Part shown: positions 1-64,000 of the stretch, piece by piece | How positions within the stretch are numbered: the stretch's first letter is position 1 | Layout of the letters: every line of letters starts with the position of its first letter | NCBI GenBank assembly: GCA_025210155.1 | Contig: JAOASE010000002.1 | Span: 2,853-66,852 of the forward strand | Length of the DNA stretch: 64,000 bases | Direction: 5' to 3' | DNA from: Alphaproteobacteria bacterium | Lineage (GTDB): Bacteria; Pseudomonadota; Alphaproteobacteria; Rs-D84; CASDRH01 | Program-made: the position numbers and the translations under genes | Notes under the pieces: model-generated | The model's database searches: none | What the model was told of the DNA's origin: nothing | What the model saw: only the letters and a program-made list of their open reading frames with translations

Positions 1-1
1 A

Positions 2-220
2 AGAAATAGAAGAGCTATGATTATTGCTGCTGATGCGGAAGCTCAGGCTTCGGCAAAATTATTAGAGGCTGCGAAATTATTAGAGAAGAGTCCTTTGAGT
101 ATGCAAATGAGAACGTTGCAAACTATTAAAGATATTTCTAATTCTTCATCTCAAAAGATTGTTTTATTTCCGACTGAGTTGAGTGGAATTGCGGATGCGT
201 TAAAGCCTAAGAAAAAATAA
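2..220 (+). CDS. C-terminal fragment of an SPFH/band-7 (stomatin/HflKC-like) protein; the gene continues upstream of the window
   Basis: The ORF is open to the window edge. The QAEAEAQA-like Ala/Glu-rich C-terminal stretch is typical of band-7 proteins. A GGAGCC-aaat-GGCTCC-T6 terminator follows. Confidence 0.35.
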   Translation, partial: RNRRAMIIAADAEAQASAKLLEAAKLLEKSPLSMQMRTLQTIKDISNSSSQKIVLFPTELSGIADALKPKKK

Positions 221-228
221 ATAAAAAT

Positions 229-250
229 GGAGCCAAATGGCTCCTTTTTT
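229..250 (+). terminator. intrinsic terminator
   Basis: GGAGCC aaat GGCTCC followed by TTTTTT, seen directly. Confidence 0.6.
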
Positions 251-266
251 ATAATCAGTAGTTTAA

Positions 267-1025
267 TTAATTTCCTATAATACTCGTTTCTCCCTCAAAT
301 GTTAATATATTTATATTGAGAGCAGATGCTTGGGCTTTTTGTATTCCTTTAGGGTGCACAAAATCACCACATACCTCTGTTAATGCAATTGCTTCATCCC
401 AATGTAATTTAGGAAGGTGTTTTGCATCCTTTTCTTTAGGGTCTTTATTATAGATGGCATAATCTTTAAGAAGAACAACTTCTACTATTCCATAGAATTT
501 AGATTCTTTTAAAGCTATTCCAATTTCTATGGCACTGATATCAGAGCCATCTAAAGAAATTGTTCCCCATCTACCATGTATTCGGCCAATAAAGCCAGGT
601 ATTATTGGTACATAACCACTTTCAAGCACTCTATATATATCTTGAGTGTTGACATTTAGGATTTCTAATCCATTTCCGTTCTTTTTTAGATTTACAGGAT
701 GTTGGAATTGTTGTTCATTCATTAAAGCGCTCTCTATTTCCATTGCTTTTAAATTATTATTTAAAAGATTGGCAGTAGATAACTCTCCAATTGCTAAATT
801 TTCATGATATTCGGCAGTTCCTTCTTTATGAAAGCTAGATGCAATAAGGGCTCTAGTAAATCCTTTAAGTGCAGAATTTACAATAATTACTTTATAACCT
901 TTAGAACTATAATTATTAATTATTTCATAAATTTTTGAGTGTTTCTCCTTTATTTTTTCGGAATCATATAAACTTCCGATAGAAGAGCCTCCGGCTTTGA
1001 TAATTACTACTTTTTTATTATTCAT
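267..1025 (-). CDS. hypothetical protein, 252 aa; the N-terminal VVIIKAGGSS motif is reminiscent of an amino-acid-kinase-like fold
   Basis: Long ORF with an AT-rich upstream region. Family assignment is uncertain because only a motif-level resemblance is visible. Confidence 0.35.
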   Translation of the reverse strand: MNNKKVVIIKAGGSSIGSLYDSEKIKEKHSKIYEIINNYSSKGYKVIIVNSALKGFTRALIASSFHKEGTAEYHENLAIGELSTANLLNNNLKAMEIESALMNEQQFQHPVNLKKNGNGLEILNVNTQDIYRVLESGYVPIIPGFIGRIHGRWGTISLDGSDISAIEIGIALKESKFYGIVEVVLLKDYAIYNKDPKEKDAKHLPKLHWDEAIALTEVCGDFVHPKGIQKAQASALNINILTFEGETSIIGN

Positions 1026-1121
1026 ATGTACTAGGTTTAAATTATTTAATTTGAGTCCAATATATTTAATATACTTGATAAGTCAAGGAAAATTAAATAG
1101 GGACCATGAAGGTCCCTAAAT

Positions 1122-1403
1122 TTATGCCGCTATGTTTTTAGTTTTCAGACGGCGTTTTTTGTTTATATACTTTTTCTTTTTTGGTTTGATATGTGCCGTA
1201 GCTCCAACTCTAACAGATTTGATTTTTCTGCTGCGAATTTTTTGTACATTTCTTCTGTATTGGATGATGATGTAAAGTCCATCATCTGACCATCCTAGAA
1301 AAATACCTTTTTGAGTTTTTTTGAAACCACGAACCTCAAGAAAGAGAAAATCGTTTACAGAAACATTGTTAGTTTCTAGATTTTGATTTAGTAGATAATT
1401 CAT
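1122..1403 (-). CDS. hypothetical small basic protein (93 aa, Lys/Arg-rich C-terminus)
   Basis: The ORF is followed on the minus strand by a GGGACC-ttcat-GGTCCC hairpin at about 1100-1120. No family recognised. Confidence 0.3.
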   Translation of the reverse strand: MNYLLNQNLETNNVSVNDFLFLEVRGFKKTQKGIFLGWSDDGLYIIIQYRRNVQKIRSRKIKSVRVGATAHIKPKKKKYINKKRRLKTKNIAA

Positions 1404-1523
1404 AATAGGTTTAAATTATGTTTATAAAACGTTGATGAATTATTTTTAAACATAAAATATGCAATTGCAAGTGGAAAAAATATTTTTATAAAAAAGAGGC
1501 TCTTTCGAACCTCTTAATATTTA

Positions 1524-3812
1524 TTAGAATTTGTTGTTTTTAGGGAAGCCGTAGGGAACCATTTTTCCTACCTTAGCTCTATTATTTTTCCACATTTCAA
1601 CGTCTGCTGGTTTTACGGAATATGTTTTGCTGCCGCTTGCCCATGAGAAACCTTCAAGTGATTTGAATGAGATTACATCGCTAAGATGAGTTTTCTTTTC
1701 TTTATACTTTTGAAGGATTACACCTTTACCTTTTCCAAGTGTTGGTAATTCATTAATATCGAATATTAACAACATTCTATTATTACCTGTTATGGCGATA
1801 AGGTCATCATCTTTTTCTATGATTTTAGCAACTACAGGAGTATCTCCAGTTTTTAATCCCATAACAGTTTTACCGTTTTTAGTTGAGGCAATAGTTTCTG
1901 CTATTGGGGTTTTGAAACCGTTTCCACTTTTTGAAGCTAGAAGGATTTCTTTTTCTTCATCTGTCTTGTCGTTGTAATCGAAGATTTGAACTATTTTTGC
2001 AGTCTTTAATTCTATCATTAGGTTGATAGGTTCGCCGAAACCTCTTCCTCTTGGAAGTTTTGCAGGGTCGATTGTATAGAACCTTCCATTGTCAGCAAAT
2101 ATTAATAGTTTATGTGCTGAATTGGAGTGTATTGCAAAGCCAAGTTTGTCACCGTCTTTGAATGCGAAATCTTGAGTTAGGTCTACATGTCCTTTAAGGG
2201 CTTTGATCCAACCTTTTTCAGAAATGATTATTGAAAGAGGTTCTCTAACTACGAAGTCAGCTTCGTTGTAAGATAGAGTTTCAGCTTCGTTATCAATTTT
2301 AGTTTTTCTTTTACCAACTTTAGTTTTCTTACCGAATTTAACTTTAGTTTCTTCTATGTCAGTTGCAACTGTTTGAAGTTGTAATTCTTCTGAATCTAAG
2401 ATTTCTTTAAGGTGATCTCTTTCAGCTTCTAACATTTTTTTATTTTCTAGAATTTCGTTTTCTTCAAGTTTTCTTAACTGTCTTAATTTCATGTTTAAGA
2501 TAGCTTCTGCTTGAACGTCGCTTAGACTAAATCTATCCATTAATAATGGTTTTGGTTCATCATTGTTTCTGATGATGTTGATGATTTCGTCTAGGTTTAA
2601 GTACGCGATTAATAAACCGTTTAAGATTTCTAATCTGTGCTCAATTTTATCTAGCTTATATTTACTACGACGAACTAGAACTACTTGTTGATGATCGATA
2701 AATTCTTGTAGGAATTCTCTTAGAGGCATAACTCTTGGAACACCTTTTGAATCTAGTGCGTTCATGTTGTAGTTGAATTTGATTTCAAAGTCAGTGTTTT
2801 GTAATAGTTGAGCCATAAGTTTTTCAGCTTCGATGATTCTGCTCTTTGGTTCGATTATGATACGAACGTTTTCGTCAGATTCGTCTCTGATGTCAGCAAC
2901 TGTGTTTAGTTTTCCGTTGTTGATAAGCTCAGCTGTTTTTTCTATTAAACGAGATTTTTGAACTTGGTATGGGATTTCAGTGATAGCTATTTGATAAGCG
3001 CCTCTACCTAGTTCTTCTTTTTCCCATTTACATCTTAATTTAATAGCGCCTTTACCTTCTTCGTAAATTCTTGAAATAGTGTCGTGGTTTTCGCAAACTA
3101 TTCCGCCAGTTGGGAAGTCAGGTCCTTTGATGTATTTTGTTAATTGTTTTGTTGTAGCTTCTTTATGTTTGATTAGGTAAAGTAAAGCTGCACAAACTTC
3201 GTCTACGTTGTGAGGAGGGATATTTGTTGCCATACCTACGGCGATTCCCATTGCTCCGTTTGCTAGAAGGTTAGGGAAGCAACCTGGCATAACTGAAGGC
3301 TCGTTGTGTTCGCCATCGTAAGTTGGTACGAAATCAACTGCGTCTTCGTCTAGACCTTCCATAAGTTTGATTGCAATTTCTGTTAGACGGGCTTCTGTAT
3401 ATCTCATTGCCGCTGGGCTATCACCGTCTACGTTACCGAAGTTTCCTTGACCATCTACTAGTGGAAAACGTACTGAGAAGTCTTGTGCTAAACGAACCAT
3501 AGAGTCATATACTGCTGTGTCACCGTGTGGGTGATATTTACCGATTACGTCGCCGACGACTCTGGCAGATTTTTTAAAGCCGGATTGAGGTGCAAGTCTT
3601 AATGCACGCATTGCGAATAGTAGTCGTCTATGTACTGGTTTAAGACCGTCTCTCACGTCCGGTAGGGAACGAGATACGATTGTAGACATAGCGTACTCTA
3701 AGTATTTTTCCGATAGGGCTTCAGCCAGTTGGATTGTTTTTATTTCATTTATCATTCTTTTAAACTTCCTTTTTCTGTTTCTGATTTTAGAACTTAGAAC
3801 AGAAAAAATCAA
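1524..3812 (-). CDS. parC: type IIA topoisomerase subunit A, most likely topoisomerase IV subunit A (ParC). GyrA is not excluded.
   Basis: Catalytic-region motifs [16 protein letters not shown] and YHPHGD are present. The 762 aa length fits ParC better than alphaproteobacterial GyrA. A minus-strand terminator hairpin plus T-tract lies at 1494-1522. The true start may be the internal Met near 3755. Confidence 0.8.
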
Positions 3813-4033
3813 GTTTATTTTTCCTGTGTCTTTTAACCCAATTTAAGCCAAAGTATCGATTCTTAATTTTCAGTCATGTATTATTTATACACTCCTAAAA
3901 ATTAAAATCTACTTTGACTTTCTTGAATTAAAATACTTTGGAAAAAATTTCTTATGAGAATTTGTTCTTGTTGATTTATTTTAATATAGTTGTTATCAAT
4001 TAATTTTTAAATTTATAGTAATGGAGGTTATGA

Positions 4034-5443
4034 ATGGATAATTTTAAATTAATAAAAGATATTGAAAGTAATTCTTATGATTATAAAGATACTTTAAAAG
4101 TTTCACCTATAGTTGTTAAAATTGCTGAAATAATTAAAAACTCTGAGAATGGAGATGTATTTGGTATAAATGCAGATTTTGGTGTTGGTAAAACAGTGTT
4201 TTGTCATAGGTTAAAGAAGTATTTAGAAAGTGATTTTGATAATATTATATATTTAGATATCTGGAAAGATGATCTTTCTGATAATCCTTTAATGCCAATA
4301 ATATATTCTATTACTAATGAACTTAGCACTAAAAATGATATAGTAAATAAAAAGTTAAAATCTATAGGGTGTGCTTTAGCTAAAACTGCTTTAAAAGCTG
4401 GTATTGGATATATAGAACAACAAGCTAATTTAAAAATAAAAGATACTTTTGATAAGGAATTTAATATAGATGGAGGAATTGATTCAATTATAAAAAGTTT
4501 GGAAAATGATGATGAATTTAAAAAATCTGAATACTTTAGAAATAAAAAGTTAAAAGATGAATTTAAAAAGACTTTGAGTGATTTTTTGAAAGACAAAAGT
4601 ATTTTACTTATTGTTGATGAGTTAGACAGATGTAGACCTGATTTTGCAGTTCATACTTTAGAAATTATAAAGCATTTTTTTGATGTTAATAATTTAAAAT
4701 TTGTCATATCTTCAAATAAAAATCAGTTACAAAGTGCTGTTAAATGTATTTATGGAGTAGAAGATTTTGATGGATATTATAGAAGGTTTGTTGATATAAA
4801 TTTCAATTTACCAAAAGTGGATTTTCAAAATTATTCAAATTATCTTTTTAATGATATCGGTTTAAAGTATGATAAGAAAAGAGTTTTAACTTTTTCTTTT
4901 AAGGATCAATTTAATTTAAAAAATATTGATGATGTTTTATCGGATACATTTTCTTATTATTCAAATTTATTTAATTTTTCTGCTAGAATGCAAAAACAAA
5001 TTTTTAATAAATTACAAAGTTTTGTTAATTCAGATAGTGAATTTGTTTTTATTCCTGAAATACATTTGGTATTATTATTAATATATGAATATAATTTGCA
5101 AATGTTTTTGGATTTAAAAGAAGATCCATCTCTTATTAATAGGCTTTTAGATAGTAAGATATCTGAAAGGTATGGTTATTGGAGAAATGGACTTTCAACT
5201 ATAGAGAGAAAAAATATTATTTATCTGTTTCAGTTTAGAGAATTAAGGAAAAATTTATCGGAATGGTATTTAATTAGTAACTTGATTAAACCTGTCGATT
5301 CTAAATCTGCTTTAACAAATATAAATTTATATCAGAATATTTTTTCAGATAAAAATATAAATTATTCAGATGATAAATTTTTTGAAATTTTAAGAAATAG
5401 TTTTGACTCTATAGAGTTTATAGAAAAAGTATTGGAAAATTAA
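4034..5443 (+). CDS. KAP-family P-loop NTPase
   Basis: Walker A FGVGKT and the KAP-signature Walker B LLIVDELDRCRPD are both present. 469 aa. The upstream intergenic region is AT-rich, and a terminator follows at 5474-5498. Confidence 0.7.
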   Translation: MDNFKLIKDIESNSYDYKDTLKVSPIVVKIAEIIKNSENGDVFGINADFGVGKTVFCHRLKKYLESDFDNIIYLDIWKDDLSDNPLMPIIYSITNELSTKNDIVNKKLKSIGCALAKTALKAGIGYIEQQANLKIKDTFDKEFNIDGGIDSIIKSLENDDEFKKSEYFRNKKLKDEFKKTLSDFLKDKSILLIVDELDRCRPDFAVHTLEIIKHFFDVNNLKFVISSNKNQLQSAVKCIYGVEDFDGYYRRFVDINFNLPKVDFQNYSNYLFNDIGLKYDKKRVLTFSFKDQFNLKNIDDVLSDTFSYYSNLFNFSARMQKQIFNKLQSFVNSDSEFVFIPEIHLVLLLIYEYNLQMFLDLKEDPSLINRLLDSKISERYGYWRNGLSTIERKNIIYLFQFRELRKNLSEWYLISNLIKPVDSKSALTNINLYQNIFSDKNINYSDDKFFEILRNSFDSIEFIEKVLEN

Positions 5444-5473
5444 AAATTTAAAAAAATAATTCTTGATTAAATG

Positions 5474-5498
5474 GTGTGCCGATGGTACACTATTTTTA
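5474..5498 (+). terminator. intrinsic terminator after the KAP NTPase
   Basis: GTGTGCC gat GGTACAC followed by a T-rich run. Confidence 0.45.
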
Positions 5499-5499
5499 T

Positions 5500-5712
5500 A
5501 TCGGGTGATTATCTGATTGGGGCTTCAAAACCTCTCGTAAAGCGGTCTGCTAGCAGAACCTGAAAAGGTCAGATCGAAAACAAAAAACTGCCTTCTTTGT
5601 CTTTAGGGACTGGGAGGCAGGGTTATGTCCAGGCTTCGGCTAAAAGCCCGCGCTGTCTTTACGCAGTTTTGAACTCCCAGTCCGTTTGTTTTTACTCTCG
5701 GGCTTTTTTATT
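5500..5712 (+). ncRNA. candidate structured RNA, either an sRNA or a cis-regulatory leader; class unknown
   Basis: A GC-rich island sits in AT-rich intergenic DNA. A 10-bp long-range helix pairs GGACTGGGAG (about 5608) with CTCCCAGTCC (about 5677). There is a cUUCGg tetraloop (GGCTTCGGCT). It ends in a GC stem plus T6 run at about 5697-5710, and a short ORF with an SD follows immediately. No long ORF gives a sensible protein. Confidence 0.3.
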
Positions 5713-5728
5713 TTATTGGAGTTTTTTT

Positions 5729-5890
5729 ATGAGAATGATTTTAGTTTGGTTTTTAGTTATACTTTTGGTGATATTTTATCCTATTTATGATTTTCTTCGA
5801 GCTCTAATTCGTTGGGATTGGGCATCTCTAAAGGATAATGATGAGGAGTGGTTTTTTTGTGAAGAAGATCACTGTGATGATGGGGATTAA
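5729..5890 (+). CDS. possible small membrane protein (53 aa, one TM helix, acidic Cys/His-rich tail)
   Basis: ATG lies 9 nt after GGAG. The hydrophobic core is LVWFLVILLVIFYPIY. It sits directly downstream of the candidate RNA and terminator. Speculative. Confidence 0.2.
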   Translation: MRMILVWFLVILLVIFYPIYDFLRALIRWDWASLKDNDEEWFFCEEDHCDDGD

Positions 5891-5936
5891 ATAAAGGCCT
5901 CTATAATTAGAAGCCTTGGGTTTTTAAATTTTTTTA

Positions 5937-6332
5937 TTATACGGCTGTCGCCACGGGTCTGCACACTTGTAGTTCGTCACCGGGTATAAAAGGAACCCAG
6001 CATCTATTGTATGTTTTTACAATAGTGTCTACATTGAAAGTGTCTAATACTTCTTTGGCAATCATGATGTCTTTTTCATCGTGTATGTTAGATGAAAGAG
6101 TGTCTTTTGAAAAGACATCGAGTTCGTTGCTTACCAGAAAAGTTTTGCTGCTAACGTTTTCTCTTTTGCCTTCGGGAGACTCAGCGTTGAATGCGTAGAA
6201 GCCATAAGCTTTGTTTGATAAAGCTATTTGAATGATAGATTCTAGAACAGTGTCTTGTTCTATCTTTTCGATGGTTTCATGATTTTGCTTACATGAGCAT
6301 GAACATTTTAATAATACAAGGTAGAGATTCAT
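5937..6332 (-). CDS. hypothetical protein (131 aa), paralog of the 8223..8630 product
   Basis: Shares the motifs IIQ-A-xN-A-GF..F.A..P, SKT-FLV and VKxYN..W..FI with the other paralog. Confidence 0.4.
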   Translation of the reverse strand: MNLYLVLLKCSCSCKQNHETIEKIEQDTVLESIIQIALSNKAYGFYAFNAESPEGKRENVSSKTFLVSNELDVFSKDTLSSNIHDEKDIMIAKEVLDTFNVDTIVKTYNRCWVPFIPGDELQVCRPVATAV

Positions 6333-6527
6333 AAACTTTGATTTAATTAGGTTTAACTTATTTATCTAATTTAAGTTAAGGGAATTGTTTGGTCATGTCA
6401 AGGGAAAATGAAATTTTAAGTTGTGAAAATATGGCTAATTATTTTTGTGAATTAGCTTGATAAGAAGGGATTGCTATATTATAATAATATGACTATTTAA
6501 GATGAGAATTTTTAGGAGGAATTTTAA

Positions 6528-7361
6528 ATGAAAAAGTGTTTTCATTCTAGGCATAAAAATAATTTTGGTGATGTGTTAAACAAGCACATGTTTGATGCTC
6601 TTTTTGATGATTGGAAAAGGGTGAAACCATGGAAGGCTAATTACTTTATGATAGGTAGTATTATTGATAAAGTTTTGCAGGATGGGACTAAATTTCATTT
6701 TAAAAATTTGTTTAAGAAAAAAGATGATTTGACGTTGCTTGGAACTGGGTTTATTCAGCCATCTCCTTTTAAAAAAGATTTGATTCATAAAAATATTATA
6801 CCTGTGGCTGTTAGAGGTGAAACTACTAAGGCTAGACTTGAAAGTATGGGCGTTGATTGTAGTGAAACTGTTCTTGGTGACTGGGGTTTGATAGCTGATA
6901 AGTTTGTGGATTTTGAAAAGAAAGAAAAGAAATATGATGTTGGAATTATTCCTCATTATGTGGATAAGGAGCATCCTACTTTAAAACGATTCGACGGGGA
7001 TAATAGGGTGAAAATCCTTGATATTAGCCGAAATCCTAAAGATTTTATAGAGGGCGTTTGTGAGTGTGAAACGGTGTTGTCTAGTGCTATGCATGGTTTG
7101 ATTATTGCAGATGCATTGAAGATTCCTAATCTCGCCTTGAGACTTTCTGATTTGGTTGTTGGTGGTGAGTATAAATTTAATGATTATTATTCTGTTTTTG
7201 GAAAAAAGGTTAAGTTTTTATATCCAAAAGATTTAGATGAAATTGATGATTTGAAAAAATATATTAGTGAGAATTATGAGCTTTCTAATGATGAAATTGA
7301 TAGGGTTAAAAAGAATATTTATGATTGCTTTTTGAAGGTTAAAAAAGTTAATAAAAAATAG
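6528..7361 (+). CDS. polysaccharide pyruvyl transferase family protein (putative)
   Basis: The N-terminal NNFGDVL motif, VRGETTKARLESMGV and SSAMHGLIIADALKIP match family hallmarks as I recall them. Confidence 0.4.
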   Translation: MKKCFHSRHKNNFGDVLNKHMFDALFDDWKRVKPWKANYFMIGSIIDKVLQDGTKFHFKNLFKKKDDLTLLGTGFIQPSPFKKDLIHKNIIPVAVRGETTKARLESMGVDCSETVLGDWGLIADKFVDFEKKEKKYDVGIIPHYVDKEHPTLKRFDGDNRVKILDISRNPKDFIEGVCECETVLSSAMHGLIIADALKIPNLALRLSDLVVGGEYKFNDYYSVFGKKVKFLYPKDLDEIDDLKKYISENYELSNDEIDRVKKNIYDCFLKVKKVNKK

Positions 7362-7373
7362 GTGGGTTTCAGT

Positions 7374-8156
7374 ATGACTAAAAAGAAGAAAATTATATTG
7401 TCGTTGACTAGTTATGGGAAGCGAGTTGATACAGTTTATTTGACTATTCAGACTTTGTTGAAGCAGACAAAAAAAGCTGACAAAATCGTTCTTTGGTTGG
7501 CTGAAGATGAGTTCAGTTTGGAGACTATTCCTGCGAGTTTAAAATCGCTTGTTGATGAAGGTAAGTTGGAAGTTGGTTTTTGTAAGGATATAAGGTCGTA
7601 TAAAAAGTTAGTTCCTAGTTTGAAGAAATATCCGAATGATATAATAATCACTTTTGATGATGATATTTTTTATAAAAATGATATCGTTGAAAAATTATAT
7701 AATGCTTATTTAAAAGAACCGGAGTTGTTACATTGTATGAGAGGTCGTATGATGAAATATAATTCTAAGGGAGAATTGTTGTCTTATAAAAAGTGGAGGA
7801 AATTTCCTTTATACTTTAAAGCGGATATAAATATCCTTCCTACTACTGGTGGTGGAACATTATTTGTTAAAGAGTATTTTGATGAAGATGTATTTAGAGA
7901 TGATGTTTTTATGAAATTGGCTCCTCATGCAGACGATGTTTGGTTTAAAGCTATGACTATGAAGAATGGTGTGAAGTGTAAGCTTATTAAGAGAAGGTTT
8001 TGGCATTCTACTAAGTTGGATAATATTGATGGAACACAAGAAGGTGGTTTATGGGAATTAAATAGAAATATTTATGAGGGGAATAATCCGCAGATAAAAG
8101 CTGTTTTTGAAAAGTATGGAATTTGTAAGATGGTAGATATTCCTAAAAAGAAATAA
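7374..8156 (+). CDS. putative glycosyltransferase (capsule/LOS-type), 261 aa
   Basis: N-terminal LTSYGKR, then DDD and acidic motifs. It overlaps the upstream gene's stop, so the two are probably co-transcribed. A terminator lies at 8164-8190. Confidence 0.35.
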   Translation: MTKKKKIILSLTSYGKRVDTVYLTIQTLLKQTKKADKIVLWLAEDEFSLETIPASLKSLVDEGKLEVGFCKDIRSYKKLVPSLKKYPNDIIITFDDDIFYKNDIVEKLYNAYLKEPELLHCMRGRMMKYNSKGELLSYKKWRKFPLYFKADINILPTTGGGTLFVKEYFDEDVFRDDVFMKLAPHADDVWFKAMTMKNGVKCKLIKRRFWHSTKLDNIDGTQEGGLWELNRNIYEGNNPQIKAVFEKYGICKMVDIPKKK

Positions 8157-8163
8157 AAATAAA

Positions 8164-8190
8164 AGCCTCATAAGTTGGAGGCTTTTTTTG
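8164..8190 (+). terminator. intrinsic terminator; bidirectional context
   Basis: AGCCTC ataagttgg GAGGCT followed by T7. Confidence 0.55.
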
Positions 8191-8222
8191 AAAAAATAAA
8201 TTGTTTAATTTTGGCAGTTTAC

Positions 8223-8630
8223 TTACTGTTCTTTAATCTCCATCAATTGGTCGTTATCTTTTATGAAGTTGGTCCAGAAGCCGTTGTAGCATTTTACAAC
8301 ATATTCCATATTTTCCATTTCTTTCATTAGGTTTATTAGACCGGTGATAGTGTCTTTTTCGATCTTGGACTTAAACTCAGTGATTTTTTCTAGTTTTTTA
8401 AGGGTGAAAAGTTCACATTCATTTTCTTTAACAAGGAAGATTGTTTTTGATTTATTTTCTTGTGTGCTATTTGGGCCATTTGCTTCAAATGTTTTAAATC
8501 CAAAGGCATTATTTTTAATGGCTTTTTGGATGATCTCATCCATATATAAATTGTCACTAATTTCTTCTGTTTCATAATAGATGGGTGAAACTGAAGGAAC
8601 AAAAATAAAGTACTCTACGTATTTTTTCAT
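8223..8630 (-). CDS. hypothetical protein (135 aa), paralog of the 5937..6332 product
   Basis: See the paralog motifs listed under 5937..6332. Confidence 0.4.
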   Translation of the reverse strand: MKKYVEYFIFVPSVSPIYYETEEISDNLYMDEIIQKAIKNNAFGFKTFEANGPNSTQENKSKTIFLVKENECELFTLKKLEKITEFKSKIEKDTITGLINLMKEMENMEYVVKCYNGFWTNFIKDNDQLMEIKEQ

Positions 8631-8748
8631 TTCTTTTTTATTTAAAGGTTACTTAGTCTTTAAGATATATTATGTTTGATTTTTATCAAGCTAAAAATTT
8701 TTCAAATGAGTTTGTATAAAAAAGCCTCCCAGATGGGAGGTTTATTTT

Positions 8749-9666
8749 TTAATATGATCCACTTAAGATTGGTGGGATGATTTGTTTTTTTCTACTCATT
8801 ACACCAGGAAGCCATTTTGATACATTGTTTTCAATCTTAGTATCGAAGGCTTTATCTATACGGAACATGTCATTAGATACTACTAGCAAGTAACTGCTTT
8901 GCTTTATGATATCTGTGATTATCATTATAACAGTTTCGTATCCGTCATCATTTTTAATTCGGTTCATTTCAGAAATGATTTCTTCTTGTTTAGAAGGGGA
9001 AATGTGATCAGCATCGATAAGTTCTATTTGTCCTATGCCGAACATATTTTGACCAACAGCAACGTTTTTGAAGTCTCTTCTGATTAATCTTTCTGCAGGA
9101 AGATTAACGTCAGATTTAACTTTGAACATTTCCATACCAACTTCTTCTACGTTTATTTGAGCGATTTTGTTTAGTTCTTCTACTGCAATCTTGTCTGCTT
9201 CAGTAGTTGTAGGAGATTTGAACATAACTGTATCGTTTAATATTGTAGCAATAAGGGCTCCGGCTATGTTTTTAGGAATTTCAAGATTGTGATGATTATA
9301 TAATTCTTGTATGATTGTTCCACAACATCCAACAGGTCTGATCCACATTTCTAAAGGAGCAGAAGTTCTAAGGCTTCCTAAGTTATGGTGGTCTAATACG
9401 AAAACAACTTTTGCTTCTTCAATATCTTGAGGAAGTTGTTCGTTTGTTGTAGTGTCTACAAGGGCTACTTTTTCGCCTTTAACTTCTTCTATTAATTCTG
9501 GAGCTTCAAGAGAGAATTTTTCTAATATCCATGTACTATCGTTTGTTAAGTCTCCTTGAGTGCAAGCAGTTGAAGCTCTACCTGTTTTGTTTAGCACATC
9601 TGAAACTGCTATTGATGATATAGTGCTATCTGCATCTGGGTTTTTGTGGCCGAATACTTTTATCAC
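8749..9666 (-). CDS. ppaC: manganese-dependent inorganic pyrophosphatase, family II (DHH/DHHA2)
   Basis: N-terminal FGHKNPDADS (DHH motif I). The 305 aa length fits. A minus-strand terminator CCTCCC atct GGGAGG plus T-tract lies at about 8720-8748. Confidence 0.75.
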   Translation of the reverse strand: MIKVFGHKNPDADSTISSIAVSDVLNKTGRASTACTQGDLTNDSTWILEKFSLEAPELIEEVKGEKVALVDTTTNEQLPQDIEEAKVVFVLDHHNLGSLRTSAPLEMWIRPVGCCGTIIQELYNHHNLEIPKNIAGALIATILNDTVMFKSPTTTEADKIAVEELNKIAQINVEEVGMEMFKVKSDVNLPAERLIRRDFKNVAVGQNMFGIGQIELIDADHISPSKQEEIISEMNRIKNDDGYETVIMIITDIIKQSSYLLVVSNDMFRIDKAFDTKIENNVSKWLPGVMSRKKQIIPPILSGSY

Positions 9667-9843
9667 TTTTTAACCTTTCTAAATTTTTTCTCTGATTTAG
9701 GTCCATAATCCTAATAATTTGGAATTGTAGTTTAATATGACTGATTCTAAATTGCAAGCGAGAATTTAAAAGGGATAGGTAAAAATTTGTTTCAACTATT
9801 TCTGGTTTTTGTTAGATTTTTTCTTATATTCTTTTTCTATTGA

Positions 9844-10890
<1,047 letters not shown>

Positions 10891-10901
10891 TAAAATTAAA
10901 A

Positions 10902-10932
10902 TTCCTCCTAAAAATTTGGGAGGAATTTTTAT
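10902..10932 (+). terminator. intrinsic terminator after obg
   Basis: TTCCTCC loop GGAGGAA followed by T5. Confidence 0.55.
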
Positions 10933-11003
10933 CTTTTGTGTTGCGATGATATATTTTATATGTTAGCATTTTTTTTCGATTTAAAATTTTTTTTGGGTAG
11001 TAT

Positions 11004-11942
11004 ATGAAAAATAGAAAAAGTATTAAATTATCTCTTATAGTTCCATTTTATAATGAAGAAAAAATGGTTGATATTTTTTTTGAAACAGTAATTCCTATTG
11101 TTAAAAAAATCTCAAATGATTATGAAATAATTTGTGTTAATGATAGTTTTGCAGATACTACTTTTGAGTTGTTAAAAAAGTGGCACTTTATAAATAATAA
11201 AATAAAGGTTTTAACATTTTCTAGGAATTTTGGAAAAGAAGCCGCTATGACTGCTGGTGTAGATTATTGCACTGGTGATGCGGCGGTTTTTATTGATGCT
11301 GATTTGCAAGACCCCCCTCAAGAATTATCAAAAATGGTTGAAAAATGGAAAGAGGGGTTTGATGTTGTTTTGATGAAAAGATTAAGAAGGAATAAAGATT
11401 CTTTTTTTAAGAGGGTAACAGCCTATTGTTTTTATAGGATAATAAATTTCATGAGTCATAAAATGGTTGAAAAAGATGTTAGTGATTTTAGACTTTTAGA
11501 TAGAAAGGTTTTAGATGTTTTAAAGTGTTTAAAGGAAAAAAATCGTTTTATGAAGGGGTTGATGTCTTGGTCAGGATTTAAGAAATGTGATCTTTATTTT
11601 GAGAGACCCGCTAGAATTAAGGGAAAAACTAAATTTAATTGCTCAAAGATGATTCGACTGGCTTTTGATGGTATTTTTTCGTTTTCTATTATGCCAATAA
11701 GGTTATTTACTTTGTTAGGAATTCTTTTGTCTATTATATCTTTTATCTGGATTTTTTATATTATATATCAAAAACTATATTTAGGAGATGTTGTAAGTGG
11801 TTGGGCTTCAATAATGAGTATAATTTTGTTTTTTAATGGGGTTATAATGATAGGTTTAGGTGTTCTTGGAGAATATGTAGGTCGAGTTTATAATGAGGTT
11901 AAAGATAGACCTATTTATGTAGTGGATCAAGAGTTGTTTTAG
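11004..11942 (+). CDS. GT2 polyprenyl-phosphate glycosyltransferase (ArnC/GtrB/DPM1-like)
   Basis: N-terminal LSLIVPFYNEE, a DAD motif (FIDADLQDPP), and two C-terminal TM helices. Confidence 0.75.
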   Translation: MKNRKSIKLSLIVPFYNEEKMVDIFFETVIPIVKKISNDYEIICVNDSFADTTFELLKKWHFINNKIKVLTFSRNFGKEAAMTAGVDYCTGDAAVFIDADLQDPPQELSKMVEKWKEGFDVVLMKRLRRNKDSFFKRVTAYCFYRIINFMSHKMVEKDVSDFRLLDRKVLDVLKCLKEKNRFMKGLMSWSGFKKCDLYFERPARIKGKTKFNCSKMIRLAFDGIFSFSIMPIRLFTLLGILLSIISFIWIFYIIYQKLYLGDVVSGWASIMSIILFFNGVIMIGLGVLGEYVGRVYNEVKDRPIYVVDQELF

Positions 11943-12356
11943 ATGGTAAATTTATTTTTTAAATTATCAGAAAAGTTAAGATATTTAATGATAGGTGGCT
12001 TAAATACTATTATTGGATATTTAATATTTATTTCATTAACATTAATATTAGAAGGTAAAATTAATTATATTTTTATTGTTCTTTTAAATTATGTTTTTGG
12101 ATTTAATGTTAGTTTTTTTAATTTTAAATATTTTGTTTTTAAATCTAAAAAGAGAATAAGGGATGAATATTTTAAAACTATAAATAGTTATATTTTATTA
12201 TTTTTTATTAATTCATTTTTAATGATAATTTTTCAAGAAATTTTGAAAGTAGGTTTGATTTTGTCTCAAGGTATTATAATTATATTTATGACAATAATAA
12301 CTTATTTAATACATAAAAATTATTCTTTTAAAAAGGAGAGCACTGTTGAAAAATAA
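11943..12356 (+). CDS. GtrA-like small membrane flippase-family protein
   Basis: 137 aa with four TM helices. The start codon abuts the GT2 stop, the classic GtrB-GtrA order. Confidence 0.5.
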   Translation: MVNLFFKLSEKLRYLMIGGLNTIIGYLIFISLTLILEGKINYIFIVLLNYVFGFNVSFFNFKYFVFKSKKRIRDEYFKTINSYILLFFINSFLMIIFQEILKVGLILSQGIIIIFMTIITYLIHKNYSFKKESTVEK

Positions 12357-13892
12357 CATGAAAATATTAATAATTTTATTAGGTGTTTCTTTAAGAATTT
12401 TTGCAGGATATAATAAACAATATTATCACACGGATGATATATTTTCTTTTGAAATAATTAATGATAATAGTTGGGCTGAAGAAAGAATTAATGAAGATAA
12501 TTGGAATAAAATTATAGATGGTAATATTTTAAAATCGGATGTTGAAATTTCAAAAGAAGAGATGTTTAATTTTAATTTTTTAGAAGTTGTAGGAAATAAG
12601 GAGCCTCATCCACCATTTTATTATATAGTTTTGCATATTGTTCAATCTTTATTTGTAGATGGAAAATTTTCTAAATGGCCAGGAATTATTTTGAATATAT
12701 TTATTTATATTCTATCATCTGTTTTTTTATATAAACTTTCTAAATTTTTTATTAAGAAAGAATTATTATCATTATTCACTGTATTTTTATTTGCGATAAA
12801 TACATAGGCTATTTCAAGTACAGTTTTTATAAGAATGTATGAGATGTTTATTCTGTTTACTATTTTAATATTTTATCTATTTATTAAATTTATAGAGCAG
12901 AACCATGTTGATAAAAAATTGTTGGTAAAAATTGGTATAACTTCTATTCTGGGAGTTATGACGCATTATCATTTTGTTTTTTTTATATTACCTTTATTTT
13001 TAGTTTCTATTATATATCTATATAAAAAGGGAGATTTGTTGAAGATAAAATCTTTGTTTGTTTCTATGGTTTTATCTGCTTCTTTATTTTTTATTTTATG
13101 GCCTTATGCTTGTCATCAAATATTTGGAAGTTATCATGGTATGGTTTTGCTTGGAGGGGTTTAATGTTAAATTTTATTCAATTTAATTTGAGTTATTTTC
13201 TTTTAATTGTTGTTTTGATTGTTTTTTATGGGAGAGTAAATACCAAAAGTAATAAGGGGTTTAATATATATTTTTTATTTTATTCTGTAGTTTTTTCTTT
13301 TCTTTTGGTTGAATTCTGCAGAACTTGGAATTCTCCTAGATATTTATATTTTATAATACCTTTGATATTTTTATTTTTAATATCTTTTGTTGATAGGTTT
13401 GTTAAAAAGAAAGTTTTTATTTATTTATCTACTCTGTTATTGTTAATAGTTAATTTTATTGTTTTTGGGGTGTTTAAAGTGAACTATTTGAATTATGATC
13501 AACCGAGTTCTCCTACCTTTACTGAAGATAGGAGTGTTGTTTTTGAATTTGTGAAAGATTTTGATCAAAATAAAAGAGATATTTCTACTGTCGTAGTTTT
13601 AGAAGAAAATTGGAAGAAGTATAAATTTGATGATAAAAAAGTATTTGATAGATCTTATAAAGACATAACAGTTTCTAAATTAATGCCTTTGTTAGTGAAT
13701 AGAGAAAAATTATATATGGTTGAAAAAGGTGATTTGTCTGATATTAAATGGGATGGCATTTTAAAAGATTTCGGAAATCCTAATGAGATTTATATTTTAT
13801 CTAAGAATAAAATTCTTTATTTAGACTCTTTATATAAAGAGAGAAAATGTTATTTTCTATTTCATAGAAATATATGCTTTTATAAAAAATAA
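12346..13892 (+). pseudogene. GT-C membrane glycosyltransferase (ArnT/GtrC/PMT-like), disrupted by one in-frame TAG and one frameshift
   Basis: Three consecutive ORFs (12346-12807, 12835-13164, 13098-13892) add up to a protein of about 526 aa with roughly 10 TM helices and a soluble C-terminal domain. The first two are in the same frame, separated only by the TAG at 12805-12807. The third overlaps in another frame across the T-run at 13086-13097. Confidence 0.45.
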
Positions 13893-13954
13893 TTTGTTGC
13901 GTTTTTGTTCTATATGTGCTATTTTGTTTTTGTTATATATTTAAGGAGAAATTT

Positions 13955-14839
13955 ATGTTGCAAAAAAAGGATTTTAAAAATATTCGCGGTACTATTAAGA
14001 TGGGTAAATCTTTAGCTGGTTACACTTGGGTTAAAACAGGTGGTGAAGCGGAGATGTTTTTTGAGCCAAAAGATATAGATGATTTGGTTTGCTTTTTGCA
14101 GCAGGTGAGACCTGGAACGTCTGTTCAATATATTGGAGGGGGTTCTAATTTGTTGGTTGTTGATGAAGGTGTTAAGGGAGTTGTAATTAAATTGGGCATG
14201 GCTTTTTCTTCTATTGAGTTGAATGATAAAGGGCAGGTTGTTTGTGGTGCTGCGGCTATGCCTGTTTCTATATCGCACTTTGCATGTAAGAATTCTTTAA
14301 AAGGTTTGGAATTTATGTCGACTATTCCTGGGACAATTGGAGGTGCTATATTTGGTAATGCTGGTTGTTTTGGTGGAGAGATAAAAGATGTATTAGCTTC
14401 TTGTAAGGTTGTTTCTGAAGATGGTGATATTGGTGAGTTATCTAATAAGGATTGTGGTTTTGTTTATAGAAAATCTGATATAACTGATTTTATTGTTGAG
14501 GCTACTTTTAATGTTGAAGAGGGTGTGCAAGAAGAGATAGCTGAGAAGATTTCTGAGCAAAAGAAAAAGAGAAGTGCAGGGCAGCCTATGGGTGAGAAGA
14601 CTTTTGGATCTTGTTTTAAAAATCCAGAAGGGACTTCGGCTGGTGCTTTAATAGATCAAGCTGGTTTAAAAGGTTTTTCTATTGGTGGAGCTGCTGTGTC
14701 AGAGAAGCATGCTAATTTCTTAATTAATAAAGGTGGAGCGACTACTCAAGATTTCTTAGATTTGATTGCGCATATACAGAAAGTAGTTTTGGAAAGAGAT
14801 AATATAAAATTAGAAACTGAAGTTCGAATTTTATCATAG
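13955..14839 (+). CDS. murB: UDP-N-acetylenolpyruvoylglucosamine reductase
   Basis: FAD-binding N-terminus and a C-terminal SxxxGxxK-type region with GSCFKNP. An AAGGAG SD lies 8 nt upstream of the ATG at 13955. The ORF-track start at 13916 is an extension. Confidence 0.85.
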   Translation: MLQKKDFKNIRGTIKMGKSLAGYTWVKTGGEAEMFFEPKDIDDLVCFLQQVRPGTSVQYIGGGSNLLVVDEGVKGVVIKLGMAFSSIELNDKGQVVCGAAAMPVSISHFACKNSLKGLEFMSTIPGTIGGAIFGNAGCFGGEIKDVLASCKVVSEDGDIGELSNKDCGFVYRKSDITDFIVEATFNVEEGVQEEIAEKISEQKKKRSAGQPMGEKTFGSCFKNPEGTSAGALIDQAGLKGFSIGGAAVSEKHANFLINKGGATTQDFLDLIAHIQKVVLERDNIKLETEVRILS

Positions 14840-14862
14840 TTTAATGAGAGATTTTGGGGATT

Positions 14863-14995
14863 TTACTTTATCTGATTGTGAGAAATAATTTTCTCATTTA
14901 CTGCATGTAAACTTCGAAATCATTTTCACTTCCATCTAAATCAAAATTACCAAAACGTTGTGTTGAGATATTTTTATAAGGGGATAATCATGGAT
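14863..14995 (+). repeat. dispersed palindromic intergenic repeat of the GGGGATTTTACTT family
   Basis: Shares modules with copies at about 26650, 30040, 37312, 56200 and 60125. Confidence 0.6.
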
Positions 14996-15664
14996 GGAGA
15001 AAAACTATGTATTCTTTGCAATAAGAATTTAGCGGAGACTAGAGAGCACAAAATATTAGCTGCTTTTATTAGGGATTTAACAAAAGAAGAAGATACTAAA
15101 GAAGTTTTTGTTCATAAAACAAAAAATGTATTTGACGGTGTTTATGAAGATTTTAAGTTTTCTAAAAATGATAAAGGTGGTGCTTTAAAGTTCAAAGACA
15201 AGCAATTATGTTTTAAGTGTAATAATGAACGCAGTCAAAGTATAGATAAGGCATTTATAAAATTTATTAATAATGCAGAAAAGATATCAAAAAGTTTTGA
15301 TGAAAGACAAATAACTTTAGTTAAAAATAACTTTATTCCAATAAAAAATTTAGAATCTTTAAATCAAGTTATTAAATATTTAATTAAAATTATAATTTGT
15401 ATGATTGATGAAGCAAAACTTGATATTCCAAAAGAATTAATAGGTGATGATTTTTTTTTACAAGATATAAATTTAAATAAGGTAAAATTTAAAATTAAAT
15501 TGTTAGATTTTATAACAGTTAATGAAAAAAATACATTGATACCAACCAATGGTGACTTATTGATAGAAAGTGGAAAGAATATTTTTCTGAAAAATTATAG
15601 AATAAATGGTGTTAATATCTATTTTAAATATTGCTTAGATGAAAAAATTGATATTAAAATATAA
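14960..15664 (+). CDS. hypothetical protein with two CxxC pairs (CILCN...EH...CFKCNN); possibly a diverged HNH-like zinc-finger nuclease
   Basis: Motifs seen directly; the spacing is longer than a canonical HNH. A bidirectional terminator lies at 15669-15695. Confidence 0.35.
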   Translation: MLRYFYKGIIMDGEKLCILCNKNLAETREHKILAAFIRDLTKEEDTKEVFVHKTKNVFDGVYEDFKFSKNDKGGALKFKDKQLCFKCNNERSQSIDKAFIKFINNAEKISKSFDERQITLVKNNFIPIKNLESLNQVIKYLIKIIICMIDEAKLDIPKELIGDDFFLQDINLNKVKFKIKLLDFITVNEKNTLIPTNGDLLIESGKNIFLKNYRINGVNIYFKYCLDEKIDIKI

Positions 15665-15668
15665 AAAA

Positions 15669-15695
15669 GGTCTCGATTGAGACCTTTTCTTTTTA
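15669..15695. terminator. bidirectional intrinsic terminator
   Basis: GGTCTC gatt GAGACC flanked by A- and T-runs. Confidence 0.55.
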
Positions 15696-15712
15696 AACTT
15701 ATATTCGGTAAA

Positions 15713-17032
15713 TTATTTTTGACCAGTTAGTTCTTCAGGTTTAACTTCTTTTTCTTTAGTTTTAACTTGAGAAACGATGTGATCTAATATTTTAGCTTCA
15801 AATAGTTGAGCTCTAAGCATTTGCATAGCTTGAGGATTCTCATTGTAGTATTTAAACACTTGTTCGTGTTGTCCTGGGAATCTCATAGCTTCTTGCATGA
15901 TAGCTTGTTGAGCATCATTTTCGTCTACTTTAATTTCAGCTTTTTTACCAATTTCAGCAACTAGAAGACCAAGTTTAACTCTTTTTTCAGCTAATTCTTT
16001 TTGTTCAGCTTTAAGTTTCTTTTCACCTTTCTTTTTATTTTCTTCAGAAAGTTTATCTTCTTTAATTTGTTGTTCGAATGGTTTCCACATAGCGTTGAAT
16101 TCTTGTTCAATTAAGCTTTCTGGAAGAGTGATTTTAACTTTAGCTAATTCGTCTAAAACTAAATCTTTCATTCCGTTTTTAGAAAGGCTTTCATAGTGAT
16201 CTTGAGTCATTTCTTTGATTGAATTTTTAAGATCTTCTAAGTCTTTTCTACCAACTTGTTTAGCTAATTCGTCATCAATCTTAACAGGAACTTTTGCTCT
16301 GATGTCATGGATTTTAACTTTGAACATAGCAGGTTTACCAGCAAATTCTTTAGCATGGTATTCTTTAGGGAAAGTTACGTTTACTTCTAATTCGTCGCCT
16401 TTGTTTTTACCAATTAGTTGATCTTCGAAACCTTCGATGAAAGAGTTTGAACCTAATTCTAGGTTATGTTTTTCACCTTTTCCGCCAGGGAATGCTTCGC
16501 CGTCAATGAAACCTTCGAAATCGATAATAGCTACGTCACCTTTTTTAGTGGCTCTATCTTTTTCTAATTTAGCTGTGCTAGTTCTGCTTTCAGCTAATTG
16601 TTTTAATGAAGTTTCGATTACTTGGTCAGTAACTTTTGCAACTTTCTTTTCAACAGTGATTTTTGAAAGTTCGATATCTTTATCTTTGATTTCAGGTAGA
16701 ACTTCTAATTCCGCTGTGAATTTTAACTCTTTATCCTTAACAAATGAAGTGATTTCGATTTGTGGTTGAGTTGCAGGTGAAAGATTTTTTTCTTTTAAGT
16801 AACTGCTTAATTCTGTGTTGATAGCTTCGTTCATTGTTTCGCTAATGAAAGAATCTTCATATTTTTGTCTGATAACGTCTAGAGGTACGTGTCCTTTTCT
16901 GAAGCCTTTGATGTCAGCATGTTTTTGGTATGCTGTTAATTTTTTCATCAATTCTTCTTCGAAAAGCTCTTTACTAACTTCAAATGATAAGTTGTATTTT
17001 AGACCTTTGATTTTTTCTTTGCTTAAACTCAT
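15713..17032 (-). CDS. tig: trigger factor
   Basis: 439 aa with a ribosome-binding N-terminal domain and the FKBP-type PPIase region GKPAMFKVKIHDI. Confidence 0.85.
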   Translation of the reverse strand: MSLSKEKIKGLKYNLSFEVSKELFEEELMKKLTAYQKHADIKGFRKGHVPLDVIRQKYEDSFISETMNEAINTELSSYLKEKNLSPATQPQIEITSFVKDKELKFTAELEVLPEIKDKDIELSKITVEKKVAKVTDQVIETSLKQLAESRTSTAKLEKDRATKKGDVAIIDFEGFIDGEAFPGGKGEKHNLELGSNSFIEGFEDQLIGKNKGDELEVNVTFPKEYHAKEFAGKPAMFKVKIHDIRAKVPVKIDDELAKQVGRKDLEDLKNSIKEMTQDHYESLSKNGMKDLVLDELAKVKITLPESLIEQEFNAMWKPFEQQIKEDKLSEENKKKGEKKLKAEQKELAEKRVKLGLLVAEIGKKAEIKVDENDAQQAIMQEAMRFPGQHEQVFKYYNENPQAMQMLRAQLFEAKILDHIVSQVKTKEKEVKPEELTGQK

Positions 17033-17163
17033 AAGTTTATTCTCCGTAATAATTAATTAATTTACTTCTCAGAGTTTAGTCTTTTAAAATCAAAAATCAA
17101 GGTAATTGTGTTTTGTTTTATATAAATGAAAAAGGTTCGTAATTAAACGAACCTTATCTATAA

Positions 17164-17249
17164 TGGTGCGGGTGAGAGGACTTGAACCTCCACGCCGTAA
17201 AGCACAGGTACCTAAAACCTGCGTGTCTACCAATTTCACCACACCCGCA
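17164..17249 (-). tRNA. tRNA-Leu (anticodon TAG)
   Basis: The reverse complement folds as a class II tRNA with acceptor GCGGGTG, a long variable arm, T-loop TTCAAGTC and anticodon loop TTTAGGT. CCA is encoded. Confidence 0.8.
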
Positions 17250-17342
17250 TTGTTTGGACTTGGGCAATTTATAACAAATAGTTTTTTAAAAATCAAATAA
17301 AAAATTTTAAAAATTATATTTTTTTGCTTTTTGATTAAAAAA

Positions 17343-17370
17343 AAGCAGCCCTTTGCAGGCTGCTTTTCTT
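17343..17370 (-). terminator. intrinsic terminator downstream of the adk-like gene
   Basis: GCAGCC ctttgca GGCTGC flanked by A- and T-runs. Confidence 0.55.
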
Positions 17371-17371
17371 A

Positions 17372-17935
17372 TTAAACGGTAGTAAAGATTGCTTTTCTTT
17401 GAGAAGAAAGAAATCTTTCTAATTCATTTAATTTGATTTCGTCTTTGATTTCGCTGTCTGGTAATTTTAAAATAAATTTGCCTTCTAGCATTTCATCAAT
17501 AGATGGTTGTCTTATATGATATAATTCTAACCTTTTTTTGAAGGTTTCAATATCATTATCAATTCTATCTTCTTGCTTTTGTCTTAGATAGAATCTTTCG
17601 ATCAGAGTTTTATTTTTAGGTTTGATTTCAATAAATTTGATATTATCGAAATTCCTTATAAAGATCGACTGATCTTTGTTTCTTGGGAAACCATCGAGAA
17701 CGGTTTTTTTAATTCCTGATCTTTCTAGCCTTTCTAACTCTTCTGATAATATTGGAAGAGTGATCTGATCAGGTACTAATTCACCTTTCTTTTGGAAGGT
17801 TTCTATTTCAGGAAATTTTTTGATGCTATCACTAAGTAGTGACGACATACTAATTATATGATAATTACTAAGGTATTTCTTTTTGAAAAAACCTTTGCCA
17901 CCGCAGGGTGGTCCCATTAGACATAATATTTCCAT
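17372..17935 (-). CDS. adk: adenylate kinase family protein (Adk / UMP-CMP kinase-like)
   Basis: P-loop MGPPCGGKG and the NMP-binding motif VLDGFPRN. The start is taken at MEILCL; the longer ORF-track start is an extension. Confidence 0.55.
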   Translation of the reverse strand: MEILCLMGPPCGGKGFFKKKYLSNYHIISMSSLLSDSIKKFPEIETFQKKGELVPDQITLPILSEELERLERSGIKKTVLDGFPRNKDQSIFIRNFDNIKFIEIKPKNKTLIERFYLRQKQEDRIDNDIETFKKRLELYHIRQPSIDEMLEGKFILKLPDSEIKDEIKLNELERFLSSQRKAIFTTV

Positions 17936-18077
17936 TACTTTACAAATTAGGTTTATAAATCGTGTTAACAATGGGATTTTATTCAGCTTTTATAATTTTG
18001 CAAGTAATTTTATTATTTTCTTGTTTTATCTCTTAAATTTTATTAAAATATCATCATATAAGGATGAAAGGGAAGTT

Positions 18078-18536
18078 ATGTTCTTAGAAAAAAATCAAAA
18101 AGGTAGATCTGCTATAGAAATGCTTGGTGTTTTAGGTATTATGGGTATTATTACTATGTTGGGTATTGGAGCTTATAATATTGCTACTAGAAACGTTAAG
18201 GGTAATAATATTAAAGCAGAAGTTTCAGCTATTGCTCAAAAAGTAAAAACTATTACTCAGCCAGCAGCTTATGGGGACTGGGGATCATCTAAAACTTATA
18301 AGTCAGCTTTTGTTGATACAGGACTTATGCCAGCTCATAATGGTATGGGTGTTGGTTTGGATACGAATGCGACTACGACTGGATATACTATTACGGGTAT
18401 TGAAAATACCAGTTTTACGATTCATATCGGATTGAGGGATGATAAGGATTGTGCTATTGTTAAAGAACAAAATTGGAGTGAGGCTATAGACGTAAGTGAT
18501 TGCGATTCTGAAGGCTTATCTATAACGTTTGAATAA
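18078..18536 (+). CDS. type IV pilin-like protein, paralog 1
   Basis: Prepilin-like N-terminus: short basic leader, KG, then RSAIEMLGVLGIMGIITMLGIGAY (Glu at +5 and a 20-aa hydrophobic helix). C-terminal Cys pair DKDC...SDCD. Confidence 0.6.
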   Translation: MFLEKNQKGRSAIEMLGVLGIMGIITMLGIGAYNIATRNVKGNNIKAEVSAIAQKVKTITQPAAYGDWGSSKTYKSAFVDTGLMPAHNGMGVGLDTNATTTGYTITGIENTSFTIHIGLRDDKDCAIVKEQNWSEAIDVSDCDSEGLSITFE

Positions 18537-18652
18537 AAGAATTTTATTAGGATTGAATTGTGTTTTTTTTTAAAAAACGCTTTTCTTTTCTTTGAACCTG
18601 TGTTATATTATACACAATATTGATATGTAATATGAAAAAAGGAGATTTTAAT

Positions 18653-19153
18653 ATGTTATCAAGACAAAATCAAAAAGGTAGATCTATGATCGAAATGCTT
18701 GGTGTGCTAGGTATTATGGCTGTTATCACAGTTCTAGGTATTACGGCATATACTATGGCTACAAGAAACGTTAAATCAAACAACATTAAAGCTGAAGTTG
18801 CTACTATTGCTCAACAAGTTAGAACAATGACTCAACCTTCAGAATTTAGTGAATGGGATGGTTCTACAAGAGATTATGAATCAGCATTCGTTGATACTGG
18901 CCTTATGAAAGAGTACAACGGTATGGGTGTTTCTGATGGTTATGAAATTATTGGTGAAGACAATGTTGGTTTCGCTATTGTTATTAATTTAGATGACGAT
19001 GAAGATGCAGCTTTAGTTTACTCTATGGATTGGTCAAATGCTTCTGCAGTTCAATGTGTAGGTACAGCTCCAACATCTATAACAACAATACCAACAAGTG
19101 ATGACTCTTGTGCTTCTAACGAACAAGAAATCGTTATTTATTATAATAACTAG
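18653..19153 (+). CDS. type IV pilin-like protein, paralog 2
   Basis: AAGGAG SD; KGRSMIEMLGVLGIMAVITVLGITAY; C-terminal Cys pair QCVG...SCAS. The 5' ~190 nt is about 90% identical to paralog 3. Confidence 0.6.
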   Translation: MLSRQNQKGRSMIEMLGVLGIMAVITVLGITAYTMATRNVKSNNIKAEVATIAQQVRTMTQPSEFSEWDGSTRDYESAFVDTGLMKEYNGMGVSDGYEIIGEDNVGFAIVINLDDDEDAALVYSMDWSNASAVQCVGTAPTSITTIPTSDDSCASNEQEIVIYYNN

Positions 19154-19280
19154 TTTGTAATATATGGTTGTTAAAAGTCTCAACTTTGGTTGGGGCTTTT
19201 TTTTATTTTTGATGTTGAATAAAATCTTGTTTTATGTTATTTTTCCCCAGATTTTTTTAGAAATGAAAGGATATAAAATA

Positions 19281-19754
19281 ATGTTATTAAAACAAAACGA
19301 AAAAGGTAGATCTATGATCGAAATGCTTGGTGTGCTAGGTATTATGGCTGTTATTACAGTTTTAGGTATCACTGCTTACACTATGGCTACAAGAAATGTT
19401 AAATCAAATAATGTTAAAGCTGAAGTTGCTACTATTGCTCAACAAGTTAGAACAATGACACAACCATCTGAATTTGGTGAGTGGGCTGGTGGAGGCTCAA
19501 GAACTTTTAAAAGTGCATTTGTTGATACAGGTTTAATGAAAGCTTATAATGGTATGGGTGTTGGTACAGATTCTCGTCCAGGATATTCTCTTTTTGGAAA
19601 AAACAATGATGGTTTTGCAATTACTATTGCTGTTCCGGATGAAGAGGATTGTGCTTTGATAGCTTCTATGGACTGGTCTAATGCATTTAGTACAGAAGTT
19701 GATTGTGATAATGGGTTTGTTACAGTTAATTATGAGGGAAATCCAAGAGATTAG
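19281..19754 (+). CDS. type IV pilin-like protein, paralog 3
   Basis: Same N-terminus as paralog 2; C-terminal Cys pair EEDC...VDCD. A terminator-like CCCCTTTaaaaGGGG hairpin plus T5 follows. Confidence 0.6.
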   Translation: MLLKQNEKGRSMIEMLGVLGIMAVITVLGITAYTMATRNVKSNNVKAEVATIAQQVRTMTQPSEFGEWAGGGSRTFKSAFVDTGLMKAYNGMGVGTDSRPGYSLFGKNNDGFAITIAVPDEEDCALIASMDWSNAFSTEVDCDNGFVTVNYEGNPRD

Positions 19755-19860
19755 GTGAAATTAAAATCCCCTTTAAAAGGGGGTTTTTCATGTTTAAAAA
19801 AAATCTTTTCTATGTTATAATGTTTGAAAGTTGTAAAAATTAATATTTAAGGAGAAAAAA

Positions 19861-20298
19861 ATGTTTTTTAGAAAAAATGAAAAAGGTAGATCTATGATTG
19901 AGATGCTTGGTGTGTTAGCTATAATGGGTATCATTACAGCTCTAGCAGTTAGTTCTATTTCTGGCGGTACTAAATCTGTTAAGATGAACTCTTATAAGTC
20001 AGAAATTTTGAGTATAGTATCTGAAGTTAAGGAATTGTATGGTGATGATGCTGATTATACAGATGTAGCTTCGAATACTACAGCTTTAAGAAATATGGGG
20101 CTTACAGGAGAAGGTATATTGGATACATTTCCTAATGCTGTAGTTGCTATTAATAATAATGATGGTGCTACATTCCTTATGAGAGTTACTTTTGAAGATC
20201 AAGAAAACTGTAGTTTAATTGCTACTATGCAAGATGTTAGTGATGATTTAACTAATAACTGTTCATCTAATAAAAGTATTGATTACTTGTTTAATTAA
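19861..20298 (+). CDS. type IV pilin-like protein, paralog 4 (divergent)
   Basis: AAGGAG SD; KGRSMIEMLGVLAIMGIITALAV; C-terminal Cys pair ENCS...NNCSS. Confidence 0.55.
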   Translation: MFFRKNEKGRSMIEMLGVLAIMGIITALAVSSISGGTKSVKMNSYKSEILSIVSEVKELYGDDADYTDVASNTTALRNMGLTGEGILDTFPNAVVAINNNDGATFLMRVTFEDQENCSLIATMQDVSDDLTNNCSSNKSIDYLFN

Positions 20299-20671
20299 TT
20301 TTTAACCAAGCGTTTTGTAAATGTTTGATTTTGCCGATTCCTTTGCCGTAGATTGCTATGGCATCGAATTGGCAATTTTTATTTTGTGTTTCTTTTGGGT
20401 GTTTTCTTAGAAATAGTTCAGCTGTGTTTGCTATTCTTTGCTGTTGTCTCGGAGTTATAGATTCAAGTGCTTCGATTTCAGTTTTTCTTCGTTTAACTTC
20501 TATGAAATGTATGGTATTTTTCTTTTCAGCGATTATATCTATTTCACCAAAAGAAGACCCTTTTACACCTTTAAATCGATTCGATATAATTTTATATCCT
20601 TTTAATTTTAGGAATATTTTAGCATAATTCTCGGAAGCGATTCCAGTAAGGTAGTTTGATTTTATTCTCAT
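20291..20671 (-). CDS. yraN: YraN/UPF0102 family endonuclease-like protein
   Basis: 126 aa, with the GEIDIIA...IHFIEVKRR core typical of UPF0102. Confidence 0.55.
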   Translation of the reverse strand: MRIKSNYLTGIASENYAKIFLKLKGYKIISNRFKGVKGSSFGEIDIIAEKKNTIHFIEVKRRKTEIEALESITPRQQQRIANTAELFLRKHPKETQNKNCQFDAIAIYGKGIGKIKHLQNAWLKIN

Positions 20672-20867
20672 AAATTTTTCCTCTTTGACTATATTCTTAA
20701 TTATAAGACTTTTTTCCTTAAAAAATAGTATAATTTTCCTGTTTCAATCTTTATTATGTTTTTTCTCAAAATGCAATTGACTTTTTGTATTTTACGAGTA
20801 TATTCTGTTTTTGTTCAAGTGTTGTTCTGCTTTTTGAGAGGGATAATTTATTTGAAAGGGGAGAGAT

Positions 20868-21212
20868 ATGAGTTCAAATAATGATATTTATGAAGTAGAA
20901 AGGATTTTGTTTTGGTTCTATGAATCTCAGAAATTGAGATTGAAAGGGTTTTCAAAAAGAGATTTTAAAAGTCAAAGAGAATACTCTGTTGACGATGTTG
21001 CTATATGTATAAAGAGGTTGTATTTATCCGGTTTATTAACGAAGGATGAGTTGGATACTTTTAGCTTGGTTTGCCATAGAGGGATTATTCCTGATGAGAG
21101 AGATGAGGATGATGTTTTGATCTATACTCATTGGAATTCTTTTTTAGAGGTGGTTTCTCAAGAGTTTTCTAAGAAAGGTTGGTTGGAAAAAAGTGCTTGC
21201 AAAACAGCTTGA
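20868..21212 (+). CDS. hypothetical protein (114 aa)
   Basis: ORF with a GGGGAGAG SD-like sequence upstream. No family recognised. Confidence 0.3.
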   Translation: MSSNNDIYEVERILFWFYESQKLRLKGFSKRDFKSQREYSVDDVAICIKRLYLSGLLTKDELDTFSLVCHRGIIPDERDEDDVLIYTHWNSFLEVVSQEFSKKGWLEKSACKTA

Positions 21213-21262
21213 TACAAAATATAATTTCCCTATTATTTTATTTAAAATTTTAGGGATTTTTT

Positions 21263-22351
21263 ATGATAGAATTTATTGAAAATATTTTTTTAAATCCATT
21301 CACAGTGGAAAATTTAGTTTTTATTTCCTCTATTTTGGGATTTTTATTTTTTATATTGTTTAAAAATGTTATTTCATCAGGTCTTTTGAGATTGCTTCAA
21401 TTATTCTTTTTTAAGAAAGAGAACTTGGCTAAAATAAAACTTAAATTTTTTACTTCAGTTAAAAGTGTTTTATCTTTTTTTGTCTTAGTATTGGCTTTTT
21501 ATATTTTAGGTAAGGGTGTCGAATTTAAGTTGATGGAAAAGGTGTCTTTATCTTCATATTTTTCACTTTTATCTTTATTGTTTAAATTTGGAGCCGTTTG
21601 GTTTGCTTATGTTTTAGTAGATCCTTTGATGGAACAATTAAATTCTTTAAAGAAGAAACTGGGTAAAACTATATTTTCTTGGTTTGTTAAAACAGTTAAG
21701 GTGTTGGTTGCTTTTCTTGGTTTGACTATAGTTCTGAGTTACATGGGAATATCTGTAGTTTCGTTGATTGCTTCTTTAGGTATTGTTGGTATGGCTGTTG
21801 CTTTAGGTGCTCAAGATATGTTTAAGAATATAATATCTGGTTTTATTATTATATCAGAAAAGAGGTTTAAAATTGGAGATATTGTTAAGTTGTCAGATGG
21901 TACTGAAGGGGTTGTTGAAAAGATAGGTTTTAGATCTACTTCTATTAGAGCATTTGATAAGACTATAATTTATGTTTCTAATTCTAATTTTTCAGAAGGT
22001 TCAGTTGTTAATTATTCTTTAAGACCTTATAGAAGAATTTTGTGGAACTTGGGATTGGAGTATGACACATCTTCTAAAGATTTGAAAAAGATTAGAGATG
22101 AGATATCTAAGTATATAGAAAAGAGTGGTAGTTTTGTTAATAATGAAGAATTGGGTTATGAAGTTAGAATAGATAGTTTTCAGGATTCTTCAATTAATAT
22201 ATTGGTTATTTGTTTTGCAAATACTGCTGATTTTTCTCAATGGTTAAAAATTAAAGAAGACTTGTTGTTAGAAATAAAAGAAATAGTAGAAGAAAGAGTT
22301 GGTGCTAGTTTTGCATTCCCATCTCAAACTTTGTATGTAAATAATAAATAG
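21263..22351 (+). CDS. mechanosensitive ion channel, MscS family
   Basis: Four N-terminal TM helices, then the MscS beta-domain motif region ISGFIIISEKRFKIGD. Confidence 0.7.
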   Translation: MIEFIENIFLNPFTVENLVFISSILGFLFFILFKNVISSGLLRLLQLFFFKKENLAKIKLKFFTSVKSVLSFFVLVLAFYILGKGVEFKLMEKVSLSSYFSLLSLLFKFGAVWFAYVLVDPLMEQLNSLKKKLGKTIFSWFVKTVKVLVAFLGLTIVLSYMGISVVSLIASLGIVGMAVALGAQDMFKNIISGFIIISEKRFKIGDIVKLSDGTEGVVEKIGFRSTSIRAFDKTIIYVSNSNFSEGSVVNYSLRPYRRILWNLGLEYDTSSKDLKKIRDEISKYIEKSGSFVNNEELGYEVRIDSFQDSSINILVICFANTADFSQWLKIKEDLLLEIKEIVEERVGASFAFPSQTLYVNNK

Positions 22352-22358
22352 GATTGTT

Positions 22359-23060
22359 ATGAGAAGAAGAGTAAAAAAAATACTTAAGAGTAAGTTTTCA
22401 CATTTTATAATTTTAAGAACATTAAGCGCCTATCTTTCTTTTTGTTATATGACTTCTAGGATAGAAATTAGAGGTGGCGAAGAAGTTAAAAAGTTAGATG
22501 GTAAAAAGCCAATGATATTTTTATTTTGGCATGGTAGATCATTAGCAATGCCAGTTTTTAAAAAGAAACTTTTAAAGCATAAAACTTATGGCTTATTTTC
22601 AGATCATGCGGATGGTCAAGTGATAGCAGATTTATTTACATTGAAGGGAATTAATACTATTGTTGCTTCAACTTTTAGTTCTAAGGGGATTTCAGGGTTG
22701 AAAAAATCTTTATCTGTTTTGAAAAAAAATGAGTCTATTGGAATATCTCCAGATGGTCCAAGAGGCCCTATATTTAATATTTTAACTGATAGTGCCTTCT
22801 TTTTATCTAAAAAAACAGGTGCTAAGATTATTCCTGTAATTGGAAGTTTTTCAAATCCTAAAATTTTTGAAAAGAGTTGGGATAAGTATATGTTTGCAAG
22901 ACCTTTTGGAAAAGTAGTTATTGATGTTAGTAAGGGGATTGTTGTGCCTTCAGAGGCTAGTCAGGAAGATATAGATAAGCTTAGAGATAAAACTGAGAAA
23001 TTTATGGTAAATAAGGTTGCTAAATTAGATAAGGAAGTTTTCGGAAGAAAAGTTATTTAG
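22359..23060 (+). CDS. DUF374 / lysophospholipid-acyltransferase-like protein, commonly found upstream of waaA
   Basis: FWHGRSL...PDGPRGP motifs. The gene order with waaA is conserved in alphaproteobacteria (established knowledge). Confidence 0.55.
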   Translation: MRRRVKKILKSKFSHFIILRTLSAYLSFCYMTSRIEIRGGEEVKKLDGKKPMIFLFWHGRSLAMPVFKKKLLKHKTYGLFSDHADGQVIADLFTLKGINTIVASTFSSKGISGLKKSLSVLKKNESIGISPDGPRGPIFNILTDSAFFLSKKTGAKIIPVIGSFSNPKIFEKSWDKYMFARPFGKVVIDVSKGIVVPSEASQEDIDKLRDKTEKFMVNKVAKLDKEVFGRKVI

Positions 23061-23076
23061 GAAGGAAGTAGATAAG

Positions 23077-24351
23077 ATGAAGTTGTTTTTTTATAGAATA
23101 TTAATGCAGTTATTGGCGCCAGTTATAGTTCTTATATTATTGAAGAGAAAAAGAAAAGGTAAAGAAGATGCTTCTTGGAAAAGATTTAAAGAGAGGTTAG
23201 GTGTTGCTTCTGTTGCTAGGCCTGAGGGTAAACTGGTTTGGTTTTTATGTGCTTCTGTTGGGGAAAGTTTATCAATTCTTCCTGTTATAGAAGATATGAA
23301 AAAAGAAGATCCTTCTTTAAATTTTTTGATTACTACTACGACTGTAAGTTCGGCAGCTATTTTGCAAAAGAAAATGCCTGAATATTGTATTCATCAATAT
23401 GTTCCTGTTGATGTTCCTTCTTTTGTTAAAAAGTTTATGAAGTATTGGGCTCCAGATATTTTGTTTAATGTTGATTCTGAAATTTGGCCTAATCTTGTTT
23501 TGAGGGCTAATAGAACTGGTATTAGAATGGGAATACTGAATGCTAGAATGCAGGATAAATCTTTTGCTACTTGGAAGAAGAATATGAAATCTGCAAATAG
23601 AATATTTTCATCTTATGATTTTGCAATTGCTTGTGACGATGATAGTGCTGAGAAGTTTAAATATTTAGGAATTAGAGATGTGAGATCTTATGGAAATATA
23701 AAGAGTGGGTATGCTCCTAAATCTCCTAATAAAGAAGACATTGATGAGTTTAAAAAATTAATAGGTAATAGAAAGTTTTTTACAGTTTCATCTACTCATC
23801 CATCTGTTGAGGAAGAAAAAGAAGTGTTTAGAGCTTTTGAAAAAGTTCTAGAAAAACATAAGGATGCTTTAATGATTTTAGCTCCTAGACATATTAATCT
23901 TGCTTCTAATGTTGAAAAATGGGCAGAGAAAGATTTTGGATTTAAAGTTGCAGTTAGAAGTAAAGGAGAAAAATTAACTAAGGATGTTAATGTGTATTTG
24001 GCAGATACTATGGGTGAACTTAATTTGTGGTATAAGTTAGCCGATTTAGCATTTATTGGAGGTTCTATGCATAAGACTTTAGGAGGTCATAATCCTATGG
24101 AGCCAGCTTATTTAGATTGTATAGTTTGTGCGGGTAGAAATGTTAAAACATTTAAAGAGAGTTATGATGAGATGGAAGCTGCTGGATTTTTTAAGTATGT
24201 TGATAGTTCAGATCAATTGGCAGATTTCATTTTAAAATGTTTTGATGACGAAAAGTTTTTGAATGAGACTAAAAATAAAGTTTCTAAGTTTATGAGAGAA
24301 AAATCTAAAATTAGAACTTTTGTTATAGAAGATGTTATGAAATTTATTTAA
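23077..24351 (+). CDS. waaA: 3-deoxy-D-manno-octulosonic acid (Kdo) transferase
   Basis: 424 aa with the N-terminal anchor, WFHCASVGE-like motif (WFLCASVGE) and a C-terminal GT-B domain. Confidence 0.8.
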   Translation: MKLFFYRILMQLLAPVIVLILLKRKRKGKEDASWKRFKERLGVASVARPEGKLVWFLCASVGESLSILPVIEDMKKEDPSLNFLITTTTVSSAAILQKKMPEYCIHQYVPVDVPSFVKKFMKYWAPDILFNVDSEIWPNLVLRANRTGIRMGILNARMQDKSFATWKKNMKSANRIFSSYDFAIACDDDSAEKFKYLGIRDVRSYGNIKSGYAPKSPNKEDIDEFKKLIGNRKFFTVSSTHPSVEEEKEVFRAFEKVLEKHKDALMILAPRHINLASNVEKWAEKDFGFKVAVRSKGEKLTKDVNVYLADTMGELNLWYKLADLAFIGGSMHKTLGGHNPMEPAYLDCIVCAGRNVKTFKESYDEMEAAGFFKYVDSSDQLADFILKCFDDEKFLNETKNKVSKFMREKSKIRTFVIEDVMKFI

Positions 24352-24367
24352 TAGGTGGATTTGATTT

Positions 24368-25354
24368 ATGGATTTTTGGTATAGAAAAAAAGGTTTGTTA
24401 TCGATATTAATGTTGCCATTAGCTTTGCTATTTTGGTTAATTTCAATGTTGAAAAAAGTTAGTTATTTAGGTCGCAGTTACAGATCTTCTTTACCAGTTA
24501 TTTGTGTTGGAAATATAGTTGTTGGTGGAAGTGGTAAAACACCGGTTGTTATAAAAATTGTTGAAATGTTGCAAGCTCAAGGTTTAAAAGTTGCTGTTGT
24601 ATCTAGGGGGTATAAATCATCATTATCATCTTCAAAAGGAGTTGTTATTGTCGATGATGAGTATAGTGCAGATGAAGTCGGTGATGAACCTCTTATGATC
24701 TATAAAAAGACGGGTGCTTCAGTTTATGTTTCACCAGATAGATCTAAGTCTGCTAAGGTAGCAGAAAATCATAATTGTGATGTTATTGTTATGGATGATG
24801 GAATGCAAAATTATACCTTGAAAAAGGATATAATTATATCTGTTTTTAATGGAAAAAATGGTGTGGGAAATGGCTTCTTGATGCCGGCAGGATGTCTTAG
24901 AGAAAGCTTGTTTTCAGGAGTCGTTAAATCTGACATGGCTATTTTTATGGGAGACGATTCGACGGGTATTTCTAGTAAGTTTAAGTCTTTTGTTACAGGG
25001 AAGTTGGCTGCAGATAAGGTTTCTGTTAAAGAATTGAAGAAGGTTAAAAACTATATTGCTTTTGCTGGAATTGGTAAGCCAGAGAAATTTTTTAAATCTT
25101 TAAATGATATTGGTTTAAATGTTTTGTATCAAATGGAATTTGAAGATCATTATTCTTACAGTGATGAGGATATAAAAAGGTTGTTAAATTTTGCAAAACA
25201 AGAAGAAGCAACTTTAGTTACTACTGAAAAAGATTTTGTTAAGATTTCTAAGAAGTTTAAAAAGGAAATTTTAGTGTTACCAGTGGCAGTTGAATTTTCT
25301 AAAAACGATTTAAAAAAGCTTGAAAAACTTTTGCATTCTGTTATAGTAAAATAA
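24368..25354 (+). CDS. lpxK: tetraacyldisaccharide 4'-kinase
   Basis: P-loop VGNIVVGGSGKTPVV; 328 aa. Confidence 0.8.
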   Translation: MDFWYRKKGLLSILMLPLALLFWLISMLKKVSYLGRSYRSSLPVICVGNIVVGGSGKTPVVIKIVEMLQAQGLKVAVVSRGYKSSLSSSKGVVIVDDEYSADEVGDEPLMIYKKTGASVYVSPDRSKSAKVAENHNCDVIVMDDGMQNYTLKKDIIISVFNGKNGVGNGFLMPAGCLRESLFSGVVKSDMAIFMGDDSTGISSKFKSFVTGKLAADKVSVKELKKVKNYIAFAGIGKPEKFFKSLNDIGLNVLYQMEFEDHYSYSDEDIKRLLNFAKQEEATLVTTEKDFVKISKKFKKEILVLPVAVEFSKNDLKKLEKLLHSVIVK

Positions 25355-25386
25355 CATTTTATTATTAACGAATTAGGAGTTGTTTT

Positions 25387-26643
25387 ATGTTTGAATGGTT
25401 TTGGAATGCGGTTAGTTTTGATATTTTACCAACATTCCCTATGGTTCTAACTTGTAAAGGTTTTATTGGAACTGTTCTTTTATGTTTTATACCATCTTAT
25501 ATTGTTTATGCTAAACAAGGTATTTCTAGAAAACAAATATATGCTATGTCTACGATAGTATTTATTTTAACTTATTCAGTATTTTTTGTTAGTTTATCTA
25601 ATTTCTTTTTTGATAGGGCTAAAATGACAGTGTTGGTTAAAACACTTTTAGCTATGTTATATGTGTGGAGTGTCTTGGATCCAACAAGTGTTGTTAGAAA
25701 AGGTATTAAGGCAAGAGATTTTGCAGCATCTAATTTTTTTGAAAGATGGGTGGGTAATCCTTTGGGTTCATTTTTCTTTCACTTGTTTTATGGTTTCTTT
25801 AAAATTTTACCATTGCCAGTTGCTTCTGCTATAGGTGGTGTTTTGGGTAGGTTTATAGGATTGTTTATGTCTGGTAAAAACAAAATTGTTGATAGTGGAT
25901 TGAAAATAGCTTTTCCTAGAAAGTCAGAAGAGAAGAAAAGAAAAATTAAGTTTGGTATGTGGGATATGATGGGACGTTATATTACGGAAGCTCCTCATAT
26001 TGGAACTTATTATAAAAATCTTGGTGACTATGTAGAAGTTGAAGGTGAGGAAATTTTAAAAAAGTTTAAAGATAAAAATCAAAATTTTATTACTTTTATT
26101 TCTCATTCAGGATCTATGGGAATAATAAATACTATATTTAAAAAGTATGATTTGTTTATGAATATTGTATATAGATCTCCCAATAATTTCTTGGTTGATA
26201 ATATTACTAAAAAGACTTTTGGTTATACATTGGGTAATGTTAATTTATTACCTAAGGGAAAACAATCTTCAAGAGATATGTTAAGGGTCTTGCAAAAGAA
26301 TGGTAATGTTAGTATTACTCCTGATCAAAGATATGATAGAGGTTTGGATTTAAAATTCTTTGGTGTTAAAGCTCCAACGGCACCTGGTGTTGCTAAATTG
26401 GCTAGACATTATGATTGTCCAATAATTCCTGTTCAATTAATAAGAACTAAAGGTTTTAGACATAAGATTGTTATACATGAACCATTTAAAGTTGATAAGA
26501 CTCAAAATGTTGAGGCTGATATGAAAAAAGGTATGCAAAAAGTTAATGATCACATTGAAGCTTGGATTAAAGAAAATCCTGAGCAATGGTTTTGGGTTCA
26601 TAGAAGGTGGTCTAAAAATCAAGAAAAAAAAAGTTCTAAATAA
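25387..26643 (+). CDS. lpxL: lipid A biosynthesis lauroyl/myristoyl acyltransferase (LpxL/HtrB family), with an N-terminal membrane extension of about 110 aa
   Basis: The C-terminus carries EQWFWVHRRW. The acyltransferase region starts near aa 115. The N-terminal extension has three or four TM segments. Confidence 0.65.
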   Translation: MFEWFWNAVSFDILPTFPMVLTCKGFIGTVLLCFIPSYIVYAKQGISRKQIYAMSTIVFILTYSVFFVSLSNFFFDRAKMTVLVKTLLAMLYVWSVLDPTSVVRKGIKARDFAASNFFERWVGNPLGSFFFHLFYGFFKILPLPVASAIGGVLGRFIGLFMSGKNKIVDSGLKIAFPRKSEEKKRKIKFGMWDMMGRYITEAPHIGTYYKNLGDYVEVEGEEILKKFKDKNQNFITFISHSGSMGIINTIFKKYDLFMNIVYRSPNNFLVDNITKKTFGYTLGNVNLLPKGKQSSRDMLRVLQKNGNVSITPDQRYDRGLDLKFFGVKAPTAPGVAKLARHYDCPIIPVQLIRTKGFRHKIVIHEPFKVDKTQNVEADMKKGMQKVNDHIEAWIKENPEQWFWVHRRWSKNQEKKSSK

Positions 26644-26649
26644 TATAAA

Positions 26650-26790
26650 GGATTTGGGAATTTTAAATCCCTATTCACGAGAAATGATTATCTCATTTAC
26701 TATTTGTAAACTTTGAAATCATTTTCGTAAATATTAAAATTAAAATAACCAAATCTTCAAGAGTGTAATTTTTGAACTTGAAATTAAATT
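26650..26790 (+). repeat. dispersed palindromic intergenic repeat
   Basis: GGGAATTTTAAATCCC palindrome and the gaaatcattttc module, shared with the 14863 copy. Confidence 0.5.
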
Positions 26791-26841
26791 TGATTATTTT
26801 GAGAATGTGCTATTGTTAAATAATTTATTGGAGGAAAATTT

Positions 26842-27759
26842 ATGATTAAAAATTCTGGAAAATTTGGAAGACAACAAACTTTAAAAAAGGAAGTTGTTGT
26901 TAAAGGTATTGGAACTCATACAGGTGAAGAAGTTAGTGTTTCTTTGAAGCCAGCAGGAGTTGATTTTGGTATACAATTTTCTAAGAATGGATCTGATTCT
27001 GTTAAGGCAGCCGCTGATAATATTTTTGCTTTTATGGGTTGTACTGTAGTTGGTACTCAAGAAGATAATATAAAAACTATAGAGCATTTAATGGCTACTT
27101 TTAATGCTATGAAAATAGATAATTGTTTAGTTGAAGTTTCTGCAGGAGAAATTCCTATTTTTGATGGTTCTGCTAAGACTTGGGTTGATGCTATTTTAGA
27201 AGCTGGTGTAGAAGTTCAAGATAAGCCTCGTAAGGTTTTAAGAGTTTTAAAGAGAGTTGAAGTTGTCGATGAAAAAACAGGTAGTAAGGTTTCTTTAGAA
27301 CCAGTAAGTGATAACGTTGAAGATTTAGAATTAGATGTTATTGTTGATTTTACTTTTAGTGGGGAACAGGGGGCAGAACATATTTTAATGGAAGAAAGTT
27401 TTGTTAAAGAAGTTGCTTTTGCCAGAACATTTATTGAGAGAAAAACTTATGAGCAATTAAAATCGGCAGGCCTTGTTGTTGGGGCTGTGAAAGCTGTCGA
27501 TGCTTTCTTTGATGGAAAGGCTGAAACTATTTCTGTTGGAGTTGGTATAGAAGAAGGCGGTGAAATTTTAAATCCAGAAGGCCTTAGGGATGAAAAAGAA
27601 TTTGCTAGACATAAGATGTTAGATTCTATAGGAGATCTTTATTCTTTAGGATATCAAATTATTGGTAAGTATGTTGGATATAAGCCAGGTCATACTTTAA
27701 ATAATTTGTTGTGTAAGAAGTTGATGGAAGATAGTAGTAATTTTGAGATAATAGAATAA
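26842..27759 (+). CDS. lpxC: UDP-3-O-acyl-N-acetylglucosamine deacetylase
   Basis: 305 aa. N-terminal RQQTLKKEVVVKGIGTHTGEEV is LpxC-like, and HTLNN is present near the C-terminus. Confidence 0.85.
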   Translation: MIKNSGKFGRQQTLKKEVVVKGIGTHTGEEVSVSLKPAGVDFGIQFSKNGSDSVKAAADNIFAFMGCTVVGTQEDNIKTIEHLMATFNAMKIDNCLVEVSAGEIPIFDGSAKTWVDAILEAGVEVQDKPRKVLRVLKRVEVVDEKTGSKVSLEPVSDNVEDLELDVIVDFTFSGEQGAEHILMEESFVKEVAFARTFIERKTYEQLKSAGLVVGAVKAVDAFFDGKAETISVGVGIEEGGEILNPEGLRDEKEFARHKMLDSIGDLYSLGYQIIGKYVGYKPGHTLNNLLCKKLMEDSSNFEIIE

Positions 27760-27767
27760 ATTTTTTA

Positions 27768-27895
27768 AATCTTTTGCACGGGCTAATCGTAAAGAAATAA
27801 TTTTTATTTAAAGCGATTGAGTATTAGATATATACGATACTTTATCTAAAAATCATTTTTACATCTATCCGCACAAAATCTTTGAAAATAATATT
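27768..27895 (+). repeat. dispersed intergenic repeat (GCGATTGAGTATTA... module)
   Basis: Closely similar copies at 32608-32725 and 60170-60240; a partial copy at 48770-48812. Confidence 0.55.
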
Positions 27896-28232
27896 GGGTG
27901 GGAAATAATTTGTTATCGGTATAATTTTTATTTGATTATTTTAAATTCATTTATTATAATTGTTTTATCGTAACGTTGATCTGCTAACAACAGGGAGTTG
28001 AAAGAAGAACAGTAGAAATACTTATTAGAACTTTCCGGGTAAGCCCGTTATAGCTACGATTGATAAGGTCGTTTCAAATTAAGTCAAATTTAAGGGTGGC
28101 ACCGCGTTTATCGCCCCTTATTCAAAAAATATAATTAAATTTTGTTTTGTGATTTTAGAGATCGCCATTTTTGAGTCTTTAATTTTATGAAGCAATTAAT
28201 ATTGTTTTGAAGACAAAAAGGAAAAGTAAAAA

Positions 28233-30023
28233 ATGACAATAATTAAAAATAAATATAGAACGCATTCTTGTGCTGAATTGAATGAACAAGCAGTTGGTGA
28301 AACTGTAACTTTATCTGGTTGGATTCATAAAATGAGAGACCATGGTGGATTGATTTTCGTTGATTTAAGAGATTATTATGGAATTACTCAGGTGGTTTTT
28401 GATGCTTCTGTTTCTGATGATCTTAAGAAGATTGAAGAGAATAGAGTTGAAAGTGTTATCACTATTGAAGGTGAAGTTGTTGCTAGAACTGAAGAAACAA
28501 TTAACCCTGATTTATCTACTGGTAAAATCGAAGTTGCTGCTAAGTCGTTTAAAGTTTTAAGTAATGCAGATGTGTTACCTATACTTGTTGCTTCAGATGA
28601 AAAGTTTGGTGAAGATTTAAGACTTAAATATAGATATATAGATTTGAGAAGAGAGAAGTTGAAGAAGAATATTCAAATGAGAATGGATGTTTTTAAAGAA
28701 ATTAGAAGTATTATGAATGGAAAAGGATTTAATGAAATTCAAACACCTGTTTTGACTGCGTCGTCTCCAGAAGGTGCAAGAGATTTCTTAGTTCCATCTC
28801 GTGTTCATCATGGCAAATTTTATGCATTACCACAATCTCCTCAAATTTTTAAAGAGCTTTCTATGGTTGCTGGTTTTGATAGATATTTCCAATTAGCTCC
28901 ATGTTTTAGAGATGAGGATTTAAGATCAGATAGATTGTTAGAATTTTATCAATTGGATATGGAAATGTCTTTTGTAGAAAGAGAAGATGTTATGGAAACT
29001 ATGCAAGATAATATGATGAAAGTTTTCAATAAATTTAAAGGTGATAAAATTATAGATGAGAATATTCCTCATATTACTTATCAAGAAGCTATGGAAACTT
29101 ATGGTATTGATAGACCTGATTTGAGAAATCCTCTTGTTATTAAAGAAGTTGGTGAAGTTTTTGCAGGTTCAGATTTTGGTTTGTTTGCAAGCTTAGTAGC
29201 TAAGGGAAATAGTGTTAAAGCTGTTAGAACTCCTGGTACTGCTGGTCAACCTAGATCTTGGTATGATAAGTTAAATGATTGGGCTAGAAGTGAAGGTGCT
29301 GGTGGTCTTGGTTATATTGTGTTTAACGAAGATGGCACAACTAAAGGACCTATAGCTAAGAATTTAGATGAAGCTAGAATTAATCAAATTAGAGAAATTT
29401 GTGGTGTTGAAAATGGCGATTCTGTTTTCTTCTGTTGTGATAAATTAGAAGAAGCTCAAAAGTTTGCTGGAAAGGTTAGAACTAAATTGGGTACAGACTT
29501 AGAGCTTATTAATAAAAATGAATTTAAGTTCTGTTGGGTAATTGATTTTCCTTTCTTTGAAAAACATGAAGAGACTGGTGAATTAGCAATGGGTCATAAT
29601 CCATTCTCTCAACCTAGAGGTGGAATGGAAGCTTTAAATAATGCTGAAAATCCATTCGACATTTTATCAGAACAATATGACTTCATTTGTAACGGTTATG
29701 AACTTGGTGGTGGATCTATAAGACATGAAACTTTAGATACTTTAGTTAAATGTTTTGATATGGTTGGCTATGGTGAAGAAGTAGTTAAAGAAAAGTTTGG
29801 TTCTATGTATGATGCTTATCATTACGGTGTTCCTCCTCATGGTGGAATTGCGATGGGTATGGAAAGAATTATTATGTTGCTTTGTGATGAGCCTAATCTT
29901 CGTGAGGTAGTTCCTTTCCCTGCTAATGGTAAAGGACAAGATACTATGATGGGTTCTCCTTCTGAAGTTTCTGAACAACAGTTGAGAGAGGCTCATATTA
30001 AGGTTAGACCAACTATAAAGTAA
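28233..30023 (+). CDS. aspS: aspartyl-tRNA synthetase
   Basis: 596 aa with the class II motifs FRDEDLR, GGGSIR and GLGMERI-like (GIAMGMERI). Confidence 0.9.
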   Translation: MTIIKNKYRTHSCAELNEQAVGETVTLSGWIHKMRDHGGLIFVDLRDYYGITQVVFDASVSDDLKKIEENRVESVITIEGEVVARTEETINPDLSTGKIEVAAKSFKVLSNADVLPILVASDEKFGEDLRLKYRYIDLRREKLKKNIQMRMDVFKEIRSIMNGKGFNEIQTPVLTASSPEGARDFLVPSRVHHGKFYALPQSPQIFKELSMVAGFDRYFQLAPCFRDEDLRSDRLLEFYQLDMEMSFVEREDVMETMQDNMMKVFNKFKGDKIIDENIPHITYQEAMETYGIDRPDLRNPLVIKEVGEVFAGSDFGLFASLVAKGNSVKAVRTPGTAGQPRSWYDKLNDWARSEGAGGLGYIVFNEDGTTKGPIAKNLDEARINQIREICGVENGDSVFFCCDKLEEAQKFAGKVRTKLGTDLELINKNEFKFCWVIDFPFFEKHEETGELAMGHNPFSQPRGGMEALNNAENPFDILSEQYDFICNGYELGGGSIRHETLDTLVKCFDMVGYGEEVVKEKFGSMYDAYHYGVPPHGGIAMGMERIIMLLCDEPNLREVVPFPANGKGQDTMMGSPSEVSEQQLREAHIKVRPTIK

Positions 30024-30039
30024 TCCTTTTTAAAATTCG

Positions 30040-30160
30040 GGGATTTTGAATATTTATTCCTGAAAATTGCTTCCTCAAGTACTACTTGTACTATACGGAA
30101 ACAATTTCAGAAATACTTAAGTCAAAAGTAACCAAATCTCTGGAGGTTTAGTTTAAGAAA
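30040..30160 (+). repeat. dispersed intergenic repeat (CGGGGATTTTGA... copy), followed by a terminator
   Basis: Family resemblance to the other copies. AAGCAGTT ttaat AACTGCTT followed by T6 at about 30163-30186. Confidence 0.45.
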
Positions 30161-30197
30161 AGCAGTTTTAATAACTGCTTTTTTCTTGTGAAAAAGT

Positions 30198-31469
30198 TTG
30201 TTATTTGATAGAATGTTTTATGCAGAAAGGAGATATTTAGATATGCATTTTCCACATCATTATTCATTAAATTTAGAAGATAAAGAAATTAGATCTTTTT
30301 GTTTTTTAGGTTTCTTTTTTTCTATAGCTATTACAGCTTTTAATTTGATATTGCCTTTGATATTAAATGATCTTTTAGGTGGTAACAAGGTGTTGGTTGG
30401 TTATTATTTATCAGGCTTCGCATTTGTAGAAATATTCTCTAGTCTTTTAGTTTCTTATGTCTTTATGAAGTACTCAAAGGTATCTGTTTTAATACATTCT
30501 TTGATGTGGTGTATAGCCGCAATTTTGGGGATGGGAGTTGTTAGCTCTATTTATCCTTTTGCGATTTTGGATATTTTGAGATCAGTTTTGTTTATTGTTA
30601 TTTTGACGGCATTTATTTTGTTGATTTCTGACTTTTCTACTAAGGAGAAATTGGCTAAAAATATGAGTGTTAGGACTGTATTAAATAATGCTGGTGGTGT
30701 TTTAGGTAGTTTTTTAATAGGTGGAATTGTTGCTTATTATGGTAATGGAAGTATGTTTTCTTTTGTTGCTTTGATATTGCTTTTATTGTTGTTTTATTTA
30801 AGCCATATGAAGTTGGTTCAAAAGAATAAAACGTTGCATCATAATAAAGATAAATTCTCTATGAAAGATATATTAAAAACTTTTGGAGATCTTAAAAGAA
30901 GGGAAGATATAAGACAGATATTTTTATTATATTTTCATTTTGGTTTGTGGATATCTTTCTATTCTGGTTTTAAATCTTTAATGATTGTTGATTTAGGTTA
31001 TGATGTGGAAAGATTGGGAATTATTGCAGCTCTTACTTCAATTTCAGCAGGGTTTTCTTCAGTTTACTCTTCAAGAATGCACAAGTTTTTAGATATAAAA
31101 AATAAGAGTATTTTTACTTCATTTATTTTATCTAGTTTGTCTATATTGATGTTCTTTTTGTATGAGCTTGGGTTGATGGGATATGCATTACCTTTTGTTA
31201 TTATACTTATTTCATCCTATTTCTTTTTACAGTTTGTAGCTTCTGCTAGACTAATATTCTTTTCGTTTGTATTGAATGTTAAGGATAGGGCTAAGTATTC
31301 TTCGTTTGCTATAATTGTATTTAGTATTGCTAAGTTGATAACGCCTTTCTTAGTTTCTATAGGGCTTAAGATGGGATTTGGAATGCATCATTTCTTTTTA
31401 GTTATGCCATTTGTTTCATTCTTGATGAACTATATTTTTTATAGACGACCTGAGTTAGAGGGGAAATAA
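30198..31469 (+). CDS. MFS transporter
   Basis: 423 aa with about 12 TM helices. Confidence 0.55.
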   Translation: MLFDRMFYAERRYLDMHFPHHYSLNLEDKEIRSFCFLGFFFSIAITAFNLILPLILNDLLGGNKVLVGYYLSGFAFVEIFSSLLVSYVFMKYSKVSVLIHSLMWCIAAILGMGVVSSIYPFAILDILRSVLFIVILTAFILLISDFSTKEKLAKNMSVRTVLNNAGGVLGSFLIGGIVAYYGNGSMFSFVALILLLLLFYLSHMKLVQKNKTLHHNKDKFSMKDILKTFGDLKRREDIRQIFLLYFHFGLWISFYSGFKSLMIVDLGYDVERLGIIAALTSISAGFSSVYSSRMHKFLDIKNKSIFTSFILSSLSILMFFLYELGLMGYALPFVIILISSYFFLQFVASARLIFFSFVLNVKDRAKYSSFAIIVFSIAKLITPFLVSIGLKMGFGMHHFFLVMPFVSFLMNYIFYRRPELEGK

Positions 31470-31753
31470 AATTCTTGATTAATTTGAGAATGTTTTCTAT
31501 GATGTTTTTGAAATGTACATTTCAACGTTCTTTGAAATTTTCAGGGAGCTGTTACTTGAAGAAAACTGATGTCATGTAAAGCTAATGTTTTAATTAGGTT
31601 TGGCTAAAGTCTACTTGAATTTTTATTGAGAAAAGAATTTGAGATAGTGGAATAGTAAAGTGACAGGGTGCCTGAGAACAATTTTTAAATATCATCGAAA
31701 TCAGATGAGCCCCACAGAAATACTTTTATGTAATTTCTAAAGGGGCATTTTTT

Positions 31754-32218
31754 TTATGAATTTTTCATAAGGTCTAAGAAGTTTTGAAGAAGAACTGAAG
31801 AAGATAGTTTGTCAGTGATTTCTTTTCTTCTTTTTCTTGTCATGTCGAATTGCCCTACAAGCATAGTTTCTACTGCTGATGAAGTTAATCTTTCATCAAA
31901 TAGGATTATGTTTGTTTTATCATCTAGTATATTATTAAGTTTTTTAGCAAATGAGTGAACTTTTTCAGACGATTCTGTTTCCTCATTTTTCATATTTAAT
32001 GGAAGTCCTAAGATGATGAAATCTATTTGCCACTCTTTGATTATATTAGGAAGTTTTTGAAGAGCTTCTTTAGGTGTTATTTGCATGAAAGGAGATGAGA
32101 TAGTTTTCGTGTCGTCTGACTTTGCAATTCCTATGCGTTTTTCGCCCCAATCTATACCTAGAGCGGGTGATTTTTTAAGCCATTCTTCTTTTGATATTTT
32201 TTTTGTTTCTACTATCAT
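31754..32218 (-). CDS. ruvX: Holliday junction resolvase-like protein RuvX/YqgF (pre-16S rRNA nuclease)
   Basis: GIDWGEKRIGIAKSD, FIILGLPLNM and DERLTS motifs. The start is taken at the internal Met; the ORF-track N-terminal extension is hydrophobic. Confidence 0.7.
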   Translation of the reverse strand: MIVETKKISKEEWLKKSPALGIDWGEKRIGIAKSDDTKTISSPFMQITPKEALQKLPNIIKEWQIDFIILGLPLNMKNEETESSEKVHSFAKKLNNILDDKTNIILFDERLTSSAVETMLVGQFDMTRKRRKEITDKLSSSVLLQNFLDLMKNS

Positions 32219-32302
32219 TTTATTCTTGAATTTCCTTTGTTTATTGATAAGATTATATGATATGAAAAATAATATCAAGGATAAATAGAAAAGGAAGTTT
32301 AG

Positions 32303-32596
32303 ATGGCTTTTACTAATGATGAAATTAAAAAAGTTGCGCATTTGGCAAGATTAGATATGAGTGATGAAGAATTGGCTTCATTGAAACCAGATCTAGATGC
32401 TATTATGGATTGGATTGAACAATTGAAGGAAGTTAGCACTGAAGGTGTTGAGCCTATGTTGAATGCTTGCGATTATGATCTTCCTATTAGAAAAGATGAA
32501 GTTAAGATGAATAACACAAGAGAAGATGTTATGACTAATGCGCCAGAAAGAGGTGGAGAGAAGAAGGAGTATTTTTCTGTGCCTAAAATGGTATAA
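32303..32596 (+). CDS. gatC: Glu-tRNA(Gln)/Asp-tRNA(Asn) amidotransferase subunit C
   Basis: 97 aa, with the family-typical VAHLARLDMSDEELASL stretch. Confidence 0.85.
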   Translation: MAFTNDEIKKVAHLARLDMSDEELASLKPDLDAIMDWIEQLKEVSTEGVEPMLNACDYDLPIRKDEVKMNNTREDVMTNAPERGGEKKEYFSVPKMV

Positions 32597-32607
32597 AAAT
32601 TTATGTT

Positions 32608-32725
32608 CTTTTGCACGATTAATTGTAATAAATAATTTTAATCTTTGGCGATTGAGTATTATATATACACAATACCAAATCTGAAAATCATTTTTATTTA
32701 TACTCGCACAAAATATTCATAAATT
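32608..32725 (+). repeat. dispersed intergenic repeat
   Basis: AATCTTTGGCGATTGAGTATTATATATACACAATACCAAATCTGAAAATCATTTTT, near-identical to 60181-60236. Confidence 0.6.
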
Positions 32726-32810
32726 TCCAGTTAATGGATTTTAAAATTTTTAAAACTAAAGAGGGAATTTTGAAGTTTGTATTTAGTTAATTAAAAATAG
32801 GGGAATTGCT

Positions 32811-33158
32811 ATGAATATAAATGATTTGGATGAATTTTTTACTTTTATGATGAGTAAGTATGATCAGGCTCTTGAAACTGATAGAGAAAGAGCATTGAGT
32901 AGAATTGTGAGATTGCAAGAAGAGCTTGGTGAATTGGCAGAGCAGACATTTTGTAAGATTGGTGTAGGAAGAAAAGAGAAAATAGATTCTTATACACAAG
33001 ATGCTTTGGAAAAAGAATTTGGAGATGTTTTTATTTCGTTAATGGCTTTTGCTAAGGTTCTTAAAATTAAACCGGATGAAGCTATTGCAAAAACTTTGGA
33101 TAAGGTTGCAGATAGATGTGGTTATGAAAATAAACATCATTGGAAATTGGAGAAGTAG
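32811..33158 (+). CDS. MazG-like nucleoside triphosphate pyrophosphohydrolase (small all-alpha NTP-PPase)
   Basis: EELGELAEQ plus a second E..F(G)D motif; 115 aa. Confidence 0.5.
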   Translation: MNINDLDEFFTFMMSKYDQALETDRERALSRIVRLQEELGELAEQTFCKIGVGRKEKIDSYTQDALEKEFGDVFISLMAFAKVLKIKPDEAIAKTLDKVADRCGYENKHHWKLEK

Positions 33159-33808
33159 ATATGGAAATAATTAAATACCCTCAATCATGTTTTATGGTTA
33201 AGTCAGATGAGAAAAATATTTTAGTAGATCCTGGTAATTTATTATTTAAAAGTGAGTTTTTAGATGAATGGAAAAAGGCTGATTTTATATTGATTACTCA
33301 TAGTCACGGTGATCATTGTTTTTCAGATGTTTTAAAAGAATTTAACTGCCCTATATATTCTACGAATGAGGTTAAAGATAGAAGTGGCTTGGATATAAAA
33401 GTCGTTAAAAGTGGTGATGAATTAGATATTGAAGGTATTAAGATAGATGTCGTTGATGCTAAACATGGATATATGCCTTGGTTAACTACTTTTGATGCTG
33501 AGATAAATGATGGTGTTGGATTTATAGTTGAAGTAGAAGGTAAGAAGATATATTTTACAAGTGATACTTTATGTTTTAAAAACGATTATAAATGTGATGT
33601 TTTATGTGCGCCAGTTTCTGCTCATGGTTTAGTTATGGGTGATTTTGAATTAGTTCATTTTTCTAAGATGGTAGAAGCTAATTTAGTTTTGCCATGTCAT
33701 ATGGAAAACCCTAAGTTTCCTGTTGATGTAGAAAAGATGGAAAATGTTTTGAGTGAATTAGACGTTAATTATAAAGTTTTAGGAATTGAAGATTCTGTAG
33801 AAATATAA
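33140..33808 (+). CDS. MBL-fold metallo-hydrolase
   Basis: ILITHSHGDHCF (HxHxDH). It overlaps the MazG-like stop. Confidence 0.6.
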   Translation: MEIGEVDMEIIKYPQSCFMVKSDEKNILVDPGNLLFKSEFLDEWKKADFILITHSHGDHCFSDVLKEFNCPIYSTNEVKDRSGLDIKVVKSGDELDIEGIKIDVVDAKHGYMPWLTTFDAEINDGVGFIVEVEGKKIYFTSDTLCFKNDYKCDVLCAPVSAHGLVMGDFELVHFSKMVEANLVLPCHMENPKFPVDVEKMENVLSELDVNYKVLGIEDSVEI

Positions 33809-33830
33809 ATAATAAAAGAAAAAGAAGGAA

Positions 33831-35330
33831 GTGAAGAATAAAATGAAATTGTATGATTTGACTATTGTTGAAATTAGAGATGGTTTGAAAGCTGGTAAGT
33901 TTACAGTTGTTGAGCTTGTGGAAAGTTTAATTAAGAGAGCTGAAGAATTTAAGCATCTTAATGTTTTTGTTACAGAGACTTTTAATCAAGCTAGAGAAAG
34001 AGCTGTTGAGTTAGATAAACAAATTGTTGCTGGAGAAATCTCTGATAAGAATTTAGCTGGTGTAGTTGTAGGTATGAAAGATATTTTCTGTACTAAAGGT
34101 GTTAAGACTACAGCTTGTTCTAATATTCTTGAGAACTTTGTTCCGCAATATGAATCTACTGCTTCACAAAAAATGTTAGATAATGGAGCTATATTTTTAG
34201 GTAAGACTTCGTTGGATCAATTTGCGATGGGATCTTCTAATAAAACATCTGCATTTGGTAATGTTTTAAATCCTTATAAAGATACTTCGAGACCTGAGAA
34301 AGATTTAGTGCCTGGTGGTTCTTCAGGTGGTACAGCTGCAGGTGTTGCTGCAGGTATTTTCCCTGGTGGTACAGCTACTGACACTGGTGGTTCTGTTAGA
34401 CAACCGGCGGCTCTTTGTGGTATAGTTGGTTTAAAACCTACTTATGGAAGAGTTTCTCGTTGGGGTATTATAGCTTATTCTTCTTCTTTGGATACTCCTT
34501 CTACTATGGCAAGAACAGTTAAAGATGCTGCTATTCTTTTAGACGGTATGGCAGGTCATGATGAAAAAGATTCTACTTCGGCTCCAGTTGAGACACCTTG
34601 TTTTGAAAATGCTTGTAATGCAGATGGATCTGTTGAAGGTTTAAGAATTGGTATTCCAGCAGAATATATTGAAGGACTAAATGGTGGTATGAAAGAATTG
34701 TTAGATTCTCATATTGAAGATTTAAAATCTCGTGGTGCAGAAATTGTTGAAATTAGTTTGCCTCATACTAAATATGCATTGCCTGCTTATTACATAATTT
34801 CACCAGCTGAAGCTTCTGCTAACTTAGCTAGATATGATGGTGTTAGATATGGTCATAGAACTGAAAAAGATGTTGAGAGTTTAGCTGATATGTATTCTAA
34901 GACTAGAAGTGAAGCTTTTGGTGAAGAAGTTAAGAAAAGAATTATGATTGGTACAGCTGTTTTATCAGCTGGTTTCTATGATGCTTACTTTATTAAAGCT
35001 GGTAGAGTTAGACGACTTATAACTCAAGATTTTGAAAAAGCATATGAAAAATGTGATGTTATTTTAACACCGACTACTACTGGTGGGGCATTTGCTACGG
35101 ATGATAAATTGTCTGCTATTGATATGTACTTGAATGATGTTTATACAGTGTCAATTAACTTAGCTGGTTTGCCTGCGATTTCTATTCCTGCTGGATTGAA
35201 TAAAAATGGTTTACCGTTAGGTTTGCAATATATTGGTAAGAAATATGATGAAGAAGGTATTTTGAAAGTAGCTTCTGTGTCAGAAAAGATTATTGGATTT
35301 GATAATAGACCGAGTAAATTTGATAAGTAG
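33831..35330 (+). CDS. gatA: Glu-tRNA(Gln) amidotransferase subunit A
   Basis: Amidase signature GGSSGGTAAGVAAG with Ser and Lys catalytic context; 499 aa. Confidence 0.9.
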   Translation: MKNKMKLYDLTIVEIRDGLKAGKFTVVELVESLIKRAEEFKHLNVFVTETFNQARERAVELDKQIVAGEISDKNLAGVVVGMKDIFCTKGVKTTACSNILENFVPQYESTASQKMLDNGAIFLGKTSLDQFAMGSSNKTSAFGNVLNPYKDTSRPEKDLVPGGSSGGTAAGVAAGIFPGGTATDTGGSVRQPAALCGIVGLKPTYGRVSRWGIIAYSSSLDTPSTMARTVKDAAILLDGMAGHDEKDSTSAPVETPCFENACNADGSVEGLRIGIPAEYIEGLNGGMKELLDSHIEDLKSRGAEIVEISLPHTKYALPAYYIISPAEASANLARYDGVRYGHRTEKDVESLADMYSKTRSEAFGEEVKKRIMIGTAVLSAGFYDAYFIKAGRVRRLITQDFEKAYEKCDVILTPTTTGGAFATDDKLSAIDMYLNDVYTVSINLAGLPAISIPAGLNKNGLPLGLQYIGKKYDEEGILKVASVSEKIIGFDNRPSKFDK

Positions 35331-35355
35331 AAATTTATATTTCAGGAGATGAGAG

Positions 35356-35820
35356 ATGAGTGAAAAACCTAAAGTTACTAGAGCTGGTGGTGGAATTATG
35401 TTTTTGAAGGATGGTAAAGTTCTTCTTGGATTAAGACATGATGAAAAAGAAAAAGCTGATAGTGATTTAAATGGTGAAGGGACATGGACATTTCCTGGTG
35501 GTAAATATGATTTTCAAGATGGTCTGTTTGATGGGGTAGCTAGAGAAGTTAAAGAAGAAACAGATCTTAATTTGAAAAATGCTCATGTGTTTACTATTAC
35601 AAATGAAAGAGTTGATACAGCTCATTATGTTACTCTTGGTTGGATGGCTGATGAATGGGATGGTGAAGTTAAAGCTATGGAGCCTGATGAAATAGTTAGG
35701 TGGGAATGGTTTAATTTAGATAATTTACCTGCGAAGTTGTTTAGACCTACTGAGAAAATGATAAACAATTATAAAGATAAAATTTTTATGATTGAAGATG
35801 ATAGATTAGATATAAAATAA
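35356..35820 (+). CDS. NUDIX hydrolase
   Basis: Nudix-box-like GGKYDFQDGLFDGVAREVKEETDL, a variant with Asp at the first Glu position. Confidence 0.6.
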   Translation: MSEKPKVTRAGGGIMFLKDGKVLLGLRHDEKEKADSDLNGEGTWTFPGGKYDFQDGLFDGVAREVKEETDLNLKNAHVFTITNERVDTAHYVTLGWMADEWDGEVKAMEPDEIVRWEWFNLDNLPAKLFRPTEKMINNYKDKIFMIEDDRLDIK

Positions 35821-35832
35821 AAAAAGGAAAGT

Positions 35833-37311
35833 GTGAAAAATATGACATATACTATAAAAGGACAAACTGGTGATTGGGAAGTTGTAATGGGATTGGAAAT
35901 TCATTGTCAGGTGATTTCTAATTCGAAATTGTTTTCTCCTGCTTCAACTAAATTTGGTGCAGAACCAAATTCTCAAGTGCATTTAGTTGATGCTGCTCAA
36001 CCTGGTATGTTGCCTGTTATAAATGAAAAGTGTATTGAACAAGCTGTTAAAACTGGTTTGGGTATTAATGCTGTGATAAATAATAAATCAGTGTTTGCTA
36101 GAAAGAATTATTTTTATGCTGATTTACCTCAAGGGTATCAAATTTCGCAAGCAGATCAACCTATTGTTGGAGAAGGTCATGTTGATATTGTTGATGATCA
36201 AGATGAACATAAAAGAATTAGAGTTGAAAGAATTCACCTAGAGCAAGACGCGGGTAAATCTATTCATGATATGGAACCAGGTAAGTCTATGGTTGATTTG
36301 AATAGAACTGGTATTGCGTTGATGGAAATAGTTTCTTATCCAGATATTAGATCTCCAAAAGAGGCTGGTGAATATGTTAAAAAGATTAGATCTATAGTTC
36401 GTTATTTGGAAACATGTGATGGTAATATGGATGAAGGTTCTATGAGATGTGATGTTAACGTTTCTGTTAGAAAAGTCGGTGAAGAAGGATTTAGAACTAG
36501 AACTGAGACTAAGAATGTTAATTCTGTGAAGTTTGTTATGCAGGCATCTGAATATGAAGCTAAGAGACAAATTGAAGCTTATGAAAATGGTGAAGAGATA
36601 GTTCAAGAGACTAGATTGTTTAATACATCTACTGGTGAAACTAGATCTATGAGAGGTAAGGAAAATGCTAATGATTATAGATATTTCCCAGACCCTGATT
36701 TACTTCCATTAGTATTGAGTGATGAATATATTCAAGATATTAAAAATAATTTGCCAGAGCTTCCTTCTGAGAAGAAAGAAAGATTTGTTAAAGATTTAGG
36801 TTTGTCAGATTATGATGCTGAAGTTTTAACAGCAGAAAAAGAGAATGCAGTTTATTTTGAAACAGCTATAGCTGCTGCGAAAAAGGCTGAGGCGAAATCT
36901 ATTTCTAATTTGATTACTTCTGAGCTGTTTGGAATTTTGAAGAAAGAAGAAGCTGGAATTACAGAAAGCCCTATTTCTGCTGAGCAAATTGCTGATCTTG
37001 CAGATCTTATTAAAGAAGGTGTAATTTCAGGTAAGATTGCTAAGCAAATTTTTGAGCTTATGATTGGTGAATGCAAAAGTAAAATGCCATCAGTTATAGT
37101 TGAAGAAAAAGGTTTAAAGCAAATGAATGATACTGGTGCTATAGAATCATTGATTGATGAAGTTATCGCTGCTAATCCAGATAAGGTTGCTGAAATAAAG
37201 GCTGGTAAAGATAAGCTTAAAGGTTGGTTTGTTGGACAGGTTATGCAGAAGTCTCAAGGTAAGGCTAATCCTGGTCAAGTAAATCAATTATTGGCTGCGA
37301 AGTTGAAATAA
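35833..37311 (+). CDS. gatB: Glu-tRNA(Gln)/Asp-tRNA(Asn) amidotransferase subunit B
   Basis: 492 aa. N-terminal [12 protein letters not shown] and a C-terminal GatB/YqeY domain. Confidence 0.9.
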
Positions 37312-37440
37312 GGTTTTGGGGATTTTACTTCATCTGTGTTATAAAAAGAACCCTCGCGTATCATCTATACGCGTCGGAACCTTTTTATTTAACATCTAAA
37401 GCAAAATTACCAAAACGTTGGGTATTGAGATATTGCTTAA
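37312..37440 (+). repeat. dispersed palindromic intergenic repeat
   Basis: Near-identical to 56205-56300. Contains the hairpin CGCGTAT catct ATACGCG. Confidence 0.6.
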
Positions 37441-37475
37441 TTAAAAGATATTATTAATATTTAAATTAATTCACT

Positions 37476-37649
37476 ATGGAAAATGTAAAGGTTAGACTTA
37501 TTGGATTTGAAAAATATAAATTTGATAAGCTTGAAAAAATTAAAGAAGAGCTTGTTGAGCAATATTATAAGGAAAATAGAGTTAAAATTTTTTTTGAAAA
37601 ATTAAGAAAAGGTTTTTATCGATTTTTGTCTATGATATTTTTAGAATGA
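37476..37649 (+). CDS. possible small ORF (57 aa, Lys/Glu-rich)
   Basis: ATG...TGA read directly; no SD obvious. Speculative. Confidence 0.12.
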   Translation: MENVKVRLIGFEKYKFDKLEKIKEELVEQYYKENRVKIFFEKLRKGFYRFLSMIFLE

Positions 37650-37755
37650 AGTTAAGGTTGTATCTTGACTTCTTTTTTATTTTATTGACTCGTGGAATTA
37701 TGTTTTGTAGAGTTTAATTAGTTAAATTATTTGTAAAATTAAATACTATTTATAT

Positions 37756-38253
37756 ATGGGAAAAGTTAATAATTTATATGTCGCTGTTAATTATGATTTA
37801 GGTGTCTTAGAAAAAGAATTGCCATTTAATTTGTTTAATAGTCTTAGAGGGCATCATACTACAATAATTTATATTGGAGAAAGTTATGATGTTGTTTCTA
37901 TTGAAATTGTTTTGAGATATATTTCTATTTGTTATTATAAATTTAAGATGAGAGTCGATGGGATATATACATTTTATGATGAACATGGTTATAATTTTTT
38001 AGCCGCAAGTATAAATTCTTTATATTTAGGTAGAATTAGAACTTCGTTAGCTAAGGCTTTTGATAAAGCTGAAATTAGGTATTCAATGGGTTTTGGATTC
38101 AATCCTCATATTACATTTGAAGAAATAGTTTCAGAAATTGATCTAAATAAAAAGTTTAAAGATTTTAGGCCTTTTGAATTAAAAGTTGAATCTATTGACT
38201 TGGTTTATAATAAAAAAATTCAGAAGAGATTTATGCTTAAAGAGGTTTCATGA
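37756..38253 (+). CDS. 2H phosphoesterase superfamily protein (LigT/ThpR-like RNA 2',3'-cyclic phosphodiesterase)
   Basis: Two H-x-T motifs, HHTTII near aa 33 and PHITFEE near aa 117; 165 aa. Confidence 0.4.
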   Translation: MGKVNNLYVAVNYDLGVLEKELPFNLFNSLRGHHTTIIYIGESYDVVSIEIVLRYISICYYKFKMRVDGIYTFYDEHGYNFLAASINSLYLGRIRTSLAKAFDKAEIRYSMGFGFNPHITFEEIVSEIDLNKKFKDFRPFELKVESIDLVYNKKIQKRFMLKEVS

Positions 38254-38586
38254 GGTATATTTTATTTTGTAGAATGTTTTTATATTGAATAATTATGGCT
38301 GGATTAGATTTAGATGGAAATATTGAAGAAGGAATGGCTATTAAAACAACTGATACAATAGAGATTAAGTATTGTGAATTAGGTTATAATCTTCAATGTT
38401 GTAATTGTGGAGGTTGTAAAGATAGAGAAGATTTCGGTGAGATAGCTGGGATGCTTTCTACTTCTATTTTTTCGGATGATTAAGGAAAGGGTTGCATTAA
38501 TGGCAACCTTTTTTTATTTGACTTTTTTTGAGAGAAATGTATTTTATCCATAATTAATTAAGTAATTTAAACCTAAAAACAAATCA

Positions 38587-38988
38587 ATGATTGATCGAAA
38601 TTCAGTGAAGAAGTTGTCATTTAAGGAATTAATAAATGATAATGTTGAAGTGTCTTATGAAAACTATGTTTTTCATTTTACTAATGGAAATGACAAGTTT
38701 TTATTAAAAAGAGATGATGACGATTCTGGTCGTTGGAAAATAGAAGGTCATTTAGGATTTTCTAAAGTTATTAACTTTATTTCTAATGAGATTAAGGAAG
38801 AGTTATTAGAAAACTTTTCTAAAAAAATAGAAGCCTTTCATAAAAATAGAAAACTTCGCTTTAAAATACTTTTAAAGCAAGATCATTCTCTTAATGTTAC
38901 TTGTTCATGTAATGGACTTATAGACAGAGAAAGGAATGAAGCGGAAGAGTATTTTGAAAAACTTTTCAATGAATTTTTTGAAATATAG
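38587..38988 (+). CDS. hypothetical protein (133 aa)
   Basis: ORF in very AT-rich DNA; no family recognised. Confidence 0.25.
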   Translation: MIDRNSVKKLSFKELINDNVEVSYENYVFHFTNGNDKFLLKRDDDDSGRWKIEGHLGFSKVINFISNEIKEELLENFSKKIEAFHKNRKLRFKILLKQDHSLNVTCSCNGLIDRERNEAEEYFEKLFNEFFEI

Positions 38989-39134
38989 AATAGAGCGGCC
39001 CATAGAGGTCGCTTTTAATTTTTAGTTGTTTAAAAAGTTTAGTAAAATCAATGGTTAAGCTTTTATTCTTATTGACTTTAGTAAATTAATATTATATATT
39101 TAAGGAACACAAAATATACATTTAAAAAGAGAAA

Positions 39135-39413
39135 ATGACTCAGGGGAACGAAGATCAATTTAGGGGAAAATTAGATAAGGATGAAATTATTAGTTTTGTT
39201 TCTTTACTTCCGAAAATTGATAAGTTGACATCTTTGGATAATTTTTTATATCAATTAATTAAAGAAGTTTTTTCAAAAGATATCGCTGAAAAAGCTTTAA
39301 AATCTTATCGATATAAAATTGTAAATAAAAAAGTTTGTTCATCAGATGAAAAAAAGGAAGATATTTTAAAAAAATTATTGTTAGATTCTTTATCTGAAAA
39401 TTTACCTGAATAA
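39135..39413 (+). CDS. hypothetical protein (92 aa)
   Basis: ORF; no family recognised. Confidence 0.25.
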   Translation: MTQGNEDQFRGKLDKDEIISFVSLLPKIDKLTSLDNFLYQLIKEVFSKDIAEKALKSYRYKIVNKKVCSSDEKKEDILKKLLLDSLSENLPE

Positions 39414-39545
39414 AGTTATTTTGAGATCCTTCTATTAATTATAATAGAGGGATTTTTTTCTTTTTTATGAAATATATTTTTTGTTGTAAATTGTTTGTTT
39501 ACTATTTATAATGTTTGTGCAAATTTTATTGAAAAGGGTAAATTT

Positions 39546-40904
39546 ATGAAGAAGTTTTATATAGATACATTTGGGTGTCAGATGAATGTTTATGATGGAA
39601 TTAGAATTGCTGATATGTTGAAAAAATTGGCATTTGTTCAAGTGCAAGATGAGAAGGAAGCTGATGTTATTCTTTTGAATACTTGTCATATTAGAGAGAA
39701 GGCTGCTGAAAAAGTTTTTTCTCGTTTAGGTAGAATTAAAAAGGCTTTAGAAAAATCAGGTAAGCAAGTTGGTGGAGAAGGTTCTCAAGTTGTTATTGGC
39801 GTTATAGGTTGTGTTGCTAAAGCTATGGGTAAGGAAATTTTTAAAAGAACTCCTTATGTTTCTATTGTTTTGTCTTCACAAAGATACCATTTGTTGCCAG
39901 ATATGATTGATAAATCTTTTGTTGATTTAATGGAAGAAGGTAAGGCTAGAAATATAAATGTAGATGTGGAAGATGGTATTGAAAAGTTTGATGAATTGCC
40001 TCAGTTGAGCAAGTCTTCTAAAGTTGCATTTTTAGCTATACAAGAAGGTTGTGATAAGTTTTGTACTTATTGTGTTGTTCCTTATACTAGAGGTAGGGAA
40101 ATTTCTCGTCCTGTTGAAGCTGTTTTAAAAGAGGCTAAAAACTTGAATGATTTAGGTGCTGTTGAAATTAATTTGTTAGGGCAAAACGTTGATGCTTATC
40201 ATGGAGTTGATGTTTCTGGTGAAGAAAAGAATTTAGCATATATTATTAAAGAAGTTGCTAAGTTGGAAAATGTTAAGAGAATTAGATATACTACTTCTTA
40301 TCCTACGCAGCTTGGTGATGAGTTGATGGAATTACATGGTAGTGAGCCAAAGTTAATGCCATTGATTTATTTACCTATGCAAGCGGGTTCAGATAACGTG
40401 TTGAAGACTATGAATAGAAGATATACTCAAGAGTCTTATTTGGCTACTATTGATAGGTTGAAAGAGATAAATCCTAATGTTCAAATTTCGTCAGATTTTA
40501 TTGTTGGTTATGTTGATGAAACAGATGAAGATTTTGAAGAAACTTTAAAGGTTGTTGAAAGAGTTGGTTTTATTCAGGCGTTCTCATTTAAGTATTCTAG
40601 AAGACCAGGTACTGCTGGAGATAGAATGGAAGGTGGTAGACATGTCGCTGAAGATATTAAAGCAGAAAGATTAGAAAGGCTTCAAGCTTTATTGAAAAAG
40701 AAACAATCTGAGTTTTATGATAGTTGTGTTGGAAAAATTATGAAAGTTCTTTTTGAATATAAGGGTGAAAAGACTGGATTATGGGTTGGTCGTACAGAAT
40801 ATATGCAGCCAGTTATGGTTAAATCTGATAACGATTTAGAAGGTGAAATTTTAGAAGTTGAGATTGAAAGTGCCGGTCACTCTGTGTTACATGGAAAGAT
40901 ATAA
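39546..40904 (+). CDS. miaB: tRNA-i6A37 methylthiotransferase
   Basis: N-terminal FYIDTFGCQMN, the radical-SAM CxxxCxxC (CDKFCTYC) and a TRAM C-terminus. The ORF-track start at 39495 is an extension. A terminator lies at 40919-40944. Confidence 0.9.
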   Translation: MKKFYIDTFGCQMNVYDGIRIADMLKKLAFVQVQDEKEADVILLNTCHIREKAAEKVFSRLGRIKKALEKSGKQVGGEGSQVVIGVIGCVAKAMGKEIFKRTPYVSIVLSSQRYHLLPDMIDKSFVDLMEEGKARNINVDVEDGIEKFDELPQLSKSSKVAFLAIQEGCDKFCTYCVVPYTRGREISRPVEAVLKEAKNLNDLGAVEINLLGQNVDAYHGVDVSGEEKNLAYIIKEVAKLENVKRIRYTTSYPTQLGDELMELHGSEPKLMPLIYLPMQAGSDNVLKTMNRRYTQESYLATIDRLKEINPNVQISSDFIVGYVDETDEDFEETLKVVERVGFIQAFSFKYSRRPGTAGDRMEGGRHVAEDIKAERLERLQALLKKKQSEFYDSCVGKIMKVLFEYKGEKTGLWVGRTEYMQPVMVKSDNDLEGEILEVEIESAGHSVLHGKI

Positions 40905-40918
40905 TGTTAAAGTAAAAA

Positions 40919-40944
40919 CTGCAGAAATTATCTGCAGTTTTTTA
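40919..40944. terminator. bidirectional intrinsic terminator
   Basis: CTGCAGA aatta TCTGCAG followed by T6. Confidence 0.6.
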
Positions 40945-40954
40945 AAATGAATAA

Positions 40955-41419
40955 TTAAATAATAGCCATTACACCAATTTCTTCGACATTCTCGTGATAA
41001 TTATTTCCGTTGAAACGAAAATCTTTTATCTTATCTCCAAAAGTTTTCCATTTTTTATTAACTTTTATCATCCTTTGGAAAAAAAGTTTTTCTTTTCTTG
41101 GACTTATCAATAGTATTTTTGAATGTTCTTCAGGGAAAATTACTACGCAGGCATCCAATGCTGTTGATTGTTCTAATCGGTTATAATTTTCTCTATTTGA
41201 AAATATTAGTTTTTTACCTCCAATTTCACTTTTGATTAATTCGGTAGTTTCAAACCTTTCAACTATTTTGGCGTTTTTAATTCCAATTAGTTGAGTCATT
41301 TTTGATGGTTTAATTGGGGTAACTAGATTGTTTACTAACATTTTAAGGCTAATTTCTTCGACCTTGAATCCTTCTTCTTCTAGTAATGATTTTAATTCAA
41401 CTTTGTTTAATTTATTCAT
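40955..41419 (-). CDS. hypothetical protein (154 aa)
   Basis: ORF; no family recognised. Confidence 0.3.
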   Translation of the reverse strand: MNKLNKVELKSLLEEEGFKVEEISLKMLVNNLVTPIKPSKMTQLIGIKNAKIVERFETTELIKSEIGGKKLIFSNRENYNRLEQSTALDACVVIFPEEHSKILLISPRKEKLFFQRMIKVNKKWKTFGDKIKDFRFNGNNYHENVEEIGVMAII

Positions 41420-41610
41420 AATATAAATGTTTGTGTTGCTACCACCTGAGTTTAGGCAGCTTTTTAAGCAACTGGTTTATAATATTGTTGTTTCAAATTA
41501 TATTTTATAAAAATCTTTTTGTCAAGTATTTATGTTTTTTCTTTACAAGTTTAAAATTATGTTTAATAATTTATTAGTTCTTTTAGAGGGGAAACTAAAG
41601 GAGGCTCATT

Positions 41611-43137
41611 ATGACAGCTAAAGAAGATTCTAAAATTCAATATTATGAAAAGCATTCTGCTAATGTTGGGGATAATTTTACAGAGATTAAATATTCAGGA
41701 CCTACGCGTAAAGATTATAGGGGTAAGACTTTGTTGTCAGATTATGTATTTTATTCTGATGGTAAGGCTCTTAGAAATCATGAAAAGATTTTTGATGGAC
41801 ATTTGATGCAAAGAGATTTTCCAGAAGAATTTCTTCCTGATAATATGAAGGAAAGCTTAAAATATTTTAGGAATGAGAATCATGTTGATTATGTATTTGC
41901 CTCTAATTCTAAAAATAAATTAAAGTTATTGTTTGAAGGTGTGAATGATATTGAATTTAAACATGGATTTTTAATGCATGATACGGATAATGAGAATGAT
42001 GCTTTTAAATTAAGTTTTGTTGAAAACGAAGAAACTGGGAATATGGATTTGAATGGTTACTATGATTTAAAAGATCTTGTTACTAAGTTGGATGGAATTG
42101 AAAGAGGATATCATTTTCAAATACATGGTGAAAATACTTTTTCATTTAAAGTTGATGGGAGTGATGAAGTTGCTACTTATTTTTTAGTTAATGTTTTAGA
42201 TTGGGATAAGGGAGAAATTGAGTATTATCCTTTCGATAAAAATGTTAGAGAGCTTGTTGATGGGTTTGCTATTTTGGGTTGGAGAAAAAGTCCTGCAGAT
42301 CGTTATTCAAAAGAAGAATTTGATAAGGTTTATAAATTACTTGAAGATGGAAATTCTTTTCAAGATTTAGGTATAGATTATGATAATGCAAAAGGTAATA
42401 ATAAAAAGTTTGAAACTTATAGAGATGGAAAGTATTTTTCTTATTTAGATAAAGAAAATCTTTATTTAAAATCTATTGAAGAGAGGGAAGATGGTTTTTC
42501 TATAGATACTATTAAAGAAGGTAGTTATGATAAAGTTGGAGTTGGGAAGGATGATAATAATTGGGTTTCTTTTTATAAGAGAGATAAATCTAGAGATCTT
42601 ATCATATTAGATGGTGGCAATATTGTCTGGGAAGGAAATGAGGATAAAGAATATTCTTATAGAGATTATGATGGAATGTATGTTATATCTTATGATAGTT
42701 CGGAGCATGGTGTTAAGAAAAATAAGGAAGTTGTCTTTTTAGATGAAAATAAAAACGTTTTATTTAAGATAGAAAAATTCCAAAAGCATCAAAGTTATTA
42801 TTATACAGATAAGGATTTTGAAAATAATTCTTTATATGCTGAAAGTGATAATAATATATCCTTTTTAGAACATATATTGATGGATAGAACAGATTACTTT
42901 ACGAGTAACGATGAATTGGTAAGGTTTGTTAGAAGTATTCCTGAAGAAGAAATTGAGGATTTTAGGATTGAATTTCAAGAAATCATAGATCAGCTTAATT
43001 CTGAATATTCTGATTTTGTAAAAGATAAAGATATTAGAATTAGCCAGGCTAGAGAGAATGAAATTAGGAAAAATGAAATTTTTAATTTACAAAATAAGTT
43101 GAATGAACTTCAAAAAGAAGATCAATTACATGATTAA
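41611..43137 (+). CDS. hypothetical protein (508 aa), Asp/Glu/Lys/Tyr-rich, no signal peptide or TM segment
   Basis: A GGAGG SD lies 7 nt upstream; no family recognised. Confidence 0.4.
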   Translation: MTAKEDSKIQYYEKHSANVGDNFTEIKYSGPTRKDYRGKTLLSDYVFYSDGKALRNHEKIFDGHLMQRDFPEEFLPDNMKESLKYFRNENHVDYVFASNSKNKLKLLFEGVNDIEFKHGFLMHDTDNENDAFKLSFVENEETGNMDLNGYYDLKDLVTKLDGIERGYHFQIHGENTFSFKVDGSDEVATYFLVNVLDWDKGEIEYYPFDKNVRELVDGFAILGWRKSPADRYSKEEFDKVYKLLEDGNSFQDLGIDYDNAKGNNKKFETYRDGKYFSYLDKENLYLKSIEEREDGFSIDTIKEGSYDKVGVGKDDNNWVSFYKRDKSRDLIILDGGNIVWEGNEDKEYSYRDYDGMYVISYDSSEHGVKKNKEVVFLDENKNVLFKIEKFQKHQSYYYTDKDFENNSLYAESDNNISFLEHILMDRTDYFTSNDELVRFVRSIPEEEIEDFRIEFQEIIDQLNSEYSDFVKDKDIRISQARENEIRKNEIFNLQNKLNELQKEDQLHD

Positions 43138-43271
43138 TATTTTTGCAATAACCTTGTTAAATTAACGGGGTTATTTTTTTCTTTACAATAATTTCTTGAC
43201 AAAATATCTTCTATGGTTTATTTTGAGTTTAGTTAAAATGTAAATTATGATAATAGTTTAAATATATAGAT

Positions 43272-44129
43272 ATGAAAAAAATTAATTTAGAATTTCTTAA
43301 ATTGCATAACTTGTCTTTAGTTGCGGCATCTAATGATGGAAAGCTTTTTCTAAAGCTTATTAAAGATGATGAAAATAGTCACAATCATTCAATGAGAAGC
43401 TATGTTAAGTATATGTTTCATGATGTTGATTGTTTAGAAGATTCCATTTCTTTGAAGGTAAATAAGTTTGAATTCCCACAGTTTTTAAAAATTTTGGATA
43501 CGGAAGTTTTGATAAAGTTCTTTCAAGAGTTTAGAGTTTTATTAAATAAAACAGAAATATCGGGTACTACATATGTAGCCTTTGATGGAAATAAATTAGA
43601 AACTTTATATGCTAGTTTAGAAAAACGTGGGGATAATGATCCCTTAGCAGCTTTGGAATTGGAAAAGATTTTTTTAACCTATTTCTCTTTAGAAGAGAAA
43701 AATGGGGTGGAAGAAAAATCAGAAAAAGTTGATGTGCCGGAGCTGGTGCCTATAAAATCTTTTTTAGATGAAGGATATGGAGTTTCTTTTAAAGTTGAAA
43801 TTAACTTTAATAAATTGATGATTCAACTTAGTAAAGGGCCTAATTTCATTTTTGAATTCGGTTCAGCTTCTTCTAAAGAGCTGGATAGTTTTTATACCTA
43901 TCCAGTGGATTATAATTTAATGGAATTTGTGACTTCCAATATTATTGGAGAAAAAATGTGTTCTTTTTATGGAGATGTTAAATCTCATTTAAAAGAAAAT
44001 GTGGAGCTTGCTTTTTATAGAAGGGAAGGAAATGAATATTCTACATTTGCTAATACATTTTTTTCCGATGATGAAAATCAGAAAACTGAGTGTTTGGAAG
44101 GTTTGCGAACTAAGTACTTTGATTATTAA
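43272..44129 (+). CDS. hypothetical protein (285 aa)
   Basis: Starts MKKINLEFL, like the next ORF. A 12-bp perfect hairpin follows the stop. Confidence 0.35.
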   Translation: MKKINLEFLKLHNLSLVAASNDGKLFLKLIKDDENSHNHSMRSYVKYMFHDVDCLEDSISLKVNKFEFPQFLKILDTEVLIKFFQEFRVLLNKTEISGTTYVAFDGNKLETLYASLEKRGDNDPLAALELEKIFLTYFSLEEKNGVEEKSEKVDVPELVPIKSFLDEGYGVSFKVEINFNKLMIQLSKGPNFIFEFGSASSKELDSFYTYPVDYNLMEFVTSNIIGEKMCSFYGDVKSHLKENVELAFYRREGNEYSTFANTFFSDDENQKTECLEGLRTKYFDY

Positions 44130-44187
44130 TTTTTTATATATAGCCCTGTTAAATTATCAGGGCTATATAGTTAAAAAAATTACTGAG

Positions 44188-44544
44188 ATGAAAAAAATTA
44201 ATTTAGTAGATTTATTGTCTAAGGAGAATTTTAAATTTGGCTTTGGACTTTATCAAAAAGAAATTTCATTCGAATATGATAATTTAGTTGTCAAATTTGA
44301 ATTTGGTTTAAATAGAAAAATTATGATAAGTAAGCTTTCTGAAGAAGAGCGCAGGGTTAAGGCTTTATTTCCGGAAAATTTATTGGAAAGTTTTTTTAAA
44401 GAAGTATGTAAATTAATAGTAAATGATAAGGTTGTTTTAACTTTTTTAAATTCTAAATTTACTTCTATCGAGGCTGAATTCGGTTCTGCTGAAGATCATT
44501 TAGATGATGTTAAAAAAATAGTTGAAAAATACTTTGTATTATGA
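44188..44544 (+). CDS. hypothetical protein (118 aa); its N-terminus MKKINLVDLL echoes that of 43272..44129
   Basis: Start taken at the internal Met after the hairpin. A terminator AGGACC tttagg GGTCCT followed by TTT lies after the stop. Confidence 0.3.
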   Translation: MKKINLVDLLSKENFKFGFGLYQKEISFEYDNLVVKFEFGLNRKIMISKLSEEERRVKALFPENLLESFFKEVCKLIVNDKVVLTFLNSKFTSIEAEFGSAEDHLDDVKKIVEKYFVL

Positions 44545-44641
44545 GGACCTTTAGGGGTCCTTTTAATTTATCTCCTTGCTTTGTTTTGGGAGATTCTTTA
44601 GACTTTACTCATGTTATAATTTTTTGATTTAAGGGATTCTT

Positions 44642-45088
44642 ATGTATGAAATTTTAATTAGAAATGAATATGAAAATTTGGATGATATTTTATCTGAGTT
44701 TAATGTTGTTATAAAGGATGTTATTGAGGCTTCAGCTAGTTATTTGAATTTTTCTTTAGATGGAAAAGAAGTTTCTATTTTACTTACTAATGACAGTGAA
44801 ATTCATAAATTGAATAAAGATTTTAGAGGTAAAGATAAACCGACTAATGTTCTTTCTTTTGAAACGGAAGATGATGAAATGTTGGGTGATATTGTAGTTT
44901 CTATTGATACAGTTTTGAAAGAGGTTAAAGAGCAGGGTAAAGAATTTAAAAATCATTTCGTGCATTTAATTGTTCATGGATTTTTACATCTTCTGGGTTA
45001 TGATCATTTGGATGATTCTGAGGCTGATGAGATGGAAGGTTTAGAAATAGAAATTATGGAAAGTATGGGGTTGGATAATCCTTATTAA
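44642..45088 (+). CDS. ybeY: rRNA maturation endoribonuclease YbeY
   Basis: HLIVHGFLHLLGYDH zinc-binding motif; 148 aa. Confidence 0.85.
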   Translation: MYEILIRNEYENLDDILSEFNVVIKDVIEASASYLNFSLDGKEVSILLTNDSEIHKLNKDFRGKDKPTNVLSFETEDDEMLGDIVVSIDTVLKEVKEQGKEFKNHFVHLIVHGFLHLLGYDHLDDSEADEMEGLEIEIMESMGLDNPY

Positions 45089-45100
45089 AGATTTTTAATC

Positions 45101-46684
45101 ATGAAAAAATATAGAGAAAGAAGTAGGATTTATTTTATGAAAAGTTGGGTTGAAAAAGTAGTTAAATTTTTAAAGGAAAAAAAGATTTTTTCTTTGGCAT
45201 TTTTAGGTTTGATTGTTGGTCTTTGTGAACCTAAAATTGATAGTCAAATTTGGTGGTTAAAATTTACTATAATTGGTGTTTGTTTAAATGTTTTTTATAG
45301 TGTTTTAAAAGATACTTTTAGTAAGAAGATTTCGTTTAAAGAATTTTACTTTTTAGTACTTTCATTTTTTTATGGATGGTTTTTTGTTTCGGCATCTTGG
45401 GTTGCTAATTCTGCATTAGTGAATGGGTTGCCATCTTATTTTGTTGTTGGATATTTTTTAATTAGAGTGTTTTTCCCTGTTGTTTTGGCAGGTGTTAAAT
45501 CTATACCTTTTTATTTTTTATGGAAATATCAAAAAGGGCAAAATAATGTTTGGAAAGCGATTCTTTTTGCAGTTGTTTTTGTGTTGTCAGAGATGTTTTT
45601 AACTTTTGTTTGGCAAGGTTGGCCTTATGAATATATGGCTTATAATTGGTTTGAAGTGAAGAGTATGATTCAGCTGGTATCTTTACCGTTTATCTCGGTT
45701 TTTGATTTATCCTTAGTTACTATGCTTTTGATACTATCTTTTAGGTTTATTAATTTTAAAAATAAATCGATTCGACCGGCGTTTTTGGCATTTTTCCTAC
45801 CTTTTGTGGTTACTATCTCTTTTGGATTTGTTAGGTTGAGTGGGTATGAAAAGTATGATGTATCTAAGTCGGATTTGAAGTTAGATTTTTATTTGTTTCA
45901 GGGTAACGCTCCTTCATATATAAAATATACTCCTAAGGTTATAGATCAAAGAAAAACAGATTTAATAAATATGCAATCTACTATTTCTTTGGATGAAAAT
46001 TCTGATAGGATTCCTGTTTTTACTTTTTATGAATCTGCTTTGCAATATTATATAGGTGGCAGTAAACTTCATATAGAAGAAATTCAAAAAATCATTCCTA
46101 AAAATGGATATTTAATTTCTGGTCACTTAGCTTCTTTTGGATATATAGATCATAAAACTGATGATTTTGAAAGGAAGTTTTTTAACTCACTTTCTACATT
46201 TGATTCTAATGGAAATATTATTCATACTTATGATAAAAAAAGGTTGGTTGCTTTTGGTGAATACTTGCCTTGGTTTTTGAAAATTTTTGTTCCTGAAAAT
46301 GGAGAGGGAAGTGGATTTTCTAATGGTGAAAATAGAGATGAATTATTCTTAAAAGATAGATTGTTTTTCTTACCTAAAATATGTCATGAAATTACATTTC
46401 CATTCTGGAATTTTAAATTCTGGAAAAAGAAAGATGATGTTGAAAAGTTTGCCATACTAAATGTTCTTAATGAGGGATGGTTTGCAGATAAGGTTTTAGA
46501 TAAGCATTATATCATTTCTACATTTCAAGCAGTAGAAAATAACAAGCCTTTATTAAGAATTGCTAATACAGGTTTAACAGGGGCGATTGATAAATATGGT
46601 TTTTCTATGGATGGAATTTCAAACGGAGAAAAGAAAAAATATTTAAATAAAAATATTTCTGGTATTTTAAAAATTTCTCTGTAA
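45101..46684 (+). CDS. lnt: apolipoprotein N-acyltransferase
   Basis: 527 aa with an N-terminal polytopic membrane domain and a C-terminal CN-hydrolase domain. The position after ybeY is a conserved context. Confidence 0.75.
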   Translation: MKKYRERSRIYFMKSWVEKVVKFLKEKKIFSLAFLGLIVGLCEPKIDSQIWWLKFTIIGVCLNVFYSVLKDTFSKKISFKEFYFLVLSFFYGWFFVSASWVANSALVNGLPSYFVVGYFLIRVFFPVVLAGVKSIPFYFLWKYQKGQNNVWKAILFAVVFVLSEMFLTFVWQGWPYEYMAYNWFEVKSMIQLVSLPFISVFDLSLVTMLLILSFRFINFKNKSIRPAFLAFFLPFVVTISFGFVRLSGYEKYDVSKSDLKLDFYLFQGNAPSYIKYTPKVIDQRKTDLINMQSTISLDENSDRIPVFTFYESALQYYIGGSKLHIEEIQKIIPKNGYLISGHLASFGYIDHKTDDFERKFFNSLSTFDSNGNIIHTYDKKRLVAFGEYLPWFLKIFVPENGEGSGFSNGENRDELFLKDRLFFLPKICHEITFPFWNFKFWKKKDDVEKFAILNVLNEGWFADKVLDKHYIISTFQAVENNKPLLRIANTGLTGAIDKYGFSMDGISNGEKKKYLNKNISGILKISL

Positions 46685-46709
46685 AATATTTAGCATAAGG
46701 GGAAAAAAA

Positions 46710-46740
46710 AGAACTGGGTTTTTAATTCAGTTCTTTTTGA
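46710..46740. terminator. bidirectional intrinsic terminator
   Basis: AGAACTG loop CAGTTCT followed by T5. Confidence 0.5.
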
Positions 46741-46763
46741 TTTTTGACTTTGTTTAGAAAGAT

Positions 46764-48131
46764 TTAATCTTTTAAAACTTTTTCAGCGAATGGAAATAGT
46801 TCAGGATCTCTTGCTCCCATTATCACAACAGCATCACCTTCTTTTAAATTAGGAAGACGATCTTTTAAGTTTTCTAACTTGTCTAAAAATTCTCCGTTTG
46901 TGATTTTATCAGCTACTATTTTTGAGCTTTCAAATTCTTTTGTTTTAAGATAAGTATCCATTAGATAAAGTTTATCTTCTTTTCTTAGTAGTTTATTAAA
47001 TAAGTCTGGCATTTTATCTTTCATGTGAGTATGTGATACCATTCCGTGAGGTTGGTACATTAAGAATACTCTTTTATATATTTCTTGAAGAGCCGAAAGA
47101 GATGCTTCAATTTCTTCTACTGTGTGAGCAAAGTCACATATACTTGTTACACCATCTTTGTTATCACATATGCTTAATCTTTGTTTTGTTCCTTTAAAGT
47201 CTTTTAATGCTTCAATAGCTTCTTCACTAGTGATATCAAAGTTTGCCGCAGCTGCAATTGCACTAGTTGCATTATAGGCATTGAAATATCCTATTATAGG
47301 CATTTGAGCTTGTAGGTTATTTACTTTGAATGTTAATCCATTGGAAGAGCTTTTAATGTCTGTTATAAAATATTTTGCGCATGAGCAAGTTCCGAAAGAA
47401 ACTGTTTCTATATTTTGATTTTTAATATTGTCACTTAATTTACAATTTTCATTTTTAATAAGTAATTTTTGAACATTGTTTTTAGCATAGTCTTCAAATA
47501 CAGCTTTTGCATCTTCAATGTTTTCGAAATGATCGTTACCTACGTTTAGAACTATACCAACTTCAGGTTGGCATTGAGAGATGATATCATAAAAGCCTTT
47601 GCTTTTGTATGCTTCACCACTTTCGTCTATTTCAGCAACGATTATATTGCTTTTACCTATTACTAGGCGAGAGTTGTAATTAGTCATTTCAGATCCAGTT
47701 ACTATTGTAGGATCTTTTTGGCATTTTTTAAGAATGTGGCCAACCATTGCTGTTGTAGTGGTTTTACCAGCTGTTCCAGCAACGCCTACTAATCTGTAGT
47801 TAGAGAAGAATTCTGCTAATTTTTTTGGTCTTAAGACAGATGGGATATTTAACTTTCTAGCTTTGGCTAAATCTTTTTGAGTTTCAGGTATAATTCTGTT
47901 AATGATTATTTCATCTGTGTTTTCATTAATACCACTTCCATCTTCTGGAAATATTTTAATACCTGCGTCTTCTAACTCTTTTCTTACTTCAGGTTTTACT
48001 CCTTTATCAAAGTATATATCTGATCCGCTAACGTTAGCTCCAGATGCTTTAAGTAATAATGCTAGTGGTTGCATTCCGTTTCCGGCTATTGCAGTAAAAA
48101 AGTAGTTCTTAGTCATTTCTTTTTCTTTCAT
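46764..48131 (-). CDS. Mur ligase family protein (MurC or Mpl type)
   Basis: N-terminal Rossmann-like AGNGMQPLA...SGSD and the ATP-binding motif GTAGKTTTTAMV. Confidence 0.6.
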   Translation of the reverse strand: MKEKEMTKNYFFTAIAGNGMQPLALLLKASGANVSGSDIYFDKGVKPEVRKELEDAGIKIFPEDGSGINENTDEIIINRIIPETQKDLAKARKLNIPSVLRPKKLAEFFSNYRLVGVAGTAGKTTTTAMVGHILKKCQKDPTIVTGSEMTNYNSRLVIGKSNIIVAEIDESGEAYKSKGFYDIISQCQPEVGIVLNVGNDHFENIEDAKAVFEDYAKNNVQKLLIKNENCKLSDNIKNQNIETVSFGTCSCAKYFITDIKSSSNGLTFKVNNLQAQMPIIGYFNAYNATSAIAAAANFDITSEEAIEALKDFKGTKQRLSICDNKDGVTSICDFAHTVEEIEASLSALQEIYKRVFLMYQPHGMVSHTHMKDKMPDLFNKLLRKEDKLYLMDTYLKTKEFESSKIVADKITNGEFLDKLENLKDRLPNLKEGDAVVIMGARDPELFPFAEKVLKD

Positions 48132-48138
48132 TTTAGGA

Positions 48139-48654
48139 TTAATAAATAGATATTTTTCTAACAGTATTTTTCTTTTTTTCTTCAGCTTCGGCCTCAGCTT
48201 TTTCTTTGGCTTCTACTTGATCTTCTTTATTTTTTTCATTAATAATATCTTCAGCTTTTTTTAATTTTAAAGCTTCTTTTATTTTTTTTGTGAATTCTTT
48301 GTTTTCACCCACTTCGATTCCTCTTATAGTTTGTTCTTCGAATTTATCTTGTAGGTATTCAGGAGTTCCGCAATCATATCCTGTTCTTTTCATAGCATCA
48401 CATACGTCTTGAAATATAGGTTCGCAAAATTGAACAAATTCTCCGCAATCTCTTTCACCTTTATCTCTTCTTGATTCACTTACGTCTGCTGATTGAGCTT
48501 GAGTGCAATATTTAAAGTTGTTCATACATTTTGAAATAGAGTATACTTTTCTTCTACCAAATTCACCCCATTCTTGTTCTTCGGCTGCGTGTGTTATTGG
48601 TGTTGCAAGTAATGTATTTGCTATTAAAAAAGTTGCGATTTTATATAATTTCAT
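48139..48654 (-). CDS. secreted hypothetical protein (171 aa) with a signal peptide, six Cys and a KE-rich tail
   Basis: Signal-peptide-like N-terminus MKLYKIATFLIANTLLATPITHA. Confidence 0.35.
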   Translation of the reverse strand: MKLYKIATFLIANTLLATPITHAAEEQEWGEFGRRKVYSISKCMNNFKYCTQAQSADVSESRRDKGERDCGEFVQFCEPIFQDVCDAMKRTGYDCGTPEYLQDKFEEQTIRGIEVGENKEFTKKIKEALKLKKAEDIINEKNKEDQVEAKEKAEAEAEEKKKNTVRKISIY

Positions 48655-48821
48655 GGCTCATTCCTTTTGTATATTATTTTATAAAAAAAAGCTTTTTTTA
48701 GCAAGGGAAAAAATAAATTGTAAATTGAATGTAAGTATTCTATAATATACTTAAGTATAGTTTTGAATTTATGCTTTTTTGTACGATCTAATCGTAATAA
48801 ATAATTTTGATGAGGTGTTTT

Positions 48822-49211
48822 ATGTCTGATAATAATATAAAAGAAGTTTTGATATCTTCTACGGCGAAGATTGTTGCCGCTTGTGTTGATAAAGAAGTTG
48901 TGTCTAAGGATAAATTGGGTAAATTAATAGAAGATGTTTTTAAATCATTGAGTAACTGCGCTCAGGGTAAATTGGGTAGTGGAAATGTTCCGGCTGTTTC
49001 TATTGAGGATTCTATTAATGATGATTATATAGTTTGTCTTGAAGATGGTAAGAAATTAAAAATGCTTAAGAGATATTTGAAAACTCACTATAATATGACA
49101 CCTGAAGTTTATAGGAAGAAGTGGGGATTGCCTTTGGATTATCCTTTTGTAGCTCCTAACTATGCGAAGACTAGAAGTAAGTTAGCGAAGAATACTGGAT
49201 TAGGAAAGTAA
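48822..49211 (+). CDS. mucR: Ros/MucR family transcriptional regulator
   Basis: C2H2-like Ros motif CLEDGKKLKMLKRYLKTHYNMTPEVYRKKWGLPLDYPFVAPNYA. Confidence 0.8.
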   Translation: MSDNNIKEVLISSTAKIVAACVDKEVVSKDKLGKLIEDVFKSLSNCAQGKLGSGNVPAVSIEDSINDDYIVCLEDGKKLKMLKRYLKTHYNMTPEVYRKKWGLPLDYPFVAPNYAKTRSKLAKNTGLGK

Positions 49212-49242
49212 TATAAATTGAAAAAGTTATGATGGGTGAACT

Positions 49243-49983
49243 ATGGAAAAAAAATTGGAAATAAAAACTAGAGATGGATTTAGCATCTCAGGTATATATT
49301 ATAATAAAGAAAAAAATCAAAAGAACTTGGTTATATTTTTACATGGATTAACAGGCTTGATAGATTCATATCTTATTAAAAGAAGTGTGGATTTTTTTTA
49401 TCATAAAAATTTTGATGTTTTTGTTTATAATAAATATAGTGATGAAGAAATCGATGGAGTTAAGAAGAGAGCTTTATATGAAGGTTTGACTATGTCAAGA
49501 CAGTCTCAAGATTTGCAAGATGTTTTTTATTATTTTAAAGAGAAATATGATAGTATCTATTTAGTAGGCCATAGTAATGGAGGATTAGCTATTGTAGTTG
49601 CTAATATTTTATGTTCTGGGCAGGCTTTGTGGGATCCTACTTTTAATCAAAATGTTTTAGAGGAGCAAGAATTTGTAATTAGGAAAAAAGATTTACCAAT
49701 AGTTAATTGGGATGGTCAATATTATTTAATAAATGATGAGCTTTTAAAAAATTCTAAAATCTATACTAAAGATAAAGTTTCAGAATTATGCTCTAAGATA
49801 GAAGTTCCTACGAAAATAATAGTTGCTAGCAAATCAACTAAGTGGAATGATTGTTATGAGGGAAAAATTAAAAATTCAGATTTTGAAATTTTAGAAGACG
49901 CTAATCATAACTTTACTAAGTTGGGTCAAGTTGATGATGTATGTCAGAAAACCTATGAATTTTTTATGAATAAATGTAAATAG
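49243..49983 (+). CDS. alpha/beta hydrolase fold protein
   Basis: Nucleophile elbow GHSNGG. A terminator lies at 49999-50026. Confidence 0.5.
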   Translation: MEKKLEIKTRDGFSISGIYYNKEKNQKNLVIFLHGLTGLIDSYLIKRSVDFFYHKNFDVFVYNKYSDEEIDGVKKRALYEGLTMSRQSQDLQDVFYYFKEKYDSIYLVGHSNGGLAIVVANILCSGQALWDPTFNQNVLEEQEFVIRKKDLPIVNWDGQYYLINDELLKNSKIYTKDKVSELCSKIEVPTKIIVASKSTKWNDCYEGKIKNSDFEILEDANHNFTKLGQVDDVCQKTYEFFMNKCK

Positions 49984-49998
49984 TTATGATAAAAAAAA

Positions 49999-50026
49999 CC
50001 TCTCAATTGAGAGGTTATTTTTTATT
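49999..50026. terminator. bidirectional intrinsic terminator
   Basis: CCTCTC aatt GAGAGG followed by a T-rich run. Confidence 0.6.
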
Positions 50027-50549
50027 TGTTATATAAACATCTGAAGCCGTATTCTTTAACTTCTCCGCCACCATATGTCGGTTTGTATTCTTGTAGGTCG
50101 TATTTTGTTAAACCTAGAGATGGTTCGTTGTAAACAGTGATAGGCATTCCGTTACCGCAAGTTCTGATCATATATCTATCAGCTACTGCAGAGATCATGT
50201 TTTCAATGGTATCAGGGTATGCTCTATTGTTATCAGACACCCATAGGACTCTAAATTCTTTTAATTCACCAGTATGGAATTTATATTGAACTTTGAAAGA
50301 GTGTCCTTTAAAAGTTTCCATTTTTTCTCTAACCTTATTTGAATACCATTTTTCTTTTACATACTCTATTTCAGATTGAGAAATTTCTTTGTTTCTTGCC
50401 AGGTTATCGTATCTATTTACGTCATTATATTTTTGTTCTACTTCTACGTCAGAAAAATTTTCAGAATCTCTGAAGTCGTTCATAGAACAAGCAGCTGTAG
50501 AAATTAGTGCTCCAGCAATTAATATGTTTTTGAAATTTTTGATTTTCAT
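50022..50549 (-). CDS. putative lipoprotein (175 aa)
   Basis: Signal peptide with lipobox STAAC. Confidence 0.4.
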   Translation of the reverse strand: MKIKNFKNILIAGALISTAACSMNDFRDSENFSDVEVEQKYNDVNRYDNLARNKEISQSEIEYVKEKWYSNKVREKMETFKGHSFKVQYKFHTGELKEFRVLWVSDNNRAYPDTIENMISAVADRYMIRTCGNGMPITVYNEPSLGLTKYDLQEYKPTYGGGEVKEYGFRCLYNK

Positions 50550-50617
50550 ATCCTATCTCCCTGCATATTTAGATATATTTTATCATAAATTATGATTGTT
50601 TACAACAAGATTATTTT

Positions 50618-51698
50618 CTATCTTTTACCTATAAGGAATTTATCTATATTTCCGTTTAATACGCTTTGCACGTTACTCTCTTCGATACCGTTTCTAGTAT
50701 CTTTTACTAGTTGGTATGGTTGCATAACATATGATCTAATTTGATTGCCCCAGCCAATTTCGCTTTTATTTGCATTGGCTTCGTTTGTTTCTGCTTCTCT
50801 TGCTGCTACTTCCATTTCGTATAATCTAGATTTAAGCATTTTCATACATTCTGCTTTGTTTTGATGTTGTGATCTAGAGTTTTGAGATTGTACTACTATT
50901 TTAGTAGGTAGGTGAGTTATTCTTACAGCTGAGTCAGTTTTGTTTACGTGTTGACCACCAGCTCCGGAAGCTCTGTATGTATCTATTTTTAGATCTTTAT
51001 CTTCTATTGTTATTTCAATTTCTTCTTCTATTTTTGGATATATCCATACAGAAGCGAAGGATGTATGTCTTTTAGCATTAGAGTCGAATGGAGATATTCT
51101 TACTAATCTGTGAATACCACTTTCGTTTTTTAACCATCCGAAAGTGTTTTCTCCTTCTATTGAAATAGTTGCAGATTTAATACCTGCAACTTCACCGGAT
51201 TGCTCTTCTATGATTTCATACTTGAATTTCTTTTGTTCTGCCCATCTGATATACATTCTTAAAAGCATTTCTGCCCAGTCACAGCTTTCAGTTCCTCCTG
51301 CTCCAGGGTGTATTTCTATATAGCAATCGTGTTTATCTAGTTCTCCAGAAAATCTTGTTTCTGTATTTAAAATTTCAAGTTCTGTTAGAAGGTTTTTGAA
51401 GTTGTTTTCAATTTCTTTTATTAGATCTTTTTCATTTTCTTCTATTGCTATTTTTAGCATTTCAGAATTATCTACTAGAGTATTAGAAAGGGTTGAGAAT
51501 TTTTCTAATTTTTTCTCAATAGATTTTTTTTCTTTTAAAACTTTTTCAGATTTTTTTTGATTATTCCAGAAATCAGGTTTTTCAATTTCTTTTTCTAGAT
51601 CTTTTAGGGTAGAGGTTAAAGTAGGTATGTCAAAGACACACCTTTATATTTTGAATTAACTCTGAACATTTAGATTTGATATTTTCTAGTTCTATCAT
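50618..51698 (-). CDS. prfB: peptide chain release factor 2, with a programmed +1 ribosomal frameshift
   Basis: GGQ motif SGAGGQHVNKTDSAVR and SPF-region homolog. The 24-codon frame-0 segment ends at the CTT TGA C site (reverse complement of 51629-51635). Reading +1 gives LDIPTLTSTLKDLEKEIEKPDFWNNQ, which joins the 280-aa ORF. Confidence 0.9.
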
Positions 51699-51699
51699 A

Positions 51700-53064
51700 T
51701 TAGAAGCCTGTTATATCAGTACATTGACTTAGATAAACTTTAAGTTTTGAACTTTGTAAAGCTGTTCTTGAATCGATAGGAACTAATCTGTCACCAACTT
51801 GTTTTTGAACAGAACAGATATTCATTCCTGTGTTGTTAGAACTTATTACAAATATGTTTGTTTTTCCAGACATGTTATTTACGTGACTTACGAAGCTATC
51901 AATATTATTTTTGCTTACGGCAGACCCAAATACGTTTTGACTTATTTGAGCATCAATTGGATTGTTAGCATCTACATAAGTTGGGTTTTCAAGTATTATT
52001 GAAAGTCTGCTTGTTGCAACACCAATGTTAGTAGTATTGATATTGTATATAACTCCATTTATTAAAGCATCTAGTTTTGAGCCATCTGAGTCAGCTGGAG
52101 CTACTGCAGGAGCTGAAGGTTGAGCAGAAGTTCTACCTTTTATTTTGTTTATGCTACTGCCTATTGCGTTAATGATGTTTGCATCACTATTTGATAGACC
52201 AGCATTGGCATTATTAATTCCTTTTTGCATAGCATAAGCATCTCTTTGTTTTGTTAGAGAGTTTGTTTGGCTATCAGGTGAATATAAATTTATGTCAGTA
52301 ATTTCGAAATCATCTACACCACAAGCTGCCTTGGCTTTCATCATGTATGTAGAAAGTACCGCGTCTACTGTTTGTCTCCAGTTAGCTTCTTTCCCTGTGA
52401 ATTGACCTGTAGTGAAGTTGTCTACATATCCCATAATATTAGATGCGCCCATGTTTCCTGCTCTTTCGAAGTCTCTTCTAACTTCGCCAGAACAAGATCC
52501 TTTTGCTCCATCAAAATATGAACCTGATGAAGAAATTACTTTCATGTGGCAATCTTTAGCTTTGTTTAATAAATCTTTTGCTCTTTGGCATTCGTAAGAG
52601 CTTTCTTTAGCACTTTGTTCGATGTTATTTTTTATAGATAAAAATCTTTCGATAGCTTTTGATTTGTAAGCTGAACATTTTTGTCTGTAATGTTCTTCTT
52701 GATTTGCAGGAACTACATAGAATAGATTTGCATCCATGAATGTAGATAGGTCAGACATAGAAGAATCTGCGCAATCTTGATAAACGCCATTTGAAACATC
52801 TATATCGTCGTAACAAGCTTTATCTAATGCTTGAAGTAATACAGAGATACAATCCTCTTGAGAGTATTGAGCTAGGTAATAATTGTTATACTGTTGTCCA
52901 CCTACGGCCATGAAGCCACCGTTTCCATTACTTTTCATATAACCTATATGTTTTTGAGCATTTCTTTGGTTGGCGTACCTAGTATTTGTTACAAGAGAAA
53001 AGGCATCATTTGATACTAAAAATGAAGTTAAAAATATTGGTAATAGTGCTTTTTTAAGTTTCAT
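51700..53064 (-). CDS. secreted Cys-rich hypothetical protein (454 aa)
   Basis: Signal peptide MKLKKALLPIFLTSFLVSNDAFS and about 12 Cys. Its stop lies 1 nt from the prfB start. Confidence 0.4.
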   Translation of the reverse strand: MKLKKALLPIFLTSFLVSNDAFSLVTNTRYANQRNAQKHIGYMKSNGNGGFMAVGGQQYNNYYLAQYSQEDCISVLLQALDKACYDDIDVSNGVYQDCADSSMSDLSTFMDANLFYVVPANQEEHYRQKCSAYKSKAIERFLSIKNNIEQSAKESSYECQRAKDLLNKAKDCHMKVISSSGSYFDGAKGSCSGEVRRDFERAGNMGASNIMGYVDNFTTGQFTGKEANWRQTVDAVLSTYMMKAKAACGVDDFEITDINLYSPDSQTNSLTKQRDAYAMQKGINNANAGLSNSDANIINAIGSSINKIKGRTSAQPSAPAVAPADSDGSKLDALINGVIYNINTTNIGVATSRLSIILENPTYVDANNPIDAQISQNVFGSAVSKNNIDSFVSHVNNMSGKTNIFVISSNNTGMNICSVQKQVGDRLVPIDSRTALQSSKLKVYLSQCTDITGF

Positions 53065-53232
53065 AACCTATTTCTCCTAACTCAAGATATAGATAATTAT
53101 ATCAGAAAAAAAGCCTTCATGCAACTTTTTTTTAAACTCGCTATATAAGTGGTTTTTAATTTGTTTGGAATTATATTTTATGCTTGATTTTTATTTTTTA
53201 TTCTATATATTTCTTTGTATTAAAATACTTAT

Positions 53233-53317
53233 GGGATTGTGGCGGAACTGGTAGACGCGCTAGACTCAAAATCTGGTTTCTTCGGAAGTGGGGGTTCGAT
53301 TCCCCCCAATCCCACCA
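53233..53317 (+). tRNA. tRNA-Leu (anticodon CAA)
   Basis: Acceptor GGGATTG/CAATCCC, anticodon loop CTCAAAA, long variable arm, T-loop TTCGATT and an encoded CCA. A terminator follows at 53327-53350. Confidence 0.8.
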
Positions 53318-53326
53318 TTACTTTGC

Positions 53327-53350
53327 GGAGGTTTTGTACCTCTTTTTTTA
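53327..53350 (+). terminator. intrinsic terminator after tRNA-Leu
   Basis: GAGGT tttgt ACCTC followed by T7. Confidence 0.55.
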
Positions 53351-53351
53351 T

Positions 53352-53732
53352 TTAATGATTTCGTTTCCCGTCGAATACGCATACGAAGTATAGATCTTCT
53401 GTAGAAGAGGTGTTATATACTTTATGGAAAGCTCCATCTTCTATTTGAATTACGTCACCAGCTTTAACTTCAAAAATTTCTGTAGCATCTTCAGTTTGGG
53501 AAATTTCCATTTTCCCTTCACCTTTTATGAAGAAGTATATTTCTTCTTGTCCTTCATGTTTGTGTCCACTTGTATGTTTGTTAGGGTGAAGCGTTGTGCT
53601 GCTAAGGATTAAATTGTTTAGTAGTGGATTGTCTTGCACTATATATGTTTCGTTATTTTTTAATATGTTTCCCTTTATATCGTTAATATTCGTTTTGATA
53701 TTTTTAATAGGGCTGAATTTTTTCATTAACAT
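53352..53732 (-). CDS. cupin domain protein
   Basis: Motifs HKHEGQEEIYFFIKGEG and VPDGAFH-like (IEDGAFHKV). Confidence 0.5.
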   Translation of the reverse strand: MLMKKFSPIKNIKTNINDIKGNILKNNETYIVQDNPLLNNLILSSTTLHPNKHTSGHKHEGQEEIYFFIKGEGKMEISQTEDATEIFEVKAGDVIQIEDGAFHKVYNTSSTEDLYFVCVFDGKRNH

Positions 53733-53831
53733 TTCCTTTTCTTATTTTATATGTTTTATATTATCTTTTTTATGGGTTTTTGTAAATAGGGAAGTTTCAT
53801 TGATTTGTTTAGGAAAAAATGAAAAAAAAGC

Positions 53832-53859
53832 TTGCAAAATGGTTTTTTGTATGTAAAAT
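53832..53859 (+). promoter_or_regulatory. putative sigma70-type promoter for rpmH
   Basis: TTGCAA, a 16-nt spacer, then TAAAAT, about 70 nt upstream of the rpmH ATG. Confidence 0.3.
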
Positions 53860-53928
53860 GTCAGTACATTAATGATTAAGAAGTTTTAAAACGGGTGTTA
53901 AGCCGTTGCTTTATATGGAGATTTAACG

Positions 53929-54066
53929 ATGAAAAGAACATTTCAACCATCAAACTTAAAAAGAGCTAGAAGACATGGGTTTAGATCTAGAATGGCATCT
54001 GTAGGTGGTATTAGAGTTTTAAATGCTAGAAGAGCTAAAGGAAGAAAAAAACTAACAACTGTTTAG
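53929..54066 (+). CDS. rpmH: 50S ribosomal protein L34
   Basis: Translation [45 protein letters not shown], 45 aa, below the ORF-track size cutoff. A GGAG SD is present, and a terminator lies at 54094-54127. Confidence 0.85.
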
Positions 54067-54093
54067 TATATTTTCTGAATACGAAATATAGGT

Positions 54094-54127
54094 CTCTACT
54101 TCAAGCTGAAGTAGAGATTTTTTTTTG
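54094..54127 (+). terminator. intrinsic terminator after rpmH
   Basis: TCTCTACTTCA agc TGAAGTAGAGA followed by T9. Confidence 0.65.
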
Positions 54128-54337
54128 AATTTTTAAGTCTTTTAAATATTATATTGCAAATTTAAGAATTAAATTTGTTCGGTTATGTACTATTATGTAC
54201 ACGCCCTCAAAATTTATTCTTGCTTTACAATCTACTAAATTAAAATACTTAAAAAAAAATTGTAACAGATCTATTATAACTTGTATTAAATGGAAAATAG
54301 GATTATACTTTTAGGGAATTTAAAAAGGGAAAATATT

Positions 54338-56197
54338 ATGTTTAAAAAATTGGGAAAGAATAAAAAGTTTAAACGTTTTGAGATAGTTGAAGAGGGTGAC
54401 TATCAAATAGATGAAAGATATATTAAGAGAAATAAGGATGGTGATGTTAAGTTAATACCATTCTTTTGGCAGTTTTTTAGAAATGGGAAATTTCTATTTA
54501 TTTTTGCTTTTACATTAATACAGTTAAGTAATCTTTTTTCATCAGCTATAATTCCTTTTTTGATAAAAGAAATCTTAAATATTATTGATGCTTCTCAAAA
54601 GGCTCAAGTTTTTAGCAATGTATCTTTATATATTTATACTTTTTTAGCTATTTTTTCTTTGACTTGGTTAATTCAATTTGTTGCTGATAATTATATAAAT
54701 AGAAGATTTTATAGTCAAAAAAGAAAAGAGTTAAGATTATCTTTGTTCAATTATTTGCAAAAACATTCTTATAAATATTATACGGAAAACCCATCTGGAA
54801 AATTAAATTCTAAGATAAATTCTGTTTTGAGAGTTTTTAATATTATAGAAAATATTAATTGGTTTTATTTATATATAATTATATCAGTTATCTTTAATGG
54901 AATAGTGTTTTTTAGTATAAATAAATATCTTGGAATACTTATGTTTACTACTATGGCATTAATGTCATTAGCATATTTTTTCTTTAAAAAGCCAATTAAG
55001 AAGATTTCTGAAAAGAGAGAAAAACAAGGGTCTAAAACAAGTGGTGTTTATATAGATTGTTTTACTAACTTCTTGAATATGAAATTATTTTCTAGTGTTA
55101 AAAAAGAGAATAGATTTTTAAAAGATAGTGAGGATAGATATACTACTACAACTTATAATACTTGGGGTATAAAATCTTTCTTTTCTTTGAGTGTCTATTT
55201 GATAAGAGAAGTTATCGCAGTTCCTTTAGTTATTTTGTTATCAGTTTATCTTTATTCTAAAGGACAAATTAAATTTGGTGATTTATCATATTGTATATTT
55301 ATGTTTTCTAGAATTGTAAATAACTTTAACATATTGTTGAGATACATTAGCCATGATTTAGATGCTGTGTCAGAGATTAGATCTGCGTTGAAAACTATTT
55401 TACAACCTATTGAGATAAAAGATAAAGAGGATGCTAAGAAGCTTTCTTGTAAAAAAGGTAAGATAGAATTTAATAATGTATACTTTTCTTATAATGGAAA
55501 AGATAGTGAAGTTCTTAGAGGTTTTAATCTTACTATTGAAGCAGGGCAGAAGGTTGGTATAGTAGGACATTCTGGAAGTGGTAAAACTACGTTTATGAAT
55601 TTGTTATTGAGATTTTATGAAAAGCAAAAAGGTCAAATTTTGATTGATGGACAAGAGATTGCTGATGTGACTCAAGATAGTTTGAGAAATGCTATTTCTG
55701 TGGTTCCTCAAGATGCAGTTTTGTTTAATAGATCTCTTAAAGAGAATATTGTTTATGCAAAACCAAGTGCTAAGAAGAATGAACTTGAAAAAGTTGCTAA
55801 GGATGCTCATGCATTGAAGTTTATAGAAGGAACTGAGAAAGGGTGGAATACTATTGTTGGTGAAAGAGGTATTAAACTTTCAGGTGGTCAAAAGCAAAGA
55901 GTTGCTATTGCTAGGGCTATGTTGAAAGATGCTCCTATTATCTTTTTGGATGAAGCTACTTCGGCATTGGATTCTGAAACAGAGGCTCATATTCAAGGAA
56001 GTTTTAATAAGTTGATGGAGAATAAAACTTCTATAGTTGTTGCTCATAGACTTTCTACTTTGAAGCATCTTGATAGAATTATTGTTCTTGATAAAGGTAA
56101 GATTGTTCAAGATGGAACTCATGCTCAGCTTATTAGGAAGAAGGGGATTTATAAAGAGTTGTGGGATAAGCAGGTTGGAGGCTTCGTATCTGAGTAG
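54338..56197 (+). CDS. ABC transporter permease/ATP-binding protein (MsbA-like exporter)
   Basis: Six-TM N-terminal domain, Walker A GHSGSGKTT, signature LSGGQKQR and Walker B IIFLDEATSALD. Confidence 0.75.
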   Translation: MFKKLGKNKKFKRFEIVEEGDYQIDERYIKRNKDGDVKLIPFFWQFFRNGKFLFIFAFTLIQLSNLFSSAIIPFLIKEILNIIDASQKAQVFSNVSLYIYTFLAIFSLTWLIQFVADNYINRRFYSQKRKELRLSLFNYLQKHSYKYYTENPSGKLNSKINSVLRVFNIIENINWFYLYIIISVIFNGIVFFSINKYLGILMFTTMALMSLAYFFFKKPIKKISEKREKQGSKTSGVYIDCFTNFLNMKLFSSVKKENRFLKDSEDRYTTTTYNTWGIKSFFSLSVYLIREVIAVPLVILLSVYLYSKGQIKFGDLSYCIFMFSRIVNNFNILLRYISHDLDAVSEIRSALKTILQPIEIKDKEDAKKLSCKKGKIEFNNVYFSYNGKDSEVLRGFNLTIEAGQKVGIVGHSGSGKTTFMNLLLRFYEKQKGQILIDGQEIADVTQDSLRNAISVVPQDAVLFNRSLKENIVYAKPSAKKNELEKVAKDAHALKFIEGTEKGWNTIVGERGIKLSGGQKQRVAIARAMLKDAPIIFLDEATSALDSETEAHIQGSFNKLMENKTSIVVAHRLSTLKHLDRIIVLDKGKIVQDGTHAQLIRKKGIYKELWDKQVGGFVSE

Positions 56198-56204
56198 ATT
56201 TTAA

Positions 56205-56300
56205 TATATGGGTTTCGTATATTTTACTTCATCTGCGTTATAAAAAGAACCCTCGCATATTACTTATACGCGTCGGAACCTTTTTATTTATCATCTAAAT
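56205..56300 (+). repeat. dispersed palindromic intergenic repeat
   Basis: TTTTACTTCATCTGCGTTATAAAAAGAACCCTCGC...ATACGCGTCGGAACCTTTTTATTTA, near-identical to 37320-37400. Confidence 0.6.
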
Positions 56301-56446
56301 CAAATGATAGATTTCGTGATGAAATTTTTATTAATTTAAAAATGTATTGAAATTTTAAAGCAATAAAATGCATAGTGGAAGAAGTTGTGTAAAATATAAA
56401 AAAGAGGTGAGTTGATCACCTCTTTATTTTTTGATTTATGCTTTTA

Positions 56447-57004
56447 TTAAACTGTCATTATGTCAGCTTCTTTTGTTTTAAGCATAGTATCTACTTCTTT
56501 GATATTTGTATCAGTTAAATCTTGAATTTGTTTTTCATAATCTTTTAGCATATCTTCAGAAATTTCTTTTGCTTTTTCTGCTTTTTTAATTTCGTCGATA
56601 CCTTCTCTACGAATGTTTCTGATAGCTATTCTTCCTTGCTCAGCATAGTTGTTTGCAACTTTAACTAATTCTTTTCTTCTTTCTTCATTTAGTGGAGGAA
56701 TAGGAATTCTAATTAAAGTTCCATCTGATGCAGGGTTAAGACCTAATTCAGATTCAATGATTGCTTTTTCTACTGCAGAGATGTTTGATCTATCCCATAC
56801 AGAAACAGAAATTGTTTGAGAATCTGGAACTGAAAGTGTTGCACATTGGTTTAGTGGCATTTCAGATCCGTATATGCTTACTTTAACGCTGTCTAATAGG
56901 TTAATTGAAGCTCTACCAGTTCTTAATCCACTGAATTCATTTCTTAAGTGTTCAATAGATTTTTTCATTTTTATCAATAAATTGCTCTTTAGCTGATCTA
57001 TCAT
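56447..57004 (-). CDS. frr: ribosome recycling factor
   Basis: 185 aa; LRTGRASINLLDSVKV and the C-terminal RRDANDxLK-like region (IRREGIDEIKK). Confidence 0.9.
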   Translation of the reverse strand: MIDQLKSNLLIKMKKSIEHLRNEFSGLRTGRASINLLDSVKVSIYGSEMPLNQCATLSVPDSQTISVSVWDRSNISAVEKAIIESELGLNPASDGTLIRIPIPPLNEERRKELVKVANNYAEQGRIAIRNIRREGIDEIKKAEKAKEISEDMLKDYEKQIQDLTDTNIKEVDTMLKTKEADIMTV

Positions 57005-57129
57005 TATATTCTCCGTAAATTATTTATAATTTTAATGTTGTTTATGTATTGTATTAATTTATGTATTAAATTGCAAGAGGGAATTAGGGTAAAAAATAAC
57101 CTCTTAATCCTGAGGTCATTTATAATTGT

Positions 57130-57528
57130 TTACCAAACTAATTGATATCCTTTTTGTAACATACATTTTTTATACTGAGACGGTCTCACAGTTCCATGTC
57201 TTGGAGGTGTTGAAACTGATATTCTTCCTCCGGCATCAACGTATTGTCTGTTTTCGAAAGTTGCCCAAATTCCATCCCAATCTGGCATAACGCTAGGCGT
57301 TAATGGACTTATGAATTTTTCCATTTGAGATGGGATAGTAAGTCTATTAATTCCAAGACATTTTTTATGATCAGCTACGAATTTCTTAAATGTAACGTAA
57401 TCGTTTTGCCAATGGAAAACAGTGGCTTGACCTATTTCGTCTTGGTACCTTGTTTTAGAAGGTGGAATTAAACATCCGCATAGTGCAAAGTTTAATAGAA
57501 TTATTAATGTAGTTTTTTTAATTCCCAT
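57130..57528 (-). CDS. putative lipoprotein (132 aa)
   Basis: Lipobox LCGC within the signal peptide. Confidence 0.35.
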   Translation of the reverse strand: MGIKKTTLIILLNFALCGCLIPPSKTRYQDEIGQATVFHWQNDYVTFKKFVADHKKCLGINRLTIPSQMEKFISPLTPSVMPDWDGIWATFENRQYVDAGGRISVSTPPRHGTVRPSQYKKCMLQKGYQLVW

Positions 57529-57590
57529 ATTTTCCTCTAAGAAGTTTCTTGAGATTTATTTTATCATAAAAAAGTTTTCTTTAAAAGAAT

Positions 57591-58208
57591 TTATTTTATG
57601 TATATAGAAGGGGTGATTCTTATTTCTATTCTATTGTTAGTTGCTCTTCCTTCTGGAGTAGTGTTAGGAGCAATCCATCTTGTTTCACCTAATCCATTAA
57701 TAAATAATCTTTGTCCTTCGATACCTCTTCTCATAAGATCTTTAGTAACTGCTTCAGCTCTTATGATTGAAATCTTTTGATTTGTATCTGCGTTTCCACT
57801 TGAGTCTGTGTGTCCAGTAACTTCAATTAGAGTTTCATCATAATCTTTAAGGATTTTTGTTAATTTATTTAGTGTTGTATCTTGGCTTGGATTTATTGCA
57901 AAATCAGATGAAAGAATTACGTGTTTTGGTATTATTAAAACAAGGTCTCTACCGGCTTGATTTATAACGAATTCAGAACTTTCTAAATCTTTAACAACTC
58001 TTTTAGATATAGAGTTACTGTAAGCATCTACTTTTTCAAATTGAATAGGTTGAATACCTATTTTTAAAAGTTCTTTGCTTTTAAGTGCTTTAGCATAACC
58101 AGTCATAGCTCCGTAAGATGGTTGTCCTGGAACTTCTGTAGATTTGTTCATTGTTGAACATGCGTTAAGCATAATTATTGAAAGAAATGTTAAGCTTATT
58201 TTTTTCAT
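57591..58208 (-). CDS. OmpA-family peptidoglycan-associated protein (Pal/OmpA C-terminal domain)
   Basis: TGHTDSSGNADTNQKISIIRAEAV and NRR.EI; N-terminal lipobox LNACS. Confidence 0.7.
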   Translation of the reverse strand: MKKISLTFLSIIMLNACSTMNKSTEVPGQPSYGAMTGYAKALKSKELLKIGIQPIQFEKVDAYSNSISKRVVKDLESSEFVINQAGRDLVLIIPKHVILSSDFAINPSQDTTLNKLTKILKDYDETLIEVTGHTDSSGNADTNQKISIIRAEAVTKDLMRRGIEGQRLFINGLGETRWIAPNTTPEGRATNNRIEIRITPSIYIK

Positions 58209-58229
58209 AAATCTATTCCTTTGTTTAAA

Positions 58230-58994
58230 TTAAAATCTGTATGATAAACCAACTCTAACAACTGGGAAAAAATCTTCAGGTAGATCTTCTTTGATGTTTT
58301 TTTCTTCTTGAGCTAATTGAGCATCTATTTCTGAAGAAAGGTCTACCGAACCTCCGTTGGCAGTTCCTGTTCCAGATAGCATTACATCGTTAGCATCTTT
58401 ATCAAGGAATATTATACCAGCATCAATTGTTAAACCTAGTCCCCAAAGTATTTCAGATTGGTATCCGATTCCTGCATAAGGACCTGTTAGGTCATAATCT
58501 ATTACTGAAGAAACTTCTGCACCTGGATCAAGGGTATATTCTGTTCCACCGATATTTATAGTTGGATCTACAAGATTGTCTACAGATGCAATTGCGTGCC
58601 CATCCATATCACCCCAGTAGTATCCACCAGAGATTCTGATGTTTCTTAAAATAGGAACTTCGTTGAAAAGGTAAAAGTCTATTAGAGCACCTTGAGTTTT
58701 AGTATCTATACCAACTTCTTTGAATTCTTCACCATCTATTTCGAAATCTTCGATAGTATCGTCAAATGTGTTGTAGTTAAATCTGAAACCTACGTGACGT
58801 CCTAGCATTGTTGTAGCATATTTATTTCTGTATCCGATTTCTCCAGTGTATCCTGTTGTACCAGCACCAATACCTAAAGTTATGTCAGAATTTCCGCTAA
58901 CTCTTTTTTTATTTTTTCTTATAACTGCTTCAGCATCGTTTGATGTCGTAGTAACAGATAGTGCTATTAAAGATAATAAAACTTTTGTTTTCAT
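58230..58994 (-). CDS. outer-membrane beta-barrel protein
   Basis: Signal peptide, alternating amphipathic strands and a C-terminal ...GLSYRF ending in Phe. Confidence 0.5.
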   Translation of the reverse strand: MKTKVLLSLIALSVTTTSNDAEAVIRKNKKRVSGNSDITLGIGAGTTGYTGEIGYRNKYATTMLGRHVGFRFNYNTFDDTIEDFEIDGEEFKEVGIDTKTQGALIDFYLFNEVPILRNIRISGGYYWGDMDGHAIASVDNLVDPTINIGGTEYTLDPGAEVSSVIDYDLTGPYAGIGYQSEILWGLGLTIDAGIIFLDKDANDVMLSGTGTANGGSVDLSSEIDAQLAQEEKNIKEDLPEDFFPVVRVGLSYRF

Positions 58995-59065
58995 AAATTT
59001 CCCCCGTCATGATTTTTTCATGAATTTATTTTATTGAGAAATTGTAAAAATATCAAGAGATTTAT

Positions 59066-59100
59066 TTTTAAAAAAGTAGTTCAAAGTTATGAACTACTTT
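59066..59100 (-). terminator. intrinsic terminator downstream of fba
   Basis: On the minus strand, AGTAGTTCA taacttt GAACTACT followed by T7. Confidence 0.55.
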
Positions 59101-59122
59101 AAGTTTTGTTTGTTTGTAAATA

Positions 59123-60115
59123 TTATTTACCAGAACCAAGAACGTTTATGTTTTTATGTTTATAAAGTTCTTTTAGAGCTTCTCTTGCATCGCCAAGGTA
59201 TTGTCTTGGGTCAAAATGAGAAGGTTGTTCAGCAAAGTGTTTTCTGATAGCTGCAGTCATAGCAATTCTACCATCTGAGTCGATATTGATTTTGCAAACA
59301 GCAGATTTAGCAGCTTTTCTAAGTTGCTCTTCTGGAATACCAATTGCATCTTTTAATTCTCCACCGAATTTGTTTACTGTAGCAACTTCGTCTTGTGGAA
59401 CAGAAGATGATCCGTGAAGTACGATAGGGAAACCAGGAAGTTTCTTTTCGATTTCTTCTAGGATGTCGAATTTAAGAGAAGGTGGTAAGTAAATACCATC
59501 AACTAATTCACATTGTTCTGGTTTGAATTTGTTAGCTCCGTGAGAAGTTCCGATTGAAATTGCAAGAGAGTCACAACCTGTTTTTTCTACGAATTCGATT
59601 ACTTCTTCTGGTTTAGTGTAGTGAGCTACTTCGTGAGATACTTCATCTTCAACTCCTGCAAGAACACCTAATTCACCTTCTACAGTTACATAGTTTTCTT
59701 GAGAGTGAGCATATTCTACTACTTTTTTAGTTAGTTCGATGTTTTCTTCGAATGGTAAGTGAGAACCGTCGATCATTACTGATGAGAAACCAGAGTCGAT
59801 ACAGTCTTTACATAGTTCGAATGAGTTACCATGATCTAGGTGAAGAGTGATAGGAATGTTATATCCTTTTTCTTTAGCATAGTCTACAGCTCCTCTTGCC
59901 ATACCTTTTAATAGAGATGGAGAAGTGTATTTTCTTGCACCGTTTGATACTTGTAAAATTACTGGAGAATTTGTTTCACCGCAAGCGTCTATGATTGCTT
60001 GAAGTTGTTCCATGTTGTTGAAGTTATATGCTGGAATTGCATATTTACCTTCCATAGCTTTAGCGAACATATCTTTAGTGTTTACTAAGCCTAATTCTTT
60101 ATATGATGTAGTCAT
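59123..60115 (-). CDS. fba: class II fructose-bisphosphate aldolase
   Basis: HLDHG zinc-binding motif in TLHLDHGNSF, with an N-terminus typical of class II FBA. Confidence 0.8.
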   Translation of the reverse strand: MTTSYKELGLVNTKDMFAKAMEGKYAIPAYNFNNMEQLQAIIDACGETNSPVILQVSNGARKYTSPSLLKGMARGAVDYAKEKGYNIPITLHLDHGNSFELCKDCIDSGFSSVMIDGSHLPFEENIELTKKVVEYAHSQENYVTVEGELGVLAGVEDEVSHEVAHYTKPEEVIEFVEKTGCDSLAISIGTSHGANKFKPEQCELVDGIYLPPSLKFDILEEIEKKLPGFPIVLHGSSSVPQDEVATVNKFGGELKDAIGIPEEQLRKAAKSAVCKINIDSDGRIAMTAAIRKHFAEQPSHFDPRQYLGDAREALKELYKHKNINVLGSGK

Positions 60116-60124
60116 TATATATCC

Positions 60125-60295
60125 TTTTTAATATTAAGGTTTTGGGGATTTAACTTCATCTGATCACAATAAATATTTTTAATCTTTGGCGATTGAGTAC
60201 TATATGTACACAATACCAAATCTAAAAAACATTTTTGCTTCCATTTAAAGCAAAATTACCAAAACTTTGTGTGGAAATATTTCCTTATTAAATTT
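60125..60295 (+). repeat. composite dispersed repeat carrying the GGGGATTTAACTTCATCTG module, the GCGATTGAGTACTATATGTACACAATACCAAATCT module and the CAAAATTACCAAAAC module
   Basis: The modules match copies at 37312, 32640 and 14940 respectively. Confidence 0.55.
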
Positions 60296-60492
60296 TTATT
60301 TGAATGTATTTTAATTTATTTCTTGTGGGAATACAAGAATAATTTTTTTTAACTTTTTTAGCTGTTTTTATATATAAACTTTAATAGATTTTTAAATTTT
60401 TTTTTAAATTATATATTTGATTATAAATCAATGAGTTTAAAATAAAAATAACCCTCCTTTTTATAGGAGGGTTTTTGATTAAGCACAATTTG

Positions 60493-61347
60493 TTATAAAA
60501 CAAAAGGCTTTGCATTTTTTACATGTTTATCCAGTGCTATTATTCCAGATAAGAAATCTTCTACTCTGTTTAAAGGGAATTGACATTCTTTGTCGCAAAG
60601 AGCTTTTTCTGGGTTTTCATGGATTTCCATAAATAATCCAGCAATTCTTTGAGAAACAGATGCTCTGCATAAAAGATCTATTATACTTCTATTTCCTCCG
60701 GTTGTGCTTCCAGAACCAGGCTTCTGAGCAGAGTGAGTTCCATCAAAGATTACAGGGCTATTTGTCGCTTTCAATTCTTCAAATGATCTCATGTCTACCA
60801 TTAAATCTTTCCCTCCAATAGTAGTTCCTCTTTCAATAAGCATAATGTTACTATTTTTAGAGTCTATACATTTTTTAACAGGGAATTCCATAGCTTCGGC
60901 AGCTAAAAATTGTCCTTTTTTTATACTTATTATTTTTCCGGTTTTTGCTGCAGCTACTAATAAATCTGTTTGTCTGCATAGGAATGCAGGTATCTGTAGA
61001 ATGTCTACATGAGGAGCAACAAGTTCAGCTTGGTGGGCTTCATGTATATCTGTAGTTACAGGGACATTTAATTCTTTTCTAATTTTATCAAATATCTCCA
61101 TAGACTCTTCAAATCCTATTCCTGTAAAAGATTCTATAGATGATCTATTCGCTTTATGAAAAGAGGATTTAAAAACATAGTTTATTCCTAGTCTTTGACT
61201 TATTTCTTTTAATGTTTTTGCAATCCGAAATGCCATCTCTTTATTTTCTATGACACAAGGTCCGGCGATAAAAAATAGAGGACTTTCATTAGAAACTTCA
61301 AAAGAGTTATTTCCATTTGGAGATTGGATAAAGATTTTATTGTTCAT
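60493..61347 (-). CDS. 3-deoxy-8-phosphooctulonate synthase paralog (divergent KdsA-like; a DAHP-synthase-I-beta-like function is not excluded)
   Basis: FIAGPCVIEN, FKSSFHKANRSS (His in place of the usual Asp), LQIPAFLCRQTDLL and FDGTH. Confidence 0.65.
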   Translation of the reverse strand: MNNKIFIQSPNGNNSFEVSNESPLFFIAGPCVIENKEMAFRIAKTLKEISQRLGINYVFKSSFHKANRSSIESFTGIGFEESMEIFDKIRKELNVPVTTDIHEAHQAELVAPHVDILQIPAFLCRQTDLLVAAAKTGKIISIKKGQFLAAEAMEFPVKKCIDSKNSNIMLIERGTTIGGKDLMVDMRSFEELKATNSPVIFDGTHSAQKPGSGSTTGGNRSIIDLLCRASVSQRIAGLFMEIHENPEKALCDKECQFPLNRVEDFLSGIIALDKHVKNAKPFVL

Positions 61348-61443
61348 ATGTTAAGTTTTTAAATTATTATAGGAGGAAGATTTTAAAACATATTATTATT
61401 AAGTCAATAAAAAAGCCCTTCTTTTTGGAAGAGCTTTTGTTAG

Positions 61444-62283
61444 TTACATACCGACTTTAATTTCAGGTTGTTTTTTTATAATGTTATCTAATTCTTTAAG
61501 TTGAATTAGGGCATCTTTTAGATTTGCAAGATAGAATTGTTGAGATCTATCGCAAATTGCTTTTTGTGGGTTTTCATGAACTTCCATAAATACTCCAGCT
61601 ATTTTTTGAGATATACCTAATTTTGCAAGTCCAAGAACATATTTTTGTAATTGACCAATAGATTCTCCATTGTTGTCTCTTAGTTGAACTGGATGAGTGC
61701 TATCTAAAATTACAGGGTGTTTGAACTCTTTCAATTTTGGAAATGCAAGAGGGTCTACGAAAACTCTATCTCCGTTGAATGTTCCTCTTTCGATAAGCAT
61801 TACTTTTTCATTACCTGAGTCTATAACTTTTTGAGCTATTCTACCGTTCTCTTCTTTTTTTACAAATTGAGGAGATTTGATACTTACTATTTTTCCAGTT
61901 TTTGCTGCAGCAATTAATAGGTCTGTTTGTCTTGCAAGGAATGCTGGTATTTGTATTATATCAACATAAGGTGCAATCATTTCTGCCTGTTCTGGAAGAT
62001 GCATATCTGTTGTGGTAGGTATGCCAAGTTTTTCACGAATTTCTTTGAAAGCAGCCATAGTTTTTTCTAAGCCAAGACCTCTATCATTATATATAGTGGT
62101 TCTGTTTGCTTTATCAAAAGAAGCTTTGAAAATGAAATTAATTCCAAGTTCATCTGTTATTTTTTTGATTTCTGTTGCTAGGAAAACTAGCTGTTCGTGA
62201 CTTTCTGCAGCACATGGTCCTGCAATTAGAGTAAATGCTTCGTTATTACCAATATCGAAGCCGTTTAGACTTATTTTTTTCAT
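61444..62283 (-). CDS. kdsA: 3-deoxy-8-phosphooctulonate synthase (Kdo8P synthase), metallo (Cys) type
   Basis: LIAGPCAAES, FKASFDKANRTT, IQIPAFLARQTDLL, LDSTHPVQ and HENP..A.CD. Confidence 0.8.
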   Translation of the reverse strand: MKKISLNGFDIGNNEAFTLIAGPCAAESHEQLVFLATEIKKITDELGINFIFKASFDKANRTTIYNDRGLGLEKTMAAFKEIREKLGIPTTTDMHLPEQAEMIAPYVDIIQIPAFLARQTDLLIAAAKTGKIVSIKSPQFVKKEENGRIAQKVIDSGNEKVMLIERGTFNGDRVFVDPLAFPKLKEFKHPVILDSTHPVQLRDNNGESIGQLQKYVLGLAKLGISQKIAGVFMEVHENPQKAICDRSQQFYLANLKDALIQLKELDNIIKKQPEIKVGM

Positions 62284-62490
62284 TTTTTATCCTTTCTTAA
62301 TTTATAGTCTTCCTTTTAAAGACCGTATAAATTTGTAAAAAAAATCTTTTATAGTTAGCCATTCTAACGGTATAAAATCATAAATTTACTTAGTAAATGA
62401 TAATTAAAATTTGTTTGGAGTCAAACTATTTTGAAAATAAAAAAGAACCTCAATTGAGGTTCTGATTTTTTAAGATTGAAAATCCTATTT

Positions 62491-62853
62491 CTACTCAGCT
62501 ATTGGAGCAACGTTTTTATTTTCTTCAATCATCATTTCTTCTGAAATAGTTGTATCTGCTTTTTCTTCAATAGAAACTTCTTTTGTTTCAGTGTAGTTTT
62601 GTAATGCAGATTTTTCAGCTTTATGTTTGTTTGAAACTAGAATAGCTAATAAGATTGTGATAACAAAGAAAGCCATTCCTAACCATATAGTTAATCTTGT
62701 TAAAAGGTTTCCAGCTGATGAAGTGGTTAATACACCACCCATTTTGCCGCCGCCGCCCATTCCAAGAACGCCACCTTCACTTCTTTGCATTAGAATAATT
62801 GCTATTAATAAAATTGCTACTATTACGTCTAAAGTCGACAATATATTTATCAT
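62491..62853 (-). CDS. secG: preprotein translocase subunit SecG
   Basis: 120 aa with two TM helices, the second in a Gly-rich context GGVLGMGGGGKMGGV. Confidence 0.65.
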   Translation of the reverse strand: MINILSTLDVIVAILLIAIILMQRSEGGVLGMGGGGKMGGVLTTSSAGNLLTRLTIWLGMAFFVITILLAILVSNKHKAEKSALQNYTETKEVSIEEKADTTISEEMMIEENKNVAPIAE

Positions 62854-63115
62854 TTTTTAACTCCATCTTTTCCACATAAAATTGCGGAATTTAAAATAAT
62901 AATTTTGCGGTCATGTATTACTTATCCACTCCCTTAAAATTAATTTTATTCCACAACTTTCTGAAGAAAAATCTGGGTAAAAAAATTATACCTAAATTTG
63001 ATCTATGTGGAATTATTTTAATTCTTTTTTAATTTGTTGTAAGTTTAGCATTTAATTTTGTTTTTACAATAAAAAAAATCTCCCGATTGGGAGATTGATT
63101 TATTTTGTTGAAGCT

Positions 63116-63613
63116 TTAGCTCGCTTTAGAGAATTCTTCTTTTTTCATTTTGATGATTTTAGTTTCTTCTTCAAGCTTACTTTTTTCACCATCGTTTGAG
63201 AATTCTAGTTTTTCACTTGTGTCATCTGTACCTAGATAAACTGATAAATTAACAACACCTTTTTTATAATCTTTAATTATTTTTTCTGTTTTCTCTTTTT
63301 CTTCTTTTGGATCTACGTTTGACATTAAAAATCCGTGATGTTGTCTTCCGTAGTGCTTATTACTTTCTAGAATTTTTGTAAGTAAATCTTCTGAGTAACC
63401 AAGATATTTTTCTAAAAGAGAAAGTTCTATTTCATTTATAGAATGATAGTGAGCTAATTCGTTCAATCTTTCTAAAAGATATTCAATATGAGCTACTTTT
63501 TTAGGATTTGGTTTTTCCATAGAATCAAATTTATCTTTGTGGAAAAAGATTTTTTCTTTTAAATCGCTCAGTCTTTTTTTTAGAAAGCTATGTCTTCCGT
63601 CTATACTTTTCAT
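63116..63613 (-). CDS. hypothetical protein (165 aa)
   Basis: ORF followed on the minus strand by the terminator ATCTCCC aatc GGGAGAT and T8 (63078-63110). Confidence 0.3.
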   Translation of the reverse strand: MKSIDGRHSFLKKRLSDLKEKIFFHKDKFDSMEKPNPKKVAHIEYLLERLNELAHYHSINEIELSLLEKYLGYSEDLLTKILESNKHYGRQHHGFLMSNVDPKEEKEKTEKIIKDYKKGVVNLSVYLGTDDTSEKLEFSNDGEKSKLEEETKIIKMKKEEFSKAS

Positions 63614-63776
63614 ATTATTGTACCATCTTTCTTTTTTATAATTGTTGACTTATTTAAGCACACTTTTTTTTCCTTGTCAAGTTTTTGTTCTAATAATTTT
63701 ACTTGTTATTCATTGTGATTTTTGGTAGAATAACAATGTTTATTACTCTAAAAATGTATTAGAGGGGAGTTTTTTA

Positions 63777-64000
63777 TGTTAGAAGTTTTTAAAAAGTCTA
63801 AGAAATCTAAGAAAAGTATGAAGTTTGGCTTTGTTTTATTGGTTATTTTTGTTTCTTTTCTTATCTCTTTGAGGAATGCAGATTCACGTGTTTTAATTCC
63901 TGATTATGATGAAACCCCAGTTTCTGATTATAAAATGGAAGATGATTTTTATTCAGATAAATTTGTTTCTATGGATAAATTGCGTTCAGTTTCTAAAAGT
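63777..64000 (+). CDS. N-terminal fragment of a membrane-anchored hypothetical protein; the gene continues beyond the window
   Basis: ATG at 63777, a Lys-rich leader and then one TM helix FGFVLLVIFVSFLISL. Open to the window end. Confidence 0.3.

Follow-up and report, generated by a model that had tools for sequence, protein, structure and literature searches.

Background

The small RNA sRNA-Xcc1 (RF02221) is carried by integron cassettes, prophages and plasmids of Xanthomonas and other proteobacteria. C4 of phages P1/P7 and IsrK of Gifsy-1 are leader-encoded RNAs that control downstream icd/ant or antirepressor genes; RNase P substrates, as known from C4 processing, carry ACCA behind the closing stem. 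In Xanthomonas, sRNA-Xcc1 has been mapped as an 88-nucleotide transcript (PMC2996969), and in integron cassettes of that genus it lies upstream of symE (bioRxiv 10.1101/2025.06.18.660453). In APSE phages it precedes an ORF6N gene (bioRxiv 10.1101/2020.03.17.996009), and a Xylella prophage carries C4, IsrK and sRNA-Xcc1 in tandem (table in PMC12189769). Among protein systems, the PDC defence candidates were derived from the context of restriction-modification neighborhoods (bioRxiv 10.1101/2024.01.29.577857).

Here we describe a locus in which a variant of sRNA-Xcc1 sits beside a gene of the PDC type and a small glycan operon. The island that holds them is ordinary, being a flexible island of a known type; among its parts, only the RNA is unusual.

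A variable segment between parC and ppaC

The window, by which we mean the entire 64,000-nucleotide stretch analyzed, comes from an uncultivated alphaproteobacterium with a small, AT-rich genome (approximately 30% GC, contig of approximately 1 Mb). Two conserved flanks, parC (1524-3755, minus strand, starting at ATG 3755 and not at TTG 3812) and ppaC (8749-9666, minus strand, followed by obg), enclose a variable segment at 3814-8715. The comparison set consisted of one close relative (L007) and one short strain-variant contig from a sister metagenome (L009). In blastn searches against the window, L007 aligned with approximately 80.6% identity over 3519-3813 and 8716-9995, with no alignable sequence in between. 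Homology thus breaks off after 3813 and picks up again at 8716, almost exactly where the initial annotation had drawn the island limits. The flanks are syntenic (86% identity for ppaC, 92% for the parC N-terminus and 94% for obg), whereas the interior is non-orthologous: 4.9 kb in the window versus 2.28 kb at the same site in L007, which has solely a 365-amino-acid pyruvyltransferase and a GT8 enzyme there. The KAP gene, the RNA and the paralogs described below are all absent from the L007 interval. Because a glycan slot at the same position is common to both genomes, the content of the island appears to have been replaced, and not simply inserted.

The strain-variant contig L009 differs from the window by a single mismatch in 418 nucleotides over 5608-6025, is approximately 25% diverged over 5498-5607, and is unrelated to the left of 5498, where another minus-strand gene takes the place of the KAP gene. 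Logan contigs from three samples end at 5604-5634, the same junction as this break in identity. Neither an integrase nor a transposase nor flanking repeats were found in or at the interval. Composition is shifted in two directions: GC is low in the KAP gene (0.221 versus 0.30 for the window, z -2.1), and GC3 is raised in the four-gene glycan block, where the 131- and 135-amino-acid paralogs have the window maximum (z 3.05 and 2.70). Low GC like that of the KAP gene also occurs elsewhere in the window, for example at 11943-13892, and composition alone is therefore weak evidence. Terminator-like hairpins are enriched in the interval (6, versus 2.5 ± 1.6 in shuffles). The separate terminators noted earlier were recovered as hairpins at 5894-5917, 8161-8186 and 8722-8743, the last of these lying within the ppaC terminator (8720-8748), and, by eye, behind the KAP gene.

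A structured RNA related to sRNA-Xcc1

A structured RNA of approximately 215 nucleotides occupies 5498-5712 on the plus strand, as judged by fold z-score, compensatory pairs and a covariance model. The GC-rich, RNA-like element reported here before is borne out by a GC content of approximately 0.46, compared to 0.30 for the window, and a fold z-score of -3.7 on the plus strand versus -2.3 on the minus strand. Its sigma-70-type promoter (5463-5491, plus strand; TTGATT-17 nt-TACACT, read from the sequence) overlaps the KAP terminator hairpin at 5474-5490, and L009 keeps it as TTGATA-17-TATACT despite diverged surroundings.

The RNA opens with a 5' domain of hairpins, among them a helix capped by a GNRA loop. 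An A-rich linker leads to helix 5, followed by a three-way junction and by a terminator-like hairpin that ends in a U-run. In helix 5 the anti-strand CUGCCUUCU pairs with GGGAGGCAG. The sRNA-Xcc1-like junction (5608-5690, plus strand) is closed by the stem GACUGGGAG / CUCCCAGUC, and the terminator-like hairpin (5677-5716, plus strand) reads AGUCCG...CGGGCU followed by U6AU4 in the predicted fold (helix 183-188/203-208, A3 numbering). The 5' arm of that hairpin overlaps the 3' strand of the junction closing stem, as read from the sequence.

The Rfam model RF02221 matches the junction with 33.5 bits against a cut-off of 53 (E 4.8e-4 locally, 0.055 for the whole window). A model built from a Pseudanabaena element alone matches the 64 kb at the junction site and nowhere else (43.4 bits, E 3.6e-8), and the covariance model of the full-length RNA aligns over its entire length with the Pseudanabaena plasmid L017 at 2906-3107 (31.3 bits, E 5e-8). 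Between the window and L009 there are four compensatory pairs, with divergence starting exactly 5' of the junction. Of the cells in the three-sequence alignment, 97.5% are paired, and both sides have changed in 13 pairs, compared to at most one in slid controls; the covariation as a whole draws on three or four model-aligned sequences. The RNA is clearly homologous to the Pseudanabaena plasmid element; it is a new variant within the known sRNA-Xcc1-related family, with an Rfam match below threshold. The Pseudanabaena plasmid is conjugative, and its element adjoins parDE and lies 45 nucleotides upstream of a small open reading frame (ORF) for a soluble 70-amino-acid protein. The U-run is missing after the 3' hairpin of this copy, which must therefore be a leader there.

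A 53-codon gene and a possible RNA switch

Overlooked by the initial annotation, a 53-codon ORF (5729-5890, plus strand) follows the RNA, with a GGAG ribosome-binding site at 5718-5721, 7 nucleotides before the ATG. It is called by both JGI and NCBI (N4A44_00130). The predicted peptide has an N-terminal transmembrane helix (residues 1-19, KD 2.47) and an acidic, Cys-containing tail, with 12 acidic and 4 basic residues in total. No family match was found in profile searches, including Pfam, PADLOC, NCBIfam and phrog. As its sole homolog is the L009 version, which differs by one residue, the coding status of the ORF rests on the ribosome-binding site, the hydrophobic helix and the two gene callers. 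A bidirectional terminator (5894-5917; minus-strand terminator call, plus-strand T-run read from the sequence) separates it from the 131-amino-acid gene.

In the predicted ensembles of all three full-length RNA sequences, helix 5 is favored and the pair probability of the junction closing stem is approximately 0. The GGAG site of L009 is paired with the CUCC of the junction 3' strand in the predicted ensemble (P at least 0.95); in the fold predicted for the window RNA, the CUCC does not hold the ribosome-binding site. From these conserved, mutually exclusive helices we infer an RNA switch. A single transcription unit from the conserved sigma-70 promoter would give the RNA of approximately 215 nucleotides and then, past a leaky terminator, the peptide. 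In the primary transcript, the upstream anti-strand would pair with the G-rich 5' strand of the junction to form helix 5, freeing the C-rich 3' strand for the terminator hairpin or for covering the GGAG site, such that the default state would be OFF. If processing or a bound factor removed or displaced the 5' domain, the junction would be able to close, which would give an RNA like sRNA-Xcc1, allow read-through to the peptide gene, or both.

The KAP NTPase, the glycan operon and the ORFan paralogs

To the left of the RNA lies the gene for a 469-amino-acid P-loop NTPase (4034-5443, plus strand) containing LLIVDELDRC, with a terminator seen by eye on the plus strand (5474-5490 plus T-run). Its earlier assignment to the KAP family holds: it matches KAP_NTPase (Pfam PF07693) with E 2.7e-33 (115.9 bits, cut-off 20) and, over nearly its full length, the PADLOC model PDC-S20 with E 1.4e-64. 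PADLOC also gives weaker matches, over the NTPase domain, to PifA (E 8e-17) and to QatA (E 1e-12), and phrog_8614 is matched with E 2.8e-49. The protein is thus of the KAP family and not a housekeeping NTPase. Inserted transmembrane helices, raised earlier for this protein, are not present, since no 19-residue window has a KD hydropathy above 1.6. The best homologs are 30-37% identical and scattered across unrelated phyla; the closest, P0124, is placed between hsdS and hsdR in a type I restriction-modification operon. No known defence gene adjoins the KAP gene here in the PADLOC results. Judged by these matches, the protein is a soluble, PDC-S20-like defence candidate. Given its family and its homologs embedded in restriction systems, the stand-alone soluble KAP NTPase would most likely act as a single-gene, NTP-driven sensor or effector of infection.

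The glycan operon is preceded by a sigma-70-like promoter (6457-6485, plus strand; TTGATA-17-TATAAT) that, with 11/12 matches, is the best of the interval. Its first gene encodes a polysaccharide pyruvyl transferase family protein of 277 amino acids (6528-7361, plus strand; PF04230, E 3.3e-11, 44.1 bits, cut-off 25.3), with 25% partial identity to the 365-amino-acid enzyme of L007. The second encodes a GT-A-type glycosyltransferase of 260 amino acids with an FDDD motif (7374-8156, plus strand), whose start is best placed at ATG 7374 and not at GTG 7362. It has a weak GT2 match (16.8 bits, under cut-off) and weak similarity to KfiA (PDB 5z8b, E 1.3e-3), and similarity to the L007 GT8 enzyme was not detected. 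The translational coupling proposed earlier stands as a tight operon, in which the AGGUGG ribosome-binding site of the glycosyltransferase overlaps the upstream stop codon, but not as a strict overlap, because a gap of 12 nucleotides separates the genes. The operon has a common terminator with the 135-amino-acid gene (8161-8186, terminator scan) that resembles the ppaC terminator at 8720-8748 in sequence. Together, the two enzymes would decorate a surface polysaccharide with a sugar and with a pyruvate ketal.

Two ORFan proteins flank the operon, paralog A of 131 amino acids (5937-6332, minus strand) and paralog B of 135 amino acids (8223-8630, minus strand). They are paralogous, as the initial annotation held (32% identity, E 3e-13), and no other homolog was found in 5.8e9 proteins or 1.84e9 representatives. 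For paralog A, AF2 gives a pLDDT of 79, and neither PDB nor BFVD yielded a matching fold. JGI names paralog B 'LptF permease', which is not credible for a protein of only 135 amino acids that lacks a hydrophobic segment. Nothing other than position supports the idea that the pair forms a duplicated module boundary; given their shared high GC3, they would travel with the glycan block.

Alternative explanations

All features described in the initial annotation were found in place, and its reading as accessory DNA is supported by synteny, composition and the identity of the KAP protein. We refine it to a mosaic with replaced content. The island consists of at least three modules and is not a single insert; 3814-8715 is probably a replacement hot spot, a flexible islet made up as a three-module mosaic of the KAP gene, the RNA with its small ORF, and the glycan operon. 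All three modules, each separately transcribed, would deal with exposure to phages or surface-recognizing enemies. If the interval were instead old, vertically inherited lineage-specific DNA with no horizontal acquisition, from which L007 had reductively lost the KAP gene, the RNA and the paralogs, the lack of mobility genes and att-like repeats would fit, as would the low-GC genes elsewhere in the window and the small AT-rich genome, deletion being common in such genomes. However, loss alone cannot explain the content of L007, since its glycan genes are not orthologs of those in the window. Almost identical strains carry different genes on the left side of the RNA, where identity breaks off sharply, the closest relative of the RNA is on a cyanobacterial plasmid, the KAP homologs are distant and phylogenetically scattered, and paralog GC3 is approximately 3 standard deviations over the window mean. 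We therefore consider purely vertical descent very improbable.

The RNA and the 53-codon ORF might together form a type I toxin-antitoxin-like module for addiction or abortive infection in the style of hok/sok. The structured leader would silence a membrane-toxin mRNA under control of an antisense transcript or the processed junction, and the module would stabilize neighboring accessory genes or kill infected cells. The peptide is hydrophobic and single-pass, and its ORF lies behind a structured leader of approximately 230 nucleotides with alternative helices; in cassettes of Xanthomonas, the toxin gene symE lies directly behind sRNA-Xcc1 (bioRxiv 10.1101/2025.06.18.660453), and the Pseudanabaena copy adjoins parDE on a conjugative plasmid. 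Against this, no convincing antisense promoter/terminator pair was found at the locus, and G-U pairs of helix 5 become A-C mismatches on the minus strand, which folds less well. Known type I toxin tails are mostly basic or polar, unlike the acidic tail of this peptide, which also lacks a family match. The ORF behind the Pseudanabaena element encodes a soluble protein, and the RNA is therefore not tied to membrane peptides. We judge such a module unlikely, and we are equally doubtful that the RNA is a stand-alone, trans-acting sRNA gene with the ORF unrelated or not a gene. The conserved promoter and the hairpin with U-run ahead of the ORF would suit an independent sRNA, as would the 88-nucleotide Xanthomonas transcript (PMC2996969). 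Yet the arrangement of this RNA with a small ORF 16-45 nucleotides behind it is also seen in an unrelated replicon and in the contexts published for Xanthomonas and APSE. The plasmid copy, lacking a U-run, must be a leader there, and the GGAG site 7 nucleotides before the ATG is a good one.

Comparison with known systems

PDC-S20, PifA and QatA are KAP-type NTPases from anti-phage systems, some proven and others candidates, PDC-S20 itself being a candidate only. The window protein resembles them in its near full-length PDC-S20 match and in having its closest homolog inside a type I restriction-modification operon. It differs in standing alone between housekeeping genes without a transmembrane insert, and it is far under the NCBIfam cut-off for QatA (41 versus 600 bits) and lacks the QatB-D partners. 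The glycan operon resembles surface-glycan cassettes (PF04230 enzymes such as CsaB, GT-A enzymes such as KfiA) in pairing a pyruvyltransferase with a glycosyltransferase in a tight operon, but the two enzymes are alone in the interval, without flippase, polymerase or export genes; similarity to CsaB is negligible (E 0.064), and flanking ORFan paralogs are unseen in known glycan loci. As in hypervariable glycan loci, the corresponding slot of a close relative is filled by a pair that is functionally analogous but not orthologous, which indicates diversifying surface-glycan turnover. O-antigen and capsule loci typically show gene turnover of this sort.

Similar to hok/sok, a gene for a single-pass membrane peptide of approximately 50 amino acids lies behind a long leader whose alternative folds can hide the ribosome-binding site. 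Unlike hok/sok, an antisense RNA gene was not found at the window locus, the peptide tail is strongly acidic, and profile searches gave no sequence similarity to any toxin family. With C4 and IsrK the element has in common a structured leader RNA co-transcribed with the following gene, and the Pseudanabaena homolog has both a weak C4 match at the same place (20.5 bits) and an ACCA tail after the closing stem. The window element itself has no C4 or IsrK match in an Rfam search of the window and carries CGUUUG instead of ACCA, and no complementary target boxes near the downstream start were identified, in a search that was uninformative.

The likeness to sRNA-Xcc1 covers the three-way junction itself, in which two hairpins sit on a G-rich/C-rich closing stem of 9 bp, a conserved CUUU loop and UUUGA linker, and a place in variable or mobile DNA with a small gene directly downstream. 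The window RNA scores below the family cut-off, as given above, resides on an alphaproteobacterial chromosome, and ends in a U-rich terminator, in contrast to the C-rich tail of the consensus. It is further set apart by a conserved, structured 5' extension of approximately 110 nucleotides outside the Rfam model, which holds the anti-strand that competes with the junction closing stem.

Gene turnover between parC and ppaC

Between parC (1524-3755, minus strand, with its true start at ATG 3755) and ppaC (8749-9666, minus strand), the window carries a variable interval at 3814-8715. The window itself belongs to a 1.05-Mb JGI contig, labelled 'MAG: Alphaproteobacteria bacterium' at NCBI, and identical copies are present in several sister samples. 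Sampling of the lineage is thin: by ppaC, the best relative is 86% identical and the next 53%. That best relative, a 3.9-kb locus (L007), contains obg, ppaC and the start of parC in the window's order, and the synteny comparison proposed in the initial annotation finds collinear flanks around a non-orthologous interior. Homology by blastn ends at window position 3813 and resumes at 8716; the 2.28-kb interior of L007 codes for a pyruvyltransferase of 365 aa and a GT8 enzyme, one with a 25% partial identity to the window's corresponding pair and the other with none, and it lacks the KAP gene, the structured RNA and the paralogous small proteins of the window. Farther parC/ppaC loci (51-58% identity, GC 65% or 36%) have no neighbours in common with the window. 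The same was true of parC-based scans of GTDB and metagenomes, which returned only 51-58%-identical relatives of 65% GC, and a 52%-identical ppaC locus is non-syntenic.

Given the non-orthologous pair in L007 and the lack of shared neighbours farther out, the interval appears to be a hot spot for gene replacement in which a 'glycan slot' is conserved. The variable content expected of an accessory insert was borne out, but a single simple insertion was not, since L007 fills the same slot with a different glycan pair. An integrase-mediated genomic island or integron cassette is not supported: gene calling gave no integrase or other recombinase in the interval, and no attC or att site or direct repeat was found at its borders. 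A phage-type integrase does lie about 3 kb outside the window start, separated from the interval by housekeeping genes. It belongs to a stretch approximately 3-6 kb upstream of window position 1 on the same contig (L002 1-3094) that also encodes a 577-aa RVT_1 reverse transcriptase, an HTH_17 protein and two unknown ORFs, and that constitutes a separate mobile element.

All of the ORFs and domains initially described are present in the window, and the reading built on them is supported, with refinements. The inventory overlooked one gene, a 53-codon plus-strand ORF at 5729-5890 that is called by both JGI and NCBI. The terminators proposed between units are also apparent, with six terminator-like hairpins dividing the units against 2.5 +/- 1.6 in shuffled sequence.

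A KAP NTPase of a candidate defense class

The plus-strand gene at 4034-5443 encodes a 469-aa protein containing LLIVDELDRC, and its earlier assignment to the KAP family is confirmed by a PF07693 match above the curated cut-off (115.9 bits versus 20; residues 25-329 aligned to profile positions 3-288 of 293). Both Walker motifs can be read from the translation, Walker A as FGVGKT at residues 49-54 and Walker B as LLIVDELD at 188-195. KAP NTPase domains have inserted transmembrane helices in many members, though not all. The suggested check for such helices gave none here, as the Kyte-Doolittle maximum is 1.51 per 19-residue window, where a value above 1.6 was taken to indicate a membrane segment.

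In PADLOC, the protein matches PDC-S20 almost end to end (E 1.4e-64), with residues 17-392 aligned to positions 17-391 of the 464-position profile, and three more PDC-S20 models match as well. PifA and QatA are weak matches, and a PHROG of unknown function is a strong one; the genes neighbouring KAP gave zero PADLOC matches. PDC systems are candidates nominated by 'guilt by embedding', the surrounding loci being BREX, DISARM and type I R-M (bioRxiv 10.1101/2024.01.29.577857). Homologs of 30-37% identity are found in Clostridium, Enterobacter, Psychrobacter, Verrucomicrobia and an archaeon. The closest of these (P0124, 35% identity) is located between hsdS and hsdR, in the order hsdM-hsdS-x-KAP-hsdR, and another (P0134) is not embedded in this way, lying alone among housekeeping genes like the gene in the window. 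By homology, the KAP gene is a new member of candidate class PDC-S20, with a putative role in phage defense.

A glycan operon between paralogous ORFans

Downstream of the 53-codon ORF, a minus-strand ORF of 131 aa (5937-6332) is followed by a plus-strand pyruvyltransferase gene (6528-7361), a 260-aa glycosyltransferase gene starting at ATG 7374, with a ribosome-binding site, AGGUGG, that overlaps the stop codon of the preceding gene, and a minus-strand ORF of 135 aa (8223-8630). The pyruvyltransferase clearly belongs to PF04230, scoring 44.1 bits where the cut-off is 25.3 and aligning through residues 12-205 to profile positions 1-277 of 280. The glycosyltransferase is GT-A-like, with an FDDD motif, a GT2 match of 16.8 bits that falls below the cut-off of 23.3, and a weak similarity of residues 7-123 to KfiA (5z8b; E 1.3e-3). 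The best promoter of the interval sits upstream of this operon. A shift in base composition or codon usage, which had been suggested as a check, is evident: no other part of the interval is as GC-poor as the KAP gene (0.221, z -2.1), and GC3 is raised in each of the four genes between 5937 and 8630, the two paralogs holding the top two values among 66 ORFs. The raised GC3 suggests a common foreign origin for these four genes, distinct from that of KAP.

The 131- and 135-aa proteins were correctly recognized as paralogs (32% identity, E 3e-13). Searching for a family was unproductive: neither has a match in Pfam, NCBIfam, PHROGs or PADLOC, and no homolog was found in 5.8e9 proteins by word-indexed search or in 1.84e9 representatives by full HMMER. 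An AF2 model is reasonably confident (pLDDT 79), and Foldseek against PDB and BFVD returned nothing significant. The fold of the two proteins is thereby predicted with confidence, while these searches found no relative for either. JGI names the 135-aa ORF an 'LptF permease'; its product is soluble and has no hydrophobic segment or family match, and we regard the name as an annotation error. The terminators flanking this gene (8153-8212 and 8694-8753) are 60-nt imperfect inverted copies, 70% complementary, with the core AAAAGCCUC...GAGGCUUUU; they may represent terminator-sequence convergence or a trace of the gene's insertion.

Just past obg, at 11004-13892 on the plus strand, there is a second surface-glycan cluster, comprising GtrA, a GtrB-like GT2 and two or three membrane proteins, of which one weakly matches PMT_2. 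The cluster is extremely GC-poor (0.155-0.236, z down to -3.7). With it included, everything from 4 to 14 kb seems given over to modification of envelope glycans. Further along, a 224-aa plus-strand ORF (14990-15664, GC 0.218) with a weak match to the HNH_5 endonuclease family (E 6e-4) lies between murB and the trigger-factor gene.

A structured RNA related to sRNA-Xcc1

The GC-rich, non-coding stretch directly after the KAP gene, noted earlier as RNA-like, is predicted to be a structured RNA of approximately 215 nt (5498-5712, plus strand). The fold of 5500-5712 is 3.7 sd better than shuffles on the plus strand, against 2.3 sd on the minus strand, and compensatory changes are seen in a strain variant. 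This variant, a contig from a sister metagenome (L009), was reached through a one-residue variant of the 53-aa protein. It differs from the window by one mismatch in the 418 nt of 5608-6025, is about 25% diverged across 5498-5607, and is unalignable left of 5498, where a minus-strand gene with no family, defense or structure match stands in the place of KAP. Despite these diverged surroundings, the promoter TTGATT-17-TACACT (5463-5491) is kept as TTGATA-17-TATACT. Among roughly 28 substitutions in the 5' 110 nt of the RNA, four predicted pairs have changed on both sides, as in the 5' hairpin AUCGGGU/AUCUGAU, which becomes AUCAAGU/GCUUGAU in L009. The 5'/3' end pairing of the window's MFE fold is not preserved in L009 and was discarded.

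No Rfam family matches the RNA at its gathering score. The 83 nt at 5608-5690 align full-length to positions 1-87 of sRNA-Xcc1 (RF02221) with 33.5 bits, below the gathering score of 53 (E 4.8e-4 in a 561-nt search, 0.055 window-wide). This segment has a 9-bp closing stem, two hairpins, a CUUU loop and a UUUGA linker, and when isolated (97 nt) it folds as a three-way junction at -33.4 kcal/mol. It is situated in the strain-variable interval, 39 nt upstream of the 53-codon ORF, and its first base is also the point at which identity between the window and L009 breaks. Sister samples assembled independently break at two points: Logan contigs from three runs (L004, L005 and L006) start or end at 5604-5634, the junction start, which we infer to be an assembly fork at the same junction, and a JGI contig (L003) breaks at 5897, the terminator after the 53-codon ORF.

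A weak blastn match, the only one to plasmids, pointed to a homolog on the Pseudanabaena plasmid pPSE7367.01, where the site scores 37.5 bits as sRNA-Xcc1 and is located 45 nt upstream of a 70-codon ORF. A second, diverged copy lies on the opposite strand upstream of an HTH gene, and changes in the stems are compensated in the Pseudanabaena copies. The two elements at this locus (L017 2627-3345; Pseudanabaena sp. PCC 7367, NC_019690) point apart, each approximately 45 nt upstream of a gene, the HTH regulator on one side and the 70-aa ORF followed by parDE on the other, with a Tn3 transposase nearby. Such an arrangement is reminiscent of a divergent regulatory switch region.

With a covariance model of the plasmid element by itself, 5608-5690 is the sole match in 64 kb (43.4 bits; E roughly 3.6e-8, against E 1.6 for the next match). 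Conversely, a full-length model of the window and L009 sequences can be aligned with the plasmid across all 216 positions with 31.3 bits, taking in a GGG...AAACC hairpin and a AAAGCGGUC...GAUCGA helix with a GNRA cap. Across the three aligned sequences, pairing holds in 97.5% of cells and 13 pairs have changed on both sides, versus at most one in slid controls, counts that are supportive but not conclusive because the alignment is model-fitted.

Other RNA classes were considered. 6S, tmRNA, SRP and RNase P have no Rfam match at gathering score or E <= 10, and ARAGORN likewise predicts no tmRNA. The phage-related C4 (RF01695) and IsrK (RF01394) families have no match at E <= 10 in window 5400-5960, a C4 match of 20.5 bits being limited to the plasmid homolog. 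Additional copies were not found by blastn at word size 7, by running the full-length covariance model over the window and each retrieved locus, by four patterns in viral contigs (0 each), or by blastn against phages and E. coli, which gave nothing meaningful. A 20-mer scan of metagenome contigs also gave 0, the source samples evidently being outside that collection, and the eight loci returned by a gapped pattern were all eliminated by the covariance model and Rfam. Elsewhere in the window, a T-box leader-like element (27967-28121, plus strand; RF00230 41.1 bits versus a cut-off of 93, E 1.1e-5) is directly upstream of aspS (28233-30023; tRNA-synt_2, GAD and OB domains). A T-box before an aminoacyl-tRNA synthetase gene would be unusual for an alphaproteobacterium.

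A possible leader switch

Upstream of the junction, an anti-strand (CUGCCUUCU in the window, CUUUCCCAGG in the plasmid) is predicted to pair with the G-rich 5' strand of the junction, forming helix 5. The closing stem of the junction pairs the same G-rich strand with CUCCCAGUC, making the two helices, both of them conserved, mutually exclusive. In the predicted ensembles of all three full-length sequences, helix 5 has P ~0.96 and the closing stem ~0. Forcing the junction fold costs 9-15 kcal/mol in the full-length RNA, a comparison of the MFE and 'junction closed' energies only, and the 3' part folds as the junction when isolated. The 3' strand of the junction overlaps the 5' arm of a terminator-like hairpin, AGUCCG...CGGGCU-U6. 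In L009 it is predicted to pair with the GGAG site of the small ORF (P at least 0.95), whereas in the window's own predicted fold this site is free of it.

Based on the exclusion of the two helices and the predicted folds, we propose a default-OFF leader that could be opened by processing or by a bound factor, with the 88-nt sRNA-Xcc1-type species as its product. The gene it might control has a GGAG site 7 nt upstream of its start and encodes 53 residues, in which an N-terminal helix of strong hydrophobicity is followed by an acidic tail with two cysteines; there is no family match and no plasmid homolog. Its product is like type I toxins (hok/sok-like) in size and topology, but no antisense gene could be defined for it, and G-U pairs favor the plus strand.

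More tentatively, and with considerable doubt, the ~215-nt RNA could be an undescribed, cross-phylum class of leader switch in mobile DNA, of which the 88-nt 'sRNA-Xcc1' would be merely the 3' module. A conserved 5' sensor domain and helix 5 would keep the junction open until release, via processing or a bound factor, gates a downstream small gene. The gated genes would be small and toxic or regulatory: a membrane peptide here, and symE, ORF6N and a 70-aa protein elsewhere. On this view, the sharp break with L009 at the first base of the junction would be a boundary at which modules recombine or the RNA is processed.

Comparison with known systems

The island overall is of a known kind, a flexible islet with a candidate defense gene and a swappable surface-glycan cassette, and is notable mainly for such turnover in a poorly sampled lineage with a contig of ~1 Mb. 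Its useful part is the RNA, which connects the chromosome of an alphaproteobacterium, a conjugative plasmid from a cyanobacterium and the sRNA-Xcc1 family of Xanthomonas and prophages. The recurrence of the element upstream of small genes suggests that sRNA-Xcc1 is the product of a cis-acting leader, instead of or besides being a free-standing virulence sRNA. Should that prove right, matches to this Rfam family would have to be read differently, and the leader would offer a concrete candidate switch. The window RNA has the architecture, conserved loops and genomic habit of sRNA-Xcc1 in common but scores below the family threshold, and is a new variant, showing that this family can bear a conserved 5' domain and a competing helix.

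Follow-up and report, generated by a model that had tools for sequence, protein, structure and literature searches.

The stretch of DNA analyzed here (64,000 nucleotides, hereafter called the window) belongs to an uncultured alphaproteobacterial metagenome-assembled genome (MAG) that consists of one contig of 1,048,500 bp (~1.05 Mb), and carries between positions 18078 and 20298 four consecutive small genes whose products resemble type IV pilins in their N-terminal part. The question raised by this locus is whether the genes encode subunits of a surface filament, as an initial annotation of the sequence had proposed, or other proteins bearing the same kind of N-terminal signal, such as the pseudopilins suggested by their automatic names. 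Three independent lines of evidence, namely fold, sequence and the genomic context of relatives, indicate that all four encode prepilins of the type IVb lineage and are paralogs of one another. For the broader reading, in which the prepilins are cleaved after Gly9 and assembled into a filament with variable exposed domains while gene conversion homogenizes the 5' segment of their genes, we estimate a probability of about 0.8.

The four ORFs all lie on the + strand, in the arrangement originally annotated, each of the intervals given below running from the ATG to the end of the stop codon. Paralog 1 (18078..18536) encodes a protein of 152 aa, 143 aa in its predicted mature form, with the leader MFLEKNQKG followed by RSAIEMLGVLGIMG..., and has a 94% identical ortholog, P0003, in another sample. 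Paralog 2 (18653..19153, 166 aa) and paralog 3 (19281..19754, 157 aa), the latter being the sequence used for modelling, are identical to GenBank MCT4552072.1 and MCT4552073.1, respectively. Paralog 4 (19861..20298, 145 aa) is the most divergent, sharing 44-49% identity with the other three in the N-terminal 62 residues and 22-27% beyond. In all six frames of the window, only four sites combine the pattern G-x-[ST]-x-x-E with a hydrophobic run behind it, and they coincide with these genes. The array is flanked by housekeeping genes, with those for trigger factor (tig), tRNA-Leu (17164-17248, minus strand) and adenylate kinase (adk) upstream and a UPF0102 gene, MscS, DUF374, kdtA, lpxK and lpxC downstream; it thus lies outside any compact type IVb assembly operon. 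The tRNA-Leu is the only Rfam match in the array region, and the GC content of ~30% presents nothing unusual across the array.

The N-termini of all four proteins conform to M(F/L)xxxN(Q/E)KG|RS(A/M)IEMLGVL(G/A)IM, in which a short basic leader of nine residues ends with Gly(-1) and is followed by Glu at +5 and a run of about 20 hydrophobic residues. Every element of a class III signal is therefore present in each paralog, and the near identity of the N-termini noted in the initial annotation is borne out by the shared KG|RS(M/A)IEMLGVL. The N-terminal part of the alpha1 helix (alpha1N) has Arg1, no Pro, Gly8, Gly11 and Gly14/Gly20, in agreement with the definition of type IVb pilins by a variable residue at position 1, the lack of Pro22 and glycine hinges in alpha1N (PMC10710030). 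The leader of 9 aa and the predicted mature proteins of 136-157 aa are shorter than those usual in type IVb pilins, which have leaders of ~15-30 aa and mature proteins of ~180-200 aa (PMC3927602, PMC10710030). Since these lengths are type IVa-like (PMC3927602) yet the diagnostic residues are those of type IVb, the classical rules would make the family a hybrid.

Each protein contains exactly two Cys, separated by 16-17 residues, with a C-terminal tail of 10-15 residues after the second. This pair had been likened to the D-region disulfide of type IVa pilins; the two Cys are present in all four proteins, but by homology the first corresponds to that of the type IVb pilins TcpA and CofA. Paralog 2 departs from this arrangement, for its two Cys (Cys135 and Cys153; cf. 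Cys125 and Cys142 in paralog 1) include a first residue that is off the family position, where Ala is found instead (D-A-A, not D-C-A), and lies within a Thr/Ser/Pro-rich C-terminal insertion.

The predicted structure recovers the alpha-beta architecture of pilins anticipated by the initial annotation, with an alpha1 helix of ~50 residues packed on an antiparallel beta-sheet, and its affinities, like those of the sequence profile, are with TcpA and CofA; a Foldseek search against the PDB returned nothing significant. When the family profile (A2) was compared with all PDB sequences, TcpA was retrieved with E 3.3e-7 and CofA with E 4.3e-4. These alignments extend from alpha1 through the conserved F-A-I-x-V-x-G-L-x-x-x-x-C element bearing the first Cys, and place Arg10 of the precursor opposite Met1 of the mature, experimentally solved TcpA and CofA subunits. 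Homology with solved type IVb pilins includes the globular domain, at the level of both sequence and modelled structure.

The proposed type IV pilin identity is upheld by the TcpA match of the family profile, whereas the curated N-terminal models remain below their cut-offs: Pfam PF07963 (N_methyl) scores 20.6 bits with paralog 4 against a gathering cut-off of 21.2, 14.6 with paralog 2 and has no match to the others, while TIGR02532 reaches 15.0 against 16.3. NCBIfam gives sub-threshold N-terminal matches only (ComGE, GspH, PulG). The shortfall against the curated models is located at +1 (Arg) and +3 (Met). Because N_methyl, TIGR02532 and G-F/M-T-L-I-E patterns all score the family sub-threshold, many of its members are labelled 'hypothetical' or misnamed 'GspH' or 'YpmB'. 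A competence pilin (ComGC/ComGE) was also considered and ruled out, its similarity covering the N-terminal helix only, with 19-24 bits against cut-offs of 49-75.

The third line of evidence is the gene neighborhood in which relatives occur. Locus L045 (MAG INTA.CYC.063) contains a block of five machinery genes, coding for a TcpQ-domain (TcpQ/PilL) protein, a secretin, PAP_PilO, the T2SSE ATPase and the T2SSF platform, and immediately after it three genes whose products have K/Q-G-R-S-M-I-E-M N-termini, an order that is the same as in type IVb operons of the R64/Tcp type. The same machinery is present at loci L056 and L057. These operon-linked relatives (L045, L056) are distant and belong to gut and rumen Alphaproteobacteria MAGs, in which pilin genes are also found scattered among housekeeping genes.

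In an exhaustive HMMER search covering 1.84 billion representative proteins, 8301 representatives of the family passed E<=1e-3, of which 4261 also passed E<=1e-10. Scanning genome contigs for IEMLGVL[AG]I yielded at least 600 stretches, and 582 of those listed were confirmed as relatives; among the matches listed, nearly all come from uncultured Alphaproteobacteria MAGs of gut, rumen and termite gut, with no more than 37% identity, the window's own MAG not being among them. Across the 80 loci that were kept, 123 genes bear the motif, frequently arranged in tandem as groups of 2-5, and the gut-clade members, counted from Gly(-1) at the cleavage site to the stop, measure ~180-237 aa. Copy number may be high, as in the rumen MAG RGIG4773 with at least 29 distinct paralogs in 12 loci. 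No tblastn match to paralog 3 was found among 72,556 plasmids, nor any match to it in the metagenome contig collection that was scanned, which consequently does not include the genome of the window, and our search of the literature on the motif, RF32 pili and type IVb pilins in alphaproteobacterial MAGs found no description of the motif or family. The four genes are thus members of a large, uncurated, Alphaproteobacteria-associated branch of type IVb pilins, a known type of system rather than a new one.

In the window's own genome there are eight paralogs at four loci, including the four of the array. The other four, on contig Ga0400167_219727 (1,048,500 bp), a length also reported by JGI for the contig bearing two window ORFs (P0121 and P0123), are a pair at ~82 kb (P0128 and P0124), P0127 at ~94 kb (= P0009 = MCT4552591.1) and P0125 at ~558 kb (= P0008). 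Upstream of P0127, on the same strand and contig, lies a gene for a prepilin peptidase of the Peptidase_A24 family (33.4 bits against a cut-off of 26.5), the lack of which the initial annotation had regarded as an argument against its own reading. GenBank numbering places this gene in the same MAG, MCT4552591 being the pilin and MCT4552598 GcrA, and the peptidase itself is probably MCT4552597.1. The enzyme shows the motifs D...LIPD and GGGDLK, has the A24 domain alone, with no N-terminal DiS_P_DiS domain detected, and shares 26-28% identity with gut-clade A24 peptidases encoded close to pilin genes. Between its gene and P0127 there are five genes for Cys-rich proteins with Sec signals, to which no family could be assigned.

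As initially reported, no pilD, pilB or pilC came to light in the window itself: a Pfam scan of 40 window ORFs detected none of the domains T2SSE, T2SSF, Peptidase_A24 and secretin, and tblastn with E. coli GspD/E/F/O and the machinery proteins of L045 gave no match in its 64 kb. Reading around every paralog in this genome, and past gcrA, revealed housekeeping genes only, and the window and the other loci inspected, ~127 kb of 1,048 kb in all, yielded no gene for an ATPase, platform protein or secretin. This corresponds to only ~12% of the genome, and the machinery may be encoded elsewhere on the contig.

Proteins of the prepilin type that have lost, or never had, the ability to form filaments might instead be displayed on the membrane or cell surface, or released after cleavage, in a reduced genome having no dedicated assembly ATPase, a situation that recalls how prepilin-domain proteins have expanded in Verrucomicrobia and Planctomycetes. 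The ~12% of the genome just mentioned agrees with this alternative, as does the very large number of paralogs (at least 29 in one MAG) scattered among housekeeping genes, but absence from so small a fraction carries little weight. The alternative, moreover, does not account well for the conservation of the whole alpha1 helix, including Ser2, Glu5 and the glycine positions that serve in filament packing, for the location of relatives inside complete pilus operons or for the retention of the peptidase and eight intact paralogs in a genome of 1 Mb. We consequently judge such non-assembling proteins to be an improbable explanation.

Slightly less credit can be given to the idea that the genes encode pseudopilins of type II secretion, which form a short periplasmic pseudopilus pushing substrates through a secretin and not a surface pilus. 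The automatic names of NCBI and JGI point in this direction, since GenBank labels two array proteins 'GspH family', and so do weak N-terminal matches to GspH, XpsH and GspG models; pseudopilins would use the same class III signal, and the Cys-rich proteins with Sec signals that adjoin the peptidase and pilin paralogs can be imagined as their substrates. The likeness to GspH concerns the class III signal peptide and the N-terminal hydrophobic helix. The array proteins, however, score 12.9-18.8 bits with TIGR01708 against a cut-off of 80, and the matches of their globular domain are to major pilins of type IVb. The window scans (Pfam and tblastn) found no gsp genes near the array. We conclude that the GspH product name of MCT4552072.1 is an over-annotation. 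Pseudopilins of a Tad system (TadE/TadF-like), which would be processed by a TadV/CpaA-type peptidase without methyltransferase domain, as is common in Alphaproteobacteria, and would suit a class in which Tad loci are widespread, are hardly credible here: besides the A24 peptidase with no detected N-terminal DiS_P_DiS domain they can claim a single weak TadF match (E 0.063; 13.6 bits against a cut-off of 27.3), while none of the loci showed a Flp-type short pilin or Tad gene, both the fold and the profile point to TcpA and CofA, and the operons of relatives have TcpQ, PAP_PilO and secretin, not RcpA or TadZ/B/C.

Returning to the type IVb prepilins, their most distinctive feature is the residue at +1. 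Gly(-1), Arg(+1) and Glu(+5) occur without exception among the best 120 word-index matches, 119 of which also have Ser(+2) and 117 Met(+3), and G-R was found in 138 of 140 further top representatives of the HMMER search, the other two lacking the N-terminus. Judging from these alignments, the G|R junction is shared by the top members of the family that were inspected (median leader 8 aa) and is not a peculiarity of this locus. To our knowledge, no characterized or experimentally processed prepilin has Arg at +1, for which reason cleavage at G|R is a prediction; the prepilin would be cut at this junction, leaving Arg1 as the first residue of the mature subunit. Since Arg1 is at i/i+4 from Glu5 on the helix, it could neutralize this residue by an intrahelical salt bridge, a possibility that fits an A24 peptidase in which the N-terminal, methyltransferase-associated domain is not detected. 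N-methylation would then presumably be absent. If so, the invariant Arg at mature position 1 would represent a new way of neutralizing Glu5 in the filament core, and Arg1 prepilins would widen the known substrate range of prepilin peptidases.

The genes also bear the marks of an uneven divergence. Repeat analysis identified the 5' segment as four direct copies (family D1) with spacings of 575, 628 and 580 nt; the copy of gene 2 (18638..18862, + strand), which comprises the SD sequence, leader and alpha1 helix, is 88% identical to that of gene 3 (19266-19490) and 71% to that of gene 1 (18063-18287). The initial estimate that paralogs 2 and 3 are ~90% identical over ~190 nt and then diverge proved accurate, for their nucleotide identity is 91% in the initial 186 nt and falls to 60% beyond them; dN rises from 0.03 to 0.48 and dS from 0.35 to 1.12 between these segments, each having only ~40-60 synonymous sites. 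The same contrast extends to comparisons among paralogs 2 and 3, P0124 and P0128, with 5' dS of 0.19-0.35 and 3' dS of 0.6-1.5 (again on ~40-60 synonymous sites per segment), and in all eight paralogs the first 62 codons are far more conserved than the remainder. Purifying selection alone would not lower dS, and therefore the 5' segment has probably been homogenized by gene conversion; the pattern of conversion suggested initially is in this respect supported, as a partial conversion limited to the 5' segment. Between strains, the comparison of paralog 1 with P0005 shows 3/62 differences in the N-terminal part against 29/98 in the C-terminal part, and that of paralog 4 with P0006 0/62 against 6/83. 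A contig from another sample (L092; JGI sample 3300045489) passes from the P0128/P0124 locus to window gene 3, the switch lying within 61 nt that are identical in P0124 and gene 3 (coding-sequence nt 55-115), where a second contig from that sample also ends; L092 may be either a true recombinant or an assembly chimera. A lone inverted-repeat pair, with arms at 17975-17996 and 19205-19226 (22 nt, 77% complementary), is present in the array region but is weak, so that the repeats give no indication of a DNA switch inverting in the manner of a shufflon.

Such a pattern recalls the pilE/pilS system of Neisseria, which likewise has multiple copies that are conserved at the 5' end and variable at the 3' end, with signs of gene conversion by segments. 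Neisseria pilS cassettes, however, are silent and lack the 5' end, whereas the four copies of the array are complete with start codon, SD sequence and leader; in addition, it is here the 5' part that appears homogenized while the 3' parts stay distinct. Compared with TcpA of Vibrio cholerae and CofA of ETEC CFA/III, the array pilins have a leader of 9 aa instead of ~15-30 aa, mature proteins of 136-157 aa instead of ~190-200 aa, invariant Arg instead of Met at residue 1, and multiple gene copies located apart from any assembly operon. The Cys-Cys segment, of ~65 residues in TcpA, is reduced to 16-17 in the array. They differ also from PilS of R64 and Salmonella Typhi (pilL-pilV operon), since the array is chromosomal and without link to conjugation, and the family includes dozens of pilin paralogs in place of one PilS plus PilV; neither a shufflon nor a recombinase came to notice in the loci read.

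On these bases, the following sequence of events may be envisaged. The prepilin would insert into the inner membrane by its hydrophobic alpha1 helix, and the Peptidase_A24 enzyme of this genome would remove the 9-residue leader by cutting after Gly(-1), with Arg1 as the new N-terminus. A type IV filament machine (ATPase, platform and secretin, as in the distant relatives) would then polymerize the subunits into a filament having the conserved alpha1 helices in its core and the variable C-terminal halves on its surface. Purifying selection together with partial gene conversion would keep uniform the nearly identical 5' segment of the eight paralogs, and the diverged 3' halves would furnish a repertoire of alternative or minor subunits, through which the surface of the filament could vary.

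The retention of eight intact paralogs and a peptidase in a genome of 1.05 Mb suggests a surface structure central to the lifestyle of this bacterium, most plausibly one by which it attaches to a host or partner. These results leave the general understanding of type IV pili unchanged and add a sizeable unexplored branch, which numbers its sequence clusters in thousands and, in gut and rumen Alphaproteobacteria, reaches dozens of copies per genome. A more ambitious proposal, which we advance tentatively and consider unlikely, is that these proteins constitute an unrecognized major branch of type IV filament subunits, largely confined to uncultured Alphaproteobacteria, in which an invariant Arg1-Glu5 pair and a methyltransferase-less peptidase go together with surface-variation repertoires of 8 to more than 29 complete paralogs, kept even in a reduced genome of 1 Mb and homogenized in their 5' parts by gene conversion. 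Arg1 would then replace the N-methylated hydrophobic residue 1, and the Cys-rich, lineage-specific secreted proteins encoded between the peptidase and pilin genes would be partners or cargo of the filament.

The array has local sequence elements that bear upon its expression. A strong SD sequence had been assigned to each gene; this holds for genes 2 and 4, which have clear AGGAG-type sequences (AGGAG 8 nt before the ATG in gene 2), but not for genes 1 and 3, where weaker AAGGA/AAAGGA are found. Terminator-like sites in the array region number 6 against 1.4 expected from shuffles, and include, as consensus matches, a hairpin with T-run after gene 2 (19173..19200, + strand) and another, CCCCTTTAAAAGGGGG with its T-run, after gene 3 (19763..19787, + strand); the same scan found no hairpin between genes 1 and 2, which may be co-transcribed. 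Before gene 4 there is a promoter-like element (19793..19821, + strand; TTTAAA-17-TATAAT with TG before the second hexamer) that matches the consensus at 10/12 positions and has a layout conserved in the alignment of upstream regions (A3). The corresponding element before gene 3 (19215..19243, + strand; TTGAAT-N17-TATTTT, also with TG before the second hexamer) is weaker and, being under the 9/12 threshold of the scanner, was placed by alignment A3 with the equivalents of gene 4, P0124 and P0128, so that its function as a promoter is putative. Genes 3 and 4 would thus appear, from these motifs, to have a promoter and a terminator of their own.

A 17.7-kb contig of JGI sample 3300045489 (L092) fuses the locus of the pilin paralogs P0128 and P0124, which form a pair outside the window, to gene 3 of the tandem pilin array (window 19281-19754) and to all that lies downstream of it. 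The crossover falls within a 61-nt stretch that is identical in both pilin genes (L092 10695-10755, corresponding to window 19336-19396, within gene 3), and its product is the hybrid pilin P0001. Another contig of the same sample, L090, ends at window 19382, inside the same 61-nt stretch. The junction in L092 is either a recombinant or else an assembly chimera. The P0128 paralog differs between samples: it is full length on the 1.05-Mb contig of the window's genome from sample 3300039008, with an ORF of 169 aa, and is represented in JGI sample 3300045498 by P0007, a shortened allele of 130 aa (L083 1916-2308).

Pilins with the GRSMIEM type of N-terminus are numerous in the rumen alphaproteobacterial MAG RGIG4773 (JAFUSA01 contigs), in which at least 29 distinct ORFs are distributed across 12 loci; this count is a lower bound that covers the 12 loci fetched, within L004-L076. 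The ORFs frequently form tandem groups and are dispersed amid housekeeping genes.

Members of a lineage-specific family of Cys-rich proteins with a Sec signal, which has no match in Pfam or NCBIfam, are present in the window and at two other pilin loci. The Peptidase_A24 gene and the pilin P0127 are separated by five tandem paralogs of 337-856 aa (L084 2075-9833), and two more, of 253 and 314 aa, are found immediately upstream of the P0128/P0124 pair (L091 8194-9921). The member in the window, a protein of 454 aa with 10 Cys, is encoded on the minus strand at 51700-53064, 31 kb away from the pilin array. When the five L084 paralogs were used as tblastn queries, no relatives were retrieved among 80 gut and rumen loci. 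These proteins may be pilus-associated or secreted partners.

Elsewhere in the window, a gene for a KAP-family P-loop NTPase (4034-5443, plus strand; Pfam E value 2.7e-33) is surrounded by housekeeping genes in a region of lower local GC (0.27). Successive plus-strand ORFs of 508, 285, 181 and 527 aa, none with a Pfam match at E≤1e-5, occupy 41611-46684, and the last of these resembles a multi-pass membrane protein. Between approximately 4 kb and 46 kb the GC skew is strongly positive (0.25-0.42), and it drops to near zero beyond approximately 46 kb, except for a short positive stretch at 54-56 kb, and the genes lie mostly on the plus strand in the first part and mostly on the minus strand past approximately 46 kb. 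Either strand-biased gene orientation or a switch in skew near 46-50 kb would fit this pattern.
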